A DNA stretch of 35,278 nt. Source: an uncultured Clostridia bacterium (GTDB taxonomy: Bacteria; Aerophobota; Aerophobia; Aerophobales; AE-B3A). The stretch covers positions 1-35,278 of the forward strand of contig CAZQMG010000002.1 of assembly GCA_964594375.1 (NCBI GenBank). The letters run 5' to 3'. How positions within the stretch are numbered: the stretch's first letter is position 1; the number at the start of each line of letters is the position of its first letter. A model generated the notes under the pieces. The model made no database searches. It was not told the origin of the DNA and saw nothing but the letters and a program-made list of their open reading frames with translations. This document shows, in pieces, positions 1 to 35,278 of the stretch. The position numbers and the translations under genes were made by a program.

Positions 1-23
1 ATTCTGATACTTAAATTTAGTCT

Positions 24-51
24 AATTTACCAGAAAGACAATAATTGTCAA
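24..51 (-). promoter_or_regulatory. Candidate sigma70-type promoter firing leftward out of the window
   Basis: TTGACA (reverse complement of 46-51), 16-nt spacer, TAAATT (reverse complement of 24-29). The segment is homologous to the better promoter at 32142-32169. Confidence 0.3.
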
Positions 52-99
52 ATGCGCTGCCTTGACTTTTATTATCGATTTGCCTAAAATTAAGAAGTA

Positions 100-353
100 C
101 CTCAGGACAATTTCTTCCGTCGCTGTATAGTAGCTTCTTATTTTTTCTACTCAGCTTCTCGTTTCGGGAAAGATATAAAAGACTTTGAAGGGGGAAACAT
201 CCCCCCTCAACGGCCTTCGGCCTGCTCCCCCCAAGTTCAAGAAAAGGCAGAGCATCGTCGCTTTGCTCCTCAAACAGTATATTTTTCTTTTTCCTCAACT
301 CGAAGCTTCGTTAAGGTTGCTCCTATAAGGCTTCTTCAGAAAATGTCCTTCGG
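100..353. repeat. Dispersed intergenic element, copy A: conserved 27-nt left end (100-126) and 29-nt right end (325-353) around a 198-nt hairpin-rich core
   Basis: Left end cctcaggacaatttcttccgtcgctgt is identical to 32176-32202. Right end ataaggcttcttcagaaaatgtccttcgg matches 32313-32341 with 1 mismatch. The cores are unrelated. The two ends are imperfect inverted repeats (CCnnAGGACAnTTTCT). Confidence 0.8.
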
Positions 354-409
354 TAGACCATATAATTTCCTAGTTCATCCAGGAAAAATGAAAAATAGGA
401 GAGTGAAAA

Positions 410-1972
410 ATGGCCAATAAAGCCAAAATTGGATTTCTTGATTTTAATGATGAAAGAGAGCATGTGCTGGAAGAAACCTTCCAGAATGCCCAGGGGTTAA
501 AGAAAAATGTAGTAAGGACGTTGGAAAGGGTAGGGGGTATGGAGATTGTCGATTCAGCTGAATCGTTTAGCGGTTTTGACAAAATGGTCTGGCGAGTGGA
601 GATAGCCAGAAAACAGGCAAAAATATTGGCTGAAGCTGATATAGACGGCCTGATTCTTCACTATAGCCTATGGGCTTCGCCCCGATTGGCCAGGATAGCA
701 ACCCAGATTATCCTCAGAGAAAAAGAGAAAAAGAATAGAGTTATTCCTATTTTAATACTTACTAATCTAGCTCCTGAGCAGCCGGGAATGGTGGGTGGAA
801 TGGCTGCCGCCGGGGGCCTGGATCAACTGGGTATAGCGAATATAAGAATATGGAGCAGGAATATAGCCAATGACCCAGAAAAACTCAAGCAGATTGTGGC
901 ATTTGCCAGATTTGCTCAAGATAGAGCCAAAAGCTCTTCTTCTGCCGACGAGGTAGTTGAAAGACTACACGGTCAGATTTATGGAGAAATTGGTGGTAGG
1001 AGTATTCAAATCGTCACCGCCGAAGCTGACCCTCTTCAATGGGCTAAAATCTTTGGAGTCGATACTCAACCAATTGATCAATTAGAAATCATTAGAAGAG
1101 CGAGCCAGATGATTTCCTGGCGTGATGGAGTAAATAGCGAAATAACAGAAATAAGTGATAAGAGGATTAATAAGGCTTTCAATTTTCTCACTGAAAATGT
1201 AGAAAGTGTAAATTATGAAGATAAATTCACTGAAGATAAGCTCAAATACCAACTTGCTTGCTATTATGCTACTCAGGATATCATTGCCGAAAATGACCTT
1301 GATTTCATCGGTATCAAATGTCAACCAGAATTGAGTGAGTATCATGTAACCCAATGTTTAACTCAGGCTTTCAGTAATGACAGCCGAGGCCCTGCCGGTG
1401 AGAAGAAAGAAGTTGTGGTCTGCGCTTGTGAAGATGATAAAGACGCTGCTCTTACCCAACAGATAATGTATCTTTTGACTGGCAGACCAACTATGTTTGC
1501 TGACTTTCGATATCTGGATCCAGAAAGAAATATCCTTTACCTGGTAAATTGCGGTGCTCATACTCCCTGGTTTGCCACACGAAGCAGTAGGATTGAAGAT
1601 AATTTAGCTAAAATAAAGCTGGATAAACAAGCCTTTTTCTATGCTGCCTGTGGCGCAACGGTCAACTTTGATGCCGCACCTGGGCCAGTAACCGGAGCAA
1701 GGCTGGCAAGAAAGAATGGTAGATATTGGATGAATATAGTCCCCGGTGAGTTTGTGAAAAGACCGGCTAATGCTGTACTAACTACTCCCGGTTGGCCTAA
1801 TGCTTTTATGAAATCTAGAGTCCCTATGGAACAACTTTTCCGGGAGCATCCCTGTAACCATATGCAGCTGGTAGCTGGTGATTATGTGGCTGGTCTGGTA
1901 GAGGTATGTGAGAAGCTGGGGATAGGATATAAGGTGCAAGATAAGAATCTGGAGTATGAAAAAGTAGTTTAG
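410..1972 (+). CDS. L-fucose/L-arabinose isomerase family sugar isomerase
   Basis: 520 aa. AGGAG sits 9 nt upstream of the ATG. FucI-like catalytic block CACEDDKDAA...TMFADFRYL and C-terminal HPCNHMQLVAGDY domain. Substrate not assignable. Confidence 0.7.
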   Translation: MANKAKIGFLDFNDEREHVLEETFQNAQGLKKNVVRTLERVGGMEIVDSAESFSGFDKMVWRVEIARKQAKILAEADIDGLILHYSLWASPRLARIATQIILREKEKKNRVIPILILTNLAPEQPGMVGGMAAAGGLDQLGIANIRIWSRNIANDPEKLKQIVAFARFAQDRAKSSSSADEVVERLHGQIYGEIGGRSIQIVTAEADPLQWAKIFGVDTQPIDQLEIIRRASQMISWRDGVNSEITEISDKRINKAFNFLTENVESVNYEDKFTEDKLKYQLACYYATQDIIAENDLDFIGIKCQPELSEYHVTQCLTQAFSNDSRGPAGEKKEVVVCACEDDKDAALTQQIMYLLTGRPTMFADFRYLDPERNILYLVNCGAHTPWFATRSSRIEDNLAKIKLDKQAFFYAACGATVNFDAAPGPVTGARLARKNGRYWMNIVPGEFVKRPANAVLTTPGWPNAFMKSRVPMEQLFREHPCNHMQLVAGDYVAGLVEVCEKLGIGYKVQDKNLEYEKVV

Positions 1973-2012
1973 AGTGAACTCATTCACACTTTTCGAGATA
2001 GGAAATACTCAG
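1797..2012 (+). repeat. 216-nt direct repeat, copy 1 (last 58 codons of the isomerase, its stop codon and 40 nt of 3' flank)
   Basis: Aligns without gaps to 4186-4401 with about a dozen mismatches (hand count, roughly 94 percent identity). Confidence 0.9.
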
Positions 2013-2072
2013 TGTTATGCGATGTAGTGACTGCGGTTTAGCAAGATAAATCGTCTTATTCAGAAATGAAAA

Positions 2073-2930
2073 TTACTTTTTCTTAATTACCAATCCATCA
2101 TAAGCTATCTCGTATCCATACTTTTTTCCATATTCAACTAACTCAGAATGTATGGGATTTCCTTCATGTGATATATGAGTGGCAAAAATTCGAGAATTCT
2201 TTTTTAACAGATTTTCTTTCCTCATCCTTTGTACATGTTCGATAAATTGGTTAGCATTCAGATGTCCTTCTCCATGAATATTCGGACCATAAGTATGATC
2301 AAGAACCACAATATCAAATTTAAGCTTCTTTTCATGAAAACCTTTCCATGTTTCTTCTGGAATCATATCAGTATCGACACCATAAAAAACAGTATAATCA
2401 TTTTCTGTAATGGTATATAAGAGTGAATCGACTGACTTATCATGGCTTGTGGGAAATGCCGTTATTTGATAGTTTCCCGCTTCAAAGGATTGGAGATATT
2501 TTGCGGGATGAACACTTATATTCATACGTTCTTGTTCTTTTTGATCAAGAAGATTAGTTACGCAACCTTCGTTTTTTAACATCTCCGACATCTTTCTGAG
2601 CGTCGCATTTGAAGCATATAGTTCAAGATGAGGAATATTTTCTACAGCATATTCTGGTATACGAGTAGAAAAATGTGATGCGTCAAAATGATCTGAATGC
2701 GAATGAGTTTGTAGGCAATATCGAATATCTGGCATAGAAATCCCATACATAAAAGAAGCGGTCATGATATCAGGTCCAAAATCTATCAATAGGTCTCGAT
2801 TGATAAGTAGGGATGATCTTTTTCTAAAATTTCGTCCACCGAGTTTACGGGCTTGTTCACACGCTTTGCATCGGCAAAACACCAAAGGATACGAGGTCGC
2901 TGCTGCTGTTCCCAAAAAAGTAATTTCCAT
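2073..2930 (-). CDS. MBL-fold metallo-hydrolase, PhnP-like phosphodiesterase architecture
   Basis: 285 aa. N-terminal Cys cluster CRCKACEQAR, HxHxDH motif THSHSDH, later THISHEG and C-terminal DG, laid out as in PhnP. Confidence 0.7.
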   Translation of the reverse strand: MEITFLGTAAATSYPLVFCRCKACEQARKLGGRNFRKRSSLLINRDLLIDFGPDIMTASFMYGISMPDIRYCLQTHSHSDHFDASHFSTRIPEYAVENIPHLELYASNATLRKMSEMLKNEGCVTNLLDQKEQERMNISVHPAKYLQSFEAGNYQITAFPTSHDKSVDSLLYTITENDYTVFYGVDTDMIPEETWKGFHEKKLKFDIVVLDHTYGPNIHGEGHLNANQFIEHVQRMRKENLLKKNSRIFATHISHEGNPIHSELVEYGKKYGYEIAYDGLVIKKK

Positions 2931-3138
2931 ATTGTTTATTTCCTATTGTGGTTATTTATGGGTAAAACGAAGCAGTCACTATTTTGCTTAACGTTCGTCC
3001 TGCGGGTACAAGAAGTTGCTGGAGCGAGGTACGAGCGGAAGTAATTTGGGTGAGCGACGATGGAGCGAGCCTTGTACTCGCTGTTATATGCAGTATTCGT
3101 GCTTCCTTTAGTTTTTCGATTGTTCTGCATCTATTGCT

Positions 3139-4017
3139 TTAGTATATCGCTTTAGCGTCCTCCGGAAGCTGTTTTATATGTTTAAGAAACTCTAATGCTC
3201 TTTTACCAGCTTCTTCAGCAAACTGAAAACCATATTCCTGTGCAACAGATTCTGCCGTTTTCTTAAACAGTTTATAGAATAGGAATAGAGAATTCCAGAT
3301 ATTGTCATAATTAGAATCAGTGTATGTCTGCTCAAATTCTTTCCAAATCTCTGGCTCCAAGTATTTTTGCAAATGCCTTCCCGCTTTCCCAATTGACTTT
3401 TTAAAGCCTGTCTTTATTCCAATGTCCCATTCAAACATATTAATAAGTGGTTTCCTTAGAACAACATCGATATAGGCTTTTAACAATGGCAGTTCCTTCC
3501 TCCAAATTGTCTTTGGAATATGTGAACCTAAACCAAATATAAACTCATCGCAGCAATCGTTAAACAGTTTCTCCGTTGGTTCCTTAATCAAATAGCTACT
3601 TTCAGATGGGTCTAAAAGATTAGGAATAATATGGTCTTTGTCTAACAAAACCTCTGTTAAACTGTCCTTCGTTAGTTCATCAATTCTGTTTATATTAAAA
3701 AAGGATAGATCAATACGGTTTCCATCTACGAATTGCATATTGTAATTATAACGACCGTCTCCTGCTGGAGGGGGATAAATCTTGTCTTCAGGCTTCTGTA
3801 TAATTATTGTTTCCCCGAAATGGGACAAAATATAATTTTCATCTTTAAATGGTTCAACATCAGTAACTAAATTTACTATGTCATAGTCTTGAAATATATC
3901 CTTCGTGGCATTTGGATTAACTCGGGATCCGTTCATCAAAACTGCACGAATACGATCGTCATTTTGGGCAAAACCAATAATTAAATCAATTATTTCTTTT
4001 TCTGTTCTCGTTTTCAT
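3139..4017 (-). CDS. ant(6): Aminoglycoside 6-nucleotidyltransferase (streptomycin adenylyltransferase, ANT(6)/AadK family)
   Basis: 292 aa, collinear with recalled ANT(6)-Ia/AadK: DDRIRAV..NGSRVNPN..DIFQDYDI, VEPF, QKPED, RIDL, DKD, CCDEF, GIKTGFKKSIGK, YDNIWNSLFLF. Confidence 0.8.
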   Translation of the reverse strand: MKTRTEKEIIDLIIGFAQNDDRIRAVLMNGSRVNPNATKDIFQDYDIVNLVTDVEPFKDENYILSHFGETIIIQKPEDKIYPPPAGDGRYNYNMQFVDGNRIDLSFFNINRIDELTKDSLTEVLLDKDHIIPNLLDPSESSYLIKEPTEKLFNDCCDEFIFGLGSHIPKTIWRKELPLLKAYIDVVLRKPLINMFEWDIGIKTGFKKSIGKAGRHLQKYLEPEIWKEFEQTYTDSNYDNIWNSLFLFYKLFKKTAESVAQEYGFQFAEEAGKRALEFLKHIKQLPEDAKAIY

Positions 4018-4185
4018 ATGATATTCATCCTGTTGTATTTAGCCCGAATATTGCATATAACTTAAAATAACCGAACTACTTCGTTTTATAGCACTTACTG
4101 CTTGATCATGATATGACCTTGATACTTTTTCACTCTCAAAAACCGACAAAATCTTTTTTAGAATATGTTCCGAGTGGGAAAAGCT

Positions 4186-4361
4186 CTAATGCTTTTATGA
4201 AATTCAAAGTCCCTATGGAACAACTTTTCCGGGAGCATCCCTGTAACCACATGCAGCTGGTAGCTGGTGATTATGTGGCTGGTCTGGCAGAGGTATGTGA
4301 GAAGCTAAGAATAGGTTATAAGGTGCAAGATAAGAATCTGGAGTATGAAAAAGTAGTTTAG
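4186..4361 (+). pseudogene. Orphan 3' fragment of the isomerase gene (last 58 codons; the ORF-track 4113-4361 frame begins in unrelated sequence)
   Basis: NAFMKFKVPMEQLFREHPCNHMQLVAGDYVAGLAEVCEKLRIGYKVQDKNLEYEKVV versus the C-terminus of the 410-1972 product; 4 aa differences. Confidence 0.85.
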
Positions 4362-4401
4362 AGTGAACTCATTCACGCTTTTCAAGATAGGAAATACTCA
4401 G
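4186..4401 (+). repeat. 216-nt direct repeat, copy 2
   Basis: See 1797-2012. Confidence 0.9.
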
Positions 4402-4410
4402 CGAACTACA

Positions 4411-4493
4411 TCATTGCGAGCTTGCCAAAGGTAGGCGTGGCAATCTCCCGGGTTTGCTCTGGGATTGCTTCGTCACTGTGCTTCTCGTAATGA
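4411..4493. repeat. Long imperfect palindromic (REP-like) element
   Basis: Outer arms tcattgcgag / ctcgtaatga and inner arms gcaatc / gattgc. It explains the spurious ORF 4454-4735 (..LWDCFVTVLLVM..). Confidence 0.7.
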
Positions 4494-4519
4494 TAGAAAG
4501 GGACGTATTTCTGAATATT

Positions 4520-4556
4520 TACTCAAGATACGAGCAACCAGCAAGGGGCAACGAAG
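4520..4556 (-). repeat. Heptamer-phased trailer after tRNA-Pro (degenerate relative of the Ala/Leu trailer)
   Basis: Plus strand reads gatacga gcaacca gcaaggg gcaacga. It shares gctcgtatct with the trailers at 13803-13840 and 20054-20092. Confidence 0.6.
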
Positions 4557-4635
4557 TGGTCGGGGCGACCGGATTCGAACCGGTGGCCTCTTGCGCCCCA
4601 TGCAAGTGCGCTAAACCAGACTGCGCTACGCCCCG
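4557..4635 (-). tRNA. tRNA-Pro (anticodon GGG), CCA encoded
   Basis: Hand-folded cloverleaf: acceptor CGGGGCG/CGCCCCG, D stem GCGC/GCGC, anticodon stem CTTGC/GCAAG with loop ATGGGGC, T arm ACCGG-TTCGAAT-CCGGT, discriminator A, CCA. Confidence 0.9.
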
Positions 4636-4976
4636 TTCAAAATATCTAGCACTTCTTCTAACTCTTTTCCCAGGATGGCAGGGTCGATTAAATCTTCTCT
4701 TTCTCTTCTTTTTAACTCTTCCTTGGCTCCTTTAATGGTTAATTTCTTTTCATATAATAAATTCTTTATCCAGAGAATTAACTCAACATCTTTTTTTTGA
4801 TAACGCCGATGACCACCTCGAGTCCTTTGGGGATGGAGCTGTTTAAATTGACTTTCCCAAAAACGCAGGATATAGGAAGGGAGTTGAGTTATTTCGCTTA
4901 CTTTTTGTACAGAAAAGTATTTATCTGGAATACTCTCCTGCTGACCCTCTTCCTTTTTCTTATACAAAGAATTCAT
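4626..4976 (-). CDS. MerR-family transcriptional regulator
   Basis: 116 aa. N-terminal wHTH YFSVQKVSEITQLPSYILRFWE..RTRGGHRRY, then a coiled-coil. Directly downstream of hup. Confidence 0.8.
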   Translation of the reverse strand: MNSLYKKKEEGQQESIPDKYFSVQKVSEITQLPSYILRFWESQFKQLHPQRTRGGHRRYQKKDVELILWIKNLLYEKKLTIKGAKEELKRREREDLIDPAILGKELEEVLDILNGA

Positions 4977-4999
4977 TCAACTGATTGTAGAATTTTTCT

Positions 5000-5029
5000 A
5001 ATGGGGACACACTTGAGTGTGCCCCCATT
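5000..5029 (-). promoter_or_regulatory. Intercistronic stem-loop between hup and merR
   Basis: 13-bp stem. It is perfect only on the minus-strand RNA, because an A.C mismatch on the plus strand becomes a G.U pair. No U-tract follows, so a processing or stabilising hairpin is more likely than a terminator. Confidence 0.45.
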
Positions 5030-5057
5030 ATCTTCCCTTTTTTTGAAAAAGATTTTT

Positions 5058-5330
5058 CTAAGCTACTGCTTCTTTCAAGTTCTTCCCTGGCTCAAACTTA
5101 GGAACTTTCTTAGCTGGGATCTGAATTTTCCCACCAGTTTGAGGATTTCTTCCCTGTCGGGCTTTTCTTTTTCTTACCGTAAAGCTTCCGAAGCCAACCA
5201 GAGTTACTTTTTCGCCGCTAGCCAGAGAATCAGCGATGGCTGAGGTTATTGAATCTATTGTTTGCCTGCATGCTCTTTTTGTCAACCCTGTCTGACTAGC
5301 TACTTCTTCTACCAATTCTGCCTTGTTCAT
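5058..5330 (-). CDS. hup: HU/IHF-family DNA-binding protein
   Basis: 90 aa; MNKAELV..GFGSFTVRKRKARQGRNPQTG..IPA..VPKF.PG. Confidence 0.9.
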   Translation of the reverse strand: MNKAELVEEVASQTGLTKRACRQTIDSITSAIADSLASGEKVTLVGFGSFTVRKRKARQGRNPQTGGKIQIPAKKVPKFEPGKNLKEAVA

Positions 5331-5380
5331 CCCTTCCCTCCTTTATGGATAATATTTAACCTCTCTTTAACGGGTTCTCT

Positions 5381-6001
5381 TCAGGTTTTGACTTTTTCTC
5401 CAATTTTACTCTCCTCATTCCTCGAAAGCCTCTGTATATTATTTCTGTGTTTAAACAAAATAAAAAGGGCTGCTATTATACTTAAAAAAAGGTAAAGTCG
5501 AGTATTATTTCTCAGCCAGAAGACAAAGAAAGGGAGACTTCCTGCAGCCACCATTGAACCTAGGGATACATAGCGAGTTAAAGCTATAATCCCTACCATA
5601 ACGAGCAGGGATAAAAGAAAAGGGACAGGGGTAAGGGCTAAGAAGACGCCCGCTGTTACAGCTACTCCTTTTCCTCCTTTGAATTTTAGAAATATAGGCC
5701 AATTATGTCCAACTATAGATGCTAATCCGCCTATTCCACCCATTACTTGGCAGTCAATTCCCATGAGCTGCGCAAAGAAAAATCCTAAATAAACAGAAAT
5801 TATTCCTTTAGTTATATCTATAATCAATACTATAAGAGCCGGAAATGTTCCTATAGCACGCAAAACATTGGTAAATCCTATGTTCCCGCTGCCAAAATCT
5901 CTTACGTCTATTCCTTTAAAGGCTTTTCCTATAAGGTACCCGGAAGGAACAGAACCCAATAGATAGCAGGCTATTAGTATTAAAAATAAAAATATAATCA
6001 T
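5381..6001 (-). CDS. plsY: Glycerol-3-phosphate acyltransferase PlsY
   Basis: 206 aa, polytopic; GSGNIGFTNVLR, HNWPIFLKFKGGKGVA, HRNNIQRL. Confidence 0.9.
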   Translation of the reverse strand: MIIFLFLILIACYLLGSVPSGYLIGKAFKGIDVRDFGSGNIGFTNVLRAIGTFPALIVLIIDITKGIISVYLGFFFAQLMGIDCQVMGGIGGLASIVGHNWPIFLKFKGGKGVAVTAGVFLALTPVPFLLSLLVMVGIIALTRYVSLGSMVAAGSLPFFVFWLRNNTRLYLFLSIIAALFILFKHRNNIQRLSRNEESKIGEKVKT

Positions 6002-6004
6002 ATT

Positions 6005-7561
6005 TCAAAAGTTTTTTCTCAATTTCTCTTTTGTTTCTTCCCCAATGAAATCTCCTATTACAATTCCATCTTTTTCTGAAGAAGGGATGATGGTAATACT
6101 GTCTTTTCTCTTTCTAGGGGGCGTTCTTTGCCCTCCTTTCCTTGCTTCTTCTTCTTTTCTTTTTTTTCTTTTTGTTTGCATCAGCCTGCGAATACTAAGT
6201 CTAATTCGACGTTTCTCTCTATCAATTTCTACAATTTGTGCTTCTATGTTATCTCCTATTAAAGCAATCTTTTCTGGATGGGAGACATACTGCTCGTCCA
6301 ATTCCGAGACATGGATCATTCCATCTATGCCCGGCGCTAAATTGACAAAGACACCAAAATTAGTTATCTGTTGGACTTTACCTGAAATCATATCTCCTAC
6401 TTTATGTTTCTGTATGAGTTCTTTCCAGGGATCAGGCCTTGTCTGCTTTAAACCCAGAGAAATTTTTCTTTTTTTTGTATCAATATTTAATACTTTGACT
6501 TCCACTTCTTTTTTTTCTCCCAATATCTCTTTGGGGTGTTCTACTCGTTTATCCCAAGAAAGATCGGAAATGTGAATTAATCCTTCCAGTTCTTCTTCTA
6601 TTTCTACAAAAGCGCCAAAGTCGGTAAGATGAGTAACTCTTCCTGAAACTATGGAGCCCATCTCATATTTTTTTTCTACTTCTTTCCAGGGATCAGGTCT
6701 TGTCTGCTTTAAACCCAGAGAAATTTTCCCTTTTTCTCTGTCAAGTTTTAACACCTTTAGTTTTAGCTTGTCCCCTTTAGAAATGAGATATCCAGGATCT
6801 TTTATCCATCCCCAGGAAATGTTTTCTGGATAGACCAGTCCATCAATCCCCCCCAAATCTACAAAGATTCCAAACTTGGTTATGGAATTTACCTTTCCGG
6901 TGACAATTTGACCCTCTTCCAGGCTGTCTAGTATCTTTTTTCTTCTTTCTTCTTTTTTTTCTAAAAGTAAAATCTTTCGAGAGAGAACTATATTTCTTGA
7001 CTTTTTGTTTAATTCGATCACTCTAACGCTGATCTTTTCTCCTATAAATTTTTTAAGGTTCTCTCTTCTTGTTAAGCTTATATGGGAAGCGGGAAGGAAG
7101 GCGTCCAGTGAGTCTATTCTGGTTAGGAATCCTCCTTTTACCATCTTTTCTACCCGCACTACTATAGGTTTACTATATTTGAATGCTTCTTCGAATTTTG
7201 TCCACTCCAAACGGAAATCAGCCTCTTTCTTGGACAACAAAATATGATTTCCCTGACTTTTTGGCAAGACGTATACTTTCAGCGTTTTTCCTAATGGAAG
7301 AGCCTCTTCTTTTTTTCCGTTAAATTCTTCCCAGGGCATAAAGCCCTCCGATTTTGCCCCTATATCGAGCAAAATCCCTTCTTTGGTCGTTTGTACCACT
7401 TTAACTTCTATTATTTCTCCTCTTTTAGGGAAGGACAGGTTCTTACATTTCTGGATTATTTCAGCAAATTCCCCTGCTTCTTTCTCTTCCTCCCTTTCTT
7501 TCTCTCTTATTACTCTATCGGCGGCTTTGTCCAGAAGCCTTTCTTCTTTTGATTTAGACAC
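6005..7561 (-). CDS. rpsA: 30S ribosomal protein S1 (multiple S1 domains, basic C-terminal tail)
   Basis: 518 aa; repeated S1 OB-fold modules (G..V.G.V....FG.FV......G..H.S). Confidence 0.9.
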   Translation of the reverse strand: MSKSKEERLLDKAADRVIREKEREEEKEAGEFAEIIQKCKNLSFPKRGEIIEVKVVQTTKEGILLDIGAKSEGFMPWEEFNGKKEEALPLGKTLKVYVLPKSQGNHILLSKKEADFRLEWTKFEEAFKYSKPIVVRVEKMVKGGFLTRIDSLDAFLPASHISLTRRENLKKFIGEKISVRVIELNKKSRNIVLSRKILLLEKKEERRKKILDSLEEGQIVTGKVNSITKFGIFVDLGGIDGLVYPENISWGWIKDPGYLISKGDKLKLKVLKLDREKGKISLGLKQTRPDPWKEVEKKYEMGSIVSGRVTHLTDFGAFVEIEEELEGLIHISDLSWDKRVEHPKEILGEKKEVEVKVLNIDTKKRKISLGLKQTRPDPWKELIQKHKVGDMISGKVQQITNFGVFVNLAPGIDGMIHVSELDEQYVSHPEKIALIGDNIEAQIVEIDREKRRIRLSIRRLMQTKRKKRKEEEARKGGQRTPPRKRKDSITIIPSSEKDGIVIGDFIGEETKEKLRKNF

Positions 7562-7611
7562 TCTTTACCCCCCACTTCTTTTTGTATAATGGTTGCTTTT
7601 TATGCCTCATT

Positions 7612-8451
7612 TTAGTTGATTAAGGAAAGCTTATTCTTTATTTTTTCTATTGTCTCCCTAGGGGTAGATGTGCCTCCAGTAAGAGCAATTCTTTTTATTC
7701 CTTTTAGTTCTTCTATATCTAGATCTTTTTCCTTCTCTATGAAATAGGTCTTTGTTCCTGATGAACGACATAGTTTAACTAATTGGCGGGTATTAGAACT
7801 GTTATATCCTCCTATTACTATTACTGCTTCAGTTTTCTCGGCTAACTTCAAAATACCTTCCTGGCGTTCTCTTATTATTCTACATATAGTATTGAATGCT
7901 CTGCACTCTTTCCCTTTTATTATTAGATTCTTCACAATATTGCTAAAATTGTCAAGGCTTTCTGTGGTTTGAGCGACTATTCCCATTTTTCTTACAGAAG
8001 GGAGCTTCTCTGCCTCCCGTTCGTTCTTGACTACACAAACCTTTCCATTTTTTACACTTGCCATTAACCCCTTTACCTCAGGATGAGTATTGCTGCCTAC
8101 AATAACTACTAGATAAGACTTCTGGGAAAGAGATTTTACTATATTTTGTACCTCTACCACATAAGGACAAGTAGCGTTCAGCACCCTTATTCTTCTTTTT
8201 TTTGCTTCCTCTATTAGAGAAGGGTCTACACCGTGGGACCTAATAACCAAGGTTCCTTCCTTAATTTGAGATAAGTTCTCTATGGACTCGATTCCCTTTC
8301 TTTTTAAATTTTCCACTACTTGAGAATTATGAATCAAATCACCCAGAGTATAGATTTTTCCGCTTCTTTTGATCTCGTTGAGAACTAATTTTAAAGCTCT
8401 TTTCACTCCAAAGCAAAACCCAATTTCCTGAGGAAGAAAAACTTGCATCAA
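7612..8451 (-). CDS. ispH: 4-hydroxy-3-methylbut-2-enyl diphosphate reductase
   Basis: 279 aa; GFCFGVKRA, IHN..V, CPYV; classic cmk-ispH-rpsA neighbourhood. Confidence 0.9.
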   Translation of the reverse strand: MMQVFLPQEIGFCFGVKRALKLVLNEIKRSGKIYTLGDLIHNSQVVENLKRKGIESIENLSQIKEGTLVIRSHGVDPSLIEEAKKRRIRVLNATCPYVVEVQNIVKSLSQKSYLVVIVGSNTHPEVKGLMASVKNGKVCVVKNEREAEKLPSVRKMGIVAQTTESLDNFSNIVKNLIIKGKECRAFNTICRIIRERQEGILKLAEKTEAVIVIGGYNSSNTRQLVKLCRSSGTKTYFIEKEKDLDIEELKGIKRIALTGGTSTPRETIEKIKNKLSLIN

Positions 8452-9080
8452 CTCAATCCCTCTCTATACAGAAGTCTCATCTTTTCTTCTAACTCATTCT
8501 GAAGTTCTTCTATATCTTTTCTGGTTATTTCTCTATTAGAAGCTATATTCTTTTTTAAAGGCTTTCCTGCCCGTGCCCTTATCCTGGCCAATCTTATCAG
8601 TTTTTTCCCCCTGGGTAAAACCTTTTCCGTTCCCCAAACAATTATAGGAATAATAGGCACATCAGCCTTGAGAGCTATTCTAGCTATTCCTGCATGGAGC
8701 TGCCCGATTGTTCCATCTATACTTCTGGTTCCTTCTGGGAAGAGAACAACAACTTCCCTCTTCTGTAAAAGTTTCAGAATTTTCTTATAGGTTGTTCTAT
8801 CTATCCTCTCTCTCTTTATTGGAAAAGCTCCTAATTTCACTATCATCCAGCGAAAAAACAAATTTTCAAAGAGCTCTTCTTTAGCCATGAAGTTCACCCT
8901 GCGAGGAACAAAAATACCTAGAACAATAGGATCAAGATAACTGAGGTGATTAGAAGCAAGAATCGCCCCTCCCCCATAGGGAATGTTTTCTTTTCCTTCA
9001 ATTTCTATAGCAAAGAAAACCTTAAAAACTGCTATTGCCAATCCTCGCAAGATAGAATACCAGAAGGGAGTACCCTTCAT
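8448..9080 (-). CDS. plsC: 1-acyl-sn-glycerol-3-phosphate acyltransferase
   Basis: 210 aa; HX4D motif NHLSYLDP and FPEGTRS; 4-nt overlaps with both neighbours. Confidence 0.85.
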   Translation of the reverse strand: MKGTPFWYSILRGLAIAVFKVFFAIEIEGKENIPYGGGAILASNHLSYLDPIVLGIFVPRRVNFMAKEELFENLFFRWMIVKLGAFPIKRERIDRTTYKKILKLLQKREVVVLFPEGTRSIDGTIGQLHAGIARIALKADVPIIPIIVWGTEKVLPRGKKLIRLARIRARAGKPLKKNIASNREITRKDIEELQNELEEKMRLLYREGLS

Positions 9081-9745
9081 CGGACAAGTTTTCTTTTCAA
9101 TATATCTAATATTTTATTTGTTGTCTGAGAAATATTCAGATGAGTGTTATTTATAACTATTGCCTTTTGAGAAATTTTTAAAGGGGATATTTTTCTTTGG
9201 CAATCTATTTTATCTCGGTTGGTAAGCCCGGCGGCTATTTCTTTCTTGTCACAAGAGAGATTTTTCTCTTTTTCTTCCATCCAACGTCTTCTTGTCCTTT
9301 CTCCTAAAGAAGCTTTCAGGAAAATCTTTAGCTCCGCCTCAGGGAAGACTATAGTGGTCATATCCCTACCTTCGGCTACTATACCACCTTTTTTACCTAT
9401 TTGCTTTTGCTGAGTAACCAGTACTTCTCGCACTTCTTTTACACTAGAAACTAAAGAAACATATCTATTTACCTCGGGAGAACGAAGGAAAGAAGTTATA
9501 TCCTGCTTATCCAGGTAGACCTTATTTTCCAGGTTAGGTCCTGGCTTCAATTGAATCTGTGTATTCTTAGCTAGTTCAGAAAGAGCTTTGTTACTCTTGA
9601 TATCTACTTTATCTCTTAAAGCCTTCCATGTCAAGGCTCTATACATTGCTCCCGTATCTATGTATAGGTAACCCAGTTTTTTTGCTAGAAGACGGGCAGT
9701 AGTGCTTTTTCCTGCCGCTGCTGGGCCATCAATGGCTATAGTCAT
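9077..9745 (-). CDS. cmk: Cytidylate kinase
   Basis: MTIAIDGPAAAGKST P-loop. I prefer the ATG at 9745 (7 nt after the hisC stop, preceded by AGGAAG) over the ORF-track start at 9817, which would overlap hisC by 65 nt. Confidence 0.85.
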   Translation of the reverse strand: MTIAIDGPAAAGKSTTARLLAKKLGYLYIDTGAMYRALTWKALRDKVDIKSNKALSELAKNTQIQLKPGPNLENKVYLDKQDITSFLRSPEVNRYVSLVSSVKEVREVLVTQQKQIGKKGGIVAEGRDMTTIVFPEAELKIFLKASLGERTRRRWMEEKEKNLSCDKKEIAAGLTNRDKIDCQRKISPLKISQKAIVINNTHLNISQTTNKILDILKRKLVR

Positions 9746-9752
9746 CTTCCTA

Positions 9753-10865
9753 TCAAATTGAGAGGAAGATTTTGTCCAGGGCTCTGATGAATCTCTCGTT
9801 TTGTTCTCTGGTTCCAATGGTTAGCCTTATATATTGAGTGAGATTATATGCCTTCATTCCTCGAATGATTATTCCATCCTGGAGTAATCTTTTTTCTACA
9901 TAGGAAGCTTTTATGCCCAGCTTAATTAGTATAAAATTGGCTTGCGTTGGAATATAGGAAAGCTTCATTTTGTTAAGGTTAGAATAGAGATATTCTTTTT
10001 CTTCCTTTATTAATTTCTTGCTTCGTTCGATTTGATATTTATCTTTAAGGCTAGCCAAAGCAGCTGCCTGGGCCAGGGAATTCACGTTGAAGGGTGGGCG
10101 AGCCCGATTAAGCATTTCTATGATTTGAGGTCGTGCAATTCCATAGCCTATTCTTAAACCGGCCAAACCATAAATTTTAGAAAAAGTCCGTAAAATAACA
10201 ATATTGTTTTTTTCATTCAAAAGATTTATAGTCTGAGGATAATTTTCATCTTCCACGTATTCGAAGTAGGCCTCATCAAAAATTACTATAATTTGGGAAG
10301 AAAGGTCTTTCAAAAAATTTCTCACTTCCTTTTTTTCTACAATGGTGCCGGTAGGATTATTGGGATTACTAATAAAGATTAGTTTAGTCTTAGAAGTTAT
10401 TGCTTTAGCCATTGCTGGAAGGTTTAATCTAAAATTATTTAAGGGAATAGGGAGAATTCTTGCCTGGCTCAACTGGGTATCTATTTTGTACATTAAAAAA
10501 GAAGGATCTCCCATTATTGCTTCTTCACCTTTCTGCAGGAATACGCGAGTAACCAGAGAGACTATTTCATCAGAGCCGTTTCCCAGAATAATCTCTTCTT
10601 CTCCCAGACCCAACTTATCTGCCAGAGCTTTCTTTAAGTAATAACCCCCTCCGTCCGGATAAATATTCACCTTACCGGCATATTTCTTAATAGCCTCTAT
10701 GGCTTTATTAGATGGACCCAGCGGATTTTCATTGGAAGCAAGTTTAACTACTGTCTTTAGCCCAAGTTCTCTTTTCACCTCTTCTATAGGCTTGCCTGGC
10801 TGATAGGACTTGATTTTCATAATATCAGGCATAGCCAATAACTCAAGTTTATTATCTCTTAACAA
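9753..10865 (-). CDS. hisC: Histidinol-phosphate aminotransferase
   Basis: 370 aa; SNENP, PLP-lysine block FSKIYGLAGLRIGY. The start is TTG at 10865 and is uncertain (in-frame ATGs at codons 12 and 16). Confidence 0.85.
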   Translation of the reverse strand: MLRDNKLELLAMPDIMKIKSYQPGKPIEEVKRELGLKTVVKLASNENPLGPSNKAIEAIKKYAGKVNIYPDGGGYYLKKALADKLGLGEEEIILGNGSDEIVSLVTRVFLQKGEEAIMGDPSFLMYKIDTQLSQARILPIPLNNFRLNLPAMAKAITSKTKLIFISNPNNPTGTIVEKKEVRNFLKDLSSQIIVIFDEAYFEYVEDENYPQTINLLNEKNNIVILRTFSKIYGLAGLRIGYGIARPQIIEMLNRARPPFNVNSLAQAAALASLKDKYQIERSKKLIKEEKEYLYSNLNKMKLSYIPTQANFILIKLGIKASYVEKRLLQDGIIIRGMKAYNLTQYIRLTIGTREQNERFIRALDKIFLSI

Positions 10866-10873
10866 TGAATTTA

Positions 10874-10934
10874 TTCCCTTTTTCCCCTCACCTCAATCCT
10901 CTCCCACAGGGGAGAGGGAAGGGAGAGGGGGTAA
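10874..10934. repeat. GGGGAGAGG hairpin element, copy 1
   Basis: ttccctttttcccctcacctcaatCCTCTCCCacaGGGGAGAGGgaagggagagggggtaa; about 90 percent identical to 32444-32497. Confidence 0.85.
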
Positions 10935-10935
10935 G

Positions 10936-11020
10936 TTCAACTATCTTGAACTATGTTTTTGAATTTCCTATGAATTTGGTTTTGAACTTGCTATGAGCAA
11001 TGAACTATGAACTATGAGCT
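10936..11020. repeat. Heptamer-phased array (ctatgaN family) abutting and including the ilvD stop codon
   Basis: ..ctatgag caatgaa ctatgaa ctatgag ctatttc.. in a constant 7-nt register. Confidence 0.75.
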
Positions 11021-12671
11021 ATTTCAATGTTGCCCCTTGACTAGCTGGTCCTACCAGCCGACTGTAACGGGCTAAATATCCTTCTTTTACGCCAGAGGGA
11101 GGCTTTTTCCAATTATCTCTTCTTTTCTTTAGTTCTTCTTCAGATAAGTTGATATTTAGAAGTCTTCCCGGGATATCAATAATAATCTCATCTCCATCTT
11201 GTAGAAGAGCAATGGGGCCTCCTACCTGTGCTTCAGGACAAATATGGCCAATACAAGGGCCTCTTGTTCCCCCGGAGAATCGTCCGTCGGTAATCAAGGC
11301 TACTGATTCGCTCAATCCCATTCCTGCAATAGTGGCGGTAGGGGAAAGCATCTCTCTCATCCCCGGACCTCCCTGAGGGCCCTCATAGCGAATGACAATA
11401 ACCTCACCTTCTTTTATTCTTCCTTCATAAATACTCTTAACTGCCTCTTCCTCGCTATCAAAAACACGAGCTTTTCCCCGGAAGTTTTTCATCTTTTCGC
11501 TTACGGCAGACTGCTTTACTACCGCTCCTTGAGGAGCAAGAGAACCGGTGAGTACAGCTATTCCCCCCTCTTGATTGTAAGGATTATCTAAACTCCTGAT
11601 TATTTCGTTGTCAACAATTTCTGCTTTCCGGGCGATTTCTTTTATAGGAATACCGGAAACTATGCAACGATCGGAGAGAAAATCAGTAAGTCGTTTTAAT
11701 AAAGCAGGGATTCCACCCGCCCATTCCAGGTCTTCCATAAAGTATTCCCCTCCCGGTCGCAGGCTAACTAGATGAGGGGTTTCTCTTCCTATTCTATCAA
11801 AATCGTCAAGAGATAGGCTGACTTTTGCTTCCTGAGCAATAGCCAGAAGATGGAGTACAGTATTACTGGAACCTCCTAGAGCCATATCCGCCCGAATAGC
11901 ATCTGTGAAAGCCTGGTTATTCATTATATCCCGGGGGAGAACATTTTCCTTAATCAAATCTATAATCCTCTCTCCGCTTTCATAGGCGAGCCTCTTTCTT
12001 TTGGCGGAGACAGCCAAAGCACAACCAGACCCAGTCAGGCTCATTCCCAGGACTTCCGTCAGGCAATCCATAGTGTTAGCTGTATATAAGCCCTGGCATG
12101 AACCGACTCCCGGACAAGCTTCTTCTTCTAAGGAATGAAGTTGTTCTTCATTTATTTCTCCCTTTTTGAGTCTGCCCACTGACTCATAGGAATCCCTCAC
12201 ATAAGAAAGTCTCTTTCCTCTCAATCTCCCCGAGAGCATAGGGCCAGCGGTAACAATAATGGTAGGGATATTTACCCGAGCGGCAGCCATAAGGGCACCA
12301 GGGGTTATTTTATCACAATTAGTAAGAAGAATAAGACCGTCAAAAGAGTGAGCTAGAGCTACGCTTTCAATAGAATCAGCTATCAGTTCTCGGGAAGGAA
12401 GGGAGTATCTCATTCCCATATGCCCCATAGCAATTCCATCACAAATAGCAGGAATGCCAAAGACAAAAGGATAACCCCCTCCTGACTCTACACCTCTTTC
12501 TATGAACCTCTCCAGGTCACGCATCTGAATATGGCCTGGAACTATGCTGCTGAAACTAGAAGCGATCCCTATAAAAGGCTTGCTTAAGGATTTTTTCGTT
12601 ACTCCTGTGGCGTAAAGTAATGCCCGATGAGGAGCTCGTTCGATTCCCTTTTTTATTTTATCGCTACGCAA
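11019..12671 (-). CDS. ilvD: Dihydroxy-acid dehydratase
   Basis: 550 aa; CDKITPG and [12 protein letters not shown] motifs; TTG start with GGAGGT 7 nt upstream. Confidence 0.92.
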
Positions 12672-12708
12672 TTTTTACCTCCAGGGTGAGATAAAAAACC
12701 CAAATATT

Positions 12709-12767
12709 GTAGAGGTCCGATTTATCGGACTTGTTAGCAAAGCGTGTTTCATAAATGAAACCTCTAC
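12709..12767 (-). promoter_or_regulatory. Three-way-junction / double-palindrome element in the ilvD leader
   Basis: Minus-strand RNA: GTAGAGG [GTTTCAT-TT-ATGAAAC] ACGCTTTGCTAACAA [GTCCGAT-AA-ATCGGAC] CCTCTAC, followed 10 nt later by GGGTTTTTT and the RBS. Confidence 0.45.
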
Positions 12768-12790
12768 TATATAGGATATCCCTCTTTTTT

Positions 12791-13091
12791 AGCGTATAGC
12801 GGGTAGCGTAGAGCGTATAGTAGAAAATGCAAAAACATAGGAGATAAGTTTATGGTTCATCGATAGAAACAACGATAACATGTTAATCAGTGAGCGAGTA
12901 GCACTCTCCTTTGGAGTGAGGGCAAAATTAACCATTTAACTAATTAACCAAGTTAACTAACGCGTTAGCAGGTCAATGAACAACGAACAATCAACTATGA
13001 ACAAAATGGTGAATTATGATTTTTTACTCCTAGGTTTAAGCTTTTCGCTTTGATGATTTATCCTATACGCTAAACGCTATCCGCTGCCGCT
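12791..13091. repeat. 301-nt spacer parsable as 43 heptamers in a single register, with inverted (AGCGNNT)4 terminal arrays
   Basis: agcgtat agcgggt agcgtag agcgtat ... accattt aactaat taaccaa gttaact ... tcaatga acaacga acaatca actatga ... tatacgc taaacgc tatccgc tgccgct. Confidence 0.8.
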
Positions 13092-13121
13092 ATGTTAAAA
13101 CATCCCTCAGTGTTTCTTCGC

Positions 13122-13628
13122 TCACAAAGCGTACCCGATACTAGCGCCAAGGCTAAGAGCAAATCCCCGGTCACCAGTATAATAACCTGCTCGTGCAAAG
13201 GGTTCTACACTCAGGTTTGGAGTAAAGAAGTATCTATAGCCAGCTTCTGCCCCAAAACCAAAAAAAGTTCCGGAGTCGAGCTTTAATCCAAGAAAGATGA
13301 TAGACCAATAATCCATACTTGCGAATCCTCCTATCCATAATCCTTCTGGAGCCATGGGTTTAAGGTATTTCTTTATCCCCAGTAATCCTCTATACGTTGT
13401 TACAATGCTTTCGCTACCCCGGCTAACTTCTCCGTGAACAGTTAGACTGGAACTTAATGTCCTTTCGTAGTCTGCACCGAAATAGGTTATTGTTTCACCT
13501 CCTGGTAACAACATGGAGAAGCCACCACTAAGGACAGTTTGGGGTCTTTGCCCTGCTAGTGCTGTACTCCCTATCATACCCAGTATTAGCATCATTACTA
13601 ATACCAGACAAATCCCTTTCTTCTTCAT
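13122..13628 (-). CDS. Small secreted beta-barrel (OMP_b-brl-like) protein
   Basis: 168 aa; signal peptide MKKKGICLVLVMMLILGMIGSTALA; alternating Gly/aromatic strands to the C-terminus (..SLGASIGYAL). Confidence 0.6.
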   Translation of the reverse strand: MKKKGICLVLVMMLILGMIGSTALAGQRPQTVLSGGFSMLLPGGETITYFGADYERTLSSSLTVHGEVSRGSESIVTTYRGLLGIKKYLKPMAPEGLWIGGFASMDYWSIIFLGLKLDSGTFFGFGAEAGYRYFFTPNLSVEPFARAGYYTGDRGFALSLGASIGYAL

Positions 13629-13802
13629 TTCTTTTCCCTCCTTTTTTAGTTCTGTAATTTTTCCCTTCGTCTATCCAATATTCTAATGTAAAATGCCTTA
13701 TCATTAAACTGTCGTTCCTCTTAAATCGCAACATTGTAAAATGTACCTGATACTTAACTCGGCTTCGGATCCCGTTTTATGCTTATAAGTCTTTGTTTTG
13801 CC

Positions 13803-13840
13803 TTTACGAGATACGAGCGACGAGCAACTAGCAACAAATT
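13803..13840 (-). repeat. Conserved heptamer-built trailer immediately 3' of tRNA-Ala
   Basis: Minus sense after CCA: aatttgttgctagttgctcgtcgctcgtatctcgtaa; 34/37 identical to the trailer after tRNA-Leu. Confidence 0.85.
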
Positions 13841-13916
13841 TGGTGGAGGCAGGGGGACTCGAACCCCCGACCCCGTCCACGCCAAGGACGTGCTCTCCCA
13901 ACTGAGCTATGCCCCC
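13841..13916 (-). tRNA. tRNA-Ala (anticodon GGC), CCA encoded
   Basis: GGGGGCA acceptor with G3:U70, anticodon stem CGTCC/GGACG with loop TTGGCGT, T arm GGGGG-TTCGAGT-CCCCC. Confidence 0.9.
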
Positions 13917-13918
13917 TA

Positions 13919-14254
13919 TTACACTCTTTTTTCAGCGTCAGCCCATAATCTCTCCAACTGATAAAAATCTCTTCCTGATTTAGAGAAGATATGCACCACC
14001 AATGAACCAAAATCTAGAAGAATCCACAAATCATTGGTAAAATGCCTTCGGTTGAGTTGTTTTATTCCTTTTTCTTCTAGCTCTTTCTCCAGGGCTTGCG
14101 CAATACCTTTCATGTGCAGAGAAGAATCTCCAGTACATATAACAAAATAATCAATGATGGGAAGGATTTTTTTCAGGTTCAAAAGTACTACATCTTTTGC
14201 TTTTTTATCCTCAACTATTTTAATAGCCTTCTGCGCCAACTTTTGAGAAGTCAA
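13919..14254 (-). CDS. rsfS: Ribosome silencing factor RsfS (iojap)
   Basis: 111 aa; DYFVICTG.S..H..GIA..L; W.LLDFG..VVHIF....R.FY.LE.LW. Confidence 0.88.
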   Translation of the reverse strand: MTSQKLAQKAIKIVEDKKAKDVVLLNLKKILPIIDYFVICTGDSSLHMKGIAQALEKELEEKGIKQLNRRHFTNDLWILLDFGSLVVHIFSKSGRDFYQLERLWADAEKRV

Positions 14255-14293
14255 ATTCTCTCTCTCCCGGCTACATAATTTTCTCCATCTCCA

Positions 14294-14896
14294 TCATCTA
14301 TATAGCTTATTTTTAGAAATATACTTCTCTACTGCTTCTGGCAAGAGATATTTAATTGTTTTTCTCTCTTTTATTCTTTTTCTAATTTCCGTAGATGAAA
14401 TGGTCAAAGCCGGAATTTCCATCAGGTAAGTACACTGTTGAAAACGGGAATCTATGCTCTTGATATCCAGTTTATAACCAGGACGGGAAGCAGCAATAAA
14501 TTTCGTTATCTGAGATAAATCTTCTGTTTTGTGCCAGGTGGAAATCTCAGCTATAGCATCAGCTCCTGTAATAAAATAACACTCCGTATTCTCTGGGTAT
14601 ATTTTTTTTAACTGGAGAATAGTCTCCCGAGTATAAGATTCACCCACTCGTTCTATTTCTAAGGAAGAGACCGAAAAATGTTCATTACTAGCCGTAGCTA
14701 ATACTGTCATCATCCAGCGGTGTTCAGGCGGAGCGATTTCATTATTATCTTTATGAGGAGGCTTTCCCGAAGGAATAAAAAGAACTTCATTCAATTTGAA
14801 TTCATCACGAATAAATTCTGCTGCTACTAAATGCCCTTGATGGATAGGATTAAAGGTTCCTCCCATAATGCCTAGTTTAAAGGTTTTTCCACTCAT
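14294..14896 (-). CDS. nadD: Nicotinate-nucleotide adenylyltransferase
   Basis: 200 aa; GGTFNPIHQGH, ISSTEIR. Confidence 0.9.
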   Translation of the reverse strand: MSGKTFKLGIMGGTFNPIHQGHLVAAEFIRDEFKLNEVLFIPSGKPPHKDNNEIAPPEHRWMMTVLATASNEHFSVSSLEIERVGESYTRETILQLKKIYPENTECYFITGADAIAEISTWHKTEDLSQITKFIAASRPGYKLDIKSIDSRFQQCTYLMEIPALTISSTEIRKRIKERKTIKYLLPEAVEKYISKNKLYR

Positions 14897-16419
14897 TTTG
14901 CGTATTCTGTAGCTCGTAGTTCTCTTATCACTGTTATCTTGATCTGTCCAGGGTATTTTAGTTCTTTCTCTACTTGTTGAGCAATTTTTCTGGAAAGTTC
15001 ACTAGCATCCCCATCGGTAATTTCTTGGGGCTGGACTATTATGCGTAACTCTCTACCCGCTTGGATAGCATAAGCATTCTCCACCCCAGAAAATGAATTA
15101 GCTATTTGTTCTAATTCTTTGATTCGTTTAAGATAAGCCTCTAGAACTTCCTTTCTTGCCCCGGGTCGAGCAGCTGATATAGCATCTGCTATTTGGATCA
15201 AAATAGCTAAAATAGTTTCTGCGGTTTGATCTTCATGATGGGCAGCAATAGCATGTACTACACTGGTCGATTCTCCATATCGCTCAGCTAGATGTGCTCC
15301 TATCAAGGCATGAGGACCTTTCATTTCTTGGTCAACAGCTTTCCCAATATCATGAAGAAGTCCTGCTCTTTTAGCCTCTATATAATCTGCGTTAATTTCA
15401 GCAGCAATAATACTGGCTATATAAGCTACTTCTTTTGAATGTTGAAGAACATTTTGTCCATAACTGGTACGATATTTTAGTTTTCCCAGGAGATTAGTTA
15501 ACTCGGAGGACAAGTCAGGTATTCCTATGTCGAAAGCTGTACGCTGGCCTTCCTCTTGAGTAATCTCTTCTATGTCACTCTTAGTCTTTTCTACTATTTC
15601 TTCAATTCTAGCTGGGTGTATTCTACTGTCAGCAATGAGCCGTTTCAAGCTAACCTCAGCAATTTTTCTTCTTATAGGATCAAAACAAGAAATTACCACC
15701 GTTTCTGGTGTATCGTCAACAATCAAATCTACTCCGGTAAGCGCCTCAAAGGTCCTTATATTTCTTCCCTCTCTTCCAATGACTCTTCCTTTCATTTCAT
15801 CATTGGGTAGGGTAAGAGTAGAAATAACCGTGTCAGTTGCTTCATCTACAGCACAGCGTTGAATAGCTATAGCCAGAATCTTTCTTGCCTTTTTATTAGC
15901 TGTTTCTCTGGCTTCTTTTTCTACTTGCTGAATAATCTGTGCTGCTTCGTTTCTTGCTTCCTTTTTTATACTCTCCAACAAGCTTCTCTTTGCTTCCTCA
16001 GTGGATATTCCTGCTACTCTTTCTAACTCCTCTCTCCATTTGATTTGTAAGTCTTTTGTTATTTCCTTATCTTTTTCTAATTTTTGTTCTTCAGTTGAGA
16101 TTTTTTTGTTTCTTTGTTCCAGCTCCTCTAAACGATGATCCAAAACCTCTTCTCTCTCTATTAGCTTCTTCGATAATTGATGAAGTTCATCCCTCTTTTC
16201 TTCAGTGTCTTTTTCAAAGGCACTTCTTATTCGATGAAGTTCTTCTTTCTTTTCCAGCTCGATTTCTCTTCTCTTCTTCTCTACCTCCTCGTCTACCTCA
16301 ATTAATCTCTCTTTTGCTTTCGCTAGTAGAGATTTTGCTTTTATTCGAGCGATAAGAGTGGTTATTACCCATGCTCCTATTACTCCTGCTAACATACATA
16401 TTAGCATTAGGTTAATCAT
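14893..16419 (-). CDS. rny: Ribonuclease Y
   Basis: 508 aa; N-terminal TM helix, Glu/Lys coiled-coil, KH (GREGRNIRTFE), HD (LLHDIGKA). Confidence 0.92.
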   Translation of the reverse strand: MINLMLICMLAGVIGAWVITTLIARIKAKSLLAKAKERLIEVDEEVEKKRREIELEKKEELHRIRSAFEKDTEEKRDELHQLSKKLIEREEVLDHRLEELEQRNKKISTEEQKLEKDKEITKDLQIKWREELERVAGISTEEAKRSLLESIKKEARNEAAQIIQQVEKEARETANKKARKILAIAIQRCAVDEATDTVISTLTLPNDEMKGRVIGREGRNIRTFEALTGVDLIVDDTPETVVISCFDPIRRKIAEVSLKRLIADSRIHPARIEEIVEKTKSDIEEITQEEGQRTAFDIGIPDLSSELTNLLGKLKYRTSYGQNVLQHSKEVAYIASIIAAEINADYIEAKRAGLLHDIGKAVDQEMKGPHALIGAHLAERYGESTSVVHAIAAHHEDQTAETILAILIQIADAISAARPGARKEVLEAYLKRIKELEQIANSFSGVENAYAIQAGRELRIIVQPQEITDGDASELSRKIAQQVEKELKYPGQIKITVIRELRATEYAK

Positions 16420-16474
16420 GGTAAGTACCCCCCATCTATTTTCAAAGATCTACTCAATGTTATTGACGCTATTA

Positions 16475-16502
16475 AACATACAACCTGTGAATCTTTTGTC
16501 AA
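16475..16502 (-). promoter_or_regulatory. Candidate promoter for rny
   Basis: TTGACA (reverse complement of 16497-16502), 16 nt, TATGTT (reverse complement of 16475-16480). Confidence 0.35.
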
Positions 16503-16524
16503 GAAAAGTATGAGAAGACGTCTC

Positions 16525-16552
16525 TTGTCAAAGAGTCATCAATTGATATAAT
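16525..16552 (+). promoter_or_regulatory. Candidate promoter for the radical-SAM/trk/tRNA-Leu operon
   Basis: TTGTCA, 16 nt, TATAAT with TGA directly upstream (extended -10), 25 nt before the ATG. Confidence 0.55.
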
Positions 16553-16577
16553 CAAGAACAAAAAACTGATCAGAATA

Positions 16578-17492
16578 ATGGGAAAAAATCCTACTTATAG
16601 AGAGCTATATGAGAGCGGAGAGTTACGAAACCGAATAGAGCGAGGATATGAAATACTAAGGGAATGCAGACTCTGTCCAAGGGAGTGTAGAGTAAACCGA
16701 GAAAAAGGCGAGAAAGGATTCTGTAAAGCGGGAATAGAGCTTACAGTTTCTAGTTTTCATGCTCATTTTGGAGAAGAACCACCCATATCTGGCTACCGAG
16801 GTTCTGGGACCATTTTTTTGACTTACTGTAATTTAAGATGTGTGTTCTGCCAGAATTATCCTATTTCCCACTTAGGGAATGGAAATCAAATATCTTCTTT
16901 AGTCTTTTCTCAAATGATGCTTAACTTACAGGGAAAAGGATGTCACAACATAAATCTGGTTACTCCCACTATTTTTGTTCCTCAGATCCTTGCTGGACTT
17001 CTTTTGGCTATTCAAAAGGGGTTGAATATACCGTTAGTCTATAATTGTAGCGGCTATGAGAAGGTAGAGACGTTGAAACTCCTGGAGGGAATAATAGATA
17101 TTTACATGCCAGATATAAAATATGGAGGAAGAGAAGAAGGAAAAAAGTATTCTTCTGCTCCTGACTATTTCCAGGTGACAAAAAAAGCAATTAGAGAAAT
17201 GTATCGGCAGGTAGGGGATCTTAGATTAGACCAAGAAAGAATTGCTAAAAAAGGTCTTTTGGTAAGGCATTTAGTTTTGCCCAATAAACTGGCAGGAACA
17301 ACAAGGGTTTTTAATTTCTTAGCTAAGGAAATTTCTACCGCTACCTATATCAGTACTATGAATCAATACTTTCCTGCATATAGGGCAGAAGAATTTGAAG
17401 AATTAAAGAGGAGAATCACTGATAAGGAGTATAAAGAAGCTCTTAGTACAGCCAGAAGATTAGGCTTAAAAAAAGGATGGCAGCAGGATTGA
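16578..17492 (+). CDS. Radical SAM protein, PflX-like (activase-homologue family)
   Basis: 304 aa; CNLRCVFCQN CxxxCxxC cluster; N-terminal CRLCPRECRVNR Cys motif. Confidence 0.75.
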   Translation: MGKNPTYRELYESGELRNRIERGYEILRECRLCPRECRVNREKGEKGFCKAGIELTVSSFHAHFGEEPPISGYRGSGTIFLTYCNLRCVFCQNYPISHLGNGNQISSLVFSQMMLNLQGKGCHNINLVTPTIFVPQILAGLLLAIQKGLNIPLVYNCSGYEKVETLKLLEGIIDIYMPDIKYGGREEGKKYSSAPDYFQVTKKAIREMYRQVGDLRLDQERIAKKGLLVRHLVLPNKLAGTTRVFNFLAKEISTATYISTMNQYFPAYRAEEFEELKRRITDKEYKEALSTARRLGLKKGWQQD

Positions 17493-17506
17493 AGTTATAA
17501 AAGGAG

Positions 17507-19261
17507 TTGAACATTAATCACCCTAAAGTTACATTCTATCTCAATCTGTTTATGATGGGAGTAATTTTACTACTCATTTCTTCCTTTATCCTGGAGTATG
17601 GATTCTATCTATCAAATGAGACTAGAATCTTTCTTCATCAACTGGACCTATTGATAGTGGGAATATTCATAGGTGAGTTTTTGCTTAAGCTACTCCTATC
17701 TCAAAAAAAGAAAATATATTTAAAAGAGAATCGGATAGCTTTTTTTCTTATTATTTTTTTCTTATTCTTTATTTTTTTGCTAAAGAATCCTACCAGTCCC
17801 TCTGGGTTAATTTATTCTCTAGATAGAATAGGTATCTTCGTCTGGCCTGGGAATTCTATCATAATCTTTGAAATTTATGCCCTTGCTTGTCTTTTATTGA
17901 GAATACCTCAATTGAACAAAGCGATCACTGTTTTAAAGATAAAACCACCCTGGATAGTCATTCTGACTTTTGTCAGTATCATTACTGTGGGAACCTTATT
18001 GCTTCTCCTTCCTCGTGCTACTGCACCAGGCAAAGAAACTATGTTTATGGATGCTCTGTTCACTGCTACTTCGGCGACTTGTGTTACCGGTCTGGTCGTG
18101 CTAGACACAGGAAGTCATTTTTCTTTGTTAGGACAATTAATTATTCTCTCTCTTATTCAGGTAGGAGGATTAGGACTAATGACTTTTACTTCCTTTTTTG
18201 TCCTGACTTTAGGGAAGGAATTTGGAGTTAAAGACCGCACTCTTCTGCGGGATATACTTAATTACAGAAGCATAGGAAGAATTGGGTCTTTAATTATATC
18301 TATTCTTGTTATTACTTTCACTATTGAGATAGTGGGGGCTATTTTTCTCTATATTCAATTTTTGCCTTACAATGGAGGCGGTCTTTCCTCTGCCTATTCC
18401 GCCATTTTTCATTCAATCTCTGCTTTTTGCAATGCTGGTTTTTCGCTTTATTCCGATAGTTTTATAAGATACAAGAATGACCTGGGTATTAATTTAACTA
18501 TGAGTAGCTTAATAATTCTGGGAGGACTGGGATTTATAGTCATAGTTAATCTTCTACGCTGGGTGTATGGATATTTCAAGCATAAAAAGGAGTCTTTATC
18601 TTTGCAGAGCAAATTAGTTTTAATGGTTTCCTCTCTCTTGATTATAGGAGGAACAGCTCTCATTTTCCTGGGAGAAAAGAATGGTGTATTAAGCGCCTTT
18701 TCCTGGCAAGAAAAATTATTGACTGCCTATTTTCAGTCAGTAACAGCAAGAACAGCTGGCTTCAATACGTTGAATATAGGTAGTGTAGGTATCTTCTCTG
18801 CCTTTCTTCTTATTATCTTTATGTTTATAGGAGCTTCACCTGGTTCTACAGGGGGAGGGATTAAAACAAGTACTTTCGCTACTCTATTTCTCACTATCAG
18901 GTCTATGACCCAGGGAAAAAATCGGGTTGAGGTTTTTCATCGTACCATTCCCCCTTTAGTAGTCTATCAGGCTTTATGTGTAGCTATTCTTGCTCTGGGA
19001 TGGATTGCCTCTTCTACTCTAGTACTTAGTCTCACAGAAAGTGCTCCTTTTATAGACATCTTCTTCGAAGAACTGTCTGCCTTTGGAACAGTAGGATTAT
19101 CCAGAGGCCTCACCTCTCAGTTGACAACAGCAGGACGAGTTGTTATTATGCTCAGTGCACTGGTAGGAAGAATTGGACCCTTAACTTTAGCTCTAGCTAT
19201 GGGAAGAGGGAAAATGAAAGAACTCTATCAGTATCCTGAGGAAAGAATAATGGTTGGATAG
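17507..19261 (+). CDS. TrkH/KtrB-family K+ transporter with a ~140-aa N-terminal 4-TM extension
   Basis: Four pore-loop signatures (TSATCVTGL, FCNAGFS, TARTAGFNT, FGTVGLS). The start is uncertain: the TTG at 17507 directly abuts AAGGAG, and the next ATG is at 17552. Confidence 0.85.
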   Translation: MNINHPKVTFYLNLFMMGVILLLISSFILEYGFYLSNETRIFLHQLDLLIVGIFIGEFLLKLLLSQKKKIYLKENRIAFFLIIFFLFFIFLLKNPTSPSGLIYSLDRIGIFVWPGNSIIIFEIYALACLLLRIPQLNKAITVLKIKPPWIVILTFVSIITVGTLLLLLPRATAPGKETMFMDALFTATSATCVTGLVVLDTGSHFSLLGQLIILSLIQVGGLGLMTFTSFFVLTLGKEFGVKDRTLLRDILNYRSIGRIGSLIISILVITFTIEIVGAIFLYIQFLPYNGGGLSSAYSAIFHSISAFCNAGFSLYSDSFIRYKNDLGINLTMSSLIILGGLGFIVIVNLLRWVYGYFKHKKESLSLQSKLVLMVSSLLIIGGTALIFLGEKNGVLSAFSWQEKLLTAYFQSVTARTAGFNTLNIGSVGIFSAFLLIIFMFIGASPGSTGGGIKTSTFATLFLTIRSMTQGKNRVEVFHRTIPPLVVYQALCVAILALGWIASSTLVLSLTESAPFIDIFFEELSAFGTVGLSRGLTSQLTTAGRVVIMLSALVGRIGPLTLALAMGRGKMKELYQYPEERIMVG

Positions 19262-19270
19262 AGGAAAAAA

Positions 19271-19954
19271 ATGCGTAAATTTGCTGTTATAGGATTAGGA
19301 AAATTTGGGGGAACAGTGGCTCAGAGTCTGGCAAAAAGAGGCGCAGAGGTAATCGCGATAGACAAGGACGAAAAACTGGTAGACAGTTTTGCCGAAGTAG
19401 CAACTCTAGCTGTGAAATTAGATTCTACAGATGAGGAAGCGTTGAAGACCCAGGGAATAGACAAAGTAGATGTAGCCATAGTAAGCATAGGGGACTTTGA
19501 AGCTTCTATCTTAACTACCGCTTTACTCAAGCGACTGGGAGTGCCCACGGTTATTACTCGAGCCACTCAGTCTGTATCTCAAATTCAAGAACGCATATTA
19601 AACCTGGTAGGAGCAGATAAAGTAGTTCTACCAGAAATGGAAATGGGAAAAAGGCTAGCACAAAATCTCTTAGTTTCCAATGTTCTAGATTATCTACCTA
19701 TATCTGAGAAATATAGTGCCGCTGAAATCAAATCCCCCAGAGTCTTTTGGAATAAAAAGATAGGCGAGCTTAAAATCCGAGAGAAATACAAGGTAAATAT
19801 TCTGGAAATAAAGAAGGTTTCCGGAGAGGAAAAAAATAAGCGAATAGAGACAATAAACTATCTTCCTTATTCTGAGGATGTTATTGAGGAGGGAGATATA
19901 CTGCTGGTAATTGGAGAGGAAGAAGATATCGAGCGTCTCTCAAAAGGAGAATAA
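19271..19954 (+). CDS. TrkA/KtrA-type RCK (NAD-binding) K+ uptake subunit
   Basis: 227 aa; GLGKFGG Rossmann motif plus a C-terminal RCK_C-like half. Confidence 0.88.
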   Translation: MRKFAVIGLGKFGGTVAQSLAKRGAEVIAIDKDEKLVDSFAEVATLAVKLDSTDEEALKTQGIDKVDVAIVSIGDFEASILTTALLKRLGVPTVITRATQSVSQIQERILNLVGADKVVLPEMEMGKRLAQNLLVSNVLDYLPISEKYSAAEIKSPRVFWNKKIGELKIREKYKVNILEIKKVSGEEKNKRIETINYLPYSEDVIEEGDILLVIGEEEDIERLSKGE

Positions 19955-19965
19955 AAGTAGTTTCT

Positions 19966-20053
19966 GCCGGGATGGCGGAAGTGGTAGACGCGCATGGTTG
20001 AGGGCCATGTGGACTTTTAGTCCTTGGGGGTTCAAGTCCCCCTCCCGGCACCA
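19966..20053 (+). tRNA. tRNA-Leu (anticodon GAG), long variable arm, CCA encoded
   Basis: Acceptor GCCGGGA/TCCCGGC, anticodon stem CATGG/CCATG with loop TTGAGGG, variable arm TGGACTTTTAGTCC, T arm GGGGG-TTCAAGT-CCCCC. Confidence 0.9.
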
Positions 20054-20092
20054 TAATTTGTTGCTAGTCGCTCGTTACTCGTATCTCGTAAG
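20054..20092 (+). repeat. Conserved heptamer-built trailer immediately 3' of tRNA-Leu
   Basis: taatttgttgctagtcgctcgttactcgtatctcgtaag; see 13803-13840. Confidence 0.85.
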
Positions 20093-20164
20093 AAACTAAA
20101 CATCCCTTAGAAACAAAGGGGGATTTGAAGCCAAAACTGAAGAGTGAATTGATAACTATGAACT

Positions 20165-20196
20165 AACAAGAGAGGGGATTACTCCCCTCTCTTGTT
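20165..20196 (+). terminator. Strong stem-loop, probable terminator of the trk/tRNA-Leu transcript
   Basis: AACAAGAGAGGGGA-ttac-TCCCCTCTCTTGTT, a perfect 14-bp stem running into TTGTTTAT. Confidence 0.6.
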
Positions 20197-20384
20197 TATG
20201 GTCCCAATTATTGAGCACGTCTCTTAAAACTAACCGACGTAAAAATGGAATCCTGCTCCTATGGTTATCCCTCCTGCCTGGACTGGGTTGGTAAATAGAG
20301 CCGACAACTCATCTGTGAAAAAAGGACCAGGGTGTTCTGTGACAGTCCACTCACTAGGAAAAGTAACTGCGCCCCATTTATCAT

Positions 20385-21227
20385 CTAGACAGGAAATCCT
20401 ATCCCGAATAGAATGTAAGCTCCACTAAAATCAAGGTTTCCGGTAATTTGTTCCGTATCGACCACCACACCCCAGTCTGTAAACGTTGCCTCACCCGTGG
20501 TCTCTATCTCTCCGGTGGACCTATAGCCTAACTCTGCTCCTATGGTCAAACGGCCAGTGGAATATTGACCCCCCAGGAAGCCGCGATATCCTATTTTGGA
20601 CCCGCTAAGTGGCATGTCAATAGTAAAATCCTCTAATGTACCCCACCAGTCACCACTGAGTTCATAGTTGTCAGTAAAAGAACTTTTTCCCATGTAATAG
20701 CCGGGACCAGCACCAAGAGTTAGCAGAAAATTTCCCATGGGCAAAGTCAGCACTGGTTCAAAGGATACAAATAAACAAGAGGCACTTATGGTATATGTGT
20801 CCTTTTCTGTCATCCAATCCCACCACCAATCGCTCCAATAGTCGACGGCATCAAACCCAAAATCTGAGTTCATACCCATTAGATACCCTACACTTCCCCG
20901 TAATCCGAATGTCTTAGTTATTGTGTATTGTGCGTATCCCTCAACATTCCAGCCTCTGGTTATTTTTTCAGCCAGGTCAATACTAGCCGTACCCCCGATA
21001 TCTTCCACCTCATTTTTAATATACTCAAAATACTCATTAAGATCATCTACCATATCGTTCCAATCTTCCGTGAAAAGATCCCCGCCCTTTATCAAGGGCG
21101 CCATAAATCCCATTCCGCCTTTTACTCCAAAGGATAACTTTCCTGCAGCAAATGCAGAAGTAGCTAACCCAAGGACTAAAGCTACTGCTAAAATCGCCCT
21201 CAATCCTTTTATCTTGTACTCTTTCAT
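20385..21227 (-). CDS. Secreted beta-barrel (OMP-like) protein with a Trp-cluster loop
   Basis: 280 aa; signal peptide ..LGLATSAFA; Gly/aromatic strand pattern; DYWSDWWWDWM at aa 129-139. Confidence 0.6.
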   Translation of the reverse strand: MKEYKIKGLRAILAVALVLGLATSAFAAGKLSFGVKGGMGFMAPLIKGGDLFTEDWNDMVDDLNEYFEYIKNEVEDIGGTASIDLAEKITRGWNVEGYAQYTITKTFGLRGSVGYLMGMNSDFGFDAVDYWSDWWWDWMTEKDTYTISASCLFVSFEPVLTLPMGNFLLTLGAGPGYYMGKSSFTDNYELSGDWWGTLEDFTIDMPLSGSKIGYRGFLGGQYSTGRLTIGAELGYRSTGEIETTGEATFTDWGVVVDTEQITGNLDFSGAYILFGIGFPV

Positions 21228-21378
21228 CTTTTATCTCCCTTTTTCTTAATCCTTATTTTCCTCCTGGTTCTCTTTCGAAGAATTCACTCTCTTTGAAAAC
21301 TCATGCCTTTTTTCTTTTTTCAAAAGTCACCCCCTTTCTCTTGCAGAATATTCACCTTAGAATCTCATAACTATTGCT

Positions 21379-21406
21379 ATTCTATCATACCTCAGCTAAA
21401 AGTCAA
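21379..21406 (-). promoter_or_regulatory. Candidate promoter for the 280-aa beta-barrel gene (about 150-nt leader)
   Basis: TTGACT (reverse complement of 21401-21406), 16 nt, TAGAAT (reverse complement of 21379-21384) preceded by TGA. Confidence 0.45.
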
Positions 21407-21427
21407 TAGCAGTAGGACATTAGCAAG

Positions 21428-24229
21428 TCACTTATCCCCGTCTTTCTTTTCTCGTCGTCGGGCAAGGTAGGTCAGAAGTTTGTAATAGCTCTCGTTATCA
21501 TCGGTATTCACAGACCTGGATGCTCGACCAGAGATCTCTTTTTCTTCTTGCCTCTTTTTCCTTTTCTCAATTAAATGAGTATACTTTTCTAAAGATTCAG
21601 CCTTTGATAAAGAAAAGAATCGTATAGATGCTTTCAGACCCAGACTTACTTCCTTTAGTAATAATCTTCCAATCTGGGAAGATACCGTCCTCATCCCGAT
21701 GTCTGCCAACAACAAGAAAGAAGCGATAAGGACTAACCAGGGCCAAATGTCTTGAGGATCTGAAAAAGTAATCCTATTCTCGCCGAAAGGATTATCTTCA
21801 AATTTCAAGACTTGGCCCCCTGTTTCACTACTCAATTGAGTTAAGAGAGGTTCGTTTAAAGTTAATTCTCTATATTCAGGAGAGTAGGGAACTACTGTGC
21901 CTGCAATCTGGGAACTACCCGATTTCTCTCTTTTTTCATCAAAGATGCTGATGATATAGGGACCGACTTCATCCGCGTAAAAAGAGCTCAGGTAGCGACC
22001 AGGAGCAGTCTGATCCAAGAAAATGATTTCCTCTTTATCCTCAGGTTTAACTATGCGGGCTTTCAGAGACAAAAAATTGATAAATTCTCCTTTCTCATCA
22101 ATGGCATCAACGATAAGAACTCCTTTTTCCTCTTTAACTGTAATCAGGGGGAAAAGAGTCTCTTCCTCAGAGGGTAAAACCCAGTTTATGAGCCGTTCCC
22201 AGAATTGAGAGTACTCCGGCCATTCCCGCCAGTTTTTTGACCAATCGCCAACAAGATCGGAGGTAAAGACAGCCGTCCTACCCAGACCATAGCGCCAGGT
22301 AACCAGAAGAGGGTCTTTGCGGGGAGAAAATAACTGCACATCAGAGACTTGTTTGGGTGTAGTAATGATATAACCTTCCAGGGGAGGAACATTCTGCCAA
22401 TCAAGACTGGAAAGAATGGGACTATTCTCACTTACAATTGGAACAAACGATTCTCTTACCGTCAAGGTACGACTGATTCGTAAGGCCTCACTGGTAAAGA
22501 TACGGGGGAGGGATTCAACATTGTTGGTATAGTAGGTTTTTCCCTTGCCCCAACCAGCAATGTCTTGCATCAATTCTAAATCGGCATCCTCCCCGATAGC
22601 TACTGTGCTAACTGTAATCTTCTCCTGAGCCATCTCTTCAATAATCTTTTCAAAGTCGCCCTGGCTGGATAAGCCATCAGAGAGAACAATAATATGTCTG
22701 GCCATGCTGGCTTCTTTTCTTAGTTTGTCAAAGACCTCTTCCAGAGCGGGGAAGAGAGAGGTACCACCACCGGATGCCAGGGAACTCAACTGGCGAAATA
22801 TGTCTGACTTGTTGGATGTTGGTTGAAGCGGGACTGTCCATTGAGGCTCAGTATCGAAACTTAAAACTCCTATTCGTTCATGAAGAGCTAATAAATTAAC
22901 TACAGCCAGAGCCGCTTCTTTGGCCAGCGATAGTTTGGATGAGGCGGAGGCTTGTCCACTTCCAGAACCCATACTGCCTGACTTATCTATTACTAAAACC
23001 AGAGAAAGAGTGGGAGAAATTAACTTTTGCTGAATCCCTGCATAGACTGGCAAAACTTCCTCCAAAATAGTGGTTTGATATCCTCCCAGACCAAAGCTAT
23101 TCACCCCGCCAACAGCTATTAATCCCCTTCCTAAATCTCTGATGTAACGAGAGAAAAGGCTCAACTGATGTTGAGAAAGTTGAAAGGTAGAGATGTTGTC
23201 AAGAATACAGGCGTCATAGTCTTGTAGCTCATCAAGAGAGGAAGGAGCATTAAGGACGGAGCGAATCTCACATTGAAACTCTTTTTTTTCCAAAAGATGA
23301 ATAAAATGGGAAATTGCTTCTGGCTGGCTAGTCAATAAGAGGAGTTTAGGTCTTCCCTCTACTATTGTATAACCACTAACCTCGTTGTTAGCAGCTATAG
23401 TATCTTGATGGACTTCCAGGACTGCTTTATAGGTATAAAATCCTCCTTCATTTAGAATATGCGGGAAGATAAAGACATTTTGACCTTCTCTTAATTCAAT
23501 TCGTTCTTTAGCTAAAAGTTCATTATTACAGTACAGTTTGAGAGTTGCAGAGCTCTCCTGGAAACTCTGAGCTATAACTTTGATTTTGAGTTCTTCTCCT
23601 TGCTTAACCCGTTGAGGTACAATTAAGTCTTCCAATAAGGATTCCTCTTGTCCCAATGAGACAAGAGGAAGAATGTCTACCTTTATCCCCTTCTTTGTCA
23701 GGGAATCAAGAAGTACCCGGGCTTCTTTTCTATTTTGGTTGCCATCACTTAAAAGAACAATTTCTTTACTCCCCTTTTGGGGAAAGTTAGCTACCGCCAG
23801 CTCGAGAGCCGCCACAATATTGGTATAGTCAGCATTCACTCTGGTAAGAAGATGGGAAAACTCGAGCCGGCTTTGGGGAAGGGATTCCACAAAAGCTTGC
23901 CTGGCAAAGACAATGATTCCTGCCTTATCTCCTTCCTTCATCTTTTTAAGGGATTTTTTGATATAGTCCTCGGCAGTCTTTCTATTTTGCGCATTTATAC
24001 TCTCAGAAACATCTAAGAGAAAAAAAATAGTCCTTTCTTTGGTAGGTAAGGAGATTTTGATTCCGGCCAAAGCTAAGATCAAGAAAGTAAGTATAAGGAG
24101 GCGAAGAAGAAGAGCAATTTTTCTTCTACCAGAGGAAAGTAAGGGATGGCCCCGCCTAGAAATATACCAGATAAAAGCAAGGAGAATTCCCAGAAGGAGA
24201 AACCAGGGATGAGAGAATTGGATGAACAT
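21428..24229 (-). CDS. BatA-N / VWA / GATase1-like / VWA membrane protein
   Basis: 933 aa; N-terminal FSHPWFLLLGILLAFIW double-TM; two MIDAS motifs (LDVSESI, IDKSGSMGSG); central YDACILDN..LIAVGG block; C-terminal TM and basic tail. Confidence 0.75.
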   Translation of the reverse strand: MFIQFSHPWFLLLGILLAFIWYISRRGHPLLSSGRRKIALLLRLLILTFLILALAGIKISLPTKERTIFFLLDVSESINAQNRKTAEDYIKKSLKKMKEGDKAGIIVFARQAFVESLPQSRLEFSHLLTRVNADYTNIVAALELAVANFPQKGSKEIVLLSDGNQNRKEARVLLDSLTKKGIKVDILPLVSLGQEESLLEDLIVPQRVKQGEELKIKVIAQSFQESSATLKLYCNNELLAKERIELREGQNVFIFPHILNEGGFYTYKAVLEVHQDTIAANNEVSGYTIVEGRPKLLLLTSQPEAISHFIHLLEKKEFQCEIRSVLNAPSSLDELQDYDACILDNISTFQLSQHQLSLFSRYIRDLGRGLIAVGGVNSFGLGGYQTTILEEVLPVYAGIQQKLISPTLSLVLVIDKSGSMGSGSGQASASSKLSLAKEAALAVVNLLALHERIGVLSFDTEPQWTVPLQPTSNKSDIFRQLSSLASGGGTSLFPALEEVFDKLRKEASMARHIIVLSDGLSSQGDFEKIIEEMAQEKITVSTVAIGEDADLELMQDIAGWGKGKTYYTNNVESLPRIFTSEALRISRTLTVRESFVPIVSENSPILSSLDWQNVPPLEGYIITTPKQVSDVQLFSPRKDPLLVTWRYGLGRTAVFTSDLVGDWSKNWREWPEYSQFWERLINWVLPSEEETLFPLITVKEEKGVLIVDAIDEKGEFINFLSLKARIVKPEDKEEIIFLDQTAPGRYLSSFYADEVGPYIISIFDEKREKSGSSQIAGTVVPYSPEYRELTLNEPLLTQLSSETGGQVLKFEDNPFGENRITFSDPQDIWPWLVLIASFLLLADIGMRTVSSQIGRLLLKEVSLGLKASIRFFSLSKAESLEKYTHLIEKRKKRQEEKEISGRASRSVNTDDNESYYKLLTYLARRREKKDGDK

Positions 24230-26101
24230 TCAAGGTGTCCTTTTGCTGAATTTACTCTTTTTTTTACCAATAGCAGCAGGAAAATGATAAAGGTACCATT
24301 CTATAAAAAGAAGCAGACAAGATAGTAGAATGAGCAAGGGAGAAAGGGATAACTTGCTCTCTGAATACTCGTTTTTCACTTGTCTATTAACCTCTCTGGA
24401 TGCAGCAGAAAATGTAACTCGGGAAAGAAGATTTGATTCATGTGCACTAAGAAGATTAGCCGTAAAGAGACTTTTTCCATCAAGGGTATAAACTCCGGCT
24501 ATTCTAGTCTCAGAGAAAATAAGAGGATCCTTCCGGTCTTCAATTGGGATTATCTCATTATGAGGATTAACAATGGTGATCTCCTCTTTTTGAGCTTTGG
24601 GAAAAATCACAAATTCGTCTCCGGTTTGAATCTGCGAGTAAGTGGGATCAAAAACCTGGGGATGAAACCATTGAAGAAGGTTGAAGATAAAGGTAGGAAA
24701 GCCAATCTGAAGAGGAAAATCGGAGTAGTAGAGATCAAAGCCAATAAACAAGAGACGTAATCCTCCACTCTGCCAAACTTGTATCAGAGGACCTGCCGAC
24801 GACCTGAGAAGTATATCAGCCTCAGGAAGAGTTTCGATTCCCAGGGATTGTCTCACATTCATATTTTTAAGATTGACAAAGCGCAGGAGGGGATGGTCCA
24901 TTTGCCATTCAGTCAAGATGGGATTGGGCTGTGGATCTTGCTCTTCCAAAGAAAGATTGGGTGGTAGAACTCCCAGGCAAACTATATTGCCCCTCTTTAG
25001 TGGAGGAGGAACAATACTGTCGAAAATTATCAGATCATAACCAGAAAGCTCCTCAGGAAGAATTGTTTGTTTCTGGTAAAGGTTAACCTGGGGATAACTC
25101 TCCAGAGCAGCTTTCAGAAATAAGTTTCCCCTACTTACCAGAAGCACATTTAAACGTTCAGAGAAGCCAGGTAGAGCATAGGCGGTGTTGTCTATTGCCA
25201 GATCATCCTGAGGATAAGGATAGATTTCTGCCTTTAAAATAGTTTTCTCCTTGACTTCTAAATTTTGAATATATTTTTTTTCTTCTTGAGAAGAAAGAGC
25301 TGATTCACTTTTGAATATCAGGTTTTGTCCCAGCCATAGTCCGAGAGAAAATCTTTCTTTTTGCCAAGAAAAATTTGTCACTTTAACTAATAGCTCATAT
25401 TTCTTACTATCCTCTGTCCTGGGCCTCAACTCAAAAGAGGTAATGGCCAGGTTGCGAGAATTTTTTTTATTGAGAGGAACAAGTTCTACGGTTTGCGGCA
25501 AAGAATCTAAATCAAGCTCAAAAGCACCATCAGTAAAAAAGATAACTCTTCCTTGAGTCTGGGTGGGAAGAATGGAGCTGGCTAATTCTAGGACTGCTGC
25601 CTCATTTCCTCTCACATCAGCAGGGGTTAGAGCTTTCAGTCTCTCTAAGAGATAGGACCTCTCATCAGAGAAATTAGCTATCAGCTGAGGCCGCTTGCCA
25701 GCCTGAACTAAAGCTAATTGCGTGTTTTCAGGAAGCTCTTTAATAAACTCCTGAGCTCTTTTCTTAGCTACAGCCAAACGGTTGGGAATGAGGTCAGTTG
25801 CCTGCATGCTGGCCGTAGTATCCATAATTATTACTATGAATTCCTTCTTTTCCTTTCTGGAGAGAAGGAATTGAGCCAGGGCCATAATAAGTAAAGTGAG
25901 AAGGGCAATCTGGAGGAAGAGAAGAGGTTCAGGAGGCAGCCGCCAACGAGGACGTTGAGCAGGAAGAGCCTGACGAATTCTTCGCCAGAAAAGAGTACTG
26001 GAAACAATAACCTTTCTCGGCCTTCCCTTTAAAAGATAGAAAAACAGAATTATTCCCGACAAAAGTAATAGGTAAAAAGCAGAAGGGTTAAGAATAGTCA
26101 T
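24230..26101 (-). CDS. BatA-like membrane protein (aerotolerance-regulator N-terminal domain plus VWA)
   Basis: 623 aa; MTILNPSAFYLLLLSGIILFFYLLK; VWA with MDTTASM..FFTDG; C-terminal TM. Its stop abuts the next start. Confidence 0.7.
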   Translation of the reverse strand: MTILNPSAFYLLLLSGIILFFYLLKGRPRKVIVSSTLFWRRIRQALPAQRPRWRLPPEPLLFLQIALLTLLIMALAQFLLSRKEKKEFIVIIMDTTASMQATDLIPNRLAVAKKRAQEFIKELPENTQLALVQAGKRPQLIANFSDERSYLLERLKALTPADVRGNEAAVLELASSILPTQTQGRVIFFTDGAFELDLDSLPQTVELVPLNKKNSRNLAITSFELRPRTEDSKKYELLVKVTNFSWQKERFSLGLWLGQNLIFKSESALSSQEEKKYIQNLEVKEKTILKAEIYPYPQDDLAIDNTAYALPGFSERLNVLLVSRGNLFLKAALESYPQVNLYQKQTILPEELSGYDLIIFDSIVPPPLKRGNIVCLGVLPPNLSLEEQDPQPNPILTEWQMDHPLLRFVNLKNMNVRQSLGIETLPEADILLRSSAGPLIQVWQSGGLRLLFIGFDLYYSDFPLQIGFPTFIFNLLQWFHPQVFDPTYSQIQTGDEFVIFPKAQKEEITIVNPHNEIIPIEDRKDPLIFSETRIAGVYTLDGKSLFTANLLSAHESNLLSRVTFSAASREVNRQVKNEYSESKLSLSPLLILLSCLLLFIEWYLYHFPAAIGKKKSKFSKRTP

Positions 26102-26979
26102 TTCAAAATCTGCCTTTTTCTTAAATCCTGAAAAATGAAACTGGTCAGAGGAAGAGAAGTCAAAACCCGTAGATAATTGATTTCATAATGTTGACAGAAA
26201 GATTCAACTCTTTGGAAAAAATCTGTCAGCTCTTGTTCGTACCTCTGGCAGGTTACTTCATCAATGATAGTTTCTGTCCTCTGGTGAGTTTCTTTATCTA
26301 TTAATACTACTTCTCCCTTTTCTATGGGTCGAACCTCATTCTCCTCTAAAATGTGTAGCAAGCAGACCTCCCAACCTCGACTTCTTAGAGAAAGTAGTCC
26401 CTCTTCATATCCCTCCGGATCAAGAAGATCGCTTAGGACAACAGCCATTCCAGCTTTTCTTTGTCTTCGACTAAATTCCTTCAGGCAAAAGCTAAAACTG
26501 GTTTTTCCCTGAGCATTTATCCCTTCTAAAAAATGAAAAAGGTTAAAAACCTGAGATTTACCCCGGCGAGCAGGCAAAGTTCTTCTCAAATGAGAAGAAA
26601 AAGTGGTACTTCCTACTTCGTCTAGATTAACCAGAGCAATGTATCCTAGTGCTGCCACCAGTTGGCAAGCATAATCTATTTTAGAAGGATTACCGCCAGA
26701 CATAGATTCACTCTCATCAATAATAAGATGAACTCTAAGGTTTTCTTCTTGCGCAAAGAGTTTAACAAATAGTTGTTCCAGACGTGAAAAAAGGTGCCAA
26801 TCAATGTAGCGATAATCATCACCTACCTGGTATTCTCGATAATCGATGAATTCCAGGCCACTGCCAGGCTTCCCTCCTCTTCTTTCTCCTTGGAAAAAGA
26901 TCTTTCTGGCTCTTTTGCTGACAAGCTTTAACGAATCCAACTGATGTAAGAATTTGCTGTCAAAAAGTATCTTAGCCAT
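26098..26979 (-). CDS. DUF58-family protein (MoxR partner)
   Basis: 293 aa; YREYQVGDDYRYIDW signature; ATGA overlap with the downstream gene. Confidence 0.8.
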   Translation of the reverse strand: MAKILFDSKFLHQLDSLKLVSKRARKIFFQGERRGGKPGSGLEFIDYREYQVGDDYRYIDWHLFSRLEQLFVKLFAQEENLRVHLIIDESESMSGGNPSKIDYACQLVAALGYIALVNLDEVGSTTFSSHLRRTLPARRGKSQVFNLFHFLEGINAQGKTSFSFCLKEFSRRQRKAGMAVVLSDLLDPEGYEEGLLSLRSRGWEVCLLHILEENEVRPIEKGEVVLIDKETHQRTETIIDEVTCQRYEQELTDFFQRVESFCQHYEINYLRVLTSLPLTSFIFQDLRKRQILK

Positions 26980-26981
26980 AA

Positions 26982-27968
26982 CTAGGTTCTTTCCGGAACT
27001 AACTCGATCACATTCTTGATTAACTCATCTGGGTCAACTCTTTCCGCTTCTCCCTCAAAGTTGAGAAGAATACGGTGACGAAGAGCCGGTAGGGCTACCT
27101 GGTGAATATCGGCAAAACTGACGTTAAATCTCTTTTTGGTAAATGCTCTAGCTTTCCCGGCAGAGATCAGAGCCTGAGCTCCTCGCGGACTGGACCCATA
27201 GCGAACATATTTTTGCACCTTTTGCGTAGCTGACCCTGAACCAGGTTGAGTGGCCAGTACCAAACGAGTAGCATAATTCAGAACATGTGAAGCAACCGGG
27301 ATATCCCTTACCAGGAATTGAATTTGGCGAAGTTCGCTCTGACCGATGACTTTATTGAGGGTAGGCAATTCCCGGATGGTAGTTCGATTAACGATTTCCT
27401 GTAGTTCAAAAGAGGAAGGATATTCTATTTTCAATTTAAAGAAAAATCTATCTATCTGAGCTTCGGGCAAGGGGTAAGTTCCCTCCATCTCTATAGGATT
27501 TTGGGTGGCTAGAACAAAAAAAGGAAGTTCCAAGCTGTGAGTTACTCCGGCTACAGTGACTTTCTGTTCCTGCATTGCTTCCAGAAGGGCTGATTGAGTC
27601 TTAGGCGTAGCTCGATTTATTTCGTCAGCCAGAATGATCTGAGCAAAAATAGATCCCTTCTGAAATTTGAAGAAGCGTCTTCCATTCTCCCCTTGCATAA
27701 TAATATTGGTTCCTACAATATCAGCTGGCATTAAGTCAGGAGTGAACTGAATACGAGAAAACTTCAAATCAAGAGCCTGGGATAAAGATTTCACTAAGAG
27801 AGTTTTTCCCAGGCCGGGAACGCCTTCTAGAAGAACGTGTCCGTTAGAGAGAATAGCTATGAGCACCTCGTCAATAATCTTCTCCTGCCCTACAATTATT
27901 CTCTTTACTTCATTTATGATACCCTCTATTTGCTTTTGAAATTCCTTAATTCTCTCTTGGTCTGGCAC
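26982..27968 (-). CDS. MoxR-family AAA+ ATPase
   Basis: 328 aa; Walker A GVPGLGKT, Walker B ILADEINR, ATQNP sensor region. Confidence 0.9.
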   Translation of the reverse strand: MPDQERIKEFQKQIEGIINEVKRIIVGQEKIIDEVLIAILSNGHVLLEGVPGLGKTLLVKSLSQALDLKFSRIQFTPDLMPADIVGTNIIMQGENGRRFFKFQKGSIFAQIILADEINRATPKTQSALLEAMQEQKVTVAGVTHSLELPFFVLATQNPIEMEGTYPLPEAQIDRFFFKLKIEYPSSFELQEIVNRTTIRELPTLNKVIGQSELRQIQFLVRDIPVASHVLNYATRLVLATQPGSGSATQKVQKYVRYGSSPRGAQALISAGKARAFTKKRFNVSFADIHQVALPALRHRILLNFEGEAERVDPDELIKNVIELVPERT

Positions 27969-27983
27969 TTTATTTTTCCTTTC

Positions 27984-29378
27984 TTATTCTGGCTCCAGAG
28001 AAGAGAAATACTTTTTTATCTGCTCTTTATAAGAAAGAGGTATTCTTTCTTCAGTTAACCTATTCATCATTTCTTTCTTATAAGAGAAAAAGGCCTCCTC
28101 TGCTGAAAGTCCAGATTTATCAGAAGTATCGGCAATGCCCTGTAACAATCTCATGAAAAAGTAACCTTGCTTAAGTTGGCTTTCCACCTTGGTTAGTTCT
28201 CCCTTCTCTTCTAACTCAATTATCTCTTCTTTTTTATAATTTGAAGAAGTATTTCCAGGAAGGGAACCTGTTGCTAGACCCAAATCTGCCAGAAAATCCC
28301 TCTCTTTCTCTTCAGCCAAACTATATCCGTCATCTTTCCCATTCTCTACAGGGGATGAATTCATTTCTTTGCCAGGAATGGCTCCCCACGGTTCCTGGTC
28401 ACTTTTCTTTTTTCCCAGTTGCTCCTTTGATCGCTGGTAACTTTTTCTTAAGGTTTTCTCCATCATTTGTAAAGCTTGTAATTCTCCTGTTTCATTGATT
28501 TGCTCTTGCAGGGGATATTGTTGCAGGAGATCATTTACCCCCTGATAATCTTCTTTCTCAAGAGCTTCCATTAGTTTAGAAAGTTGATTCTCATCGATAG
28601 CTCCTCCCTTTTCCTCTCTCAGTCCTTTTAATTTCCCCAAAAGGGATGTGGCAGTTTTCTTCAGGGCAGCAGCGATCTCCTGACTAAGCTGATGATAGGC
28701 CTGGAAGATTTGCTCTTCCTCTAAATTCTTATAATAGATATCCTTTCCCAATTCTCTCATTTCCAGAGCTAGAAGAGAGGCTCGTTCAACATTCTCTTCT
28801 CCCCTTCTTATCAATTTTTGCCCCATATTCATCAATAGTTGCCCTTCTTCCTGGAATAAATCAGGAAAATCAATTTTGCCTCTTGGTGGAAAAGGAAGAA
28901 AGTAGCTGGAGAAAGAAACTAATGAGATACCTATAAGTAAGTAAATTGCATATTTACCTCTCTCAAACCAACGGTAGGGGAATGCTTGGCTAGTTCTTAC
29001 TCCTTGTAGGTGGCAGAGAGCATCTTTGGTCAAAAATTGAATCAACTCTTTCGGTCTTTTCCGGCTCTGATATTCCCAGGCTGTACTCACTCTTTCTTCC
29101 AGCCCTAGCTTCTTATCTATCTGAGAGGCAAGCCAAAAAAATGAAATTCGCTGCTGTCTATCTAATATCAAATATATGGCTATACCTAGTCCACAAAAAA
29201 CAAAAAAGAATAGCGGCCAAGCTGAAGGTAGAGAGACAAATTTATCAAAGAGCAAAAGAGCTAAATAGGCACTTAGAGTGCAAAGAAACCAATTGATTAA
29301 GCACTTTTCTGTGCGAAGAAAGTGATATCTTCGGCTAAACTCTTTTAGTTTCAGAGCCAATATTTGTTTAGTTTTCAT
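27984..29378 (-). CDS. Hypothetical membrane / coiled-coil protein (DUF4175-like layout)
   Basis: 464 aa; TM hairpin near the N-terminus, a third TM about aa 145, long Glu/Lys/Gln helical region, C-terminal IPLSYKEQIKKYFSSL motif. Family assignment is from memory only. Confidence 0.5.
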   Translation of the reverse strand: MKTKQILALKLKEFSRRYHFLRTEKCLINWFLCTLSAYLALLLFDKFVSLPSAWPLFFFVFCGLGIAIYLILDRQQRISFFWLASQIDKKLGLEERVSTAWEYQSRKRPKELIQFLTKDALCHLQGVRTSQAFPYRWFERGKYAIYLLIGISLVSFSSYFLPFPPRGKIDFPDLFQEEGQLLMNMGQKLIRRGEENVERASLLALEMRELGKDIYYKNLEEEQIFQAYHQLSQEIAAALKKTATSLLGKLKGLREEKGGAIDENQLSKLMEALEKEDYQGVNDLLQQYPLQEQINETGELQALQMMEKTLRKSYQRSKEQLGKKKSDQEPWGAIPGKEMNSSPVENGKDDGYSLAEEKERDFLADLGLATGSLPGNTSSNYKKEEIIELEEKGELTKVESQLKQGYFFMRLLQGIADTSDKSGLSAEEAFFSYKKEMMNRLTEERIPLSYKEQIKKYFSSLEPE

Positions 29379-29394
29379 AAGCTAAAGCCTCTTT

Positions 29395-30057
29395 TTATCT
29401 TTTTAACTTCCTAAGAGAAATGAAAAGAGGAAAAAAGGATAAAACCAAGCTAGAAAGAAGAAACCAGGGATTCAAGTAAAATAGCTCCACTTCTGTTGTC
29501 CGGGTCAAAAAAAGACCTAAAAAGAAAAGAATAGTCAACATATTCAGGATAAAAGAAGAAATAGTAGGACTGCCGAGCACAAAACGGAAGAAAAGACCAA
29601 GATTAATGAAGGTAATGATAGGAATTGGAATGAGAAAATAGACTCTCAATGCTGATTTTATGGTTGCTCCTTCCATAAAGTAAGCTAAAACAAGTAAGGG
29701 TGATGAGGAAAAAAGTATGAAGAGGACAATGAGGAAAATCCCTCCCCATTTGCCCAGCGCTATCTCTTGGGGGGTGAGAGGAGTATATCTTAGCCAATCA
29801 TCAAAACTAATTTCTTTATCCAGGGAAATACCCACAGCAAGTCTTCCGCTAAGGTAGGTTAGGATAACTATTTGCGAATAACTTAACACCAGAAGAAGCT
29901 GAGGCGCCTGAAAGCTCAAGGAAGGAGTAGTGGGCCAGATGATGATCAGCGGTAGAGAGAGTATTATCAGATAAGAGAGATGGATCTTGGTAAATGTTCT
30001 CCCTCCCAGATAGGCTTTTAAGTCATTCACCAGAACAAAACGAAAGCGTTTTATCAT
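29395..30057 (-). CDS. Polytopic membrane protein resembling an ABC-2-type permease; no ATPase partner in the window
   Basis: 220 aa, about 6 TM. The loop DKEISFDDWLRYTPLTPQEIALGKW resembles the E..T.E.L..TP.....I..GK motif of ABC-2 permeases. Confidence 0.5.
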   Translation of the reverse strand: MIKRFRFVLVNDLKAYLGGRTFTKIHLSYLIILSLPLIIIWPTTPSLSFQAPQLLLVLSYSQIVILTYLSGRLAVGISLDKEISFDDWLRYTPLTPQEIALGKWGGIFLIVLFILFSSSPLLVLAYFMEGATIKSALRVYFLIPIPIITFINLGLFFRFVLGSPTISSFILNMLTILFFLGLFLTRTTEVELFYLNPWFLLSSLVLSFFPLFISLRKLKR

Positions 30058-30075
30058 ATTAAATACCTTCGGGAT

Positions 30076-30145
30076 ATGGTGAATCGTATCTCATGAATGG
30101 TGAATCGTTTTTCACTATACGCTATCCGCTAAACGCTATCTGCTA
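30076..30145. repeat. Ten-unit heptamer array inside the operon
   Basis: atggtga atcgtat ctcatga atggtga atcgttt ttcacta tacgcta tccgcta aacgcta tctgcta. It contains the stop and last codons of the 649-aa ORF. Confidence 0.8.
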
Positions 30146-32078
30146 TGAAAAGCGGTATTATCGCCAGGCCAATGAAAGCACAATTGAGCGACTGATAACT
30201 CTTTACTAAAGTTTGAGGATTTTCCTCAAACCAGGCCAATAATACAGGAGATTTTGCAGCTATATTTTTCAAAGGTCCTGCAAAATTCCACATCTGGTCA
30301 AGCACCTTTGTTTTTAATTCAATTCGGGGATCTTTGGATCTAACTTCTTCATTGTAGAGTGAAGAGAAGGAAGGTAAAGTCTCCCTCTCTTTTAAATTAA
30401 GCGTTAAATCAGCTTCATTGAAGGCAGGAAGTTCTTTCAAGAAAGAGCTATGCTCGCCATATAAAAAGAATAAATCCTGCAAAGGAAAAGAATTCAAGTT
30501 TTGTAGGCTCACCGTTATAATTTCTTTGCTTCTGGTGGTTTTTGTTATCAGCGAGAAAGGTAGGATAGTTTCCAGACGAAATAGATGAAAAGACCAGGCA
30601 GAGCTATCAGAAGACGAGGTCCAGCGAATCTTTCCCTCAGGGAGAAAGACTACTAAATCTTTGAAGAATTCTCGCTCCCTGGAAGGTGCTGAAAGAGCAG
30701 TTACAAAAGAGATCTTCTTATCAAATTCCAGTTCTACCGATTGGTAGTAAGGAGAAAAAAGGGTAAAATAGTTTTCCGTTTTGGCCAAAGAGCCTCCTTC
30801 TTTTTTATAAAAGATGCTTACCTGCCCTAAAAATGTGTTCTCTCTTCGCATCTTCATCCCCCAAAAAAGAGAAAAAATCAGAGCAGACAGAACTACAGTC
30901 AGACTCAGCCCGATCCTTAGTTTCCATCCCAATTTTCTTTTTTTCAGCCACCAACAGAAAAAACCAATGACCACAAGATAGACTAACAGAAAGAAGCCTA
31001 TTTCTCTTCGCCCCAGGTAAAACCTGCCCGGCCAAAGAATAGAGTGCTCAATAAGGGGATCCAAAATACCCCGGCTAAACATAGAAAAATTGGTTTCCTC
31101 CTCTAATATTTCCGCCCAGAAATAGGATTTTCCTGGCCAGTCCCTAAAAGGATGTTGGAAGAAATCAAGAGCTAAAAACAATATCTTCCCCGACCCCACT
31201 TTTAATTCTACCAGCAAGGGGATGCCCTCCTCCTTTATAAGAACGTCTCCCTTTTGCCACTGGCTATTCCACAGCTCAACTTTCTGGAAATCGGCAGTAA
31301 AGACTCCGTATCTACTCTGCAAGGAAGAAAATGAAGAATTCAGATAAATTTTCTCCAGGGATTCCAGCGGAAGTAAATGAGAGACTAGAGAAGATTTGAA
31401 TTTCCCGTATCCACCTTTTGCCGTAATAATCAGTCTTCCTCCTATAGAAAGCCATTCTTCTATAGCCTTTTCCTGTTCAGAAATTAATTCAAGTGACTCG
31501 ATGTCATCCAGGATTAATGCCTGAATTGCATCGTAACCTATCCAGTGGCTGGGTAGTTTGTTCGGATCGGTGTAAAGCACCTGCCTTATTCTTTTTATCT
31601 TTGCTTGGGCCAGAAAGTCAAATCCAGCGTGAGTCTTGTTAACTACCAGGATAAATCCCTTATCCATATAAAATGGCTGGATTGGAATCTCTTTTTTCAG
31701 CAGACTCTCTTTTCCGCTAATTAGCGAGACCTGCAAAGGATAGACATCCGTTTCCAGAAGTACATTGACTTGATAAAGCTTTCTCGAGGAAGAGGGAAGG
31801 AAAACAGGAATAGAATAGATGATTTCGGTAGGATCTTGTTCGAGAGGATTTCCTCTGGCCACTTTAATTAATAGAGTTCCCTCTAAGGAAGGACCTCGAT
31901 TTTCAAGAAAAACTCTTAGAGGTGTCCAGCTCCCGATTCTGTAAAATCCCTCGAAGCCTATCTCCACCTTCATTTGCAGAGGGGAAGTTGCCTTCGCCTC
32001 GAGAGCCATCAGTAGAAGAAAAATTCCCAGATCAGTAATGATCTTCCTGGTCCACTGCTTAGACGTCATATTTTCCAC
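30129..32078 (-). CDS. Hypothetical exported/membrane protein (first gene of the MoxR/VWA operon)
   Basis: 649 aa; signal/anchor ..LGIFLLLMALEAKA; YDAIQALILDD..WLSIGGRLIIT block suggesting a GATase1-like fold; two central TM helices. GTG start at 32078 or ATG at 32069. Confidence 0.55.
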   Translation of the reverse strand: MENMTSKQWTRKIITDLGIFLLLMALEAKATSPLQMKVEIGFEGFYRIGSWTPLRVFLENRGPSLEGTLLIKVARGNPLEQDPTEIIYSIPVFLPSSSRKLYQVNVLLETDVYPLQVSLISGKESLLKKEIPIQPFYMDKGFILVVNKTHAGFDFLAQAKIKRIRQVLYTDPNKLPSHWIGYDAIQALILDDIESLELISEQEKAIEEWLSIGGRLIITAKGGYGKFKSSLVSHLLPLESLEKIYLNSSFSSLQSRYGVFTADFQKVELWNSQWQKGDVLIKEEGIPLLVELKVGSGKILFLALDFFQHPFRDWPGKSYFWAEILEEETNFSMFSRGILDPLIEHSILWPGRFYLGRREIGFFLLVYLVVIGFFCWWLKKRKLGWKLRIGLSLTVVLSALIFSLFWGMKMRRENTFLGQVSIFYKKEGGSLAKTENYFTLFSPYYQSVELEFDKKISFVTALSAPSREREFFKDLVVFLPEGKIRWTSSSDSSAWSFHLFRLETILPFSLITKTTRSKEIITVSLQNLNSFPLQDLFFLYGEHSSFLKELPAFNEADLTLNLKERETLPSFSSLYNEEVRSKDPRIELKTKVLDQMWNFAGPLKNIAAKSPVLLAWFEENPQTLVKSYQSLNCAFIGLAIIPLFIADSV

Positions 32079-32141
32079 TGAAAACTACTTTTCTTTTTGG
32101 CCACAAAGAAGAGAGTACCAATGCCTCCTTTTTACACCTTC

Positions 32142-32169
32142 ATTCTATGTTAACAAGTCTAATTGTCAA
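32142..32169 (-). promoter_or_regulatory. Candidate promoter of the 7-gene MoxR/VWA operon
   Basis: TTGACA (reverse complement of 32164-32169), 16 nt, TAGAAT (reverse complement of 32142-32147). Confidence 0.5.
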
Positions 32170-32175
32170 CAAATG

Positions 32176-32341
32176 CCTCAGGACAATTTCTTCCGTCGCT
32201 GTTATTGGTTAATTTGTTAATTGGTTAAATGGTTAATTCCCCTCACCCTATGCCTCTCCCCCAGGGGAGAGGAGCACTACTCACCACTCACCAATTAACC
32301 ACTAACCATTACATAAGGCTTCTTCAGAAAATATCCTTCGG
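32176..32341. repeat. Dispersed intergenic element, copy B (conserved ends, 110-nt core of heptamer words plus hairpin copy 32239-32272)
   Basis: Ends match 100-126 and 325-353. Core: gttaatt tgttaat tggttaa atggtta .. CCTCTCCCC-ca-GGGGAGAGG .. tactcac cactcac caattaa ccactaa ccattac. Confidence 0.8.
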
Positions 32342-32380
32342 CAAGCATGTAAATTCTCATGCTTCAAGAGAAGGATTTTT

Positions 32381-32408
32381 TTGACAATTGCTTAAAAAGT
32401 GCTATTTT
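32381..32408 (+). promoter_or_regulatory. Candidate promoter for queH-proB
   Basis: TTGACA, 16 nt, TATTTT. Confidence 0.4.
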
Positions 32409-32443
32409 GATTACTAACTAGATAGTATAGGAATTTCCTTTTT

Positions 32444-32497
32444 CCCCTCTTCTCAATCCTCTCCCCACGGGGGAGAGGGAAGGGAGAGGGGGGATAA
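32444..32497. repeat. GGGGAGAGG hairpin element, copy 3
   Basis: tttcctttttcccctcttctcaatCCTCTCCCCacgGGGGAGAGGgaagggagaggggggataa. Confidence 0.85.
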
Positions 32498-32517
32498 CTT
32501 GGAAGAGAAGATTTTCT

Positions 32518-33069
32518 ATGAAGATTCTTGTTCATATCTGTTGTGCTCCCTGTGCTGTTTATCCTTTTTATAAATTAAAGCATGATTTTGAAGAGGTAAT
32601 GGGTTTTTGGTATAATCCTAATATTCATCCTTTTTTAGAGTACCAGAGACGACTGGAAGCAGTAAAGGTTTGGGCTGAAAAGGAAGAAGTGAGAGTTATT
32701 TACAAGGATGAGTATGACATAAAAAAATTTCTTCGCCAGGTAGTGTATCGAGAGTCACAGCGGTGTCTTTTCTGCTACTATGAGCGCCTGGAAAAAACAG
32801 CCATCTTTGCCCGTCGAGGGGAATTTGACTACTTTAGCTCTACACTGTTCTTATCTCCTCACCAGGATCAAGAATTACTTAAAACCGTAATAGAGACAAT
32901 AAGTAAGAAATATAGGATTAAGCCCTATTTAGAAAGAATAGAAGGAGGATGGCAAAAGGGCATAGAACTTTCCAAGAAGATGAAGTTATACCGTCAAGAA
33001 TATTGTGGCTGTATTTATAGCGAGGAAGAAAGATATAGAAAAAAATACCAGGAGAAGAAAAATAGATAG
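32518..33069 (+). CDS. queH: Epoxyqueuosine reductase QueH (DUF208)
   Basis: 183 aa; HICCAPCA near the N-terminus and YCGC near the C-terminus. Confidence 0.85.
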   Translation: MKILVHICCAPCAVYPFYKLKHDFEEVMGFWYNPNIHPFLEYQRRLEAVKVWAEKEEVRVIYKDEYDIKKFLRQVVYRESQRCLFCYYERLEKTAIFARRGEFDYFSSTLFLSPHQDQELLKTVIETISKKYRIKPYLERIEGGWQKGIELSKKMKLYRQEYCGCIYSEEERYRKKYQEKKNR

Positions 33070-34183
33070 AGACACTATCATTGCTTCTGCAAATAGAATA
33101 ACCATTAAAGTAGGCAGTAGTCTTTTGCTAAGGGAGGGAGGAAACCTCGATTTTAATTTCTTAGAGAAACTAAGCCAAAATATCGCTGATTTAATTAGTA
33201 AAGGCAAGGAGGTTATTTTGGTTAGTTCAGGAGCTATTGGCTTAGGCAGGCAGGAACTCAATATAAGAAAAAGAAGCAATAGTATCTCCTTTAAGCAGAC
33301 CCTGGCTAGCATAGGGCAGGCCCGTTTGATGAATATTTATTATCGGCTTTTTCAACAATATAATCTTTTAGTGGGTCAAATACTTTTAAGTGGAGTTGAC
33401 CTTTCTCGGCGTTCTTCCTATCTCAATGCTCGCAACACTTTTCTTACCCTGCTTAAATTTAAGATTATTCCTGTTGTAAACGAAAATGATACTGTGGCCG
33501 TGGAAGAGATTAAATTTGGTGACAATGATACTCTTTCTGCGTTGGTAGCCGGATTAGTAGATGCAAATCTTCTGATAATTTTCTCCGATATAGAAGGTCT
33601 ATATACCTCTGACCCCAGGATGAATTCAGAGGCAAAATTAATCAAAGAGGTAGATGATATAGATGAAAAAATAGAGAAAATATCCTTGAGTGCATCAATA
33701 GAGGGAAGGGTAGGGGGAATGCAAACCAAGATCAAAGCAGCCAAAATAGCTACTCGCTCTGGTATTCCGGTAATAATAGGAGGAGGAGAGGGAAACTTTT
33801 TGGGGAGAATTTTTGCCGGGGAAGAAAGAGGAACCCTCTTCTTGCCTAAGAAAGATGGTCTGACTTCTCGTAAAAAATGGATCGCTTATGCACATCTTCT
33901 TGCCGGTACTATTGTTGTAGACGATGGCGCTAAAAGAGCTTTAATAGTGGAAGGGAAGAGTCTTCTTGCGGCGGGAATAATTGAAATAACAGGAAACTTT
34001 GAAGTAGGAGATTCTGTAAGCTTATTAGATATGAATAGTGAGGAGTTTGCCCGAGGTATAGTACATTATTCCTCAAAGGAGCTAAAAAAGATAAAGGGAA
34101 CAAAAAGCTCACTGATTGAAAAGCAACTAGGATATAAGTATTACGATGAGGTTGTCCACCGCGACAACCTGGTAATATTGTAG
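33005..34183 (+). CDS. proB: Glutamate 5-kinase with C-terminal PUA domain
   Basis: RITIKVGSSLL, NENDTV, SDIEGLYTSDP, PUA-like tail. A GTG start at 33005 overlaps queH by 65 nt, and no canonical start occurs between it and the conserved core, so the start is uncertain. Confidence 0.85.
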   Translation: MAVFIARKKDIEKNTRRRKIDRDTIIASANRITIKVGSSLLLREGGNLDFNFLEKLSQNIADLISKGKEVILVSSGAIGLGRQELNIRKRSNSISFKQTLASIGQARLMNIYYRLFQQYNLLVGQILLSGVDLSRRSSYLNARNTFLTLLKFKIIPVVNENDTVAVEEIKFGDNDTLSALVAGLVDANLLIIFSDIEGLYTSDPRMNSEAKLIKEVDDIDEKIEKISLSASIEGRVGGMQTKIKAAKIATRSGIPVIIGGGEGNFLGRIFAGEERGTLFLPKKDGLTSRKKWIAYAHLLAGTIVVDDGAKRALIVEGKSLLAAGIIEITGNFEVGDSVSLLDMNSEEFARGIVHYSSKELKKIKGTKSSLIEKQLGYKYYDEVVHRDNLVIL

Positions 34184-34184
34184 C

Positions 34185-35084
34185 TCATAAAGTATATCCC
34201 ATATCTTTAAAGGATTTCTTCTGCCTTCGCCAATTCTTCTTTACTCCTACCCAGAGATCAAGATAGACGTGGCATCCCAGTCGTTTTTCTATCTCTTTTC
34301 GCGCTAAACTGCCAATCTCTTTAATCATTTTTCCTGAGCTGCCGATGAGAATACCTTTCTGAGATTTTTGCTCTACATAAATAACTACACGAATATAAAT
34401 TGGCCCTCTTTCCCTCTCTTCAAATTGGCTCACTTTGACCATAGTTGAATAAGGAATTTCTGCTCGGGTAAGGATAAATATTTTTTCTCTAACTAATTCT
34501 GATACTAAAATGCGTTCAGGTTGATCAGTAATAAAGTCGCCAGGATAATAAATTGAATGATAGGGAAGGTGTTGGATTATCTCACCCATTAAGATAGAGA
34601 GATTGGTTCCTTTCTTGGCAGAGACAGGGATTATACGACTAAAGAGAAAAAGGTCCAAATAGTTTTTTTTTAATGATTCTAACTGTGATTCCTTGATTTT
34701 GTCTATTTTATTAATGATTAAAAAGGCTGGTTTATTTAGTTTTTTCAGCTTTTGTAAAACAAATCTGTCTTCCTCGTAAATAGAAAAAGGTTCTACCATC
34801 ATAGCTATTATGTCTGTGCCCTCTAAGCTCTTTAATGCTTCTCCTACTATATGTCTGTCCACCAGGGTCCTGGTTTTATTAAGACTGATTATCCCCGGTG
34901 TATCCAAAAAAATTACCTGGGCTTCGTCGAAGGTGACTATTCCCTTAATAATGTTTCGTGTGGTTTGTGGTCGTGGGGAAACAATAGCTATCTTTTCTCC
35001 TATCAACTGATTAATCAGAGTTGATTTTCCTACATTCGGCTTGCCTATAAGTGTGACAAATCCGGCTTTGAAATTGTTTTTCAT
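34185..35084 (-). CDS. era: GTPase Era
   Basis: G1 GKPNVGKST, G3 DTPG, G4 NKID, KH-type C-terminal domain. I prefer the start MKNNFKAGF at 35084 over the ORF-track 35120. Confidence 0.9.
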   Translation of the reverse strand: MKNNFKAGFVTLIGKPNVGKSTLINQLIGEKIAIVSPRPQTTRNIIKGIVTFDEAQVIFLDTPGIISLNKTRTLVDRHIVGEALKSLEGTDIIAMMVEPFSIYEEDRFVLQKLKKLNKPAFLIINKIDKIKESQLESLKKNYLDLFLFSRIIPVSAKKGTNLSILMGEIIQHLPYHSIYYPGDFITDQPERILVSELVREKIFILTRAEIPYSTMVKVSQFEERERGPIYIRVVIYVEQKSQKGILIGSSGKMIKEIGSLARKEIEKRLGCHVYLDLWVGVKKNWRRQKKSFKDMGYTL

Positions 35085-35156
35085 AATAGTTAAAAATTTA
35101 AAGCGTAAACCTAAAGCCATAATTCAAGATTTAAAACTTTTGAGTTTTAGGTTATG

Positions 35157-35219
35157 GTTTTTCGTTTTGCGCTTTTCGCTTTGCGTTTTTTCTATCCGCT
35201 ATCCGCTATCCGCTGTCTT
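35157..35219. repeat. Nine-unit heptamer array including a perfect (CTATCCG)x3
   Basis: gtttttc gttttgc gcttttc gctttgc gtttttt ctatccg ctatccg ctatccg ctgtctt. Confidence 0.85.
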
Positions 35220-35278
35220 TTAAAGGATGGGTAGATATTGTTCCAACTCATACGACGTAACGCGAGAACGATAATTCT

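Follow-up and report, generated by a model that had tools for sequence, protein, structure and literature searches.

The window analysed here is a stretch of 35,278 nt from an uncultured bacterium, and its genes are ordinary chromosomal ones: RNase Y, NadD, RsfS, TrkAH, a BatA/VWA operon, ProB, Era, ribosomal protein S1, and three tRNAs. By RNase Y (97% identity), its nearest genome is the MAG Candidatus Aerophobetes bacterium Ae_b3a; between the window and a contig of this MAG (L002), coding DNA is ∼95.7% identical and spacers are restructured. The block studied, at 12791–13091, lies inside a 450-nt spacer (12672–13121) that is bordered by the start of ilvD (11019–12671, minus strand) and by the stop codon of a 168-aa ORF (13122–13628, minus strand) without a Pfam match. 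Exact-protein look-up returned no record for the 168-aa ORF and a single contig of 1.7 kb for ilvD, and a literature search for repeats in Aerophobetes gave nothing relevant.

A sequence-only reading of this spacer had described the block as 43 consecutive heptamers without a frame slip, with inverted arrays at its ends. The heptamer runs that it named are present where it placed them, and the seven-base period is real: identity at lag 7 is 0.442 in the block as compared to 0.264±0.026 in dinucleotide shuffles (z = +7.0), and every other lag stays at z ≤2.7. The same peak appears when all 3.8 kb of spacers in the window are taken together (z = +8.6), and coding DNA shows multiples of 3 but not lag 7 (z = −0.7). 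A sliding scan detected 16 array segments at lag 7, whereas none of the other lags between 4 and 12 gave more than 6; 15 of the 16 lag-7 segments fall in spacers or at gene ends. What did not hold is the single uninterrupted array of 43 units, which Tandem Repeats Finder (TRF), the sliding scan, and the lag statistics together rule out. TRF returns period-7 rows in the window, but these are short local arrays and no block-wide consensus of period 7 emerges. By the sliding scan, arrays within the block are limited to 12788–12820, 12971–13005, and 13057–13086, or ∼100 of its 301 nt; the remainder of the block scores z = 2.65 at lag 7 and 2.48 at lag 8, and the stretch 12926–12960 has a period of 8 or 17 by TRF (lag-8 z = 4.25; lag-7 z = −0.3). 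The register is not free of slips either, as the final unit in the right arm has six bases instead of seven (AGCGGC, minus strand), and the notion of one register running across different word families has no defined meaning. Of eight further sites proposed in the window, seven are significant at lag 7 (z from 3.1 to 6.6) and one, 3022–3084, is not (z = 0.0); most of the longer spacers are indeed composed of the same word families.

The dinucleotide contributing most to the lag-7 signal is CG, with 21 pairs versus 3.5±2.1 at other lags. Variation within units is unevenly placed: among AGCG-family units (n = 14), 10 of 12 differences sit in two positions (P about 0.0025), and in the units that trail the tRNA genes T1, C4, T5, and G7 are kept. 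The plan of a unit is a fixed core of 4–5 nt plus about 2 free nt (TAGCG+NN; T-NN-CT-N-G). Slippage of whole units on arrays with a constrained core fits this periodicity behaviour, and the constraint on the core may stem from pairing, from a binding factor, or from copying of a master element.

The block is best read as M(+) / N / M(−), a nested arrangement of dispersed and polymorphic modules, and this composite structure could be resolved because related Candidatus Aerophobetes contigs were compared. The first copy of module M (12791–12854, plus strand), the left arm of the predicted hairpin, consists of the head AGCGTAT AGCGGGT AGCGTAG AGCGTAT (12791–12818), A-rich AGTAGAA AATGCAA AAAC, and a short tail; 28 nt of this arm are identical in relatives L002 and L362. 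The second copy is inverted (13003–13094, minus strand), its head AGCGGC AGCGGAT AGCGTTT AGCGTAT (13091–13063) beginning 30 nt past the stop codon of the 168-aa ORF; it then runs into AGGATAAATCATCAAAGCGAAAAGC... and closes with a remnant of a cassette that we call X (ATAATTCA). TRF reports period 7 at 13063–13085 in this copy, which is conserved in L362 and L002. The layout of M is thus three or four AGCGNNT units followed in the same register by A-rich heptamers that keep CG every 7 nt, and it occurs at four loci of the window, 12791(+), 13091(−), 30147(−), and 35216(−), and at more in relatives, including L394; the copies align with one another. The inverted terminal arrays of the earlier description were borne out, since 12798–12826 and 13057–13085 form arms of 29 nt that are 83% complementary, and 12788–12799 and 13063–13074 pair over 12 nt without a mismatch (100%).

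Between the two copies of M, in the apical position, lies element N (12855–13002, minus strand; 148 nt), which has terminal inverted repeats of its own (GTTCATAG and CGATGAAC, plus the inverted pair I7) and an interior of GTTCRTT heptamers, TGACCTGCTAACGCGTTAG, TTAAYTGG octamers, a small hairpin, and an ACTC-rich stretch. On the plus strand, the GTTCRTT end of N is the array TCAATGA ACAACGA ACAATCA ACTATGA ACAAA at 12973–13005, which is a lag-7 segment, contains direct repeat D3, and is scored by TRF as period 14 with 2.2 copies. The octamer/17-mer array at 12926–12960 (plus strand; AATTAACC), also within N and not of period 7, is 88.6% identical to an inverted stretch at 32205–32238.

Related arrays occupy several other positions in the window. 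A single M head at 30100–30147 (minus strand) reads AGCAGAT AGCGTTT AGCGGAT AGCGTAT plus an A-rich unit, and at 35121–35216 (minus strand) M is joined to cassette X as (AGCGGAT)3, AGAAAAA ACGCAAA GCGAAAA GCGCAAA ACGAAAA, then ...AAAACTCAAAAGTTTTAAATCTTGAATT; the latter site aligns with the arm at the ilvD locus of L362. The array CTCATAG TTCATAG TTCATTG CTCATAG (10986–11027, minus strand; TRF period 7, 4.6 copies) overlaps the end of ilvD and uses the word family found at the ends of N. All three tRNA genes of the window are followed by arrays of one family: TTGCTAG TTGCTCG TCGCTCG TATCTCG after tRNA-Ala (13803–13840, minus strand), TTGCTAG TCGCTCG TTACTCG TATCTCG after tRNA-Leu (20054–20092, plus strand), and TTGCCCC TTGCTGG TTGCTCG TATCTTG after tRNA-Pro (4520–4556, minus strand; lag-7 z = 3.1). 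Neither the single M heads nor the tRNA trailers of the window have an inverted partner. Finally, a partial N-like copy at 32200–32312 (plus strand), connected with N by BLAST, contains TTAAYTGG octamers, a hairpin, and then CACTACTCACC and units of the AATTAACC type (TRF periods 8, 16, and 7).

Three alleles of the spacer at the ilvD locus (window, L362, and L002) show what is kept and what is exchanged. Both arms are retained in all three, reading on the gene strand AGCGGAT AGCGTTT AGCGTAT AGGATAAA.. for the 5′ arm and TATACG CTCTACG CTACCCG CTATACGC for the 3′ arm. The interior between them measures ∼245 nt in the window, ∼125 nt in L362, and ∼60 nt in L002, and holds N in the first, X in the second, and neither in the third. 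A clean insertion with target-site duplication was looked for in the 200-nt difference between the window and L002 and not found, the difference being a replacement. At the era locus, the 31-nt cassette X is present without N in the window and in L381, L383, L385, L387, L388, L389, and L390, while L382 and L384 carry N instead of X and L380 carries N without X or M; these full copies of N, upstream of era in L380, L382, and L384, are 84–91% identical. N is found in full at two loci and in part at five or more, including 32205–32249 and several relatives; no matches to N were found on viral contigs. In L394, which adds another 9.5 kb from this lineage, there are an N-like copy, an M tail with X at a stop codon, M heads, and, after the S18 gene, trailer-type arrays as an inverted pair. 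The modules share with MITEs a small size, a lack of coding capacity, multiple copies, terminal inverted repeats, and presence or absence at orthologous sites, and no ORF is conserved across the spacer alleles. No target-site duplication or clean empty site was recognisable for N or M: the flanks of filled and empty sites differ, cassette X is replaced, and the exchange of X and N is accompanied by extra sequence change.

The arrays also differ between strains by whole units. L362 has 14 additional nt beside the 3′ arm and L382 has 7 (an extra ATGGTAT), and relatives carry the tRNA trailer units in reshuffled form, with a different unit order in the tRNA-Leu trailer of L002. Such differences are what neutral simple-sequence repeats would show, i.e., repeats in which replication slippage, intrinsically biased toward 7-nt units, builds arrays in spacer DNA free of constraint and in which inverted pairs and shared words are by-products without dispersal or function. 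The rapid turnover of units next to genes that are ∼96% identical and the sharing of one period by many unrelated word families point the same way, and heptanucleotide repeats are, according to Mrazek (2007) as summarised in PMC4679880 and PMC4692102, the commonest class of long simple-sequence repeats (SSRs) in the majority of prokaryotes, an abundance that has been put down to slippage of the polymerase. We nevertheless consider this account unlikely, because complex, non-periodic parts of N (TGACCTGCTAACNCGTTAG plus the hairpin) recur at separate loci with 84–91% identity, the ordered layout of M recurs at four loci of the window, variation is concentrated in two of seven positions, and the interior turns over while the arms stay.

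The heptanucleotide repeats of other prokaryotes are among the closest known systems. Repeats of the GGGAATC/GGGGAYT type in Xanthomonas and Nostoc are found between genes and near ORF ends, at times in inverted orientation, and vary among relatives, and marine Beggiatoaceae carry TAACTGA heptamer repeats (PMC4692102, PMC4679880). The arrays of the window likewise show head-to-tail units above chance, a non-coding bias, and whole-unit differences between strains, and they have in common with prokaryotic heptanucleotide long SSRs the 7-nt tandem units, a frequent position near ORF ends, rarity between divergent genes, occasional inverted pairs, and extensive variation of both length and sequence between close relatives. 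Unlike the published examples, these arrays are only 3–5 units long and degenerate, combine a fixed core with a free spacer, draw on several word families, use different words (AGCGNNT, TTGCTCG/TATCTCG, AAAANCG, and GTTCATA), are embedded in larger dispersed modules, and occur in an uncultured Aerophobetes bacterium.

The position and predicted folding of the block suggest what the paired arms could do. Arrays begin no more than 30 nt from a stop codon or from the 3′ end of a tRNA, and the trailers begin 0–7 nt past the tRNA; because the N-like copy at 32200–32312 sits between divergent genes, this 3′-end rule is not absolute. On either strand, the block is predicted to fold so that the M arms pair (z = −3.8 and −6.0), in line with the TIR-like ends or long-range stem suggested from the letters, and the retention of both arms in three alleles around a changing interior agrees with it. 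The N-free allele of L362 is predicted to fold into a nearly continuous rod of 171 nt (z = −6.35), and the predicted fold of the L002 allele is weaker (z = −2.2 and −3.6). Compensatory changes were not found among these alleles; in L002, two G-to-C changes disrupt pairs of the 5′ arm and are not compensated in the 3′ arm, so covariation lends no evidence of selection for pairing.

A long, stable predicted stem that starts 30 nt past a stop codon might suggest a canonical Rho-independent terminator, or a small RNA gene, serving the 168-aa ORF, and comparable hairpins elsewhere are mostly found where the neighbouring genes are tandem or convergent. This is very improbable. On the gene strand (minus), no U-tract follows the hairpin, the 3′ arm being followed by an A-run, and a scan of 12500–13300 gave no terminator-like site and no sigma-70 promoter-like site. 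The loop of 245 nt (60–245 nt across alleles) is far beyond terminator geometry, and the interior differs between strains. Rfam at the gathering score matched only two tRNAs, and at E up to 5 it added one chance-level match (E = 0.18) outside the block; the block therefore has no match to a known RNA family. ARAGORN predicts no tmRNA in the extra segment that follows tRNA-Ala in L002 and L362. The logic of a bidirectional terminator, with an A-rich 5′ arm and a U-rich 3′ arm, is contradicted by the reversed polarity of pairs in L033 and L394.

Arrays of the window can also supply stop codons, those of ilvD and of a 649-aa ORF being array TAGs (at 10986–11027 and 30100–30147, respectively). At the latter site, other strains have a different heptamer array, and the upstream ORF is called at 649, 646, or 643 aa depending on the strain. 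A three-frame stop module, in which TAG every 7 nt explains both period and polarity, has its appeal for the AGCG and CATAG families but does not hold generally, since (CTCGTAT)n, which is very abundant, has no stop codon on either strand. Binding of a HutP/TRAP-like protein to UAG-N4 was also entertained; the trailer and A-rich families do not agree with it.

Beyond this lineage, heptamer arrays are unevenly distributed, at 28 per 100 kb in the window, 47 in its relatives, and 2.6 (median 0) in 79 other genomes, which places the window ∼11-fold above the latter. The richest among the 79 are Omnitrophota MAGs, one of which has a (TTCATAG)4-TAC-(CCATGAA)4 hairpin that starts from the stop codon of RNase Y. 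Arrays of three AGCGNNT units occur in at least 120 viral-contig stretches versus 40 for a composition-matched control, and stretches with AGCGNNT and CTCGTAT arrays number at least 120 among viral contigs and at least 120 among metagenomes, with GC contents of 31–73%. The idea of a lineage-specific system for generating heptamers thus stands insofar as strains differ by whole units, and fails insofar as arrays recur in Omnitrophota MAGs and in viral and metagenome stretches. As a separate observation, AGCGNNT and CTCGTAT arrays recur next to stop codons in contigs across this range of GC content. Among 30 AGCG-type hairpins on viral contigs, 10 had convergent neighbours, 11 had tandem ones, and 1 had divergent ones, with a median distance from stop codon to hairpin of 17 nt, these counts and the distance being based on rough ORF calls.

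Inverted pairs show a polarity that pairing alone does not obviously require. Among the matches listed, an AGCG array is followed within 300 nt by an inverted array in 37 of 135 cases (median gap 37 nt) and preceded by one in 2, i.e., the pairs are strongly head-out, and a control heptamer had an inverted partner in none of 40. Because of this orientation bias, and because units combine a fixed core with a free spacer, there is some room for a reading in which arrays are multi-site platforms for a protein that recognises sequence as well as orientation and advances in 7-nt steps: either a transposase or recombinase that binds subterminal repeats at the ends of an element, or a multimeric RNA-binding protein bound to 3′ UTRs and tRNA trailers. 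The recurrence of CG every 7 nt would suit such a protein, as would the occurrence of one trailer family at 3 of 3 tRNAs of the window and at tRNA-Ala and tRNA-Leu of L002, L362, and L365. Such a platform is still improbable, given that no candidate protein emerged, that the period is common to several unrelated word families, and that polarity is not uniform. CTCGTAT arrays, found in at least 120 metagenome stretches and often with an inverted partner, are less biased (8 versus 3), and TTCATAG and TTGCTCG pairs are reversed in L033 and L394. Association with tRNAs is not a general property of CTCGTAT, as the array followed a tRNA at only 1 of 120 metagenome loci among the matches listed. The bolder proposal that head-out inverted arrays of the (N5-CG) type are recognition arrays for one orientation-specific factor with a 7-nt step (a transposase/recombinase or a multimeric RNA-binding protein) we regard as improbable; if true, these arrays would define a class of palindromic elements, mobile or regulatory, that is new and spans phyla, and would give a mechanistic reason for the dominance of 7 nt among prokaryotic long SSRs.

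Close published parallels to such short, paired arrays come from Geobacter metallireducens, in which multicopy sites consist of 4–5 tandem hepta- or octanucleotides, mostly in opposite-strand pairs (GGACCGG ×4 at 49 loci; GTTGCTYN ×4; MTYCTGA ×5), some of them inside genes, and were read by their authors as regulator-binding sites or RNA elements (PMC2700814). As judged by published description only, those sites and the arrays described here are alike in having 4–5 units of 7–8 nt, multiple copies, and opposite-strand pairs, and the GTTGCTYN consensus resembles the TTGCTNG trailer family. Heptamer repeats having been described in Xanthomonas, Nostoc, Beggiatoaceae, and Geobacter, the cyanobacterial STRR repeats are not the only precedent, as had been supposed from the sequence.

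STRR consensus units are CCCCAGT, TTGGTCA, and CAACAGT, in heterocystous cyanobacteria. The present arrays are not STRRs in that strict sense, their units being AGCGNNT, TTGCTCG, etc., and the nearest genome being Candidatus Aerophobetes. Repeats of the REP/BIME/REPIN, BOX, ERIC, and Correia kinds are small, non-coding, imperfect palindromes of spacers, commonly just past stop codons; they stand alone or pair up as inverted doublets, form mosaics of modules with variable unit number, and can harbour other elements in their loops. The block shares with REP/BIME/REPIN an inverted doublet, a predicted hairpin, and a spacer position near a gene 3′ end, and M and N resemble these repeats and MITE-like mosaics as spacer palindromes in doublets, modular and nested. 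Unlike in REP/BIME/REPIN, the arms here are tandem arrays of heptamers and not a single palindromic unit, and target-site duplication was not seen.

We thus favor, with a probability of roughly 60%, the reading that the block is a nested composite of two small, non-coding, dispersed palindromic repeat families, with slippage-prone heptamer arms and a possible role as a stem at the 3′ end of a transcript. The two copies of M, inverted and head-out, would pair as arms in a long hairpin or cruciform from 30 nt past the stop codon of the 168-aa ORF, and N, with its own inverted ends and its internal 7- and 8-nt arrays, would fill the apical region. The 7-nt rhythm would arise as tandem arrays gain, lose, and reorder whole units, through replication slippage or unequal exchange, with the CG-containing core of 4–5 nt held fixed and ∼2 positions per unit free to vary. 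M and N may have spread by MITE/REPIN-like or recombinational copying. The modules probably form 3′-end hairpins when transcribed, and by analogy with REP/BIME the paired arms, transcribed from the gene strand, could delimit or stabilise the 3′ end of the upstream transcript.

What the spacer of this uncultured Aerophobetes bacterium contains is a modular intergenic repeat, and repeats of that general kind are already known, if poorly understood. The layout described here (M, N, cassette X, and trailer arrays) is a concrete picture of how spacers are built in an uncultured candidate phylum. The question of why the unit is 7 nt also gains a tractable dataset, made up of whole-unit indels among natural strains, a fixed CG-containing core with a free spacer, and orientation-biased inverted pairs, and strain-variable arrays could serve as typing markers. 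The repeats coincide with the ends of short-read assemblies as well: 6 of 9 independent contigs end inside the tRNA-Ala trailer array.

The heptamer arrays extend into the ends of neighbouring genes, and array TAGs serve as the stop codons of ilvD (11019-11027) and of a 649-aa ORF (30129-30147). The array that follows the 649-aa ORF differs in other strains (L380-L386, contigs of related Aerophobetes), and because the called length of the product at this locus varies by strain (649, 646 or 643 aa, a comparison of called lengths in which start codons were left out), the arrays may reshape its C-terminus. The 168-aa ORF that adjoins the heptamer block (13122-13628) shares ∼75% nucleotide identity with its ortholog in L002, a contig of the Ae_b3a MAG, as against ∼95.7% for the genes around it, and has no match in Pfam.

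Heptamer arrays also appear to be assembly breakpoints. Five of nine independent short-read contigs with an identical RsfS (L363, L366, L367, L369, and L370) stop at exactly ...GCTCGTATCTCGT, within the array that trails tRNA-Ala, and L364 makes a sixth, breaking off a few bases short of this point. In L002 and in L362, another related contig, tRNA-Ala is followed by an extra segment of ∼190-290 nt (L002 6284-6700 and L362 2854-3060; the orthologous stretch of the window is 13629-13840) that is absent from the window. At its close the segment repeats the tRNA 3' end (..TCCCCCTGCCTCCACCA), after which comes another heptamer trailer; ARAGORN found neither a tRNA nor a tmRNA in the segment, which could be the remnant of an element that integrated at the tRNA. 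Elsewhere in the window, ARAGORN identified 19966-20053 as tRNA-Leu(GAG), a gene missing from the matches to the Rfam tRNA model at gathering score, which list only two of the three window tRNAs.

Several other repeats and hairpins were found in the window. Directly upstream of the ilvD ribosome-binding site, and separate from the heptamer block, lies a 69-nt hairpin (12704-12772) with 22-nt arms that are 82% complementary (GTAGAGG...CCTCTAC) and enclose two inner stems. This hairpin is also carried by L362, and L002 has unrelated sequence in its place; its sole Rfam match was a miRNA model at chance level (E = 0.18). What looks like an additional MITE-like family is bounded by TIR-like sequences, GCCTCAGGACAATTTCTTCC at one end and roughly its reverse complement at the other; the pair is present in two copies (100-126/325-369 and 32176-32202/32313-32356) whose interiors differ (∼200 nt vs ∼110 nt). 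A G/A-rich 60-nt repeat, likewise in two copies (10873-10931 and 32433-32492; 92% identity), contains a CCTCTCCC/GGGAGAGG hairpin, and each copy adjoins a gene start. Since the two neighbouring genes are on opposite strands, the repeat is oppositely oriented relative to them, and it is therefore unlikely to act as a promoter or RBS.

Analogous hairpins occur in other contigs. In GC-rich viral contigs (L085, L091, L099, L101, L104, L110, L133, L147, L160, and others), hairpins of the form (TAGCGAA/TAGCGAG)n - short loop - (TTCGCTA/CTCGCTA)n lie near stop codons, with a loop that is often itself a small GC palindrome and a polarity that, among the matches listed, is almost invariant, the purine-rich arm coming first. 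We did not find a description of this hairpin class in the literature. In L033, a contig from a Candidatus Omnitrophota MAG, a (TTCATAG)4-TAC-(CCATGAA)4 hairpin (2082-2161) starts at the stop codon of RNase Y, and its word family is that of the window's ilvD 3' array and of the ends of the 148-nt dispersed element at the centre of the heptamer block.

Follow-up and report, generated by a model that had tools for sequence, protein, structure and literature searches.

The tRNA genes and their 3' flanks

The window, by which we mean the whole stretch of 35,278 nucleotides that was analysed, encodes an RNase Y with 97% identity to that of the MAG 'Candidatus Aerophobetes bacterium Ae_b3a', and a graded series of Aerophobetes RNase Y orthologues is present in public data. 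The window contains three tRNA genes (Table 1), all with an encoded CCA and each joined to the 3' end of an upstream operon. The order rny-nadD-rsfS is followed after 2 nt by tRNA-Ala, and trkH-trkA is followed after 11 nt by tRNA-Leu, both distances being counted from the stop codon. ARAGORN and the sequence itself agree with the initial annotation in placing tRNA-Ala 2 nt past the rsfS stop with its trailer directly after the CCA, and the arrangement of operon, tRNA and trailer does occur three times in the window, as had been stated. The T-arms of tRNA-Ala and tRNA-Leu have 18 of 19 bases in common. When the window was searched against Rfam, the tRNAs alone reached the gathering threshold and the trailers matched no family. 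No additional tRNA genes came to light when the window was extended through the proteins at its ends, and our survey of tRNA flanks covers four tRNA species.

Table 1. Positions of tRNA genes, trailers, downstream relics and period-7 arrays in the window.
Feature	Position	Strand	Details
tRNA-Pro(GGG)	4557-4635	-	ARAGORN; anticodon ggg; 5' end overlaps stop codon of merR-like ORF
tRNA-Ala(GGC)	13841-13916	-	ARAGORN; Rfam tRNA 63.5 bits
tRNA-Leu(GAG)	19966-20053	+	ARAGORN
Pro trailer, diverged	4519-4556	-	CTTCGT TGCCCCT TGCTGGT TGCTCGT ATCTTGA GTAA
Ala trailer	13804-13840	-	AATTTGT TGCTAGT TGCTCGT CGCTCGT ATCTCGT, then AA
Leu trailer	20055-20091	+	AATTTGT TGCTAGT CGCTCGT TACTCGT ATCTCGT AA
Degenerate copy of conserved box (GGGATCCGAAGCCGAG)	13758-13773	-	alignment, motif scan
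Small hairpin (ATCCC...GGGAT)	20102-20134	+	overlaps 5' box GGGGGATTTGAAGCCAA
Terminator-like hairpin GAGAGGGGATTACTCCCCTCTCTT	20170-20193	+	downstream of tRNA-Leu; resembles T-arm-like end of C-unit
Other period-7 array	35144-35223	.	TTTTCGY units, then CTATCCG x3
Further period-7 arrays	10986-11027, 12788-12820, 12971-13005, 13057-13086, 30109-30147, 32274-32311

The trailer of tRNA-Ala is the 37-mer AATTTGTTGCTAGTTGCTCGTCGCTCGTATCTCGTAA, which lies immediately past the encoded CCA. It has a single other match with three or fewer mismatches, which is found behind tRNA-Leu and differs at three positions; the identity of 34/37 given by the initial annotation is therefore correct, and no match was seen in any of 100 shuffled sequences (0 expected by chance). 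The position reported for the Leu copy also stands, but an extra T at 20054 means that this copy begins 1 nt past the CCA and not directly after it, so that the two trailers begin 0-1 nt past their CCA ends. The trailer of tRNA-Pro had been described as degenerate, and it agrees at 26 of 35 positions in an alignment without heptamer deletion. It is also recovered by the spaced pattern GTTGCNNNTNGCTNGTNNCTNGTATCT, derived from the trailer alignment, which has three matches in the window where none is expected.

The trailer consists of five tandem heptamers (consensus nnCTCGT, first unit AAYTYGT) followed by AA. The heptamer phasing noted previously is borne out by a scan for at least three consecutive nn[CT]TnGT units, which in 35 kb picks out the Ala and Leu trailers and nothing else (mean over shuffles, 0.06). 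Both are five-unit arrays (13806-13840 on the minus strand and 20055-20089 on the plus strand), above the three copies or more that define a heptanucleotide tandem repeat. We asked whether the trailer might be a structured RNA or act as a terminator, and rejected both ideas. The predicted folds are those of unstructured RNA (MFE -2.7 kcal/mol, z +0.68 for Ala; MFE -1.5 kcal/mol, z +1.07 for Leu), and no intrinsic terminator, that is, no GC-rich hairpin with a U tract, was found within the trailers, the lone terminator-like site being 80 nt beyond that of tRNA-Leu. The numbers of G and C are about equal, so that the trailers are not rut-like. They also lack a palindrome of the REP/REPIN type and are single direct arrays.

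Trailers in related lineages

Orthologous loci were gathered through RNase Y homologues, and the lineages, referred to here by L numbers, were graded by RNase Y identity. The gene order rny-nadD-rsfS-tRNA-Ala...merR-tRNA-Pro is kept in all of the orthologous loci fetched. At RNase Y identities of at least 77% (the window, L001, L004, L010, L219-221, L236, L238-243, L222/223 and L244/245) every tRNA-Ala, tRNA-Leu and tRNA-Pro seen has a heptamer array. The same is true of the tRNA-Pro(cgg) on L144, whose source metagenome also yielded a contig that encodes the exact Era protein of the window. In these clades the array starts 0-3 nt, rarely 10 nt, past the CCA, and its first unit is mostly AAYTYGT-like (AATTTGT, AATTCGT, AACTCGT); the exceptions include AAATAGT behind the tRNA-Ala of L222 and the arrays that start about 10 nt past the CCA. 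In a lineage with 74% identity (L233) the Ala trailer is made of TAAGnnn units, and in one with 70% identity (L234) tRNA-Ala and tRNA-Leu have a common but different trailer (GGATTAGA units, then AGCTCAT x3). A sister clade with 69% identity (L224/226), where the RNase Y operon context is the same, has no array at its orthologous tRNA-Ala and tRNA-Pro genes. Between lineages the periodicity is conserved but the sequence is not.

A protein-binding site was among the three functions offered by the initial annotation, and five tandem units with a common consensus and a fixed orientation relative to the tRNA would suit a binding array, or heptad operator, through which a DNA- or RNA-binding protein acts on neighbouring genes; the candidates are a ribbon-helix-helix repressor reading heptads in tandem and a cold-shock-type protein of which one molecule would occupy each heptamer. 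An effect of heptamer repeats on promoter activity is known from Nostoc (bioRxiv 10.1101/2022.06.06.494920), and CspB binds heptamers with one protein per unit, as discussed in PMC4679880. We nevertheless consider such a role very unlikely, since the array sequence varies by lineage and even between two tRNAs of L243, the arrays lie downstream of genes and not at promoters, and in no locus is a candidate binding protein linked to them.

Period-7 arrays in the lineage

Besides the trailers, numerous period-7 arrays populate the intergenic spacers of the window, their units including CTATCCG, TAGCGnn, CTCATAG/GAACTAT and TTAACCA. A lag-7 detector finds nine arrays in the window, and at least five heptamer sequence families are represented among the arrays. 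Eight of the nine are wholly intergenic or overlap the end of a gene by a few nucleotides, and that at 30109-30147 reaches 19 nt into the 3' end of ORF 30129-32078. Sampling of about 150 kb of the clade gives 2.5-5.5 such arrays per 10 kb for the window, L010/L219, L222 and L144, whereas distant control genomes, 1.3 Mb in all, have 0.22 per 10 kb, so that the clade is enriched more than tenfold. Among periods from 5 to 11, none other than 7 has a like enrichment; arrays of period 4 are about as numerous as those of period 7, yet are just 1.5-3-fold or so above the controls. Since heptamer arrays occur throughout the spacers of the lineage, the phasing is a property of its non-coding DNA and not of the tRNA trailers alone.

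Within the clades of at least 77% identity we counted 26 arrays of the window family (nn[CT]TnGT, at least three units). Sixteen of these abut a tRNA end or a copy of one, and the other ten lie off tRNAs, after dnaN, ilvD or trkA stop codons or upstream of merR. Arrays of this family are found after protein genes, antisense and inside operons. A metagenome scan with CTnGTnnCTnGTnnCTnGTATCTCGT returned more than 120 loci, mostly (ATCTCGT)n-type arrays and often with an inverted partner, only two of which lie behind a tRNA. The association of array and tRNA end is strong but not exclusive. A check of restriction to tRNAs, which had been suggested previously, accordingly has a divided outcome: all of the tRNAs seen in the clade have the array, but the motif is also present away from tRNA flanks. 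Scans of viral contigs for the array and for the box described below gave nothing relevant. We also note that complementary antisense arrays are present in the genome.

These observations bear on the view that the trailers are neutral slippage filler, with arrays expanding up to a constrained sequence such as a CCA end or a stop codon, the likeness of the Ala and Leu trailers being the result of recent gene conversion, and no function or link to mobile DNA. It is favoured by the several unrelated heptamer families that fill many spacers, some of them beginning at stop codons, by the predominance of loci away from tRNAs among the ATCTCGT-type metagenome arrays and by the retention across lineages of periodicity alone. 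One array differs by exactly 14 nt, or two heptamers, between L222 and L223, and slippage is proposed as the origin of bacterial heptanucleotide repeats in PMC4679880 (citing Mrazek). Filler of this kind leaves the mostly AAYTYGT-like first unit unexplained, as it does several features of the inserted modules described below, and we think this explanation rather unlikely.

Modules inserted behind tRNA genes

Relative to the window, L001 has an insert of 172 nt between the Ala trailer and the common flank AAAGGCAAAACA, and L010 has one of 340 nt in the same place. Both inserts end in GGGGG-AGAAGA; an exact copy of the final 18-20 nt of tRNA-Ala comes next, and then a second heptamer array. The tRNA-Leu region of L219 has the architecture A-B-C-B-D. 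Here B, a direct repeat of about 100 nt with no mismatches, takes in the 18 3'-terminal nt of the tRNA along with the array, a small hairpin and GGGGGATTTGAAGCCGA, and C is a unique module of about 95 nt. The corresponding region of the window is A-B-D, without C, and that of L220 has two C-B units with a period of 197 nt, so that tRNA-Leu is followed by no C-unit in the window, one in L219 and two in L220. The site at tRNA-Ala is empty in the window, L004 and L243, the last of which has the same empty state as the window and a nearly identical trailer, and is occupied in L001, L010, L219 and L238. Occupied and empty alleles are therefore both present in the population, as is the case for att sites.

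A direct repeat of the tRNA 3' end is found at the distal border, as in att sites, in L001, L010, L219-221, L233, L238-242 and L144. The two repeats of L001 and L238 cease to be identical at the CCA, which places the crossover in these lineages in the tRNA end and not in the array. For the same reason we rejected the idea that the trailer is the crossover 'stutter' left by a recombinase whose overlap is 7 bp. A 2.6-kb methylase/endonuclease (restriction-modification) cassette follows, on L144, the conserved box whose degenerate copy is listed in Table 1, and is bounded by repeats of CATCCCGACCA, the tRNA-Pro end, together with the array CAAATTCGTTGCT. Around the C-unit the array types X and Y have swapped positions between L001 and L238-L242. 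Arrays of the same family also form inverted terminal pairs, both members starting with AATTCGT, around small insertions behind the tRNA-Pro of L222, between trkA and tRNA-Leu in L244 and between dnaN and recF in L144, and a further pair is present in L126. The gene tables of about 25 related loci contain no integrase or transposase (Phage_integrase and transposase Pfam families). We note in addition that L132, an unrelated GC-rich contig, has a tandem repeat whose unit joins part of a tRNA 3' end to a heptamer array.

Arrays and tRNA-end copies on both sides of inserted modules, array types that swap position and inverted terminal pairs of one family around insertions are all left unexplained by neutral slippage. 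They are most consistent with the third function offered by the initial annotation, an insertion target or scar, which is the best fit of the three: in relatives, trailers flank on both sides the inserts with their tRNA 3'-end copy, and they are swapped or replaced between near-identical strains.

The C-unit lies outside the window and is reported here as a lead. The Ala and Leu C-units are homologues with 80-86% identity, each terminating in the 3' end of the particular tRNA that it follows. Seven units of the 129-nt C-unit align to a five-helix structure in which 98% of the cells are paired. Eleven pairs have changed on both sides, a value that is reached in none of 500 shuffles, and slid controls give 0-2. 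Helix 1 joins the 5' box to the 3' strand of the T-stem in the duplicated tRNA end. The C-unit has no match in Rfam, and a covariance model of it found no copy in 120 metagenome loci.

We examined whether the C-unit could be tmRNA-like, as prompted by its GGGGGAUU...GAAGCCGAC start, a T-arm-like hairpin and its CCUCCACCA end, and rejected this reading. The Rfam model tmRNA_permuted, for which the gathering score is 47, yields 18-19 bits, and ARAGORN calls no tmRNA. Furthermore, the same 5' box precedes the Leu-type 3' end and cannot pair with the Leu acceptor strand, and the covariation favours pairing of the box with the T-stem strand instead. The array and the 129-nt C-unit might alternatively constitute a tRNA-linked RNA-gene cassette, in which a structured RNA would borrow the T-stem 3' strand, the acceptor strand and the CCA of the neighbouring tRNA, would be co-transcribed with it and matured by the tRNA 3'-end machinery, and would multiply or move by recombination at the common 18-nt end. 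The array would then be an obligatory spacer or a recombinase-arm element after each CCA, and the trailers of the window would be footprints. We judge this improbable as a whole.

In the window the trailers are followed by relics of such modules (Table 1). The sequence downstream of the Ala trailer is a degenerate copy of the box that begins the 129-nt C-unit RNA in relatives. The hairpin and box downstream of the Leu trailer, where the box remnant occupies 20118-20134, are a relic of the start of a C-unit, the remainder of which is missing there. The covariance model, R1, finds no full C-unit in the window, and a search of the window for a second copy of the Ala, Leu or Pro tRNA 3' ends found none. 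The window is an empty or relic allele at both Ala and Leu, consisting of tRNA, array and box remnant.

Turnover of the arrays

The flanking genes of the window and L010/L219 are 93-97% identical. The orthologous Leu trailers agree at 27 of 35 positions between the window and L010 (W_Leu and L010_Leu) and at 25 of 35 between the window and L219 (W_Leu and L219_Leu). Trailers of different tRNAs in one genome agree at 32 of 35 positions for W_Ala and W_Leu and also for L010_Leu and L010_Ala2, and at 30 of 35 for L219_Leu and L219_Ala2. This likeness within genomes is the result of concerted evolution or co-replacement, and the same pattern recurs with other sequences in the 70% lineage. It is not universal, as Ala and Leu of L243 carry different array types.

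This turnover bears directly on a role at the RNA level, in which the array would be an unstructured spacer or platform for 3' maturation, or for entry of Rho or RNase, after every stable RNA that ends in CCA (tRNAs, the C-unit and neighbours of SRP RNA) within polycistronic precursors. The tRNAs are fused to operon 3' ends and hence need endonucleolytic release, the trailers are without secondary structure, and the array begins 0-3 nt past the CCA both behind tRNAs and behind the CCA-like end of the C-unit. Unrelated array families occupy this position too. Between tRNA-Ser and an SRP-RNA-like gene of L126 and L194 there is an array. However, an array behind the C-unit is a trivial outcome of repeat duplication, the orthologous tRNAs of the 69% sister clade do without an array in the same RNase Y operon context, and the trailer sequence has been replaced between strains that are 93-97% identical. 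The occurrence of the same arrays antisense, after protein genes and within operons also counts against such a role, as do the balanced G and C counts and the lack of a terminator at the trailer. We therefore regard it as unlikely. The more specific proposal of the initial annotation, a 3'-processing or termination signal, is not supported for these same reasons, to which may be added the lack of structure and the replacement of the trailer by unrelated heptamers in other lineages.

Proposed origin of the trailers

The trailer is a degenerate five-heptamer tandem array that belongs to the lineage-specific, spacer-filling period-7 repeats, of the STRR kind, of one Candidatus Aerophobetes clade. 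The 3' flanks of tRNAs in this clade are junctions that vary even among near-identical strains: modules with a tRNA end plus an array at their borders are gained, lost, duplicated and re-ordered there, and the breakpoints are located in the repeated tRNA 3' end and at the ends of arrays. The reading that we prefer, to which we assign a probability of roughly one half, is that the trailer is the heptanucleotide-repeat junction of a recombining cassette at tRNA flanks.

According to this reading, the array behind a tRNA would be the tRNA-proximal junction of the cassette. The cassette would start with the last 11-18 nt of the tRNA, the heptamer array and a small hairpin plus the box GGGGGAUUYGAAGCCGA, and would continue with an optional 129-nt C-unit or gene cargo, a second copy of the tRNA 3' end and a second array. 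The likeness of the Ala, Leu and Pro trailers could have arisen because one array family travels with the modules, or because ectopic recombination between tRNA flanks homogenises them. The recombination itself may be site-specific, by a tyrosine-type integrase encoded in trans, or a Campbell-type homologous exchange. The tandem heptamers could serve such an integrase as arm-type binding repeats, but a spacing of 7 bp is unusual among known arm-type integrase sites and counts against this idea. As RNA, the array would be an unstructured 3' trailer that is trimmed off. Because arrays are found on both the 'element' and the 'host' sides, near stop codons and inside operons, an origin as general intergenic filler is not separable from an origin with the element.

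Comparison with known elements

Some tRNA 3' external transcribed spacers are functional, an example being 3'ETS-leuZ of E. coli, which acts as an sRNA sponge. The trailers are comparable to it in lying immediately behind a tRNA, with which they would be transcribed and from which processing would free them.

Heptanucleotide arrays of unsettled function are known from cyanobacteria, Beggiatoaceae and Geobacter (PMC4679880, PMC2700814, bioRxiv 10.1101/2022.06.06.494920), and PMC4679880 describes heptanucleotide repeats, citing Mrazek, as the commonest long simple repeats in many bacteria. The arrays reported here are of the same kind, in a new phylum. Like the cyanobacterial STRR, the TAACTGA repeats of Beggiatoaceae and the four- and five-unit elements of Geobacter metallireducens, they are short 7-nt arrays (two to six units or more) that are intergenic, abundant, lineage-specific and present as several families per genome (PMC4679880, PMC2700814, bioRxiv 10.1101/2022.06.06.494920). 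The abundance, the several families and the mostly intergenic location expected genome-wide of STRR-like repeats were found in the roughly 150 kb sampled; STRR proper are defined in heterocystous cyanobacteria, so that the present arrays are the same kind of repeat but not STRR proper. They differ from all three in their host, Candidatus Aerophobetes, which is another phylum, and in position, since the known repeats are mostly upstream of start codons, unlike these trailers. Here the arrays abut the CCA and join direct repeats of the tRNA 3' end, a link that is unreported in the literature examined.

The cassette resembles two further classes of element. With the attL/attR sites of tRNA-integrating elements, islets and cis-mobilizable elements it has in common a partial copy of the tRNA 3' end (from the T-loop or the acceptor stem) at the far end, polymorphism in presence and tandem copy number, cargo such as restriction-modification genes and an intact tRNA gene. 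In contrast to those elements, it has no visible integrase, its inserts are very small (about 130-340 nt) and consist of a structured RNA module, related modules occur at different tRNAs and the repeat can run about 80 nt past the tRNA into the array. The window itself has neither a distal tRNA-end repeat nor an adjacent integrase. With REP/BIME/REPIN and MITE-type repeats the arrays share a short, non-coding nature, a location 3' of genes as singletons or as inverted hairpin pairs (some copies here are inverted terminal pairs) and an association with hot spots of rearrangement. The unit here, however, is a tandem heptamer array and not a palindrome, the trailers of the window have no partner, and no RAYT or transposase was identified for the arrays. 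The combination of an array that abuts the CCA, is common to different tRNAs, lies inside tRNA-end repeats and stands beside a covarying 129-nt RNA that uses the duplicated tRNA strand is not described in the literature examined.

Heptanucleotide arrays, common in several phyla, are here tied to a defined polymorphic junction, namely tRNA 3' ends and their copies, for which public metagenomes contain co-existing occupied, empty, duplicated and re-ordered alleles, and which adjoins a small structured RNA with strong covariation. This provides a concrete system in which to ask whether such arrays are recombination substrates, protein-binding arms or processing spacers, and how micro-islands without an integrase move in an uncultured phylum. 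It is also a warning for annotators, since repeats common to tRNA 3' flanks break assemblies there. Among nine independent Logan contigs with the exact RsfS of the window, five end exactly at ...GCTCGTATCTCGT, the last heptamer (ATCTCGT) of the array, which indicates that the assembly graphs branch at this point and that co-existing variants diverge at the array end.

Structured RNA and tRNA-Leu surroundings in relatives

In relatives of the window, a structured RNA module of 129 nt, here called the C-unit, is found beyond the trailer of tandem heptamers, downstream of tRNA-Ala and tRNA-Leu; it is not found in the window. Its structure comprises five helices, with compensatory changes at 11 pairs among seven sequences, and comparison with Rfam gave no match. 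The number of copies per site ranges from 0 to 2 among near-identical strains, and the copy in L010 is interrupted internally by two extra hairpin insertions (~65 nt).

At L219, two copies (3870-4150 and 5990-6100, ~83% identical) are present of a segment consisting of the box (the conserved sequence that begins the C-unit), a terminator and the 3' end of an OMP gene. The copy at 3870-4150 lies 2 kb from tRNA-Leu, and together the copies enclose a PhdYeFM-type antitoxin island, which the window lacks. In L233, from the lineage with 74% RNase Y identity to the window, the full CCA of tRNA-Leu(gag) is not encoded (...CCCGGCAC followed by TAGG); it is encoded in all lineages closer to the window.

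Features in the window and in compared loci (L-numbers)
Feature	Locus	Position	Strand	Remark
C-unit	L219	12650-12778
C-unit	L219	6172-6300
C-unit	L001	2912-3040
C-unit	L010	6346-6592
C-unit	L233	561-688
tRNA-Leu(gag)	L233	753-839
Island between 216-nt repeats	Window	2013-4185
MBL-fold ORF	Window	2073-2930		Pfam Anti-Pycsar_Apyc1/Lactamase_B_2
Nucleotidyltransferase ORF	Window	3139-4017		Pfam Adenyl_transf
MITE-like element	Window	92-353
MITE-like element	Window	32168-32341
MITE-like element	L144	5113-5320
MITE-like element	L236			behind tRNA-Leu trailer
40-60-nt repeat (D3/D4)	Window	10873-10931
40-60-nt repeat (D3/D4)	Window	32228-32267
40-60-nt repeat (D3/D4)	Window	32433-32492
Tandem units, ~125 nt	L132 (metagenome contig Ga0209594_1032665)	about 780-1080	reverse
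tRNA-Ser(gga)-array-SRP-RNA-like region	L126	about 1-330	
tRNA-Ser(gga)-array-SRP-RNA-like region	L194	about 1300-1550	reverse

A probable island and repeated elements of the window

A 2.4-kb segment adjoining tRNA-Pro, containing the two tabulated ORFs, is bracketed by a direct repeat of 216 nt (1797-2012 and 4186-4401, 95% identical) made up of the 3' end of a fucose-isomerase-like ORF (410-1972) plus 40 nt. It appears to be a Campbell-type island. The next gene after tRNA-Pro in the 77% clade is directly secD.

The MITE-like element has conserved ends (CCTCAGGACAATTTCTTCCGTCGCTGT ... CTTCAGAAAATRTCCTTCGG) and a variable interior, often with inverted heptamer or octamer arrays flanking a central hairpin. 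The shorter D3/D4 repeats of the window occupy intergenic spacers and include the hairpin CCTCTCCC-ACA-GGGGAGAGG.

Arrays beside stable-RNA genes in other organisms

Each unit of L132, from an unrelated GC-rich organism, comprises, in order, a tRNA fragment from the 3' end (with T-arm, acceptor strand and CCA), a spacer and a heptamer array of the ATCTCGT type. L126 and L194, from another lineage, present tRNA-Ser(gga), a heptamer array, a run of A7-9, an inverted array and an SRP-RNA-like sequence, in that order, such that two stable-RNA genes are kept apart by an array hairpin.
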